A DNA stretch of 62,746 bases, filler included, from Choristocarpus tenellus KU-1152 (GCA_964200185.2; 7 parts of 7 records of this genome joined end to end with filler, not necessarily neighbours in it); one strand, 5' to 3'. Shown: positions 1-62,746, counted from the first letter of the whole stretch. Program-made: numbers and translations. The notes: generated by a model from the letters alone, not told the origin.

Positions 1-41
1 CCCCCTCACAAACCCCCCCCCCCCCCCAGATACTTTGACCC
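1..41. mobile_element. MITE family A, right end only
   Basis: CCCCTCACAAAC...poly-C AGATACTTTGACCC, matching the end of the 56971-57155 copy. Confidence 0.8.
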
Positions 42-360
42 TCTTGTAACAATTGCATGAATGATAGCTCCAACATGAACTTTTCCTTGGAGCAACAATC
101 CGAAACCTCCGGGATAGCCGCTGTCAGTGATAAACATTCCATAATTTTCAGGTGATGCCAACTCCCAACACACATAGCAATTTACTTGTACACCATAGTA
201 CTACATATTCATATGTATGCAACAGAGTGCACTGCTGCCAATGCTCAATATTCTAAGACCTCAAAGAAGGAAAGTTAACCATGCCTACGTACGTATTTTA
301 GAATATCATTTCCGCAGGGTCCTTGTATTGATATTAAATCGGAGCACATGGGATTCCTAC

Positions 361-3300
361 CTTGTGGGTGTGACGTAATTTTGCCGCCTGAGTTTAGTCA
401 ACAAGTCAGCGGAGAGGTCAATAGTGTCCTCATGGAACGTCTGGCAGGCCTCCACAATTGATGCCCGTGTTCCCTCAGAATCGAACTCTACCCCTGAGAG
501 AAAGTTCTTTGCTACCGCCACAAGAGCATCCCCAGGCCATGCGGTGAACCAATCTGACTTGGGGGTAAAGGGAGATCAGAGGGTGTGAAAGATATGGGAA
601 GCTTGGGACTCAAACTTACGAAGCAAGGCACTTACCAGGGATTTCAAAGAGGCGTTGAACACAAAGTCTTTGGCGGGGGAGATGGAAGTGTATGGAAACA
701 GTCAAAATGACAGGAGATCACTCTGGTCGCTGGAGCATAGCAGGTTCGCTCTATTTTTTCAATGCGAAAACATTCTATGTTGCTATATAGCATGTGAATT
801 TTGTGTTGATATCATCATCCAAACAGAAGCCACAAGTTTAGCATGGATACAGAGTTGGCAGAGCTGGAATAGGCATGCCATCATCCCACCTATAACACAG
901 CAGTTGATGAGGGAAGGAAACTTGCGTAGACGGTCCCTGAATGCATCTCCAATTGGTGAGAAAGCCAGGATAATGTGAAGATTCTGTCGTACTCGGGAGA
1001 TGAAGTAGGTGTACAACTCTGAAGACGACATCTCCATTGCCTTTTTCCCATATATTTTCTTAGCCAATGGGCGCACACCCTGCAGATATTAGTCCAGGAG
1101 TTGATTCAGGGGCGAAAAGTGAGACCAAGTAGAAAAATACGGAAAAATCGGATTTGATGGTTCGGCTCACTATTTCTCCATGGCATGTATGAGACTACAA
1201 CACAAGTGCAGCTCGTTTTTTTTCGATGATATGTCGAAGATATTTGGGTGCTTAGAATGGGGTTTGAGTGGTGAAAATCACCTTTACCTCTGCAATCAAA
1301 AGAAAATTATCACAGTGTTTCAAGCAGTCTTATGTTTTGTGTAGGCACTCCATCTGTACCTAAAGTGGTTGCAATTCACACACATGATGGAAGGCACTGT
1401 AATCAGGGGGAGCATTCCGATTGGGCATATATTGAGGAGCTTTTCACCTCACCTCACATATGGTAATCTTCTCGTCACTAGCAAATATATTGGGCACCTC
1501 TCCAGAGTTTAAAATGTTGTTGATGTCCTCAACAAACGACTCATTCATGATCTGGGTATCTGAGAACAGGAATGTCATAGGCGTGCTGCCATGCATTTAA
1601 TCATGTGGGGTGCCAAGTTGGTAAGAGTGAGGCATCACCAGGAGGGTACAAGCCTGTTGAAAAGAACCTTGCTAGGAATTTCACTTGAAGTATCTCTGGA
1701 AACACAGTCTCTGTCCACTCTATTCATGTGGATTGCGATGATCCCACCACCACTCAGTAGGGCACCAATATGAGTCCACATACCATGGAGAAACAACCTT
1801 AGTCCATCTTGCATTGCTCACCTCAATAACTTTTGGTGTATCAGATTCTATGTCTATCATATATTGTAAAGTGTCACAGAGCCTCCACTGTAATGTAATG
1901 TGGCATGTAGTAATTTGACTCTTTCAGAGCAAGTACTAAGTTTGCAGGTGGAACTCTAAATTCCCACAACTCTACATTCCAACCTTCACTGAATCAACCC
2001 TATATCACCCTTGTGCTTACCATTTTTGGTGGGTATGGGGGAAGGTGTTGATGTTCGGAAAACTAGGGAATAGAAAATCAGAATAAGGGTGAACAGGAGA
2101 AGCACTACTGGAAGATATGTTTCCAAGACAATCTCGATTAAGTTTGGCATCATGGATTAGGCAAGCTGCACGAGGAAAAAAAAAACAGTATTACAGGTGG
2201 CATGCAATAGTGGTTGATGTAACCAGGTACGTTATGGGAAAATTGCACGGCATGGCAGAGAAGGTGTGATAGCTGATGCAAAAGCAGAGGCTAGGGCAGC
2301 TGAACCAGATTTGGGCTCGTGCACACCCACTAGTGCCTGTTGATTGTTTATTTTTGTCCTCACTCTCGCCTTGCTTGTATGTTACTTGCATAAGGTTGTT
2401 GTGGTATGTGATGAGTAGAGTCCAGGTCGATGGACCCTAAGATTTTTTTTTTCCATCAGAACTTAGACAATACCGGTGGTGTTGATGGCGATCTGCCCCA
2501 ACTATTAAGAGCTATGGTGAGTGTGTCTGGGTCTTGGCTGCCCCTCCTAGCTACACGAAATTTCTCTTCCACTTTCTCTTTTGTTTCAGTACTTTTTTAT
2601 TATGTAGCATCTGGAGCAACTTGTTATTCATTCTCCTCTGGCCATCTTTCGACCGTAGGTTTGAGAGTGCTCAGACCAACGTGAATAGGCTATTCAAAGT
2701 AACAAAATTCACTTAAGGTGTGAAGGAACAGGTTACTGAACCCTGAATCAATTTTTGATGTAGTTGCCAGGGGCTGGTCTGGAGAGGTAAGCTCACACTT
2801 CTTCTACTCATCTGTATTAGGTCTATATATTGTTCAGTCCTGAGTACCAACACCAGTAAGAGGTCTATGGAATGAGTGTATCAGCTTGAGGATCATATCC
2901 GAGCAAATATGACTGACTCACCTTCCTGTTCCAGCCCCCTTCAATACTGTCTTCAGGTCCTCCCTCCACTCGGTGTTGGTATAGTTCTTGCTTATTTCGA
3001 TCTGGTAAACATGAGTATATGATTTTACTTACCAAGATCATCGTCAACTGATGCTTACTTTCCATTGTGGAAGGGAATGTTGTTTCACTTTGCTTGGGTG
3101 ACAGCAGACTCCTTCAAACACTACCTAAGTGAGATGGAATTTGACATCAAGTGATCTCAAATCTCAATGTGTAGAATAATACCTGGAACAGTGTGTAGTC
3201 CGCCATGTGCACAGCAAGTCGAGCACAGCTCTGCCGACCAGAGCCCCCAACACCAACCAGTAGGCCATTGCCACCTGGCATCTTGAGGAGTCTGGCTAGG

Positions 3301-6300
3301 CGACTTACGTGTTCAACAGCAAACATGAACATCACCAAGTCCATGGGTTTGCGGGATCGAGCGTTGAAGTCTGCCAGGGATTGCACCATGATTGACTGCA
3401 GTTCCTCCAGGTCCTTCACCTCCTCATATGGCTGGTTTGTTTTGTGACATGATAGGGAACAAGGAGATGGTAAGGAATACACTGACACTTTATCTTGATT
3501 GGGTTAGAAGGAGTATCAGTGAAGGTTAGAGAGAGGACGGGAAAGTCCATTCTGGCTGTATGTGAATACATCGTGCCAAATATTTAATCATATTCAGAAA
3601 CAGGTAGGACTCCGCATAATGACCCCCATGAAAATACGTTCCAAGGAATGTGTCGGGTTGGGGTCATCAAACCACTGCATGCCTTCTCCTCTGTCCCCTC
3701 AGGTGCTATGTAATCCCCAAAGAAGAGATTACGCAGGTGTCCAGTGGTGACCCGACCTGCTCCATCTGTGTCCAAGTGCTTGAACAAGTCCTGAAACTTT
3801 GCACTAAAGTGTGTTGAGACCTAGAGTTTGATCAACAAATGGCATGCTCTCATAAGGGAAGAATATATTTGCTATTGTGACAGTGGTGTGGCATGATGCA
3901 ATCTGGTGAGGAATTTAAAGTACTGAAGTAGAAAACCTGATGATGAGTAACTTACTCTGGTTCGATCACTTGACCATTTTTTTAGGATCAGACCTATTCA
4001 ACATTCACACCATGGTATCAAGGTGTCCCAAGAACCACTCTCGGTCAGCATCATCCACAAGTCGGTCTCCAAACACCCGAAGAGACTCATGCACCCACAG
4101 TCGAATCATTTCAGGCTTTCCAAATTCTCCTGCTTGCTTGACCATTAGGATTCCCTAGTGTTATTCAAGGCAAGGGGTCAGGATTTGTAAGCTTGGGAAT
4201 ATTGCGTGCTCTTAGAGCATCTCTACATGCAATGCGGCAAACTGACGGTGAGTAATTAGAATGGGTCCAGGTTGATTGGCCTGCACCATTATAATCTTGA
4301 CTCGAGATGCATATGCCGCAATCAAACTTAAATTGTCTCCAGGTACGGTATGTGATAATTGTTGCTCAGTAATGGTTTGTGTCCCCTCTCTCATTTCATC
4401 TGTGAAGTGTCAGCAGGCATATAATATAAGCAAATAAGCCAACTACTTTCTGGCAGCTTTGTCAAGTTTCTGACTTTTGCAATCTTGTGCAAGTTAGGTC
4501 AAGCCATTCCAATTGAATTTACAATCTTCTGCTCGCTATGACCCAAAGTATCTGGGAGGGGGGGGGTCTTCACCAAAGTGTCCATTTGGACCAACACCAG
4601 GAAAAGTGCACTTTCATTATCCATTCAACGTATGGAACCATATCACCCAAAAATTGCGACGTGAAAAATTTATCTCCAAATGGACAGCCACCACCCTCCC
4701 CAGGTACTTTGAGTCAGGGTCAAAAACCGACGCCGGCATCCCCCCCCAGATACGTTGACCCTATTTTGATGATACTGCACCCATTATGAATTCTTGAGCC
4801 CGGCAGCTGACATCTGACTTATCAATATAGACTACACTATCGAATGAGACCTCCAGAAAACTTCAATCCACTCTCACCTGAACAACACGGCTAAAATCCC
4901 TAAGGTTGAATGTGTAGTGACTCTTGGTCGGGGTGGGAAGCAGGTTAGAGGTAGCACACCGAAAGGTATCAAGAGTAGCACCCACTATAGCAGGAGATAT
5001 GGATCTTATGTCAGAAGAAAACTATCATGAAGGGGGAAACAAAGCGTTCAGAGCAGGACAGAGAAGAGGCAGAGTAATGAGAGGAGAGGTTAGCCTCAGT
5101 GGAAGGATCATCACTCAACATCGCGCATCAGACAAGGAGGTAAAGGTGAGTTGTGTTGTAGTGAGTTGGACTTGAGCACGCCTGTGCCACAGTTCTGCTA
5201 CAGATTTGCAGATATGAAAGAGCATCATGTACAAGAGAGGGGAAGTTATTTCTTTGTTGCAATTGACAATGTAGAGTCAGATTATATTCTTTAGAACACC
5301 GATACCTGTACCTATCACCTCAAAAGGTGGGGAAAGATACCTGCCATCAGATGCAGGCCTGCACGAAGGGAATTATATATAGGGCATACAGTCTTGGTGC
5401 TGCTACATTGCGAAAAACTTGTATTTTTAGCATGTCCAAAGTCCTTGGTGGTTCTAGGCTTTATGCAATATCGTTTGCGAATCCTCATCTTTGGGAGGAT
5501 ACCAATGTGTTGGCCGTTGCAGAAGCCTTTTGCATAATTGCTAGATCTTTCAAATCAAATTATAATGGCAAGCTGGAAGACCTGTTACATGGTGTTCTGG
5601 AGCATTCTGTGAAGATGAAACCTCATTGTCCCACAGGTTCAACGTGAGATTCAAGGTGTGAAAGACTGTGCCGGACTGATTCAAAGTAAACAAGAGAGGG
5701 ATACATTTGAAGGATGCTGGCAATCGCGTAAAAGCCGACATGTTTTTCACAAATTCGTACAGGAACTTTTCCGAATTCTGTCCAAGTTTTTATAAAAATA
5801 TAGAGAAATCAACGCTCTCAAGTGAATCTCAGTGCTTCATCCTTAGAAATAAGATGAGTCAAAGAAGATGAAAGTAGTGGCAAAAATATGCAAAAAGCGA
5901 CCAAAACCTGGGGTACATCTTGATTACTCTGACTCAATACGGAACGAAAGTCATGCATATGGGTTAATCATTACAGGGCTAAGAGTAATGTCTAGTCGTA
6001 TAGTTGATGCTGCTGCAAGGATACCTTGTTGACATCGAAGTGCCAGTCAATGATGGTGCAGAAGATGCGAGTCAGTGTCTTGTCGTCAAAGTCCAGGAAG
6101 CAGAAGATATTGAAGTGACGCAGCAGGCGGGGGGTCACATGATTACGACCACCCCCTGGGGGGCCCATGGCTCCCATCAGAACTGTATCGATGATGGTCT
6201 GCCAAGACATCTCCTTCAAGTTGTACCTGAGAAAATCAATTTGGAGTGTTGTGTAATGTAGGCTGTGGATTAACGCCCCATCCTTGTAGCACAAAAGTAA

Positions 6301-9300
6301 ACAGTGTTGATATTTAGCGGGCACCAAGCCATCTTCGATGTTTTGTGGTGTCATTTATTCCGCCCACCAGCCTTCCTGACCACACATGTGATGGAATAAT
6401 TCGTGGAATGAAAATGTGCATCACATCTATTAGTTATGCACAAGTGAAGACCTTTTTGCACTGTTAAGGTAATGGATGAAAGGTTGGTACGAATTTCCCC
6501 AGAATGTGTATTGTCATGCTATGATTTTTTTATCCAGCGAAAGGAATGAGAATGTTAAATGGAAATCATCATGAAACTTTCTGCTACATCAGGTACCCTG
6601 CCTGCTAGATGTGGATGTATTGGGCACTCACAATGAAATATTAGATGCGGGAATATGTATTGCTAAGGAATGTGCTCACCAGCCACCGTTGTCAATCATC
6701 TGGCGTAACACCTCAAGGGGAGGTTGAGCGCCATAGGTCTCAACTTCAGGCATGTTCATGTCATCAACAAAAACAATAGCTCTCTGTCCCAAAGGAGGTC
6801 CATAAACACCTGATTTCAGATGGAGAGGCTAATTTTTTCTGCATGGTAGGATGTGATGCACTGGGTATGCAGAAAAAAAAAGGTAGATACCTACAGGTTG
6901 TGGCAGTTCAGGGCATGTTGAAATATCACACCCAGTTGTACGTTCTTGAGTCATCAGTGACATTGATTTCGCTTTCGTGTCTACGTTCACCTTTGCGCCT
7001 CTTATCGAGTTTTCCGTCAATGATATCCTGGGTCATGCTCGCACTAGTCTTAGCACTAAAGCCAAGAGTTAGCGGTTTGTACTTCTCCGACGGCAGGTCC
7101 TGTCCACAAGAGCGGAGAAGGTCACTAATAAGCGATGCTGATGATGCCCCACAGTGAGTGGTTGGTATGGTGTGATCAACAAGCAAACCTCTTCATTACT
7201 GCATGAATATCGTCCAACACTAATGTGTAGTTCAATGTCTTGTCTGTAGAGGAAAGGTAACATGCTCATATCTTGAACCAATTCAGGCTCCCAGATAGAG
7301 TCTCAAGGTAAGTACTAGTATTCAAAGTCCAACTACATGTTAGTAGTACTTAAGTTAACCTGGGGAATGTCCTTGATCTTGAATGATACTCCTACCCTTT
7401 GATCGAGCATTAAACAGGGGCAAAACACTAGAATTGACCTGCCTACGTGCCGTGAAAAGCCATTAAGACCGTATAAACGCAATGCAATACACTCATTAGC
7501 CGTCCCTCTTACACAGAAACCTTGCAAGAAAGTTTTAATTCACCACCTGAGTAATGGTGCGAAACACGTAAGTAGATTTACCGGTTCCTGTTGGACCGCA
7601 AAGAAGGACCTGCTTTGGCAAAGTAGCGATAATCACAATTGATTAGGAATATGATTGACAAGCACAAAATATCAGTAGCAAGAGCTGAATAGGAAATGCA
7701 GAACCTCTTTTTCTCGGTGATGTGCACTACATACTGCACCCTGATTACCCACTTGTTTCAATTCTTTGCAGTTAGCTCAGGAATCGTGCATGTGTAGACA
7801 TTACTTCCTGCTTATGTCACCTTGCACGAAAAGATCTTAGGTTAAAATAATGGCCTCAGAGTTCAGGGGTTGGATGAGACCCTAGTCCCTCTGCCCATCA
7901 TGATCACTGAGTAGATGTTTGAGTGGTTAAAAGTAGTATGTCACAGTATATTGCCCTTCATCACATATTGTGCAGAACAGTCATTGGCAATATTTTTACA
8001 GGAGGAAGGAGGACACCATTGTGTACCTATCGCCTAGATCAGTACCAACAACAGTTAGTGTCCTCCATTTTTCCCACCCTCCCTTCACATACTGACTGGC
8101 AATCTTTACAAACAAGCAAACAAACACACTCACAAATACTCTTTGTATAGGTATCAGTATCCATGCATTTGCTTTATCTCCATTACTCTTCCTCAGTTGT
8201 TAACTCAGAAGTAGACCTAGAGATCAAAATACAATATACGAAAATCTCACACACATCAACATACACATGCACACTTGGGGAAGCACCTAAACTTCCCTGT
8301 GCGTTAATGAGATGCAGAATGGAAGAATAGAAGGATCAAATATTTGTCATGCCCACCTTTTTATCCTTAGTTAGAAGCAACTGTAACAACATGTTGAACT
8401 GGGCAGTGTATGCATTGGGCACAACGATGTCTGCGAGGGGAGTCCCTGCAGGAATCGATAGTTCTGGTAACATGCTGACCCACGACACCCACGCACCCGT
8501 TGTCGCTGAGTAGCAGTAGCTCCGAGCATCCCCTTCCCTAGCAACACGCAGATTTGTGAGGACATGAGAAAGCTTAGCTTGAGGGGTAATCACTTGGGAT
8601 TGGGAGGGAACAAGAGCATTTGCACAACCCGATGCCAACGTTGAAGAGGAGTCTTTCTTCTTGGATGCTTCAGGGACCAAATCCTCTAGTTTAGTCAGGT
8701 GGTTTGAAGCCCTGAAGGCATGAATACATCAGTACTTGGTAGCACCATATCACAGACACAGAGAGGATAGGAAAATGAGAGAGAATATATGTGTGGAATA
8801 GTATTAAATTCTACCTGCTCCAAAACGCAACAATCTGTATGCTCACTTGTCTGGACAAGGTAAGGACAGCTTGCCCTTGAAGATTCTCCCTTCACTGGAA
8901 AAATCTGGAGGTGTCCACCCCCTTACCTGCCAAGTGTGCATGTTTCAATGAACATGGAGGAATTTAGATGTCTAGGATATCAAGCAAAAGCAAGAAGGGA
9001 TCAACTTGCATATAGGAATTGGATCCTGTGCAAGACTGCAATATAAAACGATAGGGAGCTGGAGGATTCAGAATACGCCAGACACAATATCCTCAAAGAA
9101 TGCTGATTGGACGTGAACTGCTCCTAGTTAGAGTCTTGAGGTTTCACCTGCAATGCATTGTCCACGCCTTCCCAATCCCTTTCAATTACACTAAGGTCGT
9201 TCATAATGTTGGAGATAAAGTTCAAGAAGTTCCGCTGTCCAGTCTCCCACCCAGTACACCCAATAGACCAAATTAGTCCAAACATGAAGGAGCACTCGAT

Positions 9301-11197
9301 GGAACACAATCGGGCTGCAAGAACCTGTTTGCACTCAGGTGTCGAGCAATCCAAAACAATGCACAAACACAGGGAGAGGAGGGACAGCATATTGTTGGGT
9401 TGACAGTCTGGTACTTGCGTTTTTAGTACCAGAGGGTAGGTGAATGTCGACAATGGAGTCTACGTTGAAATCCCAAAAAATAGTGTTCATGTACCTACAA
9501 CTGCTTGGTCACGGGGAGAACTGCTTGTTTTAGGGATGAGAAGAGGTCAGACTTGTTGTGAGCCTAGCAAAGGCTCTATTGCTGAGGGTGAAAACTGCCA
9601 TAGCCAATGGGATACCTTGCATGTCACTACTGTTTAAGCTGTTGTTGGATGGTAGTGCAGGGGTGATTAAGGAGTTGATGGTGTAGCCAAGCCAAGAAAG
9701 ATCGAATGAGCGAATGAGGGACAGGGGGTTGGGTAGAGGACATGGTGATAAAGGTGGTGAACTATTGGTTCTGCGTTGAGTGAAAGTATCTTAGAGGGTA
9801 CGAGTTTTTTCCCTTTTTGTCCGCTTGGGGCTTGACTTCCCATGGGTTTTATACGATGTTTTCCTACCCCAAAATGTTTTGGAGTAGGTAACATGTATAC
9901 GTTATGAAATGGGATGTCTGGAACAAGGATATTGACACTTCCCAACGAACACAATAGCCAAAATTACATCAAAATCTCAACATTGAATTTTGACCCCCAA
10001 ATGGACACAGTCCTACCCTCTAAGATAATTTTTTTATTCATCTTACCTTTGGATCAGTGGTGGCCCCTTCAGGGCCCTCTTGATTGATGACCGATTTCTT
10101 CTTAGAAGTAGATTGGCTTATTCCCCCTTCATCTCCTGCAGCCATGGCATTGAAGCCTTCGTCCAGCAAGCATTCCATTATGTTGATTAGAGACTGCACA
10201 AGGTTGGTATCAACCGTTGGGACCTGAGGGATTCAACAAGGTGGATCAACAGAAGAGAATGAAGGGGAGGGGAGCACAGGGCGTGGGGTAAAGTAAGTAT
10301 TTGAGAATGTTAGGGCTGGGCAGTGATTGGCATATCAGATGCGAGTCACAAAATAGAAGATGTCTATGTAGGTATTTTTTATGTGAATGAAACTTAGGTG
10401 ACCTGAACCTCTCCACTGTGTTAGAACTAATGCACGCAATTCATTGAAAACATTAACTATTTTCTAGTAACAATAGGTAGAGTTGATTGGCAGTGAGTAA
10501 ACAATTGACCCCAAGTCGCTCAGTGATCTCACTTTTTTTAAGGTAAAGTTGAGCCAAAGTAAGCGAAGAAGTGCTAAGTTTGACTTGAGAAAGTTGATCT
10601 CTATTGTTTTGAAAAACTTCCACACAATTTTGAAAATATGCTATACTTATTTGTAATAATAGACGAATTTTGGCTAATAGTTTGTTGGGGGGGTGGCAAC
10701 TGTCCATTTGGGGTCAATTTTTTCATGTCGCGATTTTTATGTGATTTGGTTGCACACGTTGGATGGATAATGTAAATGTACTTTTCCTTGTTTTGGCCCA
10801 AATGGACACCCTGGTGTAGACCCCCTCCTCCCCCCCTCAGATGCTTTGAGTCTTTGCACATATTTGTCAGCATCCTTAAAATGCAGGTCTGGTTTCCTCT
10901 CATTTACTGTGACATGTTTGAAAGGATGAAATACCTACAATATGTAATGTATTCAATTGGCATCAAAACCACATTTGTGATATGCTCGACCCTTGGACGC
11001 TTACCATCTCAGTAACTTCTCGGCGCAGAAATGCTAAACTAGGTTCAACAAGCCACTCAAACAGCTCTGCCACCAATTTGCACTCATTGGGCAACAAGGA
11101 AAGGTTAGGTGTATCTGTGGTTTCCTCTTGCTCCGTGTCCTCCTTGCCATCTGTTGTTTCACCTTCTGGCTTCCCCACCATCTCCTGTACCTTGTGT
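361..11197 (-). CDS. Axonemal dynein heavy chain (likely single-headed inner-arm DNAH3/7/12-like), internal part from the end of AAA2 through AAA3-AAA4; both ends missing
   Basis: Phase-compatible exons in transcript order: 11005-11197, 10047-10223, 9148-9324, 8847-8926, 8357-8537, 7547-7609, 6991-7099, 6680-6809, 6025-6226, 4878-5021, 4011-4154, 3683-3820, 3183-3431, 2922-3001, 1453-1585, 890-1079, 361-553. Motifs: AAA3 P-loop [76 protein letters not shown]4 [56 protein letters not shown]. Confidence 0.96.
4540..4761. mobile_element. MITE family A (doubled right terminus)
   Basis: GACCCAAAGTATCTGGG... inner end CTTTGAGTC at 4707-4715, outer end CGTTGACCC; flanks (c)tat/tat. Confidence 0.85.
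9778..10039. mobile_element. MITE family B
   Basis: GAGTGAAAGTATCTTAGAGGGTA...TACCCTCTAAGATA; central hairpin CCTACCCCAAAATGTTTTGGAGTAGG. Confidence 0.8.
10686..10852. mobile_element. MITE family A, left terminus degraded
   Basis: Internal GTCCATTTGG...CCAAATGGAC; ends CAGATGCTTTGAGTC. Confidence 0.75.
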
Positions 11198-11302
11198 CTT
11201 CCAGGGGGAAACAGGATTGATGAAGGGAGCATCAGAGTGTTGTGTATCATTATCTCTCAACCTGTATGCCACATTTAAATCCTGAGATCCACCTCAAACT
11301 TG

Positions 11303-11487
11303 GGCTAAAAGTATCTTGGGGGGTGGGGGCGGCTGTCCATTTGGGGGCAATTTTTTCACGTCACGATTTTTTGGCAATTTGGTTTTTGTATGTCGAATGG
11401 ATAATGAAAATGCACTTTTCCTGGTCTGGGGGAAAATTGACACCCTGGTGTAGAACCCCCCCCCCCCTCTCCCAGTTACTTTAGGTC
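11303..11487. mobile_element. MITE family A
   Basis: GGCTAAAAGTATCTTGGGG...CCCAGTTACTTTAGGTC; flanks (c)ttg/ttg. Confidence 0.85.
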
Positions 11488-11524
11488 TTGCCCCTACCAT
11501 ATCTTTTATTTTTAGAGCCGTTTC

Positions 11525-11624
11525 NNNNNNNNNNNNNNNNNNNNNNNNNNNNNNNNNNNNNNNNNNNNTTAATTAATTAANNNNNNNNNNNNNNNNNNNN
11601 NNNNNNNNNNNNNNNNNNNNNNNN
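11525..11624. other. Artificial contig spacer
   Basis: N44-TTAATTAATTAA-N44. Confidence 0.97.
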
Positions 11625-11671
11625 AACCCCAAATGGACAGCTGCCACCCCCCCCCCCAGATACTTTGAGCC
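11625..11671. mobile_element. MITE family A, end fragment at contig start
   Basis: CCAAATGGACAGCTGCCACCC...CAGATACTTTGAGCC. Confidence 0.8.
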
Positions 11672-12416
11672 AATGTGGTACGCCATCAGGTTGTACTTGC
11701 GAAAGAGAGGGTCATGATCCAGAGATATACAAGGACTCAACGAAAGGGAATTGGTACCTCATGTTGAATTATACATGAAGGGAGGAAACACTTTCCAAGT
11801 GCTATGGAACTAAGGAAGAAGCGATGGGAACCGTCCATAAACGCTGTGAGTTGTTCCGAACAGCTTCTCCTCCCCCCCTTCATGTTTTGTTCAACTTGAG
11901 GTACTAATTCCCCTTTATTGAGTCCTTGGATACCGTGGACTTCCACCCACCTCGGGCCCCTTTCTGTTCTTTTTTTTGTCATTGTGGATGCCCATGACGA
12001 AACTTCTCTTGAATATTAAGAGACATGATCATCTTGAAACGAATCTTAGTGTGCCGATCCTCTCGCAAGACCACGGTTTGGTGGTAGAAGGTTTAGGTAG
12101 ATCGAAATATGTGATGTGCCTTGTAAACCAGAATTTCTTAATACCAAACACTCGAATTAAAAAAATATTTCAACAAAGTAACCTAGAACTTCCATAATAT
12201 TTCTTGACGGTTTCACGTTTCATATTTTATTATTCTGTTGAAACTCTATTTCTGGATTAAACAATTAATTACCGACGTGTTTATGAATGAACTATGAACA
12301 GCTTGATAGTAGACAGTGGATGACGTCAAACTATGTTGAGATAATCTTGAGTGAAACTTTTCTGTGCTTTTTATCCGATTAAGCCAGTAGTGGTGAACAC
12401 ATCTCCATGTTACAAC

Positions 12417-13496
12417 ATGAGGCCCTCATATATTTTCGTCAGAAGCTACACGAGGTGTGTGTAGAAGTAAATGCAAACTTCGCAAGGTCGAGTTACCCCC
12501 CTTACATCTATTAACCAAAGTTCAACACGTCGAGGCACAGATTTGTAATATATATTAGATTTGAACCGAAGGTTTCAGCAGTTCGCAACATGTAAATCGT
12601 TGCGAAAAAGTAGAGCACTACTCCAAAGTTGACCGACGTTGCAAGTTCCGAGGTCATGTTGGAAAATATCTAACTCCTCTGTTTCGCACACCATGGAGAC
12701 AGGCGCCCCAAAATGCAGGACACCACCACAACATTGCTCCACTACTTCTTGCTCAGGGAGATGTTAAAGGTGCTATTCATCACTATCGGCGTGCAATAGA
12801 ACTCAATCCACATTGCAACAGCTCCAAAAACGACCTGGCAGTTATTCTATGGAAAAAAGGAAAGTGGGAAGCTGCACTTGCTGCTCTCCGCCAGGTGACC
12901 TTTCTCCATGGGAAAATATCAATAAATGAAATGCCCTCCTGGATGGTGTGATATTGAAGCAGGTAGATGAGACAACTATCAATTTACAGCATGGCTCAAG
13001 TGGATTATGAGAAAGTACCTGTTATCTTCACCCCTTTAAGGTGATCATGGTGAACCCCAACCACTTCGAAGGGCACCTCAATCTTTGTGCGGTTTACCAT
13101 TCCAAGGCGCACCTTGAATTGGCTGCGAAGCATGCAAGGAAGGCTGTGCACCTCAATCCATCAGACCCAAGGGGCCATAGGGCACTCGGGCAGGTGCTAG
13201 ATGAAATGGGAAACTCCACGGAATCACTGCATCACCGAAAGATTGCAGTGAGGAGGGGGCCCAGTGTGCAGGGAGTGTATCAGAGAGAAGATACCAGTGT
13301 ATTCAGGCTCCTTGCTGTACAACTCATGGCTTGTGGTGGACCTGAACGTCCACACAGTCATGCTTTCATGGATTCATACCGGGCTCTCTCAGGCAAGGCT
13401 GTTACACTGGCCAATTCAGTGAGGACAGAGGAGATACTGCAGCGTACTAAACCCGAAAGACCACAGGTACATATTAACACACACGCCACCACATGA
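12417..13496 (+). CDS. Tetratricopeptide-repeat (TPR) protein
   Basis: Exons 12579-12894 and 13041-13496 encode successive TPR-like units (AQGDVKGAIHHYRRAIELNP, NDLAVILWKKGKWEAALAALRQ, HARKAVHLNPSDPRGHRALGQVL). First exon 12417-12454 is phase-compatible but tentative. Confidence 0.75.
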
Positions 13497-13550
13497 GGGT
13501 AAACACACGAGTCATTATAATACAGTAATTTTGACACCCAAGGCAGTGTA

Positions 13551-16500
13551 TCATCTGAAAGCCCCCAGGCCTCGCTCCATGTTTGCAGGTCCAAAGCTGA
13601 GGTTCAGCTCTTCCAGAAAAGAGGTTGAGTTATGGATAAAGGAGCCCCCGAGAACAACATTCCCAGAAGGAAGGGAGGCATTCAACTCTGCTACTTTGCA
13701 GGCTTCCTCATATGTCACTCCACCCAGTAGGAATACAATAACCTGCACAAAGATGATTTTGGATCATGGGTGTTTGAAGACAGGGAAATACATGGGCACA
13801 ACAATAAGTAAAACACATAAAAAAAGACACAGTGAAGACTACTCTAACCCCAAGGGAGATAATATATCAATTGTAATGGTGCAAAGGATAAGTAATGTTC
13901 AATCATGAAGGGAACAACGGATGAACTGTGGAATGCTGGAATGCCGCTCACCTCTTGAGGTCTGCTGGTGCTATTCCCTCCTGTAACCAGTGGAAATGAA
14001 GATTCCTTCAGCTTCCCCTTGAGAGCAGCCTCCACTGTACCCATCATGAGAGGAACATGCTGGGAGTACACATTCTCAACCCCCTGCAGCAATGCATTGG
14101 ACCCTTGGAGTCAGGGTCATACTTAAAACATGTTTATATATACACAATGTATACACGGCAAACTGTGAATTGAAACTAAGTGCCCCGTGCCTATTGACAT
14201 GCCCCAAGAATATTTACCTGGAGTGTTGTGGTAATTGTTTTCCCGATCTTGGAAATCAAGTTGCCCTGCTTGTAAAGCCCTGGTCCACGTTGGCTGATAC
14301 CTGAATTCGAGGCAGGAGTCCAAGACCCCCAAGAAGGAAATAGGTTGCTAAATAAGAACAACACCCCAGAAGGTGTGGAGCACTTCACCTACGTATGATG
14401 TTCAATAACTTTACATGAACCATGCTGGCTGATGGTCAGACCAAGAAGATGCCTATAGCACAGTACATGGGTCGTCCAAAACAAAATAGCCTGTTTCAAA
14501 CCTGCATACTGCAGCAGAGCATCCAGAAGGTCCACCTTTTCTGGAGTGATCCCACAGTCAATGAGTCGTGCTTTCACTGACCGCAGGTTACCAGTATCCT
14601 CATAACGAAGGGCATACAGCATTGCAAGACGAAGTTTATCTGGTGCCTTGATCCTTTTTGATTCAAATTGGACAGACAGCATTGGGGAATATGAGGTGGA
14701 GTGCTTTCAAACACCTCTATGCAATATTGTAAAGTCATTTCAATGATAGAGACAGACAAAATTAAGAGGAAAATTCCTTTATGCCTTCCAACCTGTACAC
14801 TGTTGCTTTGTTGATTTTGGTTGTCTGAAGCGTGTCAAAGTACGTACCAACTAGTGCAATCACCATCACTACAGTCGTATATCATGAAGACATAACCCTG
14901 GAGCACAACACATACACAAGCACTTTGCTCCTTGGCCTGCCAGCACATTTGAAGCACCTGACTTTCAAGCGTGTAGAATGAGGATACACACATGTGCACC
15001 AAATCCACAAACTGCAGCCACAAGAAGGGTGAGTACAAAATACCTAGCATTGGAGAGCTTGTCCATGAGTTCCCTATAGTGAGCTGTATGGTCGTCTGCA
15101 CAAGCCAACTCCTGCTCAAACTGGCTCACATCTAGCAGGTGGTACACATCGACTAATCGTGCCAGCTCACTTAAAACTGCCACATGTTTGGACACGTTGA
15201 GGGACTGAGAACGGAATGCTGGATACCTGTGCATGGAATAAAGTGTGTAGATAAATATTAGTGCTCTGCTTTCACACATGCTCCCAACAAGCACACTATA
15301 TCAAAAGTACCTTAAAAACACTGTGTAAAATGAAGCAGCTCTACCACACACAACATTCTCCTCTAGTGTACACATTGAATTGACAAGCGACTTCAGGAGC
15401 CACAAAATGTGAAGAACCTCTCCCAACACCATACTACCTTTCAAGGAAGGCCTGCATATCATCGATGCTCTGGATTTTCTCGTTGAGCTTGGTAGCCTTC
15501 TGGTACTTGTCCATCAAACCCTTGACAGCTTCAGCCAGGTCTCCAAAGTTTGAGTAGCGATTAGTAGAGAAAAAATCGTCTTGTGTACTTGAAAGTACTA
15601 CCTGCAACAGCAGGAAACAAGTGAACATCATGCCAGAAATACAGGAATTTGATAGGTGGTGAACCTACCAATACCCACAACTGACTCCCTTAGAAGAGAT
15701 GACAAGAGTCATGAGGGAAAGGATCTGTCCCAGAGTGTTTCATGTTGCTATTTGTTGAATCTCACCTCCTCCAGGTCCTTGCCAATACCAGGTGCTCCTT
15801 TCAGCACAACCCTGTTGTCGTTCAGGCCAAGGAGCTCATGGACCATAGCCTGGTATGTCCACTGTGACAGTAATGGAGTAACAGGATCATCTCTGCGATC
15901 CAAGATAAGTAGCAACAACCTCCTCAATGTGGCAAGTGCAAGTAAGGTTTGTGAGGTGAGAGCTGCAGTCAAAATATGCATGGTTATATTGGTGGCAGGG
16001 AAAGTGGTCAGTCTTGAAGTGGTCAGTGATGTTCTCAATGGCAACAAACATTCAATGCTCACCCTTGCTGTCGCCTGAAATCAAAGATCTGATCCTCCTG
16101 TATATGCTTGGAAACATCCATGGCAAGCTGTCGTGCTGTAGGAGAAGATCCCTGTATTTAGCGAGTGAAGCAGCGGGCACAAAGTAGACTTGAGGACACC
16201 ATGTCCTTCACAAATGGATTGGGTCATGCAACATGTGCCTGGGCCATGTGGTGTGCACAACAGGCTTTGCCGTGCAATATGTATATCCTGGTCAGTAGTT
16301 AGCAACTTGACGGTATCAAAATTTGATCAAGGAGCAATCAGAACGGCACCCCTTACCGCGTATCTGATCTGCGACGGTTTCCTCTTCAGTGATAGCAAGG
16401 CCGACAGCAATGCCTGTCTATTACTGGCAAATAACTCCTTGGCTGCCGGTGGTGGTCTTGGAAGGCTGAGTTGCAGGCCATTAGGGCAATTGACAGAGAA

Positions 16501-17228
16501 TAAATCCTCGTTTACAGCACAGAATTCTGCGTAGTATTCCTGAACCTGACGAATAACTGCAGAACATCAAGTTCAAGTTAAAAGTATAGCGGACGAATGA
16601 CGAAATTCTACACTCTAAGGATCCAGTGCGAATGTTCAAATATTAACCAGCGCTGACAAGCAGCTTAGCTTACCTTCATGTTCATCGGCATCTGCGAGCT
16701 GTTGAAGTACCTCTACAGGACAGATGTTTGAGAAGAACACATGATATTCCGCAAACTTTGGCGCAGATATCTCTAAGCAGAGGGCCTGCACGTTCTCTCG
16801 CGTGGGGCGGATAAAACATGCTGCCTTGAGGTGTTGCATCGGTTCGTGCTCAGCATCTAACCTCTCAACCAGATATACCTCCTTCTCGAGAATCTGACTT
16901 TGAGAGTAAACCATAGCCACTGTCTGTGTCGTCACCTCGTCCAGTAGAAGTACCTTCATCCCTTCCAAAGGCACAACCGTGGATTGCGTAAGGGCGAGAA
17001 ATATATAGCATTATGTGGTGGTGGAGGCGAGACAGTTGAAGTCGGAAAAGAGGTTGGACAAAAACTGTCAATTTGAATGCGACAATAAGTGGAGTGGAAG
17101 ATGGGACATCCTAGTGCTTTCACACAAAAAGAGTATATAACAACGACCTTCATCTAACCTCCAATGAGCGGATCAGACACGATCTTGTCCACATAGAAGC
17201 GTACTGCTGTTGTCATATTCATTGACAT
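13551..17228 (-). CDS. VPS45: Vacuolar protein sorting 45 (Sec1/Munc18 family), complete
   Basis: Exons 17159-17228, 16674-16961, 16357-16556, 16063-16151, 15766-~15922, 15438-15601, 15044-15226, 14502-14653, 14218-14300, 13952-14083, 13551-13742. Motifs [103 protein letters not shown]. Confidence 0.97.
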
Positions 17229-18902
17229 ATTTGCTATTCCAATTAGAGAGATCTCTCAGATGCAGGCAATACACTATGGTAGAGTTCTGTCAGTTGTAGG
17301 TTATGGATGGAGAGAACGACCCTTTCAGCACGTTCCAGGCACGGGCAAAGTATTCGGGGTTTATTTAACGTTCAGTTGAAAATATAAAACCTAACCCTAG
17401 GTACTTTGTGTGTTTGTTACACAGATGGTGAAGGTAAAGGTTCGTTCTGCAATGTGATGATATTGCTCACCAAAATAGGAAATGAAGAAACTTGACATGC
17501 GCATCACCTTGCGATGGCGTTTTAACGCTCAATTTGTGGCTCATCCTTGAGACGAGACAGTCTGCTGTTGACCCTTACACCTGTGTGCCTGCCCCGTCTT
17601 CTACCCTCTACCTGCACGGAAGAGATACCGAAGGTGAAAGACTTCACAGTGGCAGAGTGTTTGTCTCTTTAAGGTTTCATAAAATGCCCTGGGGGCAAGG
17701 AAGAGTGAGGAATGACTCTTGGGCAGATAAAGGTTTTGGGCCATCTGTACCATCTATGGAGGAAGCAAGACCTCGGAAGGGAAATAGTATCTTGAGGAAG
17801 GGAATAATGAGGAGATATTTTGGTTAGCAATGGGGTACGCCATGAGACGAGCAGTACTATACCGCAGAGATCGGAGAGCACCGGACGAACGGTGATGGGA
17901 CTAGCAATTCGCCAAACTTGCGTGGGTCCTAAGATGTTTTCAGGTCTATAGGGGTAACCTAAAAGGACAAGGCATGCCTAGAAAGGCATTGTTGTTGTGA
18001 TCAATACAGACTCTCGTATTATGTTCGTTGAGTTCTTCTGTACGTTGCTTCTTTTACTGTGGTAAAATCTGTACAAAGTTAACTGGGCAGGTAGGCACCC
18101 TTTTGTCTTGTTAGGCACACTGCATCCTAAAGCCGGAGTTGAATTGACCTTAATCTCTAGATATCATAAGTCCAAGACGTTTTTGGTTGTGTTCGCGCCC
18201 GTCCCCGCTTGTACCTAAGTTGTCGGAAGTAAGTCGCTCTCATCATTTCGCATACAGAGCTAACAAAGGTTTACGTTCAGCTGAATACCGTAGCTCCAAG
18301 AAACATACTTTGACTGCGGGCAAATTGATAGACCGTCACATTTCGGTTTTCCTTGCTTGCGGCGCCTGGCTTATTTATCTCATGGCCTTCAGTCACCATC
18401 GTCAGTGATAGACATTCCGCATCCACATTCAATTGTGGAGCGAAACAGCTTAGAGGGGGGTTGATTTGAACTCTTTCAGCCTCAGAACGGCTTAGAACAT
18501 TTTCCAATATACACCATGCCCATGACTGAAATGCAGGTAACTCTCCTTTAGAGGACGGCCTTAAAAAAAATGATTCCATGTAATTACATTTGTAGCCGAA
18601 TGCACCCTTCAAAGTGCTCAAAGTGTATGTACCACTTGACAGTATAAGGTGTCCTTAAAACTCAACATCTCCCTGTTTAATGGTTTCGGTTGTTACTTCC
18701 ACATCGCAGACAATTTAACATTGTCTTGAGGGTAGACTTGTACAACAGGTAGTCAAACTTGTCCTGTGGAAAAAGTATGTGTTTCTCGCTTCTACGACTT
18801 TCAGTTTCGACCTGTATGTTGGACATTTCATGTAGGATCTATTTCTATTTTTGTTTGTTGCTGATCCTGAGGTATTTTTTTGACAACCTGGACAGGTAAA
18901 CC

Positions 18903-20161
18903 ATGGGTTCTAAGGCTCTTGACAACTCCCACCCCAAGAAGTATGGAAAGGGAGGGCGCCACTGCCGTGTGTGCTCTAACCAGCATGGCTTGATCCGCAA
19001 GTATGGGCTCAACATGTGTCGACAGTGCTTCCGCATATATGCTAATGATATCGGGTTCCACAAGGTGTGTCATCGTTGAGAAGTCATTTAGAAGATTATT
19101 TGGGTTACTATCTGTGATGCGTGTCCATTGGTTCATGTATCATAAATGAACCCATGATAGCAAGGTCATACATGACACTGAGAGGTATTTCTCCTCTGTC
19201 ACACTTTTGGAGCATGCTTAAAAGGGTTGAACCAGGGTATCACAGGACCCTTCTGTAGCCAAACTTGTGATCTTTGCTTGATTATCAAGATAAGCTCAAC
19301 AGTGACTCCAAGATGATGCCTACAGTTGATAAAATTTCCCATGTCTTTGTCCATATGTATTTGCAAAAGTGGAAAGATGGAGACAGCAAAGTGACCCTCT
19401 ACACATATTCTTTGTTAACATTTTCATGTTAAAATGTTGACTATGAACATATAATGTGATAAGGATAGTACACGTATCATTATTTGTTGCTGGACAATTC
19501 AATTTTTAGTGGAGCTAGTTAAACTGTGGCTCAGTAGTTGAGTGGCTAAAGGAAAAATCTTTTTACTCTGTACATACTATGCATAGTATGCACAGTGGGC
19601 AATGCATACACTGTGAGGTATGTACCATTGGCCGCACAGTGTAATGTAGGATAAGTAGAGAGTATTATCTGTTTTTATTTTTGGAGTACATTGGTTACAG
19701 AATCTGGATGGTTTTGTCATGAAAGTGTTGTGGACAAAAATGCGGCGTGGTGTCACTTCAATTCTGGTGTGTGTGCATATTTCGATATCTGGGAGTGCCG
19801 ATTGTTTATTACATACCTTGAAAGAGCTTTCTGTCACCATATATTTGGTCATATTGAAAAATTATGCTTCATACGTTGCCTGCCTTGCATGGTTAATAAT
19901 CATGCGGCGCCTTACTTGCTTTGCGCTGTGAAGTTTGAGGATACATGATGTATTTGATTCATAGAATATTCAAACTCTGTACGTGTTTGGATTGTTGTTG
20001 CTTGGTGTTTTTGTACCTTAAGATGGTGACAATAGTTGATGGTGCAGACTTCCTAGATACGCTGAAAAGATAACCATTGCACCTCTTCTGGCTCTGACTC
20101 TCTCCTCTTTGTACACCTTTGTGAACCCTATTCTATATTGTTCTGTCTTCAGTTTTCTTAG
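18903..20161 (+). CDS. RPS29: 40S ribosomal protein S29 (uS14)
   Basis: Exon 18903-19064 = [54 protein letters not shown] (CxxC...CxxC zinc finger), then a GT donor. Probable last exon 20153-20161 (TTT TCT TAG) after a polypyrimidine/cag acceptor gives 56 aa. Too short for the ORF track. Confidence 0.95.
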
Positions 20162-20676
20162 ATTTATAATATCTCTCGAGGACAGTGGTGGGCAACAGCA
20201 GCTTGGTGTGGTTGGAGGCTTGTGAGGGAATCAAGCGCTCACAGTCTCACCTCTTACTGGGGTGATTGATGATGTTCTTGGCAACTCAATACCAATAACC
20301 ATTACAAAATATCTGAAGAGTATCAAGAGGTGCACTTCAACGCTTGATCCTATTCTTGTTTCTTTCCAACCCCTGGTGAAAACTATGTGCATGTTCCAAG
20401 GGGTGTTGATGTTGTCTTGCCTTACTTGCTTCTCTTGCCGCTATGGGCACGCTCGTAATTTTGAAACTATATTATATTTGCTATCTAAATGACGCTCTAG
20501 CCAGGCTTGCTCTTCAGTGGGTGGGACAGTATTTGAGATGCTACATTGAAGACAACGGTACTGTTAATTAATGCGGATAATCTCTTGGACCGATACAATT
20601 CTTGTAAATGATGTAGGACCTTTGGTTTTTGCTGTATTTTTTGTCTTGAGGTACTCGTTCAACTTCTAGTCATGGA

Positions 20677-20860
20677 GGCTCAAAGTATCTGGGGGGGGAG
20701 GGGGTTATCTACACCAGGGTGGGCGTTCATTCGGTCCTTGACCAGGAGAGGTGTATTGACATTATCCATCTGACGCATGCAACCAACTCACCCAAAATCG
20801 CTACATGGAAGAATGGGCCCCAGATGGGCGGTTGTCATCCCTCACCAGATACTTTGAGCC
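20677..20860. mobile_element. MITE family A
   Basis: Perfect TIR GGCTCAAAGTATCTGG; 4-bp TSD TGGA/TGGA. Confidence 0.9.
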
Positions 20861-21082
20861 TGGATCGATCAGACACGTATCTAAAGAAACCTTTGCTAAC
20901 AACACGCCAATTTTGATGATTTTGCTGTTAAAAATATCCTTTTTGGCTAAAGGAAACAAAAGATTGTGTCAACCGGTTCAAGATTTAACCAATGCACAGA
21001 AACTGGGGTAGGTTATTTTTTCAAACTCTGCTCTTTGATGGAGAACAAAATATTAACCCTCAATGCAACATAACTATTGTTT

Positions 21083-23000
21083 TCAATTTATGGCACATTC
21101 GCCATTTAGAACACAGAAATCAGCCCCAAAAGAGATAATGCAATGAAGAAACAGCATCCAATAGACACCGATGGTGGTGTTGGTGACTTTGGCGACTTTA
21201 GGTGCTGCTTTAAAGTGATGTATGTTAGCTATCATAGCTTCCATGGAATGCCACTCTGCCATGAAGCTCATTGTGTTGACACCTACACACTCACACCATT
21301 TCTGTTGGTTAGTAGCTGTGGTGCTCCAACCCTCAACTGCAATCTCAAACTTCTCACACTCATCTTGGAGGCATATCCACCACTTCTCCTGTCTACCATG
21401 CTTATGTTTTTCCAGTCGCAAGGTTTCTCAGCATCACCACCTTAGTAAGTCGCAAATCCCCCATGTGTACAAATGACCCAGCAAATGGGAGTCTCACTTG
21501 TACACCCTTGCCTAGATAATCTTACACCCAGTCTTCACAAGAGCATCTTTGTAGGACAGGACATGACATGCTTTGTGTGTTCCCATTTGCAGACACCATT
21601 ACAGAGGACGAATTTGTGGTGGTGAGAACGAAGCTTCAGAACCTGTCGGAATGTCCACGTCATACGACCAAATCGCAGAACTTCAAGCTCTTAAGCTTTG
21701 AGCATTCGAATATTAAGCTCAAGCAAGACACCTGAGGTCGTATCAGAAATATCTTAGTAAATTTACTATAAAACATCTCCAGGCTTTCTAAATCCTCCTG
21801 ATCTCAACAGTGATAGTGACGTTATCGTTGATAGTTCCCCCACGGTAAACAAACTTGTCAGTCTCCTTGTAGGTCTGGTTCAGTGTTTGGATCTGCATGG
21901 TTTCGGCAGCCTCATTAGGAGGCCGAAGACACATAGTCTCCATCGTCAATGCTAACACAGTCAGACTGAATGGTCTGGTCACCTTTACAAACACCAGCAT
22001 CGCTCTGGTCAAACCTACTTGGGTCTTGGAGGAAATGCCTGCATCCTCAGTACAAAGCATACCCTACAAGAGCCGCTCAAGCGTTGTCCCACTCGCTGAT
22101 GTTCCTGCTCCTCTGAATGTATTGCTTGTGGCGCTCTCTTTGTGACAAGATCGTTGGAGATGGACAGGTCAGAGATCAACTCCTTAAATGCTACACTTAC
22201 TGCTGCAATAGTGATGCTGAAGAGGATGAGAGCAAGAACGCACCCCTGCCAAAGCTCTGTCCAACCTCCAACCAGTCTATGCACTCACCATCCATACAAA
22301 CAAATCCCCTCATACCATCATGGAATTAGCAGATGGCAGGAATCATTCAGATTTACGCCAAATTTGGACAGCACAGATCGATAAAACGCAAGAATAAGGG
22401 TACATGCTTTTCCGTCAAGCTCTTGTAGTACACGTACAGTGTAAATTGTGTCCACTGTGAAGTGTTAGGGTGGGAAACTACCTTGTTGCTTGTGAAGTAT
22501 GTTTGTTCTCCCATTCCAGTCGATCTCCCAGCCACCATGCAATAAGCTTGAAAAGGATTTGCCAGTGTGCAACTAAAGAAATATCCCTGTAATTTCCACA
22601 ATCAAGTAGGTCATCCTTCTTGTAGAGCAGGATGATGACCACATCTTTCCACACCTGTTGCCACAATTTCCTGGTTCCGCACAGCCAACACAATCTTGAG
22701 GATATCCTGGAAGATAGCCACTTCCTCCTGTAGGCCAAGCTTTAAACACTCAGTTGGAAGATTGTGGGGACTCATATCCTTCCCATTTCCCATTTCCCAT
22801 TGCCCGGAGTGCTTCAGCCACCTCCATCATCCATGACACAGAGGTGAGGTCAATTGGTGTGGGTCGTTGATGGAGGTCTTCAGCACTATGAGGGTTGAAA
22901 TCAACCGACTTGGTGCTAAGGAGCACGGTGAAATATATTGTCCACCGATCCATGGTGGATACTTGCTCCCTGAGTAGATGTCCAGACTCGTCACGGATGC
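21083..23000 (-). mobile_element. Decayed RTE-type LINE (RT and C-terminal region)
   Basis: Frameshifted fragments LYKKDDLLDCGNYRDISLVAH, QGCVLALILFSI, LCTEDAGI (YADD site), ETMCL, FVYRGGTI..EIRRI. Boundaries approximate. Confidence 0.85.
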
Positions 23001-23531
23001 GCTATGGGGTCGTCTCACTGGATTTCTTGATTTGTGTTTATTAAGTGCCTTGAAGTGAGTGAACCGAAATCACATTAAAAGTCGATTCCAACACTTTCAG
23101 ATGTTGGCAGAAACCAGCTTGGTCGCCGCGGCGAACAAGTTTTTTCCATCTTTCTGGTGTAGGTATCAAGAAACTCCTACAAGGCAGACAATCTCGCTCC
23201 TTTGAGCTATTTGCCATCCTTCTTCAACGCCTTCATGAAAGTGGCATTTTGGGTGTGTGCGGGCAATTGTTCTTATGTGCTTTCCGTTCCTCTCAGACTT
23301 CCAGAAAGTTCGCTTGAGCTTGGTCACTTGTACACTACCCTCTAGAGAGCACCCTCTGTGAAGGGGGTTGAAGGACTAAGGCATAGCTCAACAAATGGTT
23401 ACTATGGAATGTGTGGGATGTTGAGAGTATTTTGTTGTTGATGGGAACAAAATGGGTGAACGCCAACGCAAATCTCATAAAACCCTACTTTAGAGAAAAT
23501 ATTGTTGTATTCAAACTTGTTCAACTTCGAG

Positions 23532-26500
23532 ATGGCCTTGTTTCCGATATTAGGAGGGAGAGACTCTCTGAGCGGCAAGGCCGAAAAGCAATCTTCTTCT
23601 AAGAAGACTCATGAAAACGAATCAGGTGAAGCCGATGAAAAGCAGTCTTGTAGTTCATACTCAGAAATGCTCTTTTTCTGAATGTCCAACATACTCAACT
23701 TCTCAACTACACACTACAGAATGGTTGCAAGTCGGACGAAGCTACACAACCACAGCTGATGGAACGGCACACAGTCAGGAATCGCGAAGTTCTTTGCCAA
23801 CAACACTTGTAGACACAAGTTTAAGTTCTGGGACGCCAAAGAGGACTGGGAGCGTGAGGAGAGCAACTGCGGCTGACTTCTTTGAGTTGGAGGACAACAA
23901 GAACCAGGAAATTTCGAGTAGATCGAACGATGCCAGTCTTGACACGAATCAGTTGGATGAGATGAAACACGGAAGAAAGTGTAGCGTTACTGAGGATAAT
24001 ATCACTTGGAGGTACAAGGAAATGAGGAGGAGCAATGACAAGGGGAAGAGAAAGAGGACACAGGGTGCAGGAAAAAAGAGAGCACGTGGTAACGATTACC
24101 CACGTAGCTCTGACAGTGAAAGTGATATTGCTAATCGTGGCCACAAAAAATCTTGGCGCAAACACGGTGAGCCCTAGCCAAATGTCTTGTCTCTCAAACG
24201 ACCATGGTTGCTCGTTAGTTGGGCTTGAGAGGACTTCGAGTTGAAGACGCATCTACAACTCTGAGTACGCTTTTAGTTTCATTGAGGAGAAATTTGGTGT
24301 GTTTCAACCTATTGCACCATCTCTTATCGATGTTCGACCATACTTCTTAAATTCTTGCTACCTTACAGAAAACAAGAATATCTCAAAAAGGAGAAAGATC
24401 AAGGACAAAACCAAGGATAAAAACAAAGACAAATACCGCCAGGTCAGCAACAGCCGCAAAGACCGAAAAAGGTCTAGGCACAAGCGAAAAGGCACACGAA
24501 GCAGAAGCTCTGGCAGTAGCACCAGGTGTGCAAGAGATGATGTGCAAGTCGTCCGCCACAGTCCATCCGATTGCATGACATTTCTCCGTTCTTGCCCCAG
24601 GATTGTCTATTGTTTATATAGACATGTATGCACTGGGGTGCAATGACAATAGTTCTATTGAGCAAAGTTATCTTGCATGGTCTGTATTCTCATTGTGTGA
24701 TGCGGCAGCGATTTCAGCGACTTGGACAGTGATAGTGACGACCAGAGAACTGGAAGTGGGATAAGGGCACTTCATCAAAGAGGAAAAATACGCCACACGA
24801 AGTTGGGGGAAGACCAAGAGCCACAGTTTTTTGTAGACAGGTGAGAATAGACCCATGCTCATGTTGTCTTTGTTGTTACTGTGTAGTATAATGGAAGGTG
24901 TATCATCAGGCCTGTGGTCTGTGAAGATATGTCATCTTGATGTGCATTCGTAGTTGGTTCTTTTGCTGTGATGTTGATGGCAAGGGGTTTTTCTAGAATG
25001 AATGCGAACACTGATTTCTACTTGTCATTGGCCCTTTCCTCAATGTGCAGAGAGGGTGACAAGAACAACTTGTCTTTTGGAGGGTTTTACCGCCTTGATG
25101 TGCCCATCTACCACGGCATGAACAGGAACCTCAGGTGCACTTCAGCAATTGTTTGGGAGGGAACTGTGCTGGACAAGGAAAATTCATGCACAAATTGGCT
25201 AGAATTCTGGAAGCTTTGTTAACCAAAGCTGAGCTGTGTTTTGTACACTTCCTCAATCTAGTCCATGTTAACAATATTAATTTCAATGTAACAGTAAAAT
25301 GTACTGTTTGTACTCAGTCTAGCTCTTGTGCTTTACCTGCAATGCTTACTTACAGGGGAACTGGGCAACATAATCGAAAAACAGGTTCGAATAAGGTCTT
25401 GCGATATTTTGGCTCAGAAGCCGTATCTTCCAGTACAGACAGTCGGCTACTACGGGTGCAATTGTGGAAGGGTCAGAAACGAAGAGACCAAGCACTGCTT
25501 TGGGAAAAAGGGCACAAGAGGGCAATGGGAACAGCCCAGCAAAGGGTTGATGTAGAGGGTAGGAAGGTTGCATCAGAGAGGGGTATTGAGGGAGTGAGCT
25601 TACATGGGATTCGAGGTGGACAGGTGAGGCATGATGCAAGCCAAGGTACAGAATTCCTTCCAGTGGACCCAACAGTGGTGCCGAGTGTTGATAATGATCA
25701 GGAGGGGGATGGTAGTGGCAGAGGACAACATGGAGAGGGTGAGGGCGATGCAGACCCCAGGGAGGGTTTAAAGGAGAGCCTGGAGCAGTGGGTGTTGAGA
25801 AGGACCAAGGAGTTCAACAAGGAGACCCGGAGTAGCCCTGAGGTGGAAGATTTGTGGATGGATTTTGCTGACTTTCAGGATGAGGCTGTTCGGATTATGC
25901 ATGGTGGTGAGTCCGAGTCATGAAGAAGTGACTTCAATGTGTGTACCAGAGGTGTAAGATCATTCACTACTAATATCATGTTATCAATGACCCCATGTTG
26001 CCATGTAATGTGTATGATACCTAGGGCCTATGACTGAGCCTTTGTTGGTGCCTGTTTATTTACCCTTGTTGTTTTGTGTGTTTTCTTGTGCGTTGTCTTG
26101 TGTGTTGCTTTGTGTGTAATGTATGCATACTAGACTCTGTATTGCCATCTTCATCACAAGCTGTGATGCAGATGATCACTGAAAAGAGAGCGGCTGTGGT
26201 GGAGGGTGGGATACGCCATAACCCTTCTAGTGTGCGCCTGAGGCTTGAACATCTGCGTCTGATGGGCCAACTCAAGGAACACAAGGACGTGGATAAGATG
26301 TGGAGGAGAGCAATTGATAAGTGAGTTGATACAGTTGACTCAGTGGTTTCAGTAAAAAATCCTTCACTTTGTTATTCATTGTGCTGTGGGTTGTTGGCAC
26401 ATTTGTTTTAAGCCTGGCTCAACATATATAGCGATACTTCTTGACTAGGGACATGAAACCAATTAATACAAGATTGATTGAATAAGCTGGAACTATACGA

Positions 26501-28618
26501 AACACATGTAACCAGGTGTGACCAGTCATGCATGTTATGGATGGGATACCTCCACTTCAAGAGGGGACACTTTGACTCCTTCTCTGTTCCAGACCAGAGA
26601 GACCTCTACAGTGAGGGACTCCATGCACTTCAACACACAAGAAAACAAAGAAAAGCGGACAAAATCAAGCAGGACAGGGACAAAGGGGTATTTGTTGTGG
26701 TAGGTTCCCACACTATGGTCAATTTGACAGATGGGCAAGAGAGTAAATATCCTTCCAGTTTTAATTGCAAATACCATGAGATTTTGAGTACCCCTTTTGA
26801 GAGCTCTTAGCCTCTCCTCCACTTGGTATATGTGTGTTTGGCACTTTTCTAATGCATTTTTACCAGGTTAATAGGGTTTTGTATTGCTACCCATAACCTA
26901 GAATGGCAACCTTAACCCCAACCCCATGCTAGGTGGGCAATAGTCAAGTGGTTTGTAAAATGCTGTTAATACAACTAGCACTCATACGGTGTGATGTGTG
27001 CCCGTATGGCTGTTGACACCACAGGGTAAGTCCATGCTGCGGGGAAGAAGCAACAGAGAGGACTATGCTAGCGAGGCTGACATGTTAAAGCTATTGTGGG
27101 ACTACTGCATGATGGAAGTTGCTGCAGGGTAAGAAGAGGAGCTGCTTACTTTAGCCTCACTTCTTTTGGCCCCTGTCAGGACTGCTAATTGGTCTTTAGG
27201 CTCCGTTGGTCACTTCAATTTTATTTTAGAGATAATAGGCGTTACTGTAGTACTAGAAGCAATTAAAACAGGAGTAAACTGTTGGGGAGAATGGCAGTTG
27301 GACATAGTTATTGGCACATCTGACCTTTAATTGGGTTAATGAGCTGATCATGGGCTCAACAGAGTCTCTAATGTTCATTGGCCCAATGTGAGATGGTTGA
27401 TCTCATTTACATCAAAATGAGTGGGTTTACTATGGCAACATATTCACAAGGTAGTGTTGTGAGAAAAGAAATTTGATTTGATAACCCCTCACCAGGCTGA
27501 TTGGAATTCGTGCTCCCAGGAAATGGGGCAAACCAATGATTGACTCTGAAAAGAGGGGGATTGGAGATGAAGAATTCAATTTTTTGTTAGATATTTGGCA
27601 GGACCTTTTCTGTGTTACCAATAGTGTTCTTTTTTCTTGCATCATCTATGCAAGATTTTGTTTTAGTGTTGATGGTGGTTTTGAAATTAAAGCAATATGG
27701 TATTGTGGTGATGCATGTAGGCACTTAATACTTTCATGTGATTAGGACACTCTATTGTGTTTAGGACTCTATTGTGTTTTGATGTGTTTGTGGTGATCTT
27801 TTGTGATACATATATTTTTCCCTTCCATCTTCATTGAACAGGTATGGGGAACGATCAGTGGGGATACTGCAGGCTATGGTGGAGATGAACCTGTCCTTTG
27901 ACAAGTCTGGTAGGGAAGTACAGATAGAAGACCTGGAACAATTTTGGGAGAGTGAGAGCCCCAGAATAGGTGATGCCCACCCATCCCAGGCGGGTTTATG
28001 CGCCTGGCTTGAGAGGTGTGCAGCTGAGGTGAGTATCTGAAGTTGGTATTGTAGGGAATCCTTGTCCTGTCAATCTTGTGGGTGTCACAGAGTCACAAGG
28101 TCACAGACAGGATGGTGGCTCATGTTACTGTTACCATAGTGGTGCTGTGGTATGGCTGGGTTTGTTCTTCATTGGGGGATGCATTTTTGATATTATCAAC
28201 ATGGTGAGGACCTCCTGTTGTGCAGAATGTTTTGTGCTATATTAATATCATTATTATTGTCTTTGGACATTTTGGTGCTAGCATCTCAACTACCGCTAGT
28301 ATATGTGGTGTATTATCTTGAAACTTTGGATTGATGGTGTACTCAATGCTGTGCTTTTCACACCTGACACGCCTGCCAGGTATCTGCCCAACCCACTGTG
28401 GCCTCTGTGACAACCTCAAGAACGTGTAACACCCGACCCAAGCGTAAGCGTGCAGTGGACTTCTTCACAGATGTTATCCTCCCCACTGGCAACGAGCCAG
28501 TGCCCAGGCAACCAGAGAACAGGATCATTGCATCGGCACCTGGAAGTCCCCCCCCGGGTGGCAGTGGTGGTGGTGGTGGGGGTGATGTTGGGCATGGGAG
28601 GAGGGGTGTATCAATAAG
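23532..28618 (+). CDS. NRDE2: NRDE2-like nuclear RNAi/splicing factor, 5' part (runs into gap)
   Basis: Starts MALFP. Exons 23532-23625, 23720-24166, 24369-24525, 24709-24840, 25051-25134, 25356-25906, 26134-26320, 26516-26687, 27025-27128, 27842-28028, 28380-28618. Motifs DREGDKNNLSFGGFYRLDVPIY, RTKEFNKETRSSPEVEDLWMDFADFQDE, HNPSSVRLRL, LWMGYLHF..FDSFSV, AGYGERSVGILQAMVEMNL, FWESESPRIGD. Confidence 0.9.
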
Positions 28619-28634
28619 GTAAGATGATGCAAGC

Positions 28635-28734
28635 NNNNNNNNNNNNNNNNNNNNNNNNNNNNNNNNNNNNNNNNNNNNTTAATTAATTAANNNNNNNNNN
28701 NNNNNNNNNNNNNNNNNNNNNNNNNNNNNNNNNN
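28635..28734. other. Artificial contig spacer
   Basis: N44-TTAATTAATTAA-N44. Confidence 0.97.
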
Positions 28735-28996
28735 TGGGGGCAACAATAAAGGAATGACAAGGACGGGAATCATCCAGTGGAACCCCCCCCCCCCCCCCCC
28801 ACATACACACTCAAATTACATCCTGACAGAAGAAAAAAAGAACCCCCCATCTGAAGTACTATGCCGTATCTGGTGCTTGACACGCCCTACACAGCAACAG
28901 AACAAATGCTCCTCTTCTGAAACAGTACTTCAAAGTACAATATTACTAGTAAAATGTTTATGGCGGTAGGTGGATAGGGATAGGGATATGCCACAC

Positions 28997-29219
28997 CTTG
29001 TTGAGTCCTTTCCCATCGACCTCGTACAAGCTGAAGAGGAAAGCTGTTGTTCGTACCCTGTCCATCGACAGGAAGTTCCAAAGGCCTGTCATCACCTCTC
29101 GACTTTCCAGCTGTCCTCCCGTGCTGTGGTTGTGCCCATGGCATGTGTGTGTGTGTGCGGCAAGGGAGAAGAGGTCAATATTGTTGTGATAAAGTGCATC
29201 CCACACCTATATGCGTCCT

Positions 29220-29252
<33 letters not shown>

Positions 29253-32200
29253 GATGGCAATGCCTTTTTGTCACAGATATGTTTATTACCGCGTCTCTTG
29301 TTTTTTCTGAAGGAGATCTACCCTTTGATCTCCTCTGTACGGTGAAAAACTCAGTAGAAGTCGATTTCCCATACTGCGGCTACTGTCTTACCTATGTCAG
29401 GATCACCTCATTGTGGTAATGCCTTTTAGCTTCATTGTTCCTTCTGTGTTAAAGTTGGAATTAAACTAGGTCAGTACCCCCGATATGTGGTTACCACTTC
29501 TTCATACAGCAAAGAGCGCTTCCTCCTCAGGAAAGGATCTTTGTCAATCCTAATTTGCCTTCCAGCTTAACTTGAGGGTGGATCTACTAAAATTTATTTG
29601 GGTGGCAGTGGAGCTCCAGTAGTGCGCATGGAGTGTACTTCTGAGTGTCCATTGCGTGTTTTAATCTTCAACTTTTGAAGAAGTACAGTGATACCACAGG
29701 GGCTTACACTGTTTCCCAGAAGGTGTGTATGTTATACAAGTACTTTAAAGTTAAAACATGACGAAGACATGTCACAACTTTTGAGGTTAGAGGGTTAGGG
29801 CTGGGGGGGGGGGGGGATGAGATAAGAGCAGAAATATCCAACTCTCTGAGTAACAAATGCCACCGGTGGAGGTTCAGGAATGTGCCCAATATACATCCCA
29901 AAGCACCTGTGCCGAAGTAGCATCCGTTTGCAAAGGGGGAGAAGGCAGTCATCCCCCAGAACATCTGCCAGAAACTTCAGTATGTCCTCCTAGCAACAGG
30001 ACAGTGGTCATGGCCAGGGGAGAAGAAGTGGAAGAGAGAGAGAGAGAGAGAGAGAGCACCATTCAGCAATTAGAAAGTAAGAAAGGGGTGTGGCATTATG
30101 ATGGAGAGGAGTTAGTCAACATCGGATTTTGGGTGTGGTTGTCCCAGGGCCCAGACTGGCAAGGGAGGAAGGGTGGTGCTAATAATGTATGCTGCACTTT
30201 AATTGAGCTGCTTGAGAGAGACGGTAGAGCAATGAGCCGAAGTATCTTAGAGGGTAGAGCTGCGTCCATTTGGGGGTCAAAATTCAATTTTGCGATTTTG
30301 ATGTAATTGCGGCTATCGTGTTTGTTAGGGTTAGGGTTAACTGTCAATATCTTTGTTCTGAACACACCTTTTCATAACGTATACATTTTACCTACTCCAA
30401 AACACTTTGGAGTAGGAAAACGTCATAGAAAAATCCCATCGGAAGCCAAGCCCCAAATGGACAAACAGAACAAAACTTGTACTCTCTAAGATGCTTTCAC
30501 TCAATGTAGTGGAGCTGAATCCAAGACTTGGCTTCAAACAAGTGGATAGTAATGGCTACACGACCCAAAGTATCTGGGATAGGGGGGGAGGGTCTAAACC
30601 AGGGTGTCCATTTGGGTCATAACCAGGAAAGGTGCACTTACATTATCCATCTGACATATGCAACCAAACCACCCAAAAATCGTGACATGGAAGAAATTGG
30701 CCCCAAAAGGACCGCCGCCACCCCCCCTCAGATACTTTGTGCCACATACTGCAATGAAGGATGGTGCATTGTTGTGACTCTTGGGAGGGGGTTGTACACG
30801 TAAGGCAATAGGTTTAACTCGGGAATGATCTCATCAGGATAATATAATGCTCTTTCCCTTATATATCAGTGGTGACTTATCGGTTTCCAGCATGGAGAGG
30901 TGCCTAAAAATGGGATTTGGCCCCATTGTTGTGCATGGGAAGGACATTTTTTCCACATATACTTGGATAATGTATGTTTTTTTTCCCCCTGTATGTTCTG
31001 GCTTATACCAACAGGGTTGAGGACAAGTCGTGGGTTAGAGTCCGGCACCAATACCTGCAACTTCAGAAAATAATACTTTTAAAGTTGTGACTCAAACACG
31101 ATCTTGCTGACGGCTTGAACGTGCTTTGAAACGTATTTTCTCAAGCGGTATCATTTTGTGAATCATTCGAGGAAAGACCATTTTGAATCAAGCCCTGACA
31201 ATACAACAACCTTCTCTTCATAATTTTTGTCCTCACCTCCTCGTCCATCATGTATCCTCTGCTATCAAGGCACTTGAACATGCGCAAGATATCTCCCTCC
31301 ATCAGGTGAGAAGCCTCCAGCAGGATCTCGTTCTCCTCTGTGTGGGACATGGATAGTTCTTCTGCTAGGTGAGCAAGATGATCACATGCAAGTTTCTTAA
31401 TCAGGATTGGACCAAGGGTGTCTATGCTCCATTTTTTTACAGATGTAGGGAAAAAGGAGACAGGAGCACGGGGCTGGCAGGCCCAGGGTATCAAGGGCAT
31501 CACCATGCAGGGGGGCTGGGCAATGTCAACTTTCTTAACAGGTGCTTTGACGGAGCATATAATTCCTGCACCACGTCTCTAGGGCAGATAGATCTGGAGT
31601 TCTGTTCCTCATGACAAACTGCCTATATTTTTTTTGTTATGCCCTCGGACTTTTGCAGATTTGTCAGGGGAAAAACCAATGAAACTATTCACATGTCTAA
31701 AAAATCCCTAAAAAACTGAACAGTTGTCATACATCTGAAAAACATGAATCTATTTACTATTTTACTACCAGCTATGCTGTACCACTGCCTTCCTGTGACT
31801 CCAACATAGCTTAGCCCTGGACCCCAGGATGAGGAGCTAGGTAAGCATCCCAAGAATCTAATAAGCCCCTCCTTGCCCATCTCCCTGGCGTCTCCAGCTT
31901 AAAACACATGACACGTCTAGACCACCTGCAATGTAACCGAGACTATTTGTCGTAGGCGGGATTTGACCTTCCCTTTCCTGCTGTAGCATCTCTTCTCTTT
32001 CCCCAGTACTCTTTGTATTGTTTCGACCAACCTGATCTCCTTAATAACATGGCTGTGGTTGCTATAATTAGAACTTTCACAAGCAATGTCAAAGATCAAC
32101 AAAGATCACAAAAATGTATTTGTTGCAAGCAAAAGTAGAGTGTACTTGTTTGTCTACTTTGTGTTCTTTCTCCTTCGTTCTAACATATAATTGTAAAAGG

Positions 32201-32602
32201 AGAGTAGTGATGATATCATCAACTTTTGTATTTAGAGGAAACCAGCAAAGTTCACTGTGAGAAATTCACCTTTCTTGTATTTCCATTCAATTTCACTGAT
32301 CAAAACAATACAATGACTTCGAGTTTGTGGTTGTACAAATTTCACGTTATTACAAGAACCAAATTATCATACACACAATACATATTTCGTATACAACTTT
32401 GTACTTGTGGTTCAAAATTGCTAATCGCTGCTGCCTTCGAAGCGAACCATCACCAACCTGTAGAGTTCGTTTTTAGGTTCGTGTGATGGTCAGCCGTCGC
32501 TTTGAAATAATTACAGTTCATCGAGCCAATCCTTGCTCCGATCTCGACGAGGCTTCGGGATGAAGTCTTGTGGTGACCAAGACTTGACACACCCCCTCCC
32601 AT
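28997..32602 (-). CDS. Putative N-myristoylated protein with degenerate EF-hand-like segments; 3' end unresolved
   Basis: Four exons with matching phases 1/0/2: 32458-32602 (MGGGVSS...NSTG), 31237-31565 (...DILRMFKCLDSRGYMMDEE), 29907-29989 (EDILKFLADVLG...), 28997-29123 (STGGQLESREVMTGLWNFLSM..TAFLFSLYEVDGKG). MGxxxS start and FLFxLYxxDGxG resemble calcineurin-B/NCS-like proteins. Confidence 0.55.
30234..30502. mobile_element. MITE family B (opposite orientation to the 9778 copy)
   Basis: GAGCCGAAGTATCTTAGAGGGTA...CTCTAAGATGCTTTCACTC; flanks (c)aat/aat. Confidence 0.85.
30562..30743. mobile_element. MITE family A
   Basis: GACCCAAAGTATCTGG...CAGATACTTTGTGCC; flanks ACAC/ACAT. Confidence 0.88.
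31750..32010 (-). mobile_element. Second, shorter 3' fragment of the same RLE non-LTR family
   Basis: Reverse complement aligns with ~48960-49211 (YSRKG..RLRQIVSVT.QV; TTTTAAGCTGGAGA..CCAGGGAGATGGGCAAGGAGGGGC; same AATAGTAAATAG end). Confidence 0.8.
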
Positions 32603-33296
32603 GATTAGAAGTAATGCTCCAACTTTTCCTTCCTTTCTATTGGGCACGAAATGTTTGAGCGCTCTTAAACGCAGGACCAAGCGGCCACGCTATTGTAATA
32701 TTTTTCTCTCTTGTGACCCCGAACGAAAGTAGAACAAACCACATATGTTGGTGAAGGGGGTAAACCTTGGATCCATTACTCTGTTTTGTGGTGGGGACGA
32801 AGGGGTTGCGGTTTTGGAAGATGCATAATTCTGATGTTAGTTGTGTTCATGAGTGAAGCATAGATAAAGAATGTCGACTCTTGGACCCAATTATCATAGG
32901 AGGATTTTTATTGCAGCACGAACCGTCAACTATTTTGACATAGTTCCATTATAAGGTAGAAAAACATACAAAGATACCACCTACCACTATATCCATGTTT
33001 CAACTTCAACTTACCTTATTCCCTCATTCCTATCCATGACAACGGAGGTTAACCCCTCCTAATCGTTGTGTTTGAACTGCTATATAAGGAAGAGGTTTGT
33101 GTCTATACCTTTTTGTTGTCTTACCGTCATCGTATATACCCGTTGAAAGAACGAACATCTGTCGTTACACAATTTCAAATAAACCCTCACAGGTGTTAAG
33201 AACTCCTTATTTGAATATCTCTCTATCAATCCTACTGTGGTGCAGTTGTGGTTATCAGTTGTCGATGAGTTGGGAGTTTCACAAAAAAGGTTCGAC

Positions 33297-36200
33297 ATGG
33301 GATTGACAGTACCCGAGGCTCGGAGGTATGTGCACCCTGATTACTAGTTACTATGAAGGACCAAGTGTGCTTTACAGTGCCTCTCGCTCGGATCTTGAAC
33401 CCTCCAACCTCACCTCCTTTAATTGCATCATGGGGGAACCATCAAAAGCAAGCACTAACGATCCAATCTCCCCCTTTTCTGCTATCAAATAGCATCCTTG
33501 GCATAACGGAGAAATCTTCGTCCGCTGCTATCAAGAAGGCGTATAGGGCGGCGGCTCTCGAAACCCATCCGGACAAAAACCCAGGAGATGCAGAAGCTAA
33601 GACCAGATTCCAGAGGTAAGGAGAATTGGGTATGTACTGGTTAAGGACAGCAACGTTTGTTTCACTTCACTTTTTTTCGTGAGAGTGAGAGAGTGCGCAG
33701 TCAATTTTTTTTTGAAAGTGGTCGACTCTTTGGATCTGCTGGTCAGTAGATCCCATTGTAATGTTGGGCACAACTTTAATTGTCAACAAGTTTTGTGACT
33801 GTTTCTGTTGAAGCAATGGTCATGCAAGACTCCTTATCCTACAAAGTACCCATTCCTACTGTCTGCGCACAATCAGGGTCTCCGAGGCGTACAAACGCCT
33901 GACAGACCCCACCTCGGCGGAGGAAGAGAATGAAAGCATGTCGGAGGAAGAGGTACGCCATTTTTGCTGCTGATACTAGGATAGCATATCACAATGTGAT
34001 AGCTGAACTCTTCATAATTAACAACCTTGACCTCCCCCACCCATGTTGTGCGTATTGCGGAGAGGATAGGTCAACGCCAAAATGCCTAATGCAAAATGCC
34101 CATTACCCCCGTCGATGCCTGTGTCTCAGCAATACACCTTCTGCACGGCCCATTCCCACCCCTTCCGTTCAGATCATCTCCATGTTCAACGAGGCTGTTG
34201 GGCGTGAGCTTGTCCGCATGATGATGATGTCCCATGGGGCTCATGGTGCTCCCAAGTCGTACAGGGATCTCATGCATGAGGCTGGACAAGGGCAAGGGCA
34301 CAGGACCAGAGCAAAGTCTAGTTCAGGGACTGAGCGCTGTCCCCCTTGCGAAGAAAACGGTGTTATGGCGCCTGACGCTGACGACTTGGAAAATCTGGAT
34401 GAAATATTTGCCATGGCTATGAAGGGTGTAATGGGTGGGGGTGAGCAAAAAGATGAAGAAGAGGAGGACGATGAAGAGGAGGACGAAGACCTGGAAAGGA
34501 TAATGGACACCATGATGAGTTGCTTGGCAGGGGACGGCGAGGATCCTACGACTCTGGCAGAAGAGATTAGGAACTCGGTGGATGAGGGGGCTGCGCGGTC
34601 CTTTGTCATGATCTCGCGATATATGTCAAGGGTCAGCGGTGCTCCACCACCTGCTGTTGGGACGGGGATGGTATATGACAGTGGGACTGGGGCTGAATCT
34701 GGGGGGGGGGCATGGGACGAGGATTCCAGGTGAGATATCTGATTTTATTACAACAGGGATTACCTTTGTTTTTGGCATCATGTGTGCGATGTGGTGTGGT
34801 AGGTTGTGGTGGCATCTACTGCACTGTATTTGATGGCACAACTCTAGAACCTCTCCTGTGTTTCTTTGCACCAATTGGTCTTTGGAAAACCCATCAGAAT
34901 GCTAACTGTATGTTTGTTCTGCTGGGGATGTTTTGCCATGAATTGCAGACCTGTTCTCAGTGGAAGCAATGGGTGGAATGCGGCTATGGCCAATGTCCGT
35001 ATGCAGGCTGCTTCACTCTCTGCCAGGTAGGGTTCAGCTCTGGGGCAAGGGCATGTCTTGATGCAGCCATGGGGACCAACCGCTAATGCACGACATGCTT
35101 CTTGAAGAAGCAATTTATTTATTTTTTATCTGTATGTGAAGGTGCCTGTCTATGGTGTGGATTCTAATTTGGTGTATGACTTAGTGCTCAACACTGCATC
35201 TCGATTCAGTCTCACTTCTAGTGCATGCTGGTGTATTATGGTCAAATCATATTCAAGTAGAAAAACGTAAGTAGGCAGGTGTTGCGTGGTGATGTATAGT
35301 AGAATGAATATCTTTCCCATTGATACACTTTGGTGGTTATGCGGACTTCCTGAGTTGCTTTTTTCTGGTCACTTACTTGGCTGCCCTCCAATTCACTCAT
35401 CTTGTTCCTCCTCGTTACTCTCCGTTTGCATTCTGACTATCTTGTAACAATTCCTTACTGATGATGGGCTGTTTCCCCCTCCCTGTTGTCCGTGAAAAGG
35501 GACCAAAATTCCCCCCCCCCCCTTCCTGCAAATCCTATCCTGACCTTTTTCCTTACCTCCATTTTCCCATCGCATTGCATCCTCTACACCCCCTTGATTA
35601 GTGTTTTCGCTACCTTTCAACACATCACTTCACATCATTTAACTTAACTTAACTTCACTTAACTTAACTTCACTTAATTTCACTTGTCTGCTGAGCATAA
35701 AGCTTCAGCCCCCCTAAAAATAGTACAGTGCAAGCTCTAAATGTTCCCCCAAGATCACACACATGCTTCCCCTATCCTGACTTGCTTGTCAAGTAGCGAC
35801 CGACTGCGCACTGGAGAGGAGCAAGGTTCAGATTCTCACAACACCAGAAGAGATGGTAGCAGGGGAGGGGATGGCGGTTTCGGCACAAGGGAAACACGCC
35901 TGGCAATGGACAGCGACGGAAGCACCTGCTCGAGTGAGGACAGCAGAGCCCGGGGCGAGGGGTCACTATCGGATTCATGCGACAGCAGTGTGAGCTTGGA
36001 GCGTGACCTTTTGGGCTACCTGGATGGAGATGAGAGGCCACCTTCAGATCGAAATATTAACAGTACATTCTCGCAGTCATTCAGTTCCCTCAACTCCCTT
36101 GCTTCGATTGGTCCACTTTTTGGAGGAGGCGGTGGTGGTGGGAGTGGGGGTGGGGGTGGGGGTGGGGGTGGGGGTGGGGGGGTGGGGGGGGGGGTGGGAG
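33297..36200 (+). CDS. DnaJ/Hsp40 J-domain protein with acidic, low-complexity C-terminus (runs into gap)
   Basis: Exons 33297-33325, 33493-33615, 33877-33952, 34173-34729, ~35794-36200. J-domain ILGITEKSSSAAIKKAYRAAALETHPDKNPGDAEAKTRFQRVSEAYKRL with the HPD motif. Confidence 0.9.
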
Positions 36201-36300
36201 NNNNNNNNNNNNNNNNNNNNNNNNNNNNNNNNNNNNNNNNNNNNTTAATTAATTAANNNNNNNNNNNNNNNNNNNNNNNNNNNNNNNNNNNNNNNNNNNN
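36201..36300. other. Artificial contig spacer
   Basis: N44-TTAATTAATTAA-N44. Confidence 0.97.
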
Positions 36301-37273
36301 TGTTTTTTTGTTGTGTTTTGTGGGGGTAGTTTTCTCTTTCGGTCGGATCTTGGGGGGGGGGGGGGGGGGGAGGGGGTATACTCCACACCAGAGGATTGTA
36401 TTAATAACTCAATGGTCCGATAACATTTTTTTTTATGGGTATCATCCTACAGGCACAGTCTATCAATTGCATAGTTAGTGTATGTACGGCATTGGTCATC
36501 AGTGGACATAGAGTTGAAAAAAAAAGATCTTGTCAATAACTTAAAAATAATGAAACTATGAGCGTATCTATGTATGCGTGTATTGTATCATCTATATATC
36601 ATTCTATGCATTGTATGTATCATGTATCAAGCATATATACGTATCTTTGTATCTATGTAGCTATGTGTATGCACACTGAAAGAAATAAAAAAGAGCAAAA
36701 CATAAAGAGACAAAACATAAAGAGACAGAAGAGTGGATAAAGAGGGGGGGGGGGGGGGGTAAACCTGCTTGGGATGGAGTTTTGTGGAAAGATGATGGCA
36801 TGTACAACTTGAAGCATGTTCAATAGTAAATGCCTACCTGTACCAATCTCTGCTCCACATCCTCTGCTGCTTTTTCAAAGGGGATTTGTTTAAAATAATG
36901 GCAGAAAAAAAGTAAAAAAATAATGTTTAAAATTTGATACCGACTCTCTTCATTTTTTCTAAAGAGAGGACAAGTGTTGGAGACTATCAAATCGAATCAC
37001 ATTTTTTTTTTCACCCACGTGATCCGCAAGATAAAAAAAGTTAAAATTTAACTATTCTCACTCACGAGGAAGAGGGTTTCGCTTGATGCAAATTCCAGAA
37101 CACGAGACCATTATTTGTTTATTTTCAACCCCAGAAACATTGGAGAGACGTGTTGGTTCTGTTGCTTCCAGTCATATATGACAACCTTACCACCAACTAG
37201 TCAGTCAGCAGGGCAAGAGAGGGAACCACACTACCAAATCAGAGAACATGCCATAGACACAATAGTTCCATTT

Positions 37274-37312
<39 letters not shown>

Positions 37313-37319
37313 AATGTGT

Positions 37320-37480
37320 AATTGATCCTAGACACATCTCTCATCCCAACCATACATACAAATAACTGATCCTAACCACATCTCTCATCCCAATCATACA
37401 TGCACATTATTGATCCCAATCACATATCTCATCCCAATCACACACACACATAATTGATTCCAACCACATCTCTCACCCCA
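37320..37480. repeat. ~41-bp minisatellite, ~4 copies, abutting a CRTISO-like splice donor
   Basis: Unit like AATTGATCCCAATCACATATCTCATCCCAATCATACATGCACAT. Confidence 0.8.
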
Positions 37481-37485
37481 CTCAC

Positions 37486-39912
37486 TTCTTGGCACGGACG
37501 ACTTTCCCTCCCCGAAGTCTGACACCACACGCCCTCCCCTCTTCTACCAAAACTTCCTCCACGTGAGCCCCCAGCCTGACCTCACCCCCATGCTTTTCCA
37601 CCCCCCTCACAAGAGCGTCCACCATAGCCTCTGTACCACCCTTGGGATAGTCCAGCACAACACCCTGATCACACACAAGTATCGCAAAGATAAGTGGGCG
37701 TCTACTTCTTCAAAAAAAAATTTTAACCACCTCGGTAACCGCTTCATGGCGCGCGCGGAGCGCCGTTTGCGTTTTTGCACGCATTTTCTAGACGCACGAG
37801 TACAGCGCAACCCCCGAAGACTCATGCGTCTGACTGTCTGCCTGGCTGAGTAGGTAGGAATTGATGTGTAGTACAGAAGGCAGTCGTTCTCACGCGTACT
37901 GTTGTACTGATTACTAGAAAGTATTGTACTGATTACTAGAAAGTATTGTACTGATTACTAGAAAGTACACTTAAAGAGTGCGTTGATCGCAACAATGACT
38001 CTGCAGATTGCACATATGTATGTATCGAGGTTTATTCTCACCAAATATGTTATTCTAACCAAATACCATACCGAATCTAAATAACTCCACACCAGTAGAC
38101 AAACAAACGCAACCAACACATTAAAAAAAAATGTTCTTGTTTTTGTTAATTGGTACTGTTCACACACATGTCATGTTATGCACACGCATGTACATCCATC
38201 CACCAATGACAAGGACGTCGTATACACACCCTTCTGTTTTTCTAACAACAACAAAATAAACACAAATAAACACACAAATAAACATATACATAAACACACA
38301 TACAACAAAAGTAAAATAGGAAAATCTGTCCACTAACCAACAGGATTGTAGTGCAAAACCGTTTTAACCTCAAAGCATCCAATCATCAAAAAACAAAAAC
38401 AAAACCCCCCCAACCAACTGTAACGAGAACTGCCTCCCCTTCTAAACCCCCCCCCCCCTCCCCCGGCCCGCCCGCCCGCCCACCCTCCAGCGTCAAGAAA
38501 GGTGTGGATTGTCTACACAGCCCCGGTTGGCTCTTTAACGAGAAAAGTGTTCCAATCCCCGACAATGACAAAGGGGTCTCAACCAACACACAAACATGGT
38601 GGGACGACAATAGAAGAGCTCTCTGTCAGAGCTCGAAGATCTCAAAAAGGTGCATCCAAAAGGGCCTTTCATCAATGAGGCGTGCAACAAACCCCTGGGT
38701 ATACACACACGCCTCTAGTATGCTGGAGATTGGAGAGGAGGGACCTCCTTCCACCATCTCACTATCCTGTGCGTCGACAATGAGTCCCTTCAAACGCCGT
38801 CGAGGACCGCAATTGCTTCTCCTTGTTTGAGACCGAACCAGGGGTACATCGATGTCCGATTTATATTTTGGAAAAAAAATGGCAACAACGGCGAGGCTTG
38901 AACTCAGACTTGAGAAGCACACAAGACTTTCATTAACACACACATACGCACGCGGGCGCGCGCGCACATACACATATACACGACCAGACGCATGACCAAA
39001 CGCATGAGCACACACACACTGGAATATTCCCATAGCTACCAAGTCCATGCTGCCGCCCCGCAGGCACCAAGGCTCACGAGCATACATACCGGTCTGCACC
39101 AGTCCGCAATCATGTAGGCCATCACGGCCACCATAGTGCCTTCTGACAGGAGTCCTTGAAGCAGGAAACACAGCAAGTTCATCCAGTTCTTGACAAAGGA
39201 GTCTGTTATCTCCATTTCATCCATTAGTGCCAAGAATGGACCCTGTAGCCTGCCACATGATACATGCATTGTGTGTGTGTGTGTGTGTGTATTTATGTAC
39301 TTTTGTGCTTAAGTATGTCTAAGTATTGATGTACACATGTACGTGCATGTGCATGAGCCATGTCTAACCCTAACCTTAAGAGGAGTTTGCTGTCGAGACG
39401 CATCGGTCCCTCACAAGCATTTGCTGCATCTGTCCCCTACGTCCAGTTCTATCAGATAGCTGAAAGTGTCATATTGCTATTTTCGTAGCGATAACGATTG
39501 TCTAATACAGAACAAAAATGATTTATTTATTTTTTAAGTCAACCACTCTTGTAAGAAGACGCTATATGTGTGACTGATGTATCCTTGATTGCATGTGTGC
39601 ACCATTGTGGTATGGGGTTATGTGTAAACAGGTGAGCATTATATATGGCGGTACTAGTAGTAGTAGTAGTAGTGGTAGTAGTAGCAGCAGTAGTAGTGGT
39701 AGTAGTAGCAGCAGTAGTAGTGGTGGTAGTAGTAATAGTAGTAGTAGTAGTGGTAGTAGCAGTAGTAATAGTAATAGTAACAGTATTAGTAGCAGTAGTA
39801 GTAGTGGTGGTGATAGTAGCAGTGGTAATAGTAGCAGCAGTAGTAGTGGTGGTAGTAGTAATAGTAGTAGTAGTAGTGGTAGTAGCAGTAGTAGTAGTAA
39901 TAGTAACAGTAT

Positions 39913-39947
<35 letters not shown>

Positions 39948-42019
39948 ATAGTAGTAATAGTAATAGTAGCAGTAGTAGTAGTAGAAGTAGTAGTAGTAGC
40001 AGCAGTAGCAGAAGTAAAAGTGGTAGTAATAAAAGTAGTAGCATTGTTATTATTGATTAGAACTTTTATTTAAAACAATAATAAAAATGGGTATCCCGAA
40101 AAAAACCAAACACAACTGCCTTTGTCTGCAAACCACGCACTACAAGAAGTTCAACATAACGGACCAGTCAACATCATCACTATATTACTATTATTTTCAT
40201 TACTCTGAGGGATCCCAGACCCATGATCGAAAAGGTAGTCCAAAGAAGACAATACATGATCCTCCACAAAAGACAACATGGGCTATAAAATAAAATAAAA
40301 ACTAGGGTAAGAAAAAAAAAAAAAAGAAAGAAAATATACCGCATAGTATATTACTCACACAGTGTGGATATGGTCATTGAAGGACTTTCTGTAAAATATC
40401 ATAAAATTTCTTGTAGAATACTGATATGTAGCACCTATCTTTGAATTAAATATGATTACAAAAAAAATAGAGTGTAAGAAAAAATAGAAGTGCATTTTTG
40501 AAAAAAAGTAATTTACATACATATATATCTTCAATAATATTTGTTGTTTCAACATAGTACTTTCAAATTTTTGTAGAATATTATTTCATAGAACCATGCT
40601 TCAAAACAGTATGGACACAAAAATAGAAACATTTGAGAAAAAAACAATATACATTCGAAAATAACTCGTAGTCCTATGTAGTACATTCAAGAATAACTCA
40701 TAGTCCTATGTAGTACATTCAAAAATAACTCATAGTCCTCCTATGTAGTACTTTGTGCTAAGACACTTCGAGATTTATGTTTTCTTTGAGGAATATACAT
40801 ACATTTTTAAAAATAAAATTTTAAGAACACCGCAGTACAGAACAGTTGCTCTGCATTCTTTTTTTTTAATTCTACACACAGGATTTTTCTAACCGCAATG
40901 TAGTGACTTACGACTTACGATTACATTATGATGTACAATAGTTATGTACCGTACTGTTCTGCCAGTACGGTACTATCACACTGTACCGTGGTGCCATACT
41001 GTACCTCTTTCTTTTCAGAATACATGTACCTCTTTTTGTCTGTTCCTCTCCTTATTACCTGTCTACCGTGTATGTATCTGTATGTGTATGTAATTGTGGT
41101 ACTAATAGTATAAATAAAAACATACAGTACATCACCCAAGAGAGAGAGAGAGAGAGAGAGAGAGACAATGTCACTAAAAGTGACATAACTTTTCAAATAC
41201 ACGTATGTACAATGATTGACACGTACGCTCTATAATTCTATGAACAAATACACAAGGGTATCATTTTACAATTCTTGGATGTAGAGTGTAACAATGGATA
41301 ACACAGCTAAAACAGACTGTAACAAAACGTGTGTTTATTATTTCTTAATTGAAAAAGAATTATCACAACATATTATGACACTTAAGAGGAAAAGCACAGC
41401 GCTGTACACACTCTTTGGGAATGAAACAGTATCACCCCTACACAACAATGGCAACATCTTATTTTAAGCGTTGACACTGTTACAGATAGTCTTACAGATT
41501 ATCGTGTTGCACAGCTTTCTCTCATCACATAGTAACACCATTTGCATCGAAACATCAAAATAAAATAAAATAACAACAGTTGCAATAATAATACCCATTA
41601 CTATAAAAAGAAAACATAAAACATGAAAAAAATATAATACCTAATACTACAAAAATTATCATCACTATTCTCAAAAAAAAAATATATATATATATATGTA
41701 ACATTAATATCACTACTACCACCATCACTAATATATTTATTACACCAAAATCTGCAAAAGGCTCACCCAGGTCCAACCTTGACAGCTTGGACCATCGCAG
41801 GGAGGTACTGCGCCATGGTCACGACCGCGCCAGGACCCATTCGAATTGAAAAGGGGGGAAGTCCCATGGTACACTCAGACAGCTCCAGCAGGCGTGCCGT
41901 TAGCCGATCCCATTGTTCCCGGGCCCCGGGCCCCCCGAAGCGATCTATGGTGGCCTTGAACGGCTCTGGGCCAACCTTGTTGGGGAAGGTTCCCTCTGGC
42001 ATGGTGACCCCCCAGGTAT
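37486..42019 (-). CDS. CRTISO-like / phytoene-desaturase-family FAD oxidoreductase, internal exons only
   Basis: Phase-compatible exons 41767-42019 (DTWGVTMPEGTF..VGPEPF), 39090-39249 (LQGPFLALMD..DSFVKNWMNLLCFLLQGL), 37486-37664 (VLDYPKGGTEAMVDALVRGVEKHGGEVRLGAHVEEVLVE.GRACGVRL). The N-terminal Rossmann motif and C-terminus were not found in the window. Confidence 0.85.
37884..37968. repeat. 22-bp tandem repeat, ~3.5 copies
   Basis: TGTACTGATTACTAGAAAGTAT repeated. Confidence 0.9.
39652..40041. repeat. Degenerate (AGT)n microsatellite with higher-order duplication, intronic
   Basis: ~390 bp of AGT/AGC/GGT/AAT triplets; source of the spurious poly-S, poly-V and poly-L ORFs. Confidence 0.95.
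40658..40751. repeat. ~31-bp tandem repeat, 3 copies
   Basis: AATAACTCATAGTCCTATGTAGTACATTCAA repeated. Confidence 0.85.
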
Positions 42020-42111
42020 CTTGATTTATTTATTTTTTTATGAGAGGGTTGGTGGGAGCGGGTGTTTTTTATGAGGGGGGCCGGGGTCTTTTGTCGGATT
42101 GACTGACTCGT

Positions 42112-42375
42112 ACTTCCGAGCACTTCAAAAATACTTCGAAATGCTTTTCAAAATTTCTAAAATGCTTCGAAGTGCTTTTAAAATACTTCGACATGCTTTT
42201 CAAAATTTCTGAAATACTTCAAAATGCTCTTTAAAAAAATTTATAAAATACTTCAAAGTGCTTTTCTAAACTTCTAAAATACTTCGAAGTGCCTCCACAA
42301 TACTTTTAAAATGCTAAAACAAACACTTTGAAAAAATCTTCAAATAATGCTTCAAAAACACTTCAATGACCTTCA
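42112..42375. repeat. AT-rich degenerate tandem array (10-11-bp subunits, ~31-bp period)
   Basis: AAATACTTCGAAATGCTTTTCAAAATTTCT variants. Confidence 0.8.
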
Positions 42376-43654
42376 AAGCATGTACACTTCCTCTGTTGGG
42401 TACACTAAGGTCCATTGGAACACTGTATCGTGTAACCCGTTCCATCCTTCCGTGAAAAAGATGAAACCGATTTTTGCTATGATCAAGAATGCCTTCCAAA
42501 GGTTCAAGCCCAAACACCACACTCACAGCAGTCAAGTGCTCTAAACAGGAATCCATTGGCAGTATGGCATGACTAATAATAATAGTAATAATAATCTATA
42601 AAATAACAATAATAATAATAATATTTTTAATAATTATAGCGTTAACGGTATAAGAGAAATCTGCTTGTACCATTTTGGTGGTAAATGCATAGCTTCGTAC
42701 CACTCAACCAACTGACAATTTCTAAGTTAGTGGAAAACAGGAGATTTCCTGGAAATTTCCAGATAAGAGGGCAGTCAGGATATTGCACAAGAGCCACACA
42801 CATACATACATCACCATTGTCCACAAGGAATACGATATTTCCAAAATAAAAATTTAAAAGTCCTGACTAAAATAAAAAATACTGTACCATGCCAAATATC
42901 GGAAGCACCTACCTATTTCAATCACTGTGATCAGGACCTTGCGGAGGGCGTGGGAATATGTTCTTATTTTCTTTAATTCTACATTTTAAGCCGGCTCCTC
43001 TTTGAAAGCTGAGGTTTCTTAATCGGTTTTTGTTGTGACACCGTTTATTTGTATTCTTAAATTAAAAAAATATGCGACAATTTGTTTTTTCACCTTCACA
43101 GCCTCTTCATTGATCCACTAAAACACACACACACACACAAACGAACAAGATAACATAATATTAATATTTTTTATTATGAATAAATAGTTGTGATGTAGGC
43201 TCCTCATGCGCCATAAGCTAAAAAAATAGATTAAAAAAAATGAAAAATAAATTTAAAAAAAACCCTGAACATATTGAAACACCACTCTTGTACCACCTGG
43301 CCAGCAAGTCCTGCAAGTGCCTCCCCCAGTGGTGCGGTGATTACTTCAGCATTTTTAAAACTCACCCCTTACAGAATATTCTAGGAAATATCATCTCAGC
43401 GTTAAAAAAAAGTGTTACCTCACTATCATCACCATCAAACATACACATACATGTATATATGCCTCTGCTTCAAGGATCCAAAACACTACTCTTCAAAAAA
43501 AAAAAAAACTCCACTGTCAGATGCACATTTTCAAATATCTACATTTCACTTCCTGCCCACATGCAAAAACAACATTAACAATATTCTCGCCACCTTATCG
43601 TCCAGCCCATGTGCATGCGGGCGCCCCTGAGCACCTGATCCAAAAGCCCCCCCC

Positions 43655-43754
43655 NNNNNNNNNNNNNNNNNNNNNNNNNNNNNNNNNNNNNNNNNNNNTT
43701 AATTAATTAANNNNNNNNNNNNNNNNNNNNNNNNNNNNNNNNNNNNNNNNNNNN
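43655..43754. other. Artificial contig spacer
   Basis: N44-TTAATTAATTAA-N44. Confidence 0.97.
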
Positions 43755-43882
43755 AGGTGCTTCAAGCCCTCAAAGTAGGGGTCTTTTAGGGTGGTTTTGA
43801 GGCCAGAACTGGACACGTCCAGGGTCAGAACATCAGCACGGCAACCCTCCGGCCAACCCCCCCACGTAGGAAGGGTGCTCAA

Positions 43883-45254
43883 GTGTCCCTGAATACCAGG
43901 GTTGTGCTTGCAGTGCAGCATGCCCTCACAATGGTCCCCAGTGAGCATAAACTGCCGCGAAACGTTGGGCCAGCCCTCGCAGTGAATTTTGGAGTGTCCG
44001 AGGGTTACGTGCAAGGGCTCTGTGAGGACGTCGCCGATCAGCTCGCCCGTGGCCACATGCATGACCTAAGGGTGGCAGCACGTAGTGGGCAGCCTTCGGA
44101 GCTCACACGCACCAAGATGGCTGCAATACATGTATCAATTCCGATAATCAGTAATTCACAGTGTGTAAGGTGACAATGAAGATGGCCACCAAAGGACTGA
44201 ATTATAGCAAGAGCACCACAAAACAGGTGGTTGGATGATATGGGGGCCATGCCGAATCGCCGCTGGATCAAACCCAAGCTTAAATCGTGGCAAAAGGTAT
44301 GGAGAGTGGACTTTGTTTACGATCAAGTGGACAGAAAACATGGTGTGTACGCCTCCATGGCGAACACAATCCATGTGGCTGAAATCTGTTTTTACATCAT
44401 GGCTGATGGGGAAAGGGTTAGGGTATTTCCAAATGGGGATGATAGATGATAGAGACCTTCCAGGGTCCCCTACTGTGCAGCACAAGAGTCATATCCCCAA
44501 AACCATGATCATTGCAGTCAACACCCGCTCAGATTGAGCTCACAGCTTTGATGGAAAGCTTGATGTTTGGTGTGTGTGTGCACCAAAAACGGAAGACAGG
44601 ACAAGCCAGAACCATAAAAAGGGGAATGTGTATGAGCAGGACTGTATGTACAGGAAGTGGTACATGGAGGAAATCAAGACCAAGATCCCTTGGTTGAGGG
44701 GAAGCATGTTGTTCCCCCCACACAGGCAAGGGCAACTCAGAAATCTTGTCAGGGGCAGGGAAGACTGAGGGGAGGTCGATTAGGCTTGTGATGCAGCCAT
44801 CTAACTCCCCCGACCTCAATATCATGCACCTGTGCTTCTTCAGGCCTTTGAAACGGTGGGTGATGGGGGAGCGGTTTGGGTCCGTTGAAGAGATGGTGAA
44901 GGCCATTAAGAAACAGTATGAGGAGTGTGATGAAACCATACCTGAGAGGGCTTGGCAGCTCCTTTTTGTGGTGTACAACCAAGTACTTGGATACAAAGGG
45001 GGGAATAACTTCAGTGTGGAGCACACAGGGGCAAGGAAGAGGCAGGTGTCTGGTAAACTTGAAAAAACGCCGAAGGTAGACACGGAGGCTTTTTCTGTAA
45101 CTGATAAAATTGTGATGGATGAGTAGAAATATAAATAAAAAGAGCTGACCCTAACCAGAAATTCGTCAAGGATTCCAAATCTTCTTTCAGAAATGAATTT
45201 CATCATCTTCAACAGTTACGGATAATGTGGCACAGACTTACGGCACGAAGGTAG
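43883..45254 (+). mobile_element. Decayed Tc1/mariner transposon (DD39D/plant-mariner-like); left end lost in gap
   Basis: HTH-like LPRNVGPALAVNFGVS; IKPKL; TIHVAEICFY (VHVDEKWFY site); QHKSHIPKTM; QPSNSPDLNIMHLCFFRPL. Right end reverse-complements to CTACCTTCGT (Stowaway/mariner-like CTCCCTCCGT) and is followed by TA at 45255-45256. Confidence 0.85.
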
Positions 45255-45385
45255 TATATTATTAAATGCATAAAAAGAAGGTTAGATTTGGGGTTAGAAA
45301 ACTAACAAACGTAGACGCAGAGACGTACATTAGAGGGGAAAGGATTTCAAGCAAGTTTTACAAAAATCGCCCCATCATGGGCTTC

Positions 45386-45811
45386 CTAATTCCCCCCCCC
45401 AGACAACAGTGAATGGTCCTCCCCATCCCCTCCCTCAAAACCATCAGAAGCATCCTCCTCCCCCTCCCCTTCCTCCCCAGTTCCCCCCTCCTCCTCTCCA
45501 GCCTCCCAATTCCCCTCCAACTCTAACCCTTGAGCAGCCTTCTCAGCAGCCATTCCAACAGCAGTCTCAAACATCTTGGCAAACATGTCACCAAACCCAC
45601 GGTTGTCATCCTCCCCATCCCCCAGTTCTAACCCAATGCCATTGCCGCTCACTACAGGAATTGACATATCACCGATGCTGGCCTTCGTATCACCATTGCC
45701 ACTATAGTAACTATCATCTTGTCCAATGGCAGTGGGCTCTGGCGGAAGTATTTCATTGCTGATATTTGTAGTGGGGAGAAAGGGGCGGGGGGCAGGGCTT
45801 GTAGATGGCAA
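45386..45811 (-). CDS. Probable terminal exon of an unknown acidic, Gly-rich protein
   Basis: 141-codon open frame starting right after a tag acceptor and ending in TAG; E/D/G-rich with no recognisable domain. A possible upstream exon lies near 46874-46928 (GDGKLDYTDFDYCEEEG). Confidence 0.4.
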   Translation of the reverse strand: MPSTSPAPRPFLPTTNISNEILPPEPTAIGQDDSYYSGNGDTKASIGDMSIPVVSGNGIGLELGDGEDDNRGFGDMFAKMFETAVGMAAEKAAQGLELEGNWEAGEEEGGTGEEGEGEEDASDGFEGGDGEDHSLLSGGGN

Positions 45812-47099
45812 CTAATCACTTAAAAATAAAAAAAGGTGGCAGAAAGCAAGTGATTCCTACCTCTTACTACATGCTACGTTCCACGATGTCCACTTGTGTG
45901 TGTCACAATGAGAGGATTGTATCGCATTTGAATGCCAGGTTGACAATACCTTGCCTGATAAAAGACAGTGACCACAAAACAACAATGAAGGCAAGAGCAT
46001 CTTGCAACACACTCACACCCTGTGACTACATTGTGTCGGGTCTGCAAGCACAGCTAGCAATAATATAACACACACACACACACCCCTCTCTCACTATATA
46101 TACACATAGATTCAATACCTAAAATAAAAACATGGAACCACCTACTAGCATAAAAAAACTTGACATACACTTCCAGAATCTTTGAAGCATTTACTGTAAT
46201 AATTCCACACATGTACTACACTATGTAGTAGAACACAGTCATGGGTGATTTGTTGGAGAAGATAACCTGTAGCCAGTTGAAACTGTAGTCAGATACCCCC
46301 CTCCCCCCTCCAATCTACACCTATGATGGCTCCACATTCTTGACAAAATCAATGAGCGAGACGGTTTCCCCACAAAACGTTTTTGTTTTTTTTGGGTGGC
46401 TGGCACAATCCTCGTCCATGAACCAAAAAGATATACCCTAATGCTACACACGTTAATACTCACCCAAGCAAATCCAACGCCAACTCAACCACTGGGAAAA
46501 AAAAAGGATAGCATCAGTTGCTAGATACTAAGCGGCAGATCTCCAAAACTACCACAATATCGCTCCCACTCCCTTCCACCCTTGGTGTGTTGTCACACCA
46601 CCCTCCTTTTCTCTCAATTGTACAGTTACTTCAAGAAGTAAAAAAAAAACTTTGTTTTATCCTACCTTTTAAACGTTTCAATTATGAAAAAGTGGACGGA
46701 TCACGCAGTTAGTTCAACACACCACAGAGATAAGAGATGGATGCTGACATGGACTTCGCTAGCAGGCGTCTATCTATCCATGACTGCACTCTTCAAAAAG
46801 GAAAAAAAGAAGAAAAAAAAGTGCTCCATCCAAAACCCTGAGAATGCCATCCTTGCTCAGTGCTAAATAAAACCTCCCCTCCTCTTCACAGTAATCGAAA
46901 TCAGTGTAATCAAGTTTCCCATCACCCCCTGCCCCCCCCCCGGAGAAGAGAAACAAAAGCAAAGGGTTCACCAAACAGGAGGCGGACGATTTATGTAACA
47001 GCTTGAACTTGAATGAACTTGAACATGTGATCACCCATGTACCTCCTCATCTCATGAATCGCATTATCCCATCATAAGGTATGCCCATATCCTCCCCCC

Positions 47100-47199
47100 N
47101 NNNNNNNNNNNNNNNNNNNNNNNNNNNNNNNNNNNNNNNNNNNTTAATTAATTAANNNNNNNNNNNNNNNNNNNNNNNNNNNNNNNNNNNNNNNNNNNN
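47100..47199. other. Artificial contig spacer
   Basis: N44-TTAATTAATTAA-N44. Confidence 0.97.
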
Positions 47200-47219
47200 C
47201 CTCCCAGATACTTTGGGTC
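47200..47219. mobile_element. MITE family A terminus at contig start
   Basis: CCTCCCAGATACTTTGGGTC. Confidence 0.65.
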
Positions 47220-47221
47220 TT

Positions 47222-48374
47222 ATCAATTATTGAGAGATGAAGTTGTGCTATAATAGCCCCTCACGTTGACGATGTTATGATGGCAGGAATACCTGATGTT
47301 TTGATTCGGGTTCGCTCCAGGATCAAGGAGCAATTTCCTATAGAAGATTTTGGTGACCCTGAGTACTATATGGGTTGTGAGATTTCGCGTGACAGAATTG
47401 CAAAGACAGTTAGCATTAGTCAGACTAAATACAATAGGAGCAATTGTCAAAGATTTGGTATGGATGGGGCAAAGAAGAGGGTGGTACCTCATGATCTCTC
47501 AAGGAATTTAGACAAGAATGAGGATAATCCAAGTGTTGATGAAAATATCCCCCACAGAGAGGCAGTTGGTAGTTAGATGTTGACAGTCGTCATGACCAGG
47601 CTAGATACTGCAAATACAGTTCGTGAGGTTGCCAAGTACAGTAGTAATCTCAAAGCAATATCTTGGATGTCAAAGGTCCAAAAGATTGTAGCTCTCTCCA
47701 TATACATATAATAATTATATAGCCCTTAGCAGGGTGGCACAGGAGTTGCTTTTATTGCGAAATGTTTTGGAGTTTACTCAGCCACAGTTCCCTAGACGTC
47801 GCATTGACATATTTGAGGATAACGATGGTGCATGCAAACTAATACGAAATATCACAAGATCTACTAGAACAAACTACATTGATGTCCGGCACCGTTTTCT
47901 GAGGGACCTAGCTAGGAAAACGAGATATTCGTGTTGTTTTTGTTTGTATTGCAAACCAGAGGGCAGATGAGTTGACCAAGAATTTGCCAGTAAGAATTTT
48001 TAGACAACATGTAAAGTTTTTGATGAGCACGTAATGGGACAACTGGGGTGTAATATATATATATATATTATTGTTAGCGAGTTAGTGCTTGTTTTCAGTA
48101 AGGGGGGAGGATGTCGAATAGTGTTATACTTACGTTGTGTGTGCTGATACAGGCATATAGCACTGTTTCAAGTACGTTTATCTTTAGGTCGTTACAGTAC
48201 AAAGTATTAATGTACGTAACGGCAAGATGAGTCAGTCTTTGGTCATACGTCAGTGATAATGGACGACTAACACAGAAGGTTTGCGGATAATGAATAAAGC
48301 AGTGTATGTTCACCATGTAACTCACCAGCAACTTCTGGCGATGAGCCTTCTTTCCTACGCAAAGCTATTCAATA
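47222..48374 (+). mobile_element. Ty1/Copia relic: RT C-terminus, RNase H, PPT and 3' LTR
   Basis: FPIEDFGDPEYYMGCEISRDR..ISQTKY, PHREAVGS, IFEDNDGAC..RTNYIDVRHRFLRD; polypurine tract AAGGGGGGAGGA at 48100-48111; LTR 48112-48374 (TGTCGAATAG...CTATTCAATA). Confidence 0.88.
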
Positions 48375-49211
48375 TGGGCCTCCACACAACTCCTGGAACA
48401 GGCACGCCAGATCCCTCCCATAAAGTTTAGACTCACTGCCAGCAGATCCGTAGGGAGGGAGGAGACCCTATCCAACAGGTGCTCAGTGGCTGGGTGCAGG
48501 AGGGATAATGTTGACATCCGACATGCTCGTCGTACCTGTGTTAGGGCAGGGGGACAGGTACACCAACATACACTGATGGTGAAGCGTCTAGGTCAACTCT
48601 GCAAAGGAATATGGGTATCCCTTGCACTATGGAGGGCGGTAGCCTATTCACAGTGGACTGGAATTTCAGCTTGGATGTGGTCTTCCATACTGGGGCACTT
48701 GCGGATGCCGGATCAGCTCCCAATCAGGACAAAGGCCTCTTCCTGGATGTTACGTTTGCAGAAGTACAAGCGGCCTCCCATCTGCCCCACTCATCCACCA
48801 GCAATGGTGTAGCTGCTGCTACAGCTGAGGCACGAAGCGTACCCACTACGAGTAGTTTTAACCTCAACACCTTTGTGGTAGAAAGTTTTGTACGCATATG
48901 CAAGCAAACAGAAAGTTTTCTGGACGAGTTGGCTATGCACGCGGTACGGGGAAGATCGGTGGGGGGTTTACAGCAGGAAAGGACCCGTCAAATTACGTTT
49001 ACGACAAATAGTATCTGTCACAACACAAGTGGCTCTCCATCAAGACTTGTCATGCGTTTTAAGCTGGAGATACCAGGGAGATGGGCAAGGAGGGGCCTAT
49101 CAGACTCTTGGGATGCTTCCCTTGCTCCTCGCGCTATGGTGTAGGGCTAAGCTAGGTTTAAGGAATAGGAGGGGAGTGGTGTAGTATACCTCGCAGTCAA
49201 ATAGTAAATAG
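48375..49211 (+). mobile_element. 3' fragment of an RLE-endonuclease (CRE-like) non-LTR retrotransposon
   Basis: CCHC-like C..GC..........HARRTC, then LDVV, FLDVTFAE, AAATAEAR, TFVVESF, RLRQIVSVTTQVA; ends at AATAGTAAATAG. Confidence 0.7.
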
Positions 49212-50996
49212 ATTTGGAGAGATACCTTTCAGATTTACAACTGTTACTTTTAGAAGGATCCTTACAATATTGAATTGACTTTTTTCCTTACACATCTCGA
49301 AAATGTGAGGGCCCATAATAAAATATATTATTGAAAGAGGTGAAGGGGGAAATAACTTACAAACGAATATATATATATATATTGTGTGTAATAGGTAGTT
49401 ATGATGAAGGGTGCGAAGTTAAATCTAACATCTAACTGATTTCGTATCATTTTTCATATATTCTAATTTCAGTAGTAATTGGTGTATGAGAAGACCTCTT
49501 GTTCTGTTGATGAGAAGATCTGGAAAAAAAAGCAAAGAAAAGTATCTATTTGCACTAATAACATATAAATGTCTCTGTTCCCCAGCCTTCAATACCTTCT
49601 ATGTTATAAAAAGTATTTAATAATACAAATTTGTTTTTAGAGAAAATACTAAGATACATATTGATCACCTGTACAACATATACAAAAGTTTAGTCGATAT
49701 AAGAATAATAAAATCCTACAACATTAACTTGTATTATTAGTTATGTTTAATTTGTAATTTTTTTTTGAGATTGTATGAACGTGAGTGGGAGAATAAATAA
49801 CAGTTTAAGATTTCTATGGTAATATAGAGTTAACATAAATTAATTTGAAGAACATGTGTGTAAATGCTTCATGTTAGATGTTAAAAGAGGTGGATGCAAG
49901 TATGGATGTTGTGTGTATGCGTGGTGTGTACCACCACTGTGACATCTGTAGGTAGATTAGTCATCACTATTGCCTTGTTGTTTAATTTAGAAACAGTAGT
50001 TTTGAATATACTACTTTCCAGACCAGTGGCGATTTGGTGAGGTTTGAATCATAGTGTGTTGAATGTTGCGACACAATGATACCACTTTATTTGGTGAGCC
50101 ATCTCCAATTTCCAAGTATTTGAGAATGATGAGTCGATTTATATCAGCAACCACATCTGCATCATCCGTTTATGATTTATTGTCCATGAGTTTAAAACTG
50201 CTCTTTTTGGAGAGGAGTGGGGAGATTTGGATCCCCAGTGGAGATGGAGTAGGATTCCGTATTGAGTCAAGGATTTCAAGTTGTCATTCTGACCTCTTTG
50301 TCTTTATTGAGGTTCATCTCATTGATTGAAAGATGAAAAGGGTAAACAAAGAGGCTGAAATTTTGTAATTGGTTGAAAATACTGCATCACATCAAATCTT
50401 CTGTGTGTTTATTGATCTTTTCATCTTTCTTGTTGGAGATATGACGGTTGAAGAATGAAAACATTCTCCACCCCTTACTCCTGTTTTGTAACTACCCCTT
50501 TCTTCTCAGTCGGTCGAATAATTGACTCAATTCTCTGGACTCTTCGTTTTTGAAAAAGTGGTCAAGAATAAAATGATTTAGTTCCTCTCTAATGGTACTA
50601 AGGTTTAGTCAATCATCGAGTACAGACTCCAAGAGGTTACTACACGAGGAGTCTCGTTCCTCACTCCCCCTCTCTACTATCTCTCCTACACATTTGAATA
50701 ATACGAAGATTGCTTTGTTGGATCATATTTATCTCAGTGGTGATCCTCAATTGTTTGATCTAGCCTTCACCGCCTTCTCGTGGTGTGGAGAGGGCGACGA
50801 AGGTCTGAGTCTGACTAGGCGCCAATAGGACGCGGTATAGAATTCTGCTTGCATGGCCTCGTGGGAGTTATTTGTTCTGTGAGGATATAGACCACTTCAG
50901 GAAGACGGTGTCTTCTAGCTCTTGGGTGGCATCGCACCTTTGACGAGGGGCCTGTGAAGCTCCATCTTTGTGTTGGTATTGCAGGTAGGGTTGACG

Positions 50997-53900
50997 ATGC
51001 TGGACACAGAGGGAAGACCCTTAGCTTTGCAAGATCAAGATCGACAGGGGTCATTAGTGCAAGCTCGAAGCAGTGTCGAACGTCACGTCAATATCAACGG
51101 AACCTCGTTCAAGGCAAGTAGTGTGAGTTGGTGTCCGTTAATTCGATGTCATGCGTTGTATCTCCACCATGTCGAATCCACTGGAGTGGACTATTGTCGG
51201 GTCGTCTGCTTCTTGTAAACCGTATAGTCGGCATAGAAATGCCACAATTAATAGGTATATCAGCCCTCGTTCTGGCGTGTTTGATCGGTTTTCGCGTCTC
51301 TCTAATACCTTGGTGTACATCTAAACATGAACACTGACCTCCTACAGATCCCTGAGCGCTATGGACAGTTGAGAGCGGTGGGGAAGGGGTCGTATGGCGT
51401 GGTATGTTCAGCTGTAGACCAGCAGTTGGACGAGAATGTGGCCATCAAGAAGATTACTCCCATGGCGGCGCACAGGTAAAGAGTGTTCCAGGAGGTCCCA
51501 AAATCCACACTGGGGCCTGCCACAACGAGGATGATTCTCATGATTCATCAGGTGCTCACTCCTCATTGTAGCGCATGATTTTGCACGCAGTGTAGGGTCG
51601 TTTTGCGCTTAGTCCTCCTCTGGCCCGTACGTACGCTCGCATTCTTTGCTCTGTCGCAGGATCGATGCCAAACATGTGTTGAGAGAAGTGAGGGTGATGC
51701 GTCATCTAGGGGTACACGAAAACATCATCACTCTTAAAGACCTCTTCTGTCGGGAGGTGGGTTATAGCTGTGATGGTGCAGGTGCATCAAGTGCTCTCGG
51801 GAAGCATGCCATAGCGGATAGCTCCCCCCTTCCTAGGCTGTTCCTATGTGATATGCTATTCAGCAGGAGTTAGTTCTTTGCTTTGAAATCATTATGAAAT
51901 GTGGATATCAACACTCTCAATTCAACTCAGGGCATACTCTTCGCACTTCTGTTGCAGCACCTCTAGTTTTGGATTGTTGTACATCCATAGATACTAATAT
52001 TGGATCCTGTGATCCTCAAACTGCCAGGTGGATGATGAGCTTTATATTGTGATGGAGCTGCTGGAATCGGATTTGCACCGCGTTATTCACTCCTCCCAGG
52101 TGCTAACTGATCAGCACCATTGTGTGTTCATGCTGCAACTGCTGAGAGGGGTGCAGTTCCTACATGAAAACAACATTATCCACAGAGATCTTAAGCCTGG
52201 TACGTCTATGTGCTAAAAATTCACAATTCCATTACCTCAACCCTAATCTACCCAATCAGCCCCATTTCTCATGCAGCCGTACTATGTAAATGCATGATTG
52301 AGTGCTTGAAATTTGATCATTTAGTGATGAAATGCAGTCTGTGAAAGTAAGACTGGTTAAACCAAATCTCGCCAACAGTACACACCTACACTTATCTTGC
52401 AAATGCGTCCACACACTTACGCCTGCCACTTGTTACACACCCACTCCCTTTCATAACCCCTTCCTATCGTTATGGTGACAGGAAATCTTTTGGTGACACG
52501 ACATTGTGAACTGAGGATATCAGACTTTGGGCTAGCCCGGGCTGTGCCTGGGAAGAATGATGCCAGTTGCCAGGAGGAAGACAGTGGGGAAGCAATGACT
52601 GAGGTTTGCCTACCTAAGATTTGTGCAACTGGAAGCGAATGACATTTGGATTTATGTGTATGATTGCTGTATAGAGAAACTTTGAAAAATCACAACCTTG
52701 TAGCTATTGAATTGCTTTCAATTGAATTTTGATCAAGCTACTGATATAGATAGTGCTTACTCTACAGGAAATGAGTGCTTGGTTTTGGGTGTTGGATAGG
52801 TGTGTATGTAGGGCCCTGACTTGGTGCTGCTATATTTCCTGCTAATTTGCAATTTACACATTGCATGCCTTGTGCTCTTTTTCCTGTTAACTTATTTTTC
52901 TGAATTGAAGTATCTGTTGATAGCTAGGGTAGGGAATTTCTTCTTGTTGAGTTCAATGTGGGTTTAAGGCTTCATGGAGATCATTGACTTTTTTTTTTCT
53001 GTCCCACTCTACTCCCATTTTCTATTCACATTTAGACCCTAACACTTTTTCCTGTTCCTCCCCTCCACGCCCCCCACTAATTCCCAGCATGTTGTCACCC
53101 GATGGTATCGCCCCCCTGAACTGATGCTCTCACCTAATGGCTTTTACGACTTTAGTGTGGACATCTGGTCAGTGGGGTGCATATTTGCAGAGCTCATTGG
53201 GAGGCGACCGTTATTCCCTGGTGAGGAAAAAAGAAGGCATATCGTTTTGTTCCCACCTTTTTGTGATAGTGTACGATATTTTATATCGTATACTGATTAA
53301 GCTGTTTGGTTATGATCATGTAAGATATGTCAGAAATATCACCGATATTGATGATAAAATTATGATCAGAGCTATTGAAGAAGAAATTTCTATTTTTGAG
53401 CTAACAAAAAAAACTAACTATTTTCATGATGATATGGATTATTTAGGTTGGTGTTCTGATCCTCTTGTCTTAAACTTCCTTTCCCCCTGCTCCCACCCTC
53501 TCTGTTTTATCTGGTACTGTGGAGTACAAACCTTTGTTGGAAATTTTATCTTCTGTTTGAATGGTCCCCAACCAATTCTATAGGTCACGACCTGTGCACC
53601 TTCACCTCTGTCTTTCCTTCTTTCATGAGTAAATATTCAAACTGGCCACACCCACTTCCTTGTCACCACTGTCCCACCCCCTTTCCTCCTGTCCCACCCT
53701 CCCAAATCCCATGCTTGCTTGCCTTTATCTTGGCAGGAGGGGACTTTGTGCACCAGCTAGCTCTCATCTTTGATGTGGTTGGTGCACCCCTCCCAGATGA
53801 AGTGTCTCACATCCGTGGCTCCCAGGCTCGCAAGTTCTTGGCAAAATTGAATAGCAAACCTGGGAGGGACATGGCTGAGGTCCTACCTACCGCCACAAGA

Positions 53901-56900
53901 GAGGCAGTGTCACTGCTGCAGAAAATGCTATGTTTTGACCCTCAAAAAAGGCTTAGACCTGAGGAGGGACTGTTGCACAAGTACTTTGAGTCCATCTGGT
54001 GAGGGGTAGGCAGAATGAGTGAATTGACCGTTGTACAATATCTTGATCCTCAATCTTTCCATACTCAAAATCACTGCTCAAATTCACTATGTGTGAAATT
54101 GCCAATAGTTCATTTTTTACCTCTAATGTAGCCTAACAATATCCATGGTTCACTCCTCTGCCCACCTGTTTCCTTTGACCACAATCTATGATTATAGTGA
54201 TGAACCCCAGTTGAGTGTTGAGCCACCGAATGAGCTAAATTTCGACTTCGAGAGGGGACTATCCAGGGAGGAGCTCCGTGAACTCATTTTGGAGGAGATA
54301 TGCCAGTTTCCCTCGGGAGAGTATCTCAGATCTTGTCAAGGAATGATCTCCCAGGAGGAGAACTCATCCCCTTCTCAGGTGGATGAGACCCCCGAGGACC
54401 AAGATAACCTCTTATTGATCAAGAAGAACACACAGGTGATAGAAGGGGAGCCAATATCATTGCAACCTCAAGCATCAAGTCGTCCACCAGGCCCATGTAG
54501 ATCTCCTGCAGAGTACGGTGCTGAGGTTATTGCTGTGTCCACTTCTCGTGCCGAAACCACCACTACTCAGGCCACTGACACATCCACTTGTGAGAATGAG
54601 GTCCCAGGTGGGGTAGCAGCCACAGTGACTGAATTAAGTCAACCAAATGGGAGAAAAGTGGCGTGCCAGAATGTCGAAGATCATGGGGTTGCTGCACAAT
54701 CTGCTAATTTGGGGTGGGATGCCATTGGGAACAGGCGAATCTGTGAGCATGGTGGTTGTGGGGATGGAGGCGGTGTCACCCTTCCTATCAAGCAGACCGA
54801 TCATCAAGGCAATGTGAATCAAAATGATTTGTCTAAGAGGAGTTCTGAGCAACGGAGTCTTAAGGTGCTCCCTGCATCCCCGCTACTTAATTTTGTGATG
54901 GATGCAGACTGCATAAGGAGCAAGGGGGCTTTTAATGATGCCATCAGTCCCAGCATAGGGATATGCCGGAATGCGAAGCGGGGACAAAGGAAAGGTCTAT
55001 CGGGTCGCTCTGTTCCAGGCAGGTTCTGGGCCTCTGATGATGAAGAGGTGGGTGTCTGCGCATCAAAGTATTTTAGTGAGACTTCCAAGGACAAGAACAA
55101 CAAAGAAACAGGAATAGCACATGACGGAGGACATGGGCAGGCAGGTGGAGGTACAGATGAGGGTGGGGGTGGAGTGGATGTTGGGATGGAGGTTGAGAAG
55201 GAGCAATTGGATGGGTCATGTCTGGGTGGCCTGTCTCGGGGGAAGGAGGGGCAGGTGGCCAGAGTCGTGGATACTTGGTCTGAGGTTCCTAGAGCTTCTC
55301 CCATGGCTACATTAGAAAGAAAATTAGGACATAGTAGTGCTCTTGGGGTCAAGGATTTCCCTCTCAAGGCTCTGGGAGAGAAGGTAAAATCCCTTAGAGT
55401 GGCCACTGTTGCACCATCTCCCATGACTGGGCACACAAGCAGACCGGGTGATATTCAGGAACTGGGGGAGAATAAGGATCTGGCAACTGTGCCGAGTAGA
55501 TTCCTTTCAGCCAAGGCCCAGTCAAGTCTCCAGATCTGTCCCAGACCTTGCAGAATTGTTGCTGATAATGGATTGCGAAATTGTTTAGATGCCAGAAGTC
55601 ATGGGTCCCTGCTCCAAGCTAGAGATGCCAGGCCGGTGGGCAGGACAGGTCTTGATCCTTCATGTTCAGCACATGGACTAGAGAAAGTGTTACCCTTGCA
55701 GGTAGTGCAGCCGCCACAGGTTCCTTTGCAGTCAGCCAATGTCACAAAGGGTTGCTTCCCTGGTAGGATCCAGGCCTCCTCGCCGACCTCAGGAGCTCTG
55801 CTGTCAGGAGCTTCGTCTAGATGCAGTCCCCCGCCTTTGCTTCCCCTGAGGCGAGTGTCCTGGAGCAGAGAGCGGAAAGGTCGGGGCAGATCAAGTAAGA
55901 TTTGGTCATCACCATCGGTAGAGCGAGGGGTGGTGAGGAGGAAGAGCAAGCTGGTAGGAAAAGTATCAAGGCAAGGATTCACAGAAGGGGTTGAGGTCGT
56001 GTTTGGTGAGACTGGAAGAGATGTGTCAAGGAGGAGCAGGAGTTCAAAGGATCGCCCACAAGAGAGGGTCAGTGGCGAAGACTTTCCTGAGCCTACAATA
56101 TGTCAAAACCAAAAATCATGGGTGTGGAAGGAACCTGTGAAGACGACAGCAAAGAAAGTAACAGCACCAGTAGAAGCAGAGAAAACAGTGGCCACTGTGA
56201 ATTGGACTTGGGACAAGGTTGACTCACTGAGACGTAGAGCAGCTGCTGCTGGGACTGATGAGGGGATGAAGACAGAGGAGTTGGGGGAAGGAGGGAGTGG
56301 CCAAGCACTGAGTGAGGGGCGGAAGGCGATGACAAACCCTTGCCAGACTCAGGCTAAGGGCGTGCACCAGTCAGGATTAACGAGAGGGGACTTGCTCCAG
56401 GCAGAGCAATTCAGGGCAATACATCAACTGGATACCACTAAACGCAAGGTGGGTCACAGGCATAGCCTCTAATATATATATATATATATTTTGTTGCGCT
56501 GGGACAACTACAAGGCAGGTAGGGGAATCTAAAAGGGATTCCATGATATGGGAAGTCTTAATGGTAAGCTAAGGACTGTACCTTAGGAAAGAAATATGGT
56601 GAAACAGTTACCAAACGGTGGGTGCACTTGAAAAGATCAAACGAAACCAAACAGCTCAACTGAGCCAAGAAACTTGATTGTTTGAATTTACTTTCCATAT
56701 TCATTGTTCCCCACTAGCTTTGCTACAATCTAGTGTGCTACTGATGGGAGATGTAATGGGGCAGGCAGTTTTGCTGTGTTGGTCCATTTTTCAACCAGAT
56801 TGCTCCTTTCCTTCCTAATTTTTATGTCAACTGTAATCGTTTTTCAATATTTGCTGCTATTAGGATGGGCCCTAATATTAATAGCCAGGGAATTGTTTCC

Positions 56901-57861
56901 CAGGTATGATCTTCATTTGATTAACATAGGCTGCGTTGGTGTTTTTGAGGGAGCTTCAAGGGTAGCACTAGGGTCAACGTATCTGGGGGGGGGGTGCCGG
57001 CGTCCTTTTTTCACCCTTTTTTCGATTTTCGATTTTCGCTTTTTTGGTGTAATTTGGTCGCACGCGTCAGATTTGAAATGTTAGCAAAAAAAACGTGGTT
57101 TGACCGAAACAGACACCCCCTCACAAACCACCCCCCCCCCAAGATACTTTGACCCACTATTAATACGAGTATATTCAACAGCAACTGCCTGTCTTGCTGT
57201 ACAAGCCACTGAGCACACAAAAACAATGAGCTATCACCTAAGCTGACTACCCGTCACTCACACTATCCCTCTGCCTCCGCACTGAAATGTTTTGAAGGCA
57301 ATGAATAAGAGGACTCCACTGGGTCACCAGTACAGTGGCTGCAGCAGTGGCAGTGAGTATTCTATCTTGAGCAGGGAAAGGCTTCCGCCTATCTTGTCAC
57401 CAACATATGAATCTCAAAAGTGGCAAGGGAGTAATGATAGCACTGCTGTTGGTTTGAGGAGGCTGAATCTGCAGACATCTTTGATGGATGACGGTCCCAA
57501 ATCACGGGCTTCTACAGCTAGCACCTTTTCTGTACTCCACAGTGCCAGAGAGCATGGTTCTGGAGGAAAGGGTATCAAATGCGAGGAAGACACAGTAACT
57601 CCCCTGGTTGGTGCCTTCCGCACCTCAAAGACAAAGGCTTTTACCACAATTTTTTCATCCAATGCTGTTGTTGCTTCCACAACCATGCGACAAAATTTTG
57701 GTGAGAACTACAGCAATGACTGTGGTAGACAGGGTTGCCTGGGTGGGGTTGCTGTCAAGAGTGAAGGAGTCGCAACTAAAACATTGCAGCTTCCAAAGAT
57801 GACTGGCAGAGAAGTTGTTCCGAAGGTTGTCCCATGGACATGGGGGGAGATGGAGCGGTAA
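50997..57861 (+). CDS. Mitogen-activated protein kinase with TEH activation loop and ~900-aa low-complexity C-terminal extension
   Basis: Exons 50997-51113 (GC donor), 51348-51475, 51660-51756, 52028-52199, 52482-52603, 53088-53220, 53737-53998, 54198-56448, 57298-57861. Motifs [57 protein letters not shown]|[37 protein letters not shown]. Confidence 0.94.
53263..53450 (+). pseudogene. cysS: Fragment of bacterial cysteinyl-tRNA synthetase (Rickettsiales-like) inside MAPK intron 6
   Basis: Translates [62 protein letters not shown], including the CysRS hallmark [14 protein letters not shown]-rich relative to host exons; no start codon, HIGH or KMSKS. Confidence 0.85.
56971..57155. mobile_element. 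MITE family A (variant internal sequence), in last MAPK intron
   Basis: GGGTCAACGTATCTGGGG...AGATACTTTGACCC; 4-bp TSD ACTA/ACTA. Confidence 0.88.
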
Positions 57862-59009
57862 ATGCGGCAGTTGTGCTGTAGTACTGTGTGTGTCAGAGAG
57901 TATCTGAAAAATGTGGGATGTCAATTGGTTGGGTATGTACCCTCCCTCTTACTGTAGTCAGTGCCAAGGTAGTTTTGTTCCTTGATTTTGGGATGACAAT
58001 GATTGAGAGGAGTATTGGGATTGTTGTGTGAGGACCTATGGGCTTTTACCTTAGGGTGCTGGGCGTCATGTTGTTTTTCCCCCTAGTTTTGGTTGAACCT
58101 TTTGATCATTTTCCTTGAGAACGGTATATATACTATGTGCAGGTGTTGTCCTTGCCACTATGTTGAAATTTAGACAGACAAGAGAGGCACAGGAGGGGTT
58201 AATGCTGTTTAGGTTTTGAGTACCCCCCTCCCCCCCTTGTGAGCCACATTACATAGCCCCCACTTTAAGATTTAGGATGAGGGCATTAGAATTTAGATAA
58301 TGCTATGGACAGATGTTAGGAGTCATTTGTCTGGACATATAGGGAGAGGGGAACAAGAGGATAGGAATGCTTATGGGGCATGAATAGTTGGGGGAATAGT
58401 TAGGTTGATCTTTCGCCTCAGATAGGTTCTGTTTCTTCGAAATCTATCCTTGAGTTTTTAGTTGAGTCTCGTGCTGTGTGCGTTGTTCCCTGTGGCATAC
58501 TCGTAGCTTTTGTCCCTGTGATTGTGAATGTGTACGTATGATTAGCAGCGACGCTGTTGAGAGCTTTTCTATCTACTGTATAGCATTACCCCCAGAGTGG
58601 GGACCCTTGGTCTGTATTGTGTAGTGGAGCTTCCCTTTACGAGGGAGATGTGGTCAAAGCCATTGTGGGTGCACAGTGCTACCCTGTGACTGGGGCATGT
58701 CCTTGCACCTTGTTGCATGTTTCTTTCTGATCTAAAGTCGACCAAATAGAAGGGGTTGCTCTTTGTCAAGCTGTGAGTGGCTGGCGAAGTGGAGCAGGTT
58801 ATTGCAGGAGATGCACATTCTGTAGAACAGAGAGGCAGAGGGTTTTCGGAGTTCTTCTGGCTGTGTCTCATCAAGGCAAGACCAGATTACACATGGAGAG
58901 ATCTGGGGGGGACGGTAGGGTTTGAGATTAAGTGAAGAGTATGTTTATGGGGTGAGAAACAGGGAGGGGGAGGGGTGGGTTATTCATGGACATATTTTTT
59001 CTTTCATAG

Positions 59010-59109
59010 NNNNNNNNNNNNNNNNNNNNNNNNNNNNNNNNNNNNNNNNNNNNTTAATTAATTAANNNNNNNNNNNNNNNNNNNNNNNNNNNNNNNNNNN
59101 NNNNNNNNN
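59010..59109. other. Artificial contig spacer
   Basis: N44-TTAATTAATTAA-N44. Confidence 0.97.
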
Positions 59110-59318
59110 CTAAATACAATGTTGTGATTTTGATGTAAGTTTGGCTATTGTGTTTGTTAGTAAGTGTAAATATCTATGTTTCGGACATACCTTTTCATAA
59201 TGTATACATTTTACCTACTCCAAAACATTTTGGAGTCGAAAAATCTATTTTAAAAAAACATGGGAAGCCAAGCCCCACAAACAGGGAAAAAATCGTACCC
59301 TCTAAGATAGTTTCACTC
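59110..59318. mobile_element. MITE family B, truncated by gap
   Basis: Colinear with ~30280-30502; ends TACCCTCTAAGATAGTTTCACTC. Confidence 0.8.
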
Positions 59319-59665
59319 TAGATCTCATCTATTGTACCTTGTTGGCCATTTATTTATATATATTTAGTCATTATGAGGCGATAAATTTGGCGTGCATGGT
59401 TGTTCAGTCCTATATGTATAACCCAATGAAAGCAATAAACTAGAAAATCGAAGTGAGAGATACAGCTTTCCACTAAGGCATCTTTTGTAAGCCTCGTCTA
59501 CATCCTAAAGGCTCATAGATTGGAGCTATATATCCCATCATGGCAAGCTTTACCGAACGTTTTTTAACATGTATTGGCAGATTCCAGTTGCTGAAGCTGA
59601 TACTGATAAGGCTGCTCTTGGTACTTCCAGGGGAAACAAAATATATTTTAAAAGAGTATGGTGTT

Positions 59666-60731
59666 GGCAGTCGCCTCAAGGACAGAATTTGTCCTACTCT
59701 AACTTTTGATCGGAGTCGAGTTTTCGTCAAAATGAAGCTTGTTGTGACCCTTGAATCACTCCTAACACAATTAGATAGAGGTTGGAGTTGGTTGTGGTGC
59801 GATCGGCGAGAGGGCGATTTTCCTCATTAAAATCAAGATACTCAGAAGTCCGTCCGTCCGTCGTCCAGTATATGGCTTGGAGGACTGTTTCTCCTCTCAT
59901 AGGACGAGTTTTTTCATGGGAGAAGAAGGGTCGTGATCCTCCATGTCTCACCTGTCTGTGTGTAACCCTAAACTCTCCATTGTTATTGTAGCTCCACTGT
60001 TATGCCTTAAAGCTCATCAGACAGCAGCCAGCCAGCCAGCCCTCATCATCGAGCTTGACCAAGAATGCAGGCTCTTCGTCGTAGTCACGACCCCTCCTTG
60101 ATTTCTTGTTCCGCAATGATTGACTGGTCCACTCGATCAAGCGTGAGTTCCCCTCTCGACACACGGCAATCACTAGCGCGTATGCTCTGCCCAACCTCTT
60201 TCTTCGACTTCTGTGAAACTTGAAGCCTGGAGGTAGAAACCGTACCACAATACCCAGCATATCCTTCGACAAAGGGACTTCCGCAGCCATTGTGCCCACT
60301 TCTGCGTGGACAATCTACGTTGTAGTGAGCTGCTTGCGAAGGTTCAGCTCCGAAAGTCTCGCACAGTATATTGTTAATAGTCACCTTTTTGATAGCATCA
60401 CAGGTCTTGATAAATTTTCGAGGTGATGCAAGGCGTCCTGATGGGTGATCAGGACATCAAATTAAAGCTGAGATTATTGGCAGTCGATTGGCGCAAAGAT
60501 TTCTGGTTGTAGAAAAATTGGTAGGATCTTCAGCAATTTTAATTTTCTTGGCTATTCAACCGAACCTTTCGGGCATTTATTATCTCAACACAAAGTAATT
60601 TTCAATCGGATTTCTTTGCCCCGATCGACGGCATTTGATCTCAGCATAAATTTGATGTGCTGATCACCGACCAGGACGACTTGCATCACCTCGAAATTTA
60701 TTAAGCCAGTCTTATCCTAGAGCCGACTGCC
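59666..60731. mobile_element. Candidate TIR-bounded insertion within Gypsy RT
   Basis: Left GGCAGTCGCCTCAAGGACA versus right-end reverse complement GGCAGTCGGCTCTAGGATA; flanks TATGGTGTT / (T)TACGGGAAT are weakly similar. Confidence 0.5.
60406..60705. repeat. Long imperfect inverted repeat (arms ~93 bp, loop ~113 bp)
   Basis: 60406-60499 is a close reverse complement of 60613-60705 (TTCGAGGTGATGCAAG.CGTCCTG...GGTGATCAG.ACATCAAATT). Confidence 0.9.
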
Positions 60732-62225
60732 TTACGGGAATTCAAATAGCCACCGGCAATTTTCAAAAAATCGTGTCGTTAGCATTTGCCATATTTGACC
60801 CACTTAATGGGTTTAACCGTGTACATAGATGATTTGACTTTTTGTTCTCCCGCATGGCAAGGACCAATTATACTAACTAGAGTGGCAGTTTAAAGCTTTG
60901 CAAACAGCAGGTTTAACCTTGAAACCATCAAAAAATCATTTTGGACCTAAAAAGTCAGCTATCTGGGTCGAATTTTGTCATCTCAAGGAATTCGTATCGG
61001 TGAAGATCGGGTTCGTCCCATCACTGAATTACAGAAGACAACCATTATCAAAGAACTTCGATCTGTCCTATGATAAAACTTGTGCGTAAATTTATACCCA
61101 ACCTAGCTACAGTCATCGTGTTACCAAGAAAAGGGAATGGACTGGAAATTGGCATTTTTCAAAAGTGAAACAATTACTCACTGCAATCCTTGTTCACGTA
61201 TTTCCGAACTTTACCAAAGGGTTTGTTGTCTATGTTGACACCAGTTAGAGTGGTGCTGGACGTTTATATAACCACTCTAATCCGATCATCCTAAGGACCT
61301 AGGGATCATTGCTTACTTCAGCAAGAAATTTAATAAAGCTTAATGTCACACTACTCCACTACAATGAAAGAGTGTTATGCAGTAAATTACCACTTCACCT
61401 ACTGGCAGTCGTATCTCTGGGTACACACTTTATGTGCATTACAGATCATGCTGCATTCTCTTACTAGCATAGAATGTAGGATACCAGGAACATACTTGTT
61501 GGGCTAATACACTTCAAGGTTATGCTTTCACTGTCAAATACCAGATTGGTAGCTAAATGTTAAACCTGACACTCTATCTCGTATTTTCAAGTTCAAGGAA
61601 CAGGAGAAATCCGTTGCTCCAATGCTGGCATCCATCTGTCAAAAAATTCTCTTTGTCTTGTCTTCGCATTTCTGGTTGCTTGAATCCTTCTCCCCCAGGA
61701 GATGGAAGCTTAATTCTAGCACTCTCACAGGCAAGTTGGGGGCTGTGGCGGTGTGCTATCACAGCGAGCACATCATATGTAGTTGCTCCTTCCCCTCTGG
61801 TTGAGGCTTAGCCTACTGCTCCTACTGATATCCTGCTCCCCTTGGTGGCAGGTACAATGACTGCTTTTCTTGCTTCTGCGAGAATCTTGGTGCCTCCAAT
61901 CAATGGGGATATCTCCTCAGGGACAAGTGTGGTGACTGCTCCAGGTCTATCTGGCGCAGATTTGGTCACAGACGCAGCTCTGACTGCGTTGCCATGATTG
62001 TTCCCGTCATCTTGTGCAGGTTTCATCTCATCAGGAATATTGACTGTTGTCCGTGGGTCAACTTCAAGTGTCACAGCTAGCACCCCAACATGTTGTGCTA
62101 GTCACAACCTGTTAGTTTCTGACTCTTCCTGGCAAATGATACATTCTCCATATTCCGTTTTCTTTCCACTGTTCCCTTGATGGGTAGAAATCCCCCCGAT
62201 TTCTCCAGATTTATTTGCGACCCAT

Positions 62226-62722
62226 GGGTCAAAGTATCTGGGGGGGAGGTGCCGGCGTCCGTTTTTGACGCTGGCTTAACGTATGTAGGGGGGGTGGCAG
62301 CTGTTCATTTGGGACCAATTGTTTCATGTCGCGATTTTTGGGTGATTTGATTCAATATGTCGAATAACCTAGTGTTATCCTTACGTTATCTGTGCTGATC
62401 CAAGTAAACAACATAGCTTATATGTACGTTGATCTTTAGTTTAAGTACAATACAAGGTAGTAACGTACACAGCGGTATGTTATGGTGAGTTAGTGGGACA
62501 TTAGTGGGACAATAGTATCAAGTAGACAATACCCTACAGATAATTGATAATTCAGTGTATGCTTTACCATGTAATTCAACTGCTAGCTTCCGGCGACAAG
62601 CCTTATGTGCGCCAAGCTTTTCAACACCATACGTTGGATGGATAATGAAAGTGCAATTTTTCTGGTTTTGGTCCAAATGGACACTCTGGTGTAGCCCCCC
62701 CCCCCCCCAGATACTTTGGGTC
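62226..62722. mobile_element. MITE family A (doubled terminus) interrupted by solo LTR
   Basis: GGGTCAAAGTATCTGGGG...CAGATACTTTGGGTC; flanks CCAT/CAAT. Confidence 0.85.
62358..62626 (+). mobile_element. Solo LTR of the Copia family seen at 48112-48374, inserted in a MITE
   Basis: TGTCGAATA...TTTTCAACA, colinear with the 48-kb LTR; 5-bp TSD CAATA (62353-62357) / CCATA (62627-62631). Confidence 0.85.
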
Positions 62723-62746
62723 CAATTCCAAGAAATCCTCAGGTAG

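What the first reader, a model, noticed from the sequence alone, without database searches (positions are those of the whole stretch)
53263..53450. Rickettsia-like cysteinyl-tRNA synthetase fragment embedded in a MAPK intron
Seen: within intron 53221-53736, ~190 AT-rich bp form an uninterrupted frame with [29 protein letters not shown]...ISIFELT...FHDDMDYLG, flanked by ordinary host intron sequence and intact kinase exons on the same contig. Established: YVRNITD(I/V)DDKI is a bacterial CysRS signature, and Rickettsiaceae such as Ca. Megaira infect algae. Inference: the YDxLYRxxIKxFG and YLG context looks Rickettsiaceae-like to me, so this may be a fairly recent endosymbiont-to-nucleus DNA transfer recording an infection of this host.
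Basis: partly seen in the sequence, partly recalled or inferred. Interest (0 to 1): 0.8.

Follow-up and report, generated by a model that had tools for sequence, protein, structure and literature searches.

The report
Rickettsiaceae gene scrap in brown-alga intron
A 188-base piece of the cysteinyl-tRNA synthetase gene of a Megaira-type intracellular bacterium (family Rickettsiaceae) sits, inert, inside an intron of a MAP-kinase gene of the brown alga Choristocarpus tenellus, a small DNA fossil showing that this early-branching brown alga lineage has been in intimate contact with such bacteria.

Summary
Window 53263-53450 (+) is a 188-nt stretch of 27% G+C. It reads without a stop as residues about 45-107 of a bacterial CysRS (Pfam PF01406, E 4.5e-12).

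- **Host:** the brown alga Choristocarpus tenellus. The piece is an 11,810-nt contig carrying an annotated 1281-aa MAPK.
- **Position:** the stretch lies in the GT..AG intron 53220-53735. An RNA-type contig splices this intron out cleanly.
- **Support from reads:** independent per-run contigs of three samples from one study reproduce the insert in its host context.
- **Donor:** a Rickettsiaceae bacterium, not genus Rickettsia. The insert is 95.6% identical in DNA (174/182, plus one 3-nt gap) to cysS on bacterial contigs from other runs, and about 90% in protein. In a CysRS tree it groups with these at SH-aLRT 100. That clade also holds the symbiont contig of the Ectocarpus sp. 12 assembly, which a preprint assigns to the Megaira group (Ca. 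Penulousia).
- **Empty site:** the Ectocarpus siliculosus orthologue has the same intron position without the insert.
- **Function:** none. It has no HIGH or KMSKS motif and no start codon, and it is absent from the spliced mRNA contig.

It is a dead bacterium-to-nucleus DNA insertion of the kind known from Volvox and from Wolbachia hosts. I rate it a new member of a known kind, of moderate interest. Its age is unresolved, with at most about 2% insert-specific change.

The parts
53263..53450 (+). Inserted fragment of a Rickettsiaceae cysS gene. It corresponds to donor codons about 45-107 (nt 133/139-323 of a 1383-nt gene). It is 188 nt at 27% G+C, with an open frame but no start codon, no HIGH motif and no KMSKS motif.
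   Evidence: Pfam and NCBIfam hits. 95.6% DNA identity to cysS of L093, L094 and L097. About 90% protein identity to P0152, P0287 and P0291. Tree placement.
53220..53735 (+). Spliceosomal GT..AG intron of the host MAPK gene that holds the insert. It is 516 nt, or 328 nt without the insert.
   Evidence: A spliced contig of run X3 joins 53219 to 53736 at depth 163, while the intron including the insert is covered at depth 3.2-3.4. The annotated protein P0269 maps to both flanking exons. The same intron position occurs in Ectocarpus, about 191 nt long and without the insert.
53086..53219 (+). Upstream MAPK exon (P0269 residues about 212-257).
53736..53997 (+). Downstream MAPK exon (P0269 residues about 257-343).
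50997..57858 (+). Span of the host gene: a 1281-aa MAPK with a long C-terminal extension, annotated as 'unnamed protein product [Choristocarpus tenellus]' (P0269).
   Evidence: tblastn map. PDB MAPK hits.
53255..53270 (.). Left junction, between 53262 and 53263. The host intron ends in ...CCACCTTTTT and the donor-like sequence starts at GTGATAGTG (donor GTAGTTGTA or GTAGTAGTA). There is no target-site duplication or terminal repeat.
   Evidence: Alignments. Repeat scan. The X2 contig 53093-53455 bridges the junction.
53443..53458 (.). Right junction, between 53450 and 53451. The donor-like ...TTAGGTTG is followed by the host GTGTTCTGATCC, whereas the donor continues CAAGAGGCC.
   Evidence: Alignment. 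The X1 contig spans the junction and X3 contig 53422-53676 crosses it. In X2 two contigs meet here.

Best explanation
This is a non-functional piece of bacterial DNA fixed in the nuclear genome of the brown alga Choristocarpus tenellus. At some time a Megaira-group Rickettsiaceae bacterium, an obligate intracellular lineage, was inside or in intimate contact with cells of this algal lineage.

A 188-nt fragment of its cysS gene entered the nucleus. It was ligated into a chromosome break within an intron of a MAPK gene. The likely route is end-joining repair, as for NUMT/NUPT and Wolbachia-derived inserts; this step is inferred, not shown.

The fragment lies in an intron and brings no competing splice site that is used, so it is removed with the intron and the kinase mRNA is unaffected. 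It encodes no enzyme. It covers only about 63 of 460 codons, without the HIGH or KMSKS motifs or a start codon.

Its open frame and bacterial composition are leftovers from a coding origin with little decay since. They are not signs of function.
For: **What the fragment is**
- CysRS catalytic-domain fragment.
- 0 stops in the native frame against 3-10 in the other frames.

**Donor**
- All named close homologues are Rickettsiaceae.
- Protein identity is 90.5% to P0152, P0287 and P0291.
- DNA identity is 95.6% (174/182, plus one 3-nt gap) to cysS on contigs L093, L094 and L097. These have bacterial gene order (HisKA-cysS-CSD-Elm1), shared with a 1.48-Mb genome.
- The tree puts win_frag with P0152 and P0287 at SH-aLRT 100, inside a 23-row clade (98) that is separate from Rickettsia, Tisiphia and Trichorickettsia. 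This clade includes P0273, from Ectocarpus sp. 12 assembly contig CAXNAL020041499.1. Preprint 10.64898/2026.03.27.714854 attributes that assembly's bacterial sequences to Ca. Penulousia (Megaira group).

**Host and position**
- P0269 is from Choristocarpus tenellus.
- The exon map is and the MAPK identity.

**Integration is real**
- An X1 contig of 7925 nt covers 52300-54500 with 0 differences.
- An X2 contig, 53093-53455, bridges the left junction.
- In RNA-type run X3, low-depth contigs 53244-53421 and 53422-53676 carry the insert in intron context, while the mature transcript contig skips 53220-53735.
- Nothing else in the piece matches the Rickettsiaceae loci, and the similarity ends sharply at both junctions.

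**Empty orthologous intron**
- The Ectocarpus siliculosus orthologue has the intron at the same position, about 191 nt long, with no CysRS hit.
Against: - All three runs belong to one study and probably one strain. X1 may be the data the assembly was made from.
- Only contigs could be laid, not raw reads, so equal depth across the junctions is not shown.
- In X2 two contigs meet exactly at the right junction (53447-53455). This could be low coverage or a branch, for example an allele without the insert.
- X3's two intron contigs reach only 19 nt (left junction) and 29 nt (right junction) onto one side of the junction. Both are under the tool's 31-nt bridging rule.
- No named Ca. Megaira reference genome was available for the tree, so the Megaira-group label rests on one literature link.
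- The insertion mechanism is inferred. No microhomology of note and no duplication was seen.
Confidence: 0.85

Rival explanations
1. Assembly or library artefact: bacterial contaminant reads were chimerically joined into the host contig, so the insert does not exist in the alga's chromosomes.
For: The Phaeoexplorer methods describe cultures with bacterial contaminants that had to be filtered out. X2 contigs break at the right junction. All supporting runs come from one study.
Against: - An artefact would have to place exactly 188 nt between two halves of one intron, with seamless host sequence on both sides.
- It would also have to recur in three separately assembled runs, one of them RNA-type.
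- No bacterial sequence continues beyond either junction.
- The insert carries its own substitutions and a 3-nt deletion relative to all sampled bacteria.
Confidence: 0.04
2. The insert is real and Rickettsiaceae-derived, but the donor was not a symbiont of Choristocarpus. It lived in an associated protist or epiphyte, or reached the alga through another vector such as a virus, so the insert does not record an infection of this host.
For: No symbiont contig from C. tenellus itself was seen. The closest bacterial contigs come from runs of unknown origin: SRR30765337, SRR30765334 and SRR33375174. Their sample identities could not be found.
Against: - By established knowledge, Rickettsiaceae are obligately intracellular, so their DNA is most likely to reach a nucleus from inside the same cell.
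- Megaira-group bacteria have been recovered from sequence data of two other brown algae, Nemacystus decipiens and Ectocarpus sp. 12.
- Viral-contig hits are much weaker, at 41-59% and partial.
Confidence: 0.1
3. The fragment is a pseudo-exon or decayed copy of the host's own nuclear gene for organellar (bacterial-type) CysRS, or comes from an integrated giant virus.
For: Eukaryotes carry bacterial-type organellar CysRS, and by own knowledge some giant viruses encode CysRS. Brown algal genomes hold many viral insertions, as discussed in the Phaeoexplorer preprint seen.
Against: - The insert is 95.6% identical in DNA to genes on contigs with bacterial neighbours.
- Its G+C of 27% is unlike host exons, at about 50%.
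- It nests deep inside Rickettsiaceae.
- The best viral-contig matches are 41-59% and partial.
Confidence: 0.01

Closest known systems
Rickettsial DNA in the nuclear genome of Volvox carteri (Kawafune et al. 2015, PMC4324946)
   Same: DNA of a Rickettsiaceae endosymbiont lineage of algae is integrated in an algal nuclear genome. It is detectable in a strain in which no symbiont was found, and it is read as a trace of a past infection.
   Different: The Volvox case is about 9 kb with four gene-like regions in a green alga. Here the insert is 188 nt of one gene, inside an intron, in a brown alga (a stramenopile). The donor is closest to a different branch, near the Ectocarpus sp. 12-associated bacterium.
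Wolbachia-to-host nuclear transfers in insects and nematodes (own knowledge: Dunning Hotopp et al. 2007 and later work)
   Same: Fragments of an obligate intracellular Rickettsiales bacterium, from under 500 bp to whole genomes, are inserted into host chromosomes. They are mostly non-functional and decaying.
   Different: The bacterial family differs (Anaplasmataceae/Wolbachia against Rickettsiaceae). The host kingdom differs too. No transcription of the insert is seen here other than as part of the pre-mRNA.
NUMT/NUPT insertions (organelle DNA in nuclear introns; own knowledge)
   Same: Short AT-rich foreign fragments are captured at chromosome breaks, often without target duplication. They are tolerated in introns and removed by splicing.
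   Different: The source here is a free-standing bacterial genome, not an organelle. cysS is not organelle-encoded.
Megaira-group symbionts detected in brown-alga sequence data: Nemacystus decipiens (Davison et al. 2023, PMC10132079) and Ectocarpus sp. 12 AP-2014 (preprint 10.64898/2026.03.27.714854)
   Same: The bacterial family is the same, and by the tree so is the broad clade. The host class is also the same.
   Different: Those cases are bacterial contigs or MAGs alongside the host assembly. L100 is colinear with a bacterial contig over its whole length. The present case is bacterial DNA inside a host gene. The insert is only 79.5% identical in DNA to the Ectocarpus sp. 12 contig.

Membership tests
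Cysteinyl-tRNA synthetase, class I (Pfam PF01406 / TIGR00435) | Sequence matches the catalytic-domain profile | tested here: met
   PF01406 E 4.5e-12, profile positions 31-90 of 301. TIGR00435 E 6e-12, far below the full-length cutoff because only 63 residues are present.
Cysteinyl-tRNA synthetase, class I (Pfam PF01406 / TIGR00435) | HIGH signature motif of class I synthetases | tested here: not met
   In the donors HPHIGNARS lies just upstream of VVVYD. The window has host intron sequence there.
Cysteinyl-tRNA synthetase, class I (Pfam PF01406 / TIGR00435) | KMSKS motif, anticodon-binding domain, and a complete ORF with start and stop | tested here: not met
   The similarity ends at donor residue about 107 of 460. 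There is no start codon of its own. So this is a fragment of a family member's gene, not an enzyme.
Origin in Rickettsiaceae, Megaira group (Ca. Megaira / Ca. Penulousia) | Nearest sequences and tree position lie within Rickettsiaceae, outside genus Rickettsia | tested here: met
   Every named hit among the 120 listed carries a Rickettsiaceae or Rickettsiales name, apart from one MAG labelled only Pseudomonadota. The tree gives SH-aLRT 100 with P0152 and P0287, and 98 for the 23-row clade that is separate from Rickettsia, Tisiphia and Trichorickettsia.
Origin in Rickettsiaceae, Megaira group (Ca. Megaira / Ca. Penulousia) | Clusters with a genome formally assigned to the Megaira group | tested here: inconclusive
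   The only anchor is P0273 / L100, contig CAXNAL020041499.1 of the Ectocarpus sp. 12 assembly. A preprint assigns that assembly's bacterial sequences to Ca. Penulousia. No 16S sequence or named Megaira cysS was in hand.
Bacterium-to-nucleus DNA insertion (LGT fossil, like Wolbachia inserts or the Volvox rickettsial insert) | Both junctions are continuous with host DNA in data independent of the assembly | tested here: met
   Per-run contigs of X1 (whole region), X2 (left junction bridged) and X3 (both junctions crossed, with 19 and 29 nt on the short side) show 0 differences. All come from one study.
Bacterium-to-nucleus DNA insertion (LGT fossil, like Wolbachia inserts or the Volvox rickettsial insert) | The flanks are bona fide nuclear sequence | tested here: met
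   Three GT..AG introns are spliced out in an RNA-type contig. The exons encode a MAPK annotated in C. tenellus.
Bacterium-to-nucleus DNA insertion (LGT fossil, like Wolbachia inserts or the Volvox rickettsial insert) | Read depth over the insert equals that of the host flanks | not testable with these tools
   Only contigs were served, and each carries one depth figure.
Bacterium-to-nucleus DNA insertion (LGT fossil, like Wolbachia inserts or the Volvox rickettsial insert) | The orthologous site is empty in a relative | tested here: met
   The Ectocarpus siliculosus orthologue (L099) has the intron at the same codon, about 191 nt long, with no CysRS match at E<=10. The relative is distant, so this dates the insertion only loosely.
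Functional horizontally acquired gene | Own start codon, complete domain, and presence in mature mRNA | tested here: not met
   The fragment is intronic and is skipped by the depth-163 transcript contig. It covers 63 of 460 codons.

The most novel reading that the evidence does not exclude
The insert is one visible piece of a wider record that nobody has noticed. On this reading, Choristocarpus tenellus, a member of the earliest-branching brown-alga order, carries or recently carried a Megaira-group endosymbiont. Its nuclear genome would hold further fragments of that bacterium. Symbiont fossils in introns could then be used to map past Rickettsiaceae infections across brown algae.
Probability: 0.35. 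Interest if true: 0.6.

Novelty: new member of a known kind. Interest (0 to 1): 0.45.

Why it matters
Rickettsiaceae of the Megaira group are known from brown algae only through bacterial sequences found in two genome projects. A bacterial fragment fixed inside a nuclear intron is harder to dismiss as culture contamination, because the DNA had to be inside the algal cell line. It therefore extends the association to Choristocarpus, at the base of the brown algal tree.

The case also shows that short symbiont-derived inserts escape gene-based HGT screens. The Phaeoexplorer preprint does not mention Rickettsia. Such inserts can still be found by frame and composition.

The fragment itself has no function.

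Tried and rejected
**Searches that missed or found nothing**
- The GTDB scan with the 63-aa fragment gave at best 62%, to a 'Rickettsia sp.' MAG. The whole-library HMMER search was needed to reach them.
- Viral contigs gave only weak partial matches, so a giant-virus origin is rejected.
- Exact look-ups of the window's own ORFs (775 aa and 148 aa) found nothing. The run accessions of the host data therefore stay coded.
- A paper search for the run and assembly accessions behind the closest bacterial contigs gave 0 hits.
- Two exact-pattern scans of JGI metagenomes for the insert's sequence gave 0 hits.

**Checks around the insert**
- The repeat scan found no target-site duplication, terminal repeats or transposon features.
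- tblastx and blastn of the whole piece against ten Rickettsiales loci found no second fragment. That reference covers only the cysS neighbourhood.
- The AT-rich stretch 49200-49900 has only short ORFs and no such match.

**Left undone**
- DNA of the contig encoding P0001 could not be fetched.
Exons were handled by reference, and the database protein P0269 was used as returned.

Full report
**1. The observation**

It matches the catalytic domain of cysteinyl-tRNA synthetase. Pfam PF01406 scores E 4.5e-12 over profile positions 31-90 of 301, and TIGR00435 cysS scores E 6e-12.

The native frame has no stop, while the other five frames have 3 to 10. Only 0.17% of shuffles of the same letters are open in that frame. 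The stretch has 27.1% G+C, against 40-47% in the rest of the intron and 45% for the piece.

**2. Host and gene**

A word search with the long downstream exon returned one protein, P0269. It is 1281 aa, 99% identical, named 'unnamed protein product [Choristocarpus tenellus]', and sits on a contig of 11,810 nt, which is the length of this piece. Choristocarpus tenellus is a brown alga sequenced in the Phaeoexplorer project (preprint 10.1101/2024.02.19.579948).

P0269 maps to + strand exons from 50997 to 57858. Its first 360 residues match solved MAP kinases at E about 1e-84. The insert lies between the exons 53086-53219 and 53736-53997. I built no joined spliced model; exons were used by reference, and P0269 was used as the database returned it.

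**3. Is it really in the alga's DNA?**

Three public runs of one study, from three samples, hold this stretch. The organism is coded. Their separately built contigs were laid on 52300-54500.

| Run | What its contigs show |
|---|---|
| X1 | One 7925-nt contig covers everything with no difference. It may be the assembly's own data. |
| X2 | A contig 53093-53455 bridges the left junction. The next contig starts at 53447, so two contigs meet at the right junction. |
| X3 | Behaves as RNA (see below). |

In X3 a contig of depth 163 skips 52602-53085, 53220-53735 and 53998-54196, each with GT..AG ends. Low-depth contigs (3.2-3.4) at 53244-53421 and 53422-53676 carry the insert within intron sequence. 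They reach only 19 nt and 29 nt onto one side of the left and right junctions, both under the tool's 31-nt bridging rule.

So the intron is real and the mature mRNA lacks the insert. Contigs from unspliced transcripts or residual DNA in the RNA-type run carry it in its host context. An artefact placing exactly 188 nt between two halves of one intron, in three separate assemblies, is very unlikely.

Two things are not shown. Raw-read depth across the junctions could not be examined, because only contigs were served. Independence from a single strain or study is also unproven.

**4. The donor**

The GTDB pattern scan gave at best 62%, to a 'Rickettsia sp.' MAG, followed by assorted alphaproteobacteria. 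Viral contigs were weaker.

The exhaustive HMMER search found P0001 at 87%. Searching with the CysRS part of P0001 then brought a dense set of 460-aa CysRS proteins. Every named hit carries a Rickettsiaceae or Rickettsiales name, apart from one MAG labelled only Pseudomonadota: Ca. Tisiphia, Ca. Trichorickettsia, Rickettsia spp. and 'Rickettsiaceae bacterium'.

The fragment is 90.5% identical to P0152, P0287 and P0291. P0152 and P0287 lie on contigs from SRR30765337, SRR30765334 and SRR33375174. These contigs have bacterial gene order (PBP, FtsW, HisKA, cysS, cold-shock protein, Elm1-like), the same order around cysS as on a 1.48-Mb contig.

At the DNA level 53269-53450 is 95.6% identical (174 of 182, plus one 3-nt gap) to cysS nt 139-323 of these contigs. 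Identity falls to 89.7%, 84.8% and 83.7% for further relatives, and to 73.9% for the GTDB 'Rickettsia sp.' MAG.

A maximum-likelihood tree of 82 CysRS rows gave the following:
- The fragment groups with P0152 and P0287 at SH-aLRT 100.
- This group sits inside a 23-row clade (98).
- That clade is separate from the Rickettsia, Tisiphia and Trichorickettsia clade.
- The neighbouring subclade contains P0273, 'unnamed protein product [Ectocarpus sp. 12 AP-2014]'.

P0273 lies on contig CAXNAL020041499.1. That contig is colinear over its whole length with the bacterial contig L097. A 2026 preprint states that this very assembly (CAXNAL02) contains sequences of a Ca. Penulousia endosymbiont (Megaira group, Clade B). 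[quoted passage not shown]

The donor is therefore a Rickettsiaceae bacterium, most probably of the Megaira group. The group label rests on that single literature anchor, because no named Megaira cysS or 16S sequence was in hand.

**5. Boundaries and decay**

Similarity to the bacterial gene starts at GTGATAGTG (53263; the donors have GTAGTTGTA or GTAGTAGTA). It ends at TTAGGTTG (53450). After that the donors continue CAAGAGGCC, while the window continues with C/T-rich intron sequence. No duplication, terminal repeat or transposon feature flanks the insert.

Against the closest bacterial gene, 12 nucleotides in 11 codons differ. One of these is the last base of codon 63, which lies at the right junction and is host sequence. 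Seven of the window's states occur in other bacterial relatives, so they are probably donor-lineage variation. Four substitutions are unique to the window, two synonymous and two not. There is also one 3-nt deletion in an ACTACT repeat.

This puts an upper bound of about 2% on change since insertion. It does not date the event, because the true donor strain is unsampled. 'Fairly recent' is compatible with the data but not demonstrated.

**6. Empty site**

The Ectocarpus siliculosus orthologue is P0343, 62% identical in the kinase part and also carrying a long C-terminal extension. It has an intron at the same codon (residue 257), only about 191 nt long, with no CysRS similarity even at E 10.

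The intron position therefore predates the divergence of the two lineages, and the insert was added later in the Choristocarpus line. The comparison is distant, so it only says the insert is not ancestral to brown algae.

**7. Mechanism**

The following are shown:
- a bacterial gene fragment lies inside a nuclear intron;
- the intron is spliced normally;
- the fragment lacks every feature needed for function.

The following are inferred. DNA released from an intracellular bacterium reached the nucleus and was captured during end-joining repair of a break in the intron. It was tolerated there because introns are removed. The open frame is a relic of coding origin.

**8. Comparison with known cases**

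- The closest case is the roughly 9-kb rickettsial insert in the Volvox carteri nuclear genome, read as a trace of a lost symbiont (PMC4324946).
- Wolbachia-derived nuclear inserts and NUMT/NUPT insertions behave alike (own knowledge).
- New here are the host (a brown alga of an early-branching order), the donor branch, and the very small size and intronic position.

The Phaeoexplorer preprint does not mention Rickettsia, and its HGT screen was gene-based. In the searches run here I found no paper reporting Rickettsiaceae DNA in a brown algal nucleus. The library searched is not complete.

**9. Verdict**

The finding is real and correctly interpreted. It is a dead bacterium-to-nucleus DNA fossil, a new member of a known kind. 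Its value is as evidence of contact between Megaira-type bacteria and Choristocarpus, and as a pointer to a genome-wide search.

I put confidence in the main explanation at 0.85. The main residual doubt is whether the donor lived in this alga itself. The lack of raw-read confirmation is a second doubt.

Noticed in passing
P0001 (ENA metagenome assembly ERZ23498364, contig of 1405 nt; no DNA could be fetched): The first ~200 residues are CysRS, 99% identical to P0285 of a bacterial contig. Upstream there is a gene at the spacing expected for the bacterial HisKA neighbour. The ORF then runs on for about 80 residues of unrelated, non-AT-rich-looking sequence. This is either a chimeric metagenome contig or a second junction between Rickettsiaceae DNA and some other genome.
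   Followed up: partly
window 53447-53455 (run X2): In run X2 two contigs meet exactly at the right junction of the insert. X1 runs through, and X3 breaks elsewhere (53421/53422). The cause could be low coverage or a branch, such as an allele without the insert.
   Followed up: no
L090/L091 and L098 (runs SRR14610202 and SRR14610203): Run SRR14610203 holds two clearly different Rickettsiales-type cysS genes. P0002 is 62% identical to P0001 and sits next to rpsD. P0285 lies in the clade of the insert, next to HisKA. The sample therefore contains two different such bacteria.
   Followed up: no
L092 (ENA ERZ18242340, contig of 1099 nt, coverage 1.2): P0006 is a CysRS-like ORF, 64% identical to the fragment. 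It loses CysRS similarity after about 150 residues. It is either a pseudogene or a poor low-coverage contig.
   Followed up: no
window 47277-47573 (+): This ORF has a weak hit to copia-type reverse transcriptase: PF07727 RVT_2, E 7.7e-4, below the curated cutoff. It is probably a decayed Ty1/copia remnant at the 5' end of the contig.
   Followed up: partly
window 49200-49900: A very AT-rich stretch (G+C 0.22-0.34) lies about 1 kb upstream of the first mapped MAPK exon. It has only short ORFs and no match to the Rickettsiales loci in hand. Its nature is unknown; it may be ordinary intergenic or promoter DNA.
   Followed up: partly
window 54199-57858 (P0269 residues ~345-1281): The MAPK carries a C-terminal extension of about 900 residues with no Pfam domain. 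The only significant hit of the extension alone was the protein itself. The brown-alga orthologues are even longer: Ectocarpus 1790 aa and Pylaiella 1740 aa. Many oomycete MAPKs of similar length carry a WW domain instead.
   Followed up: no
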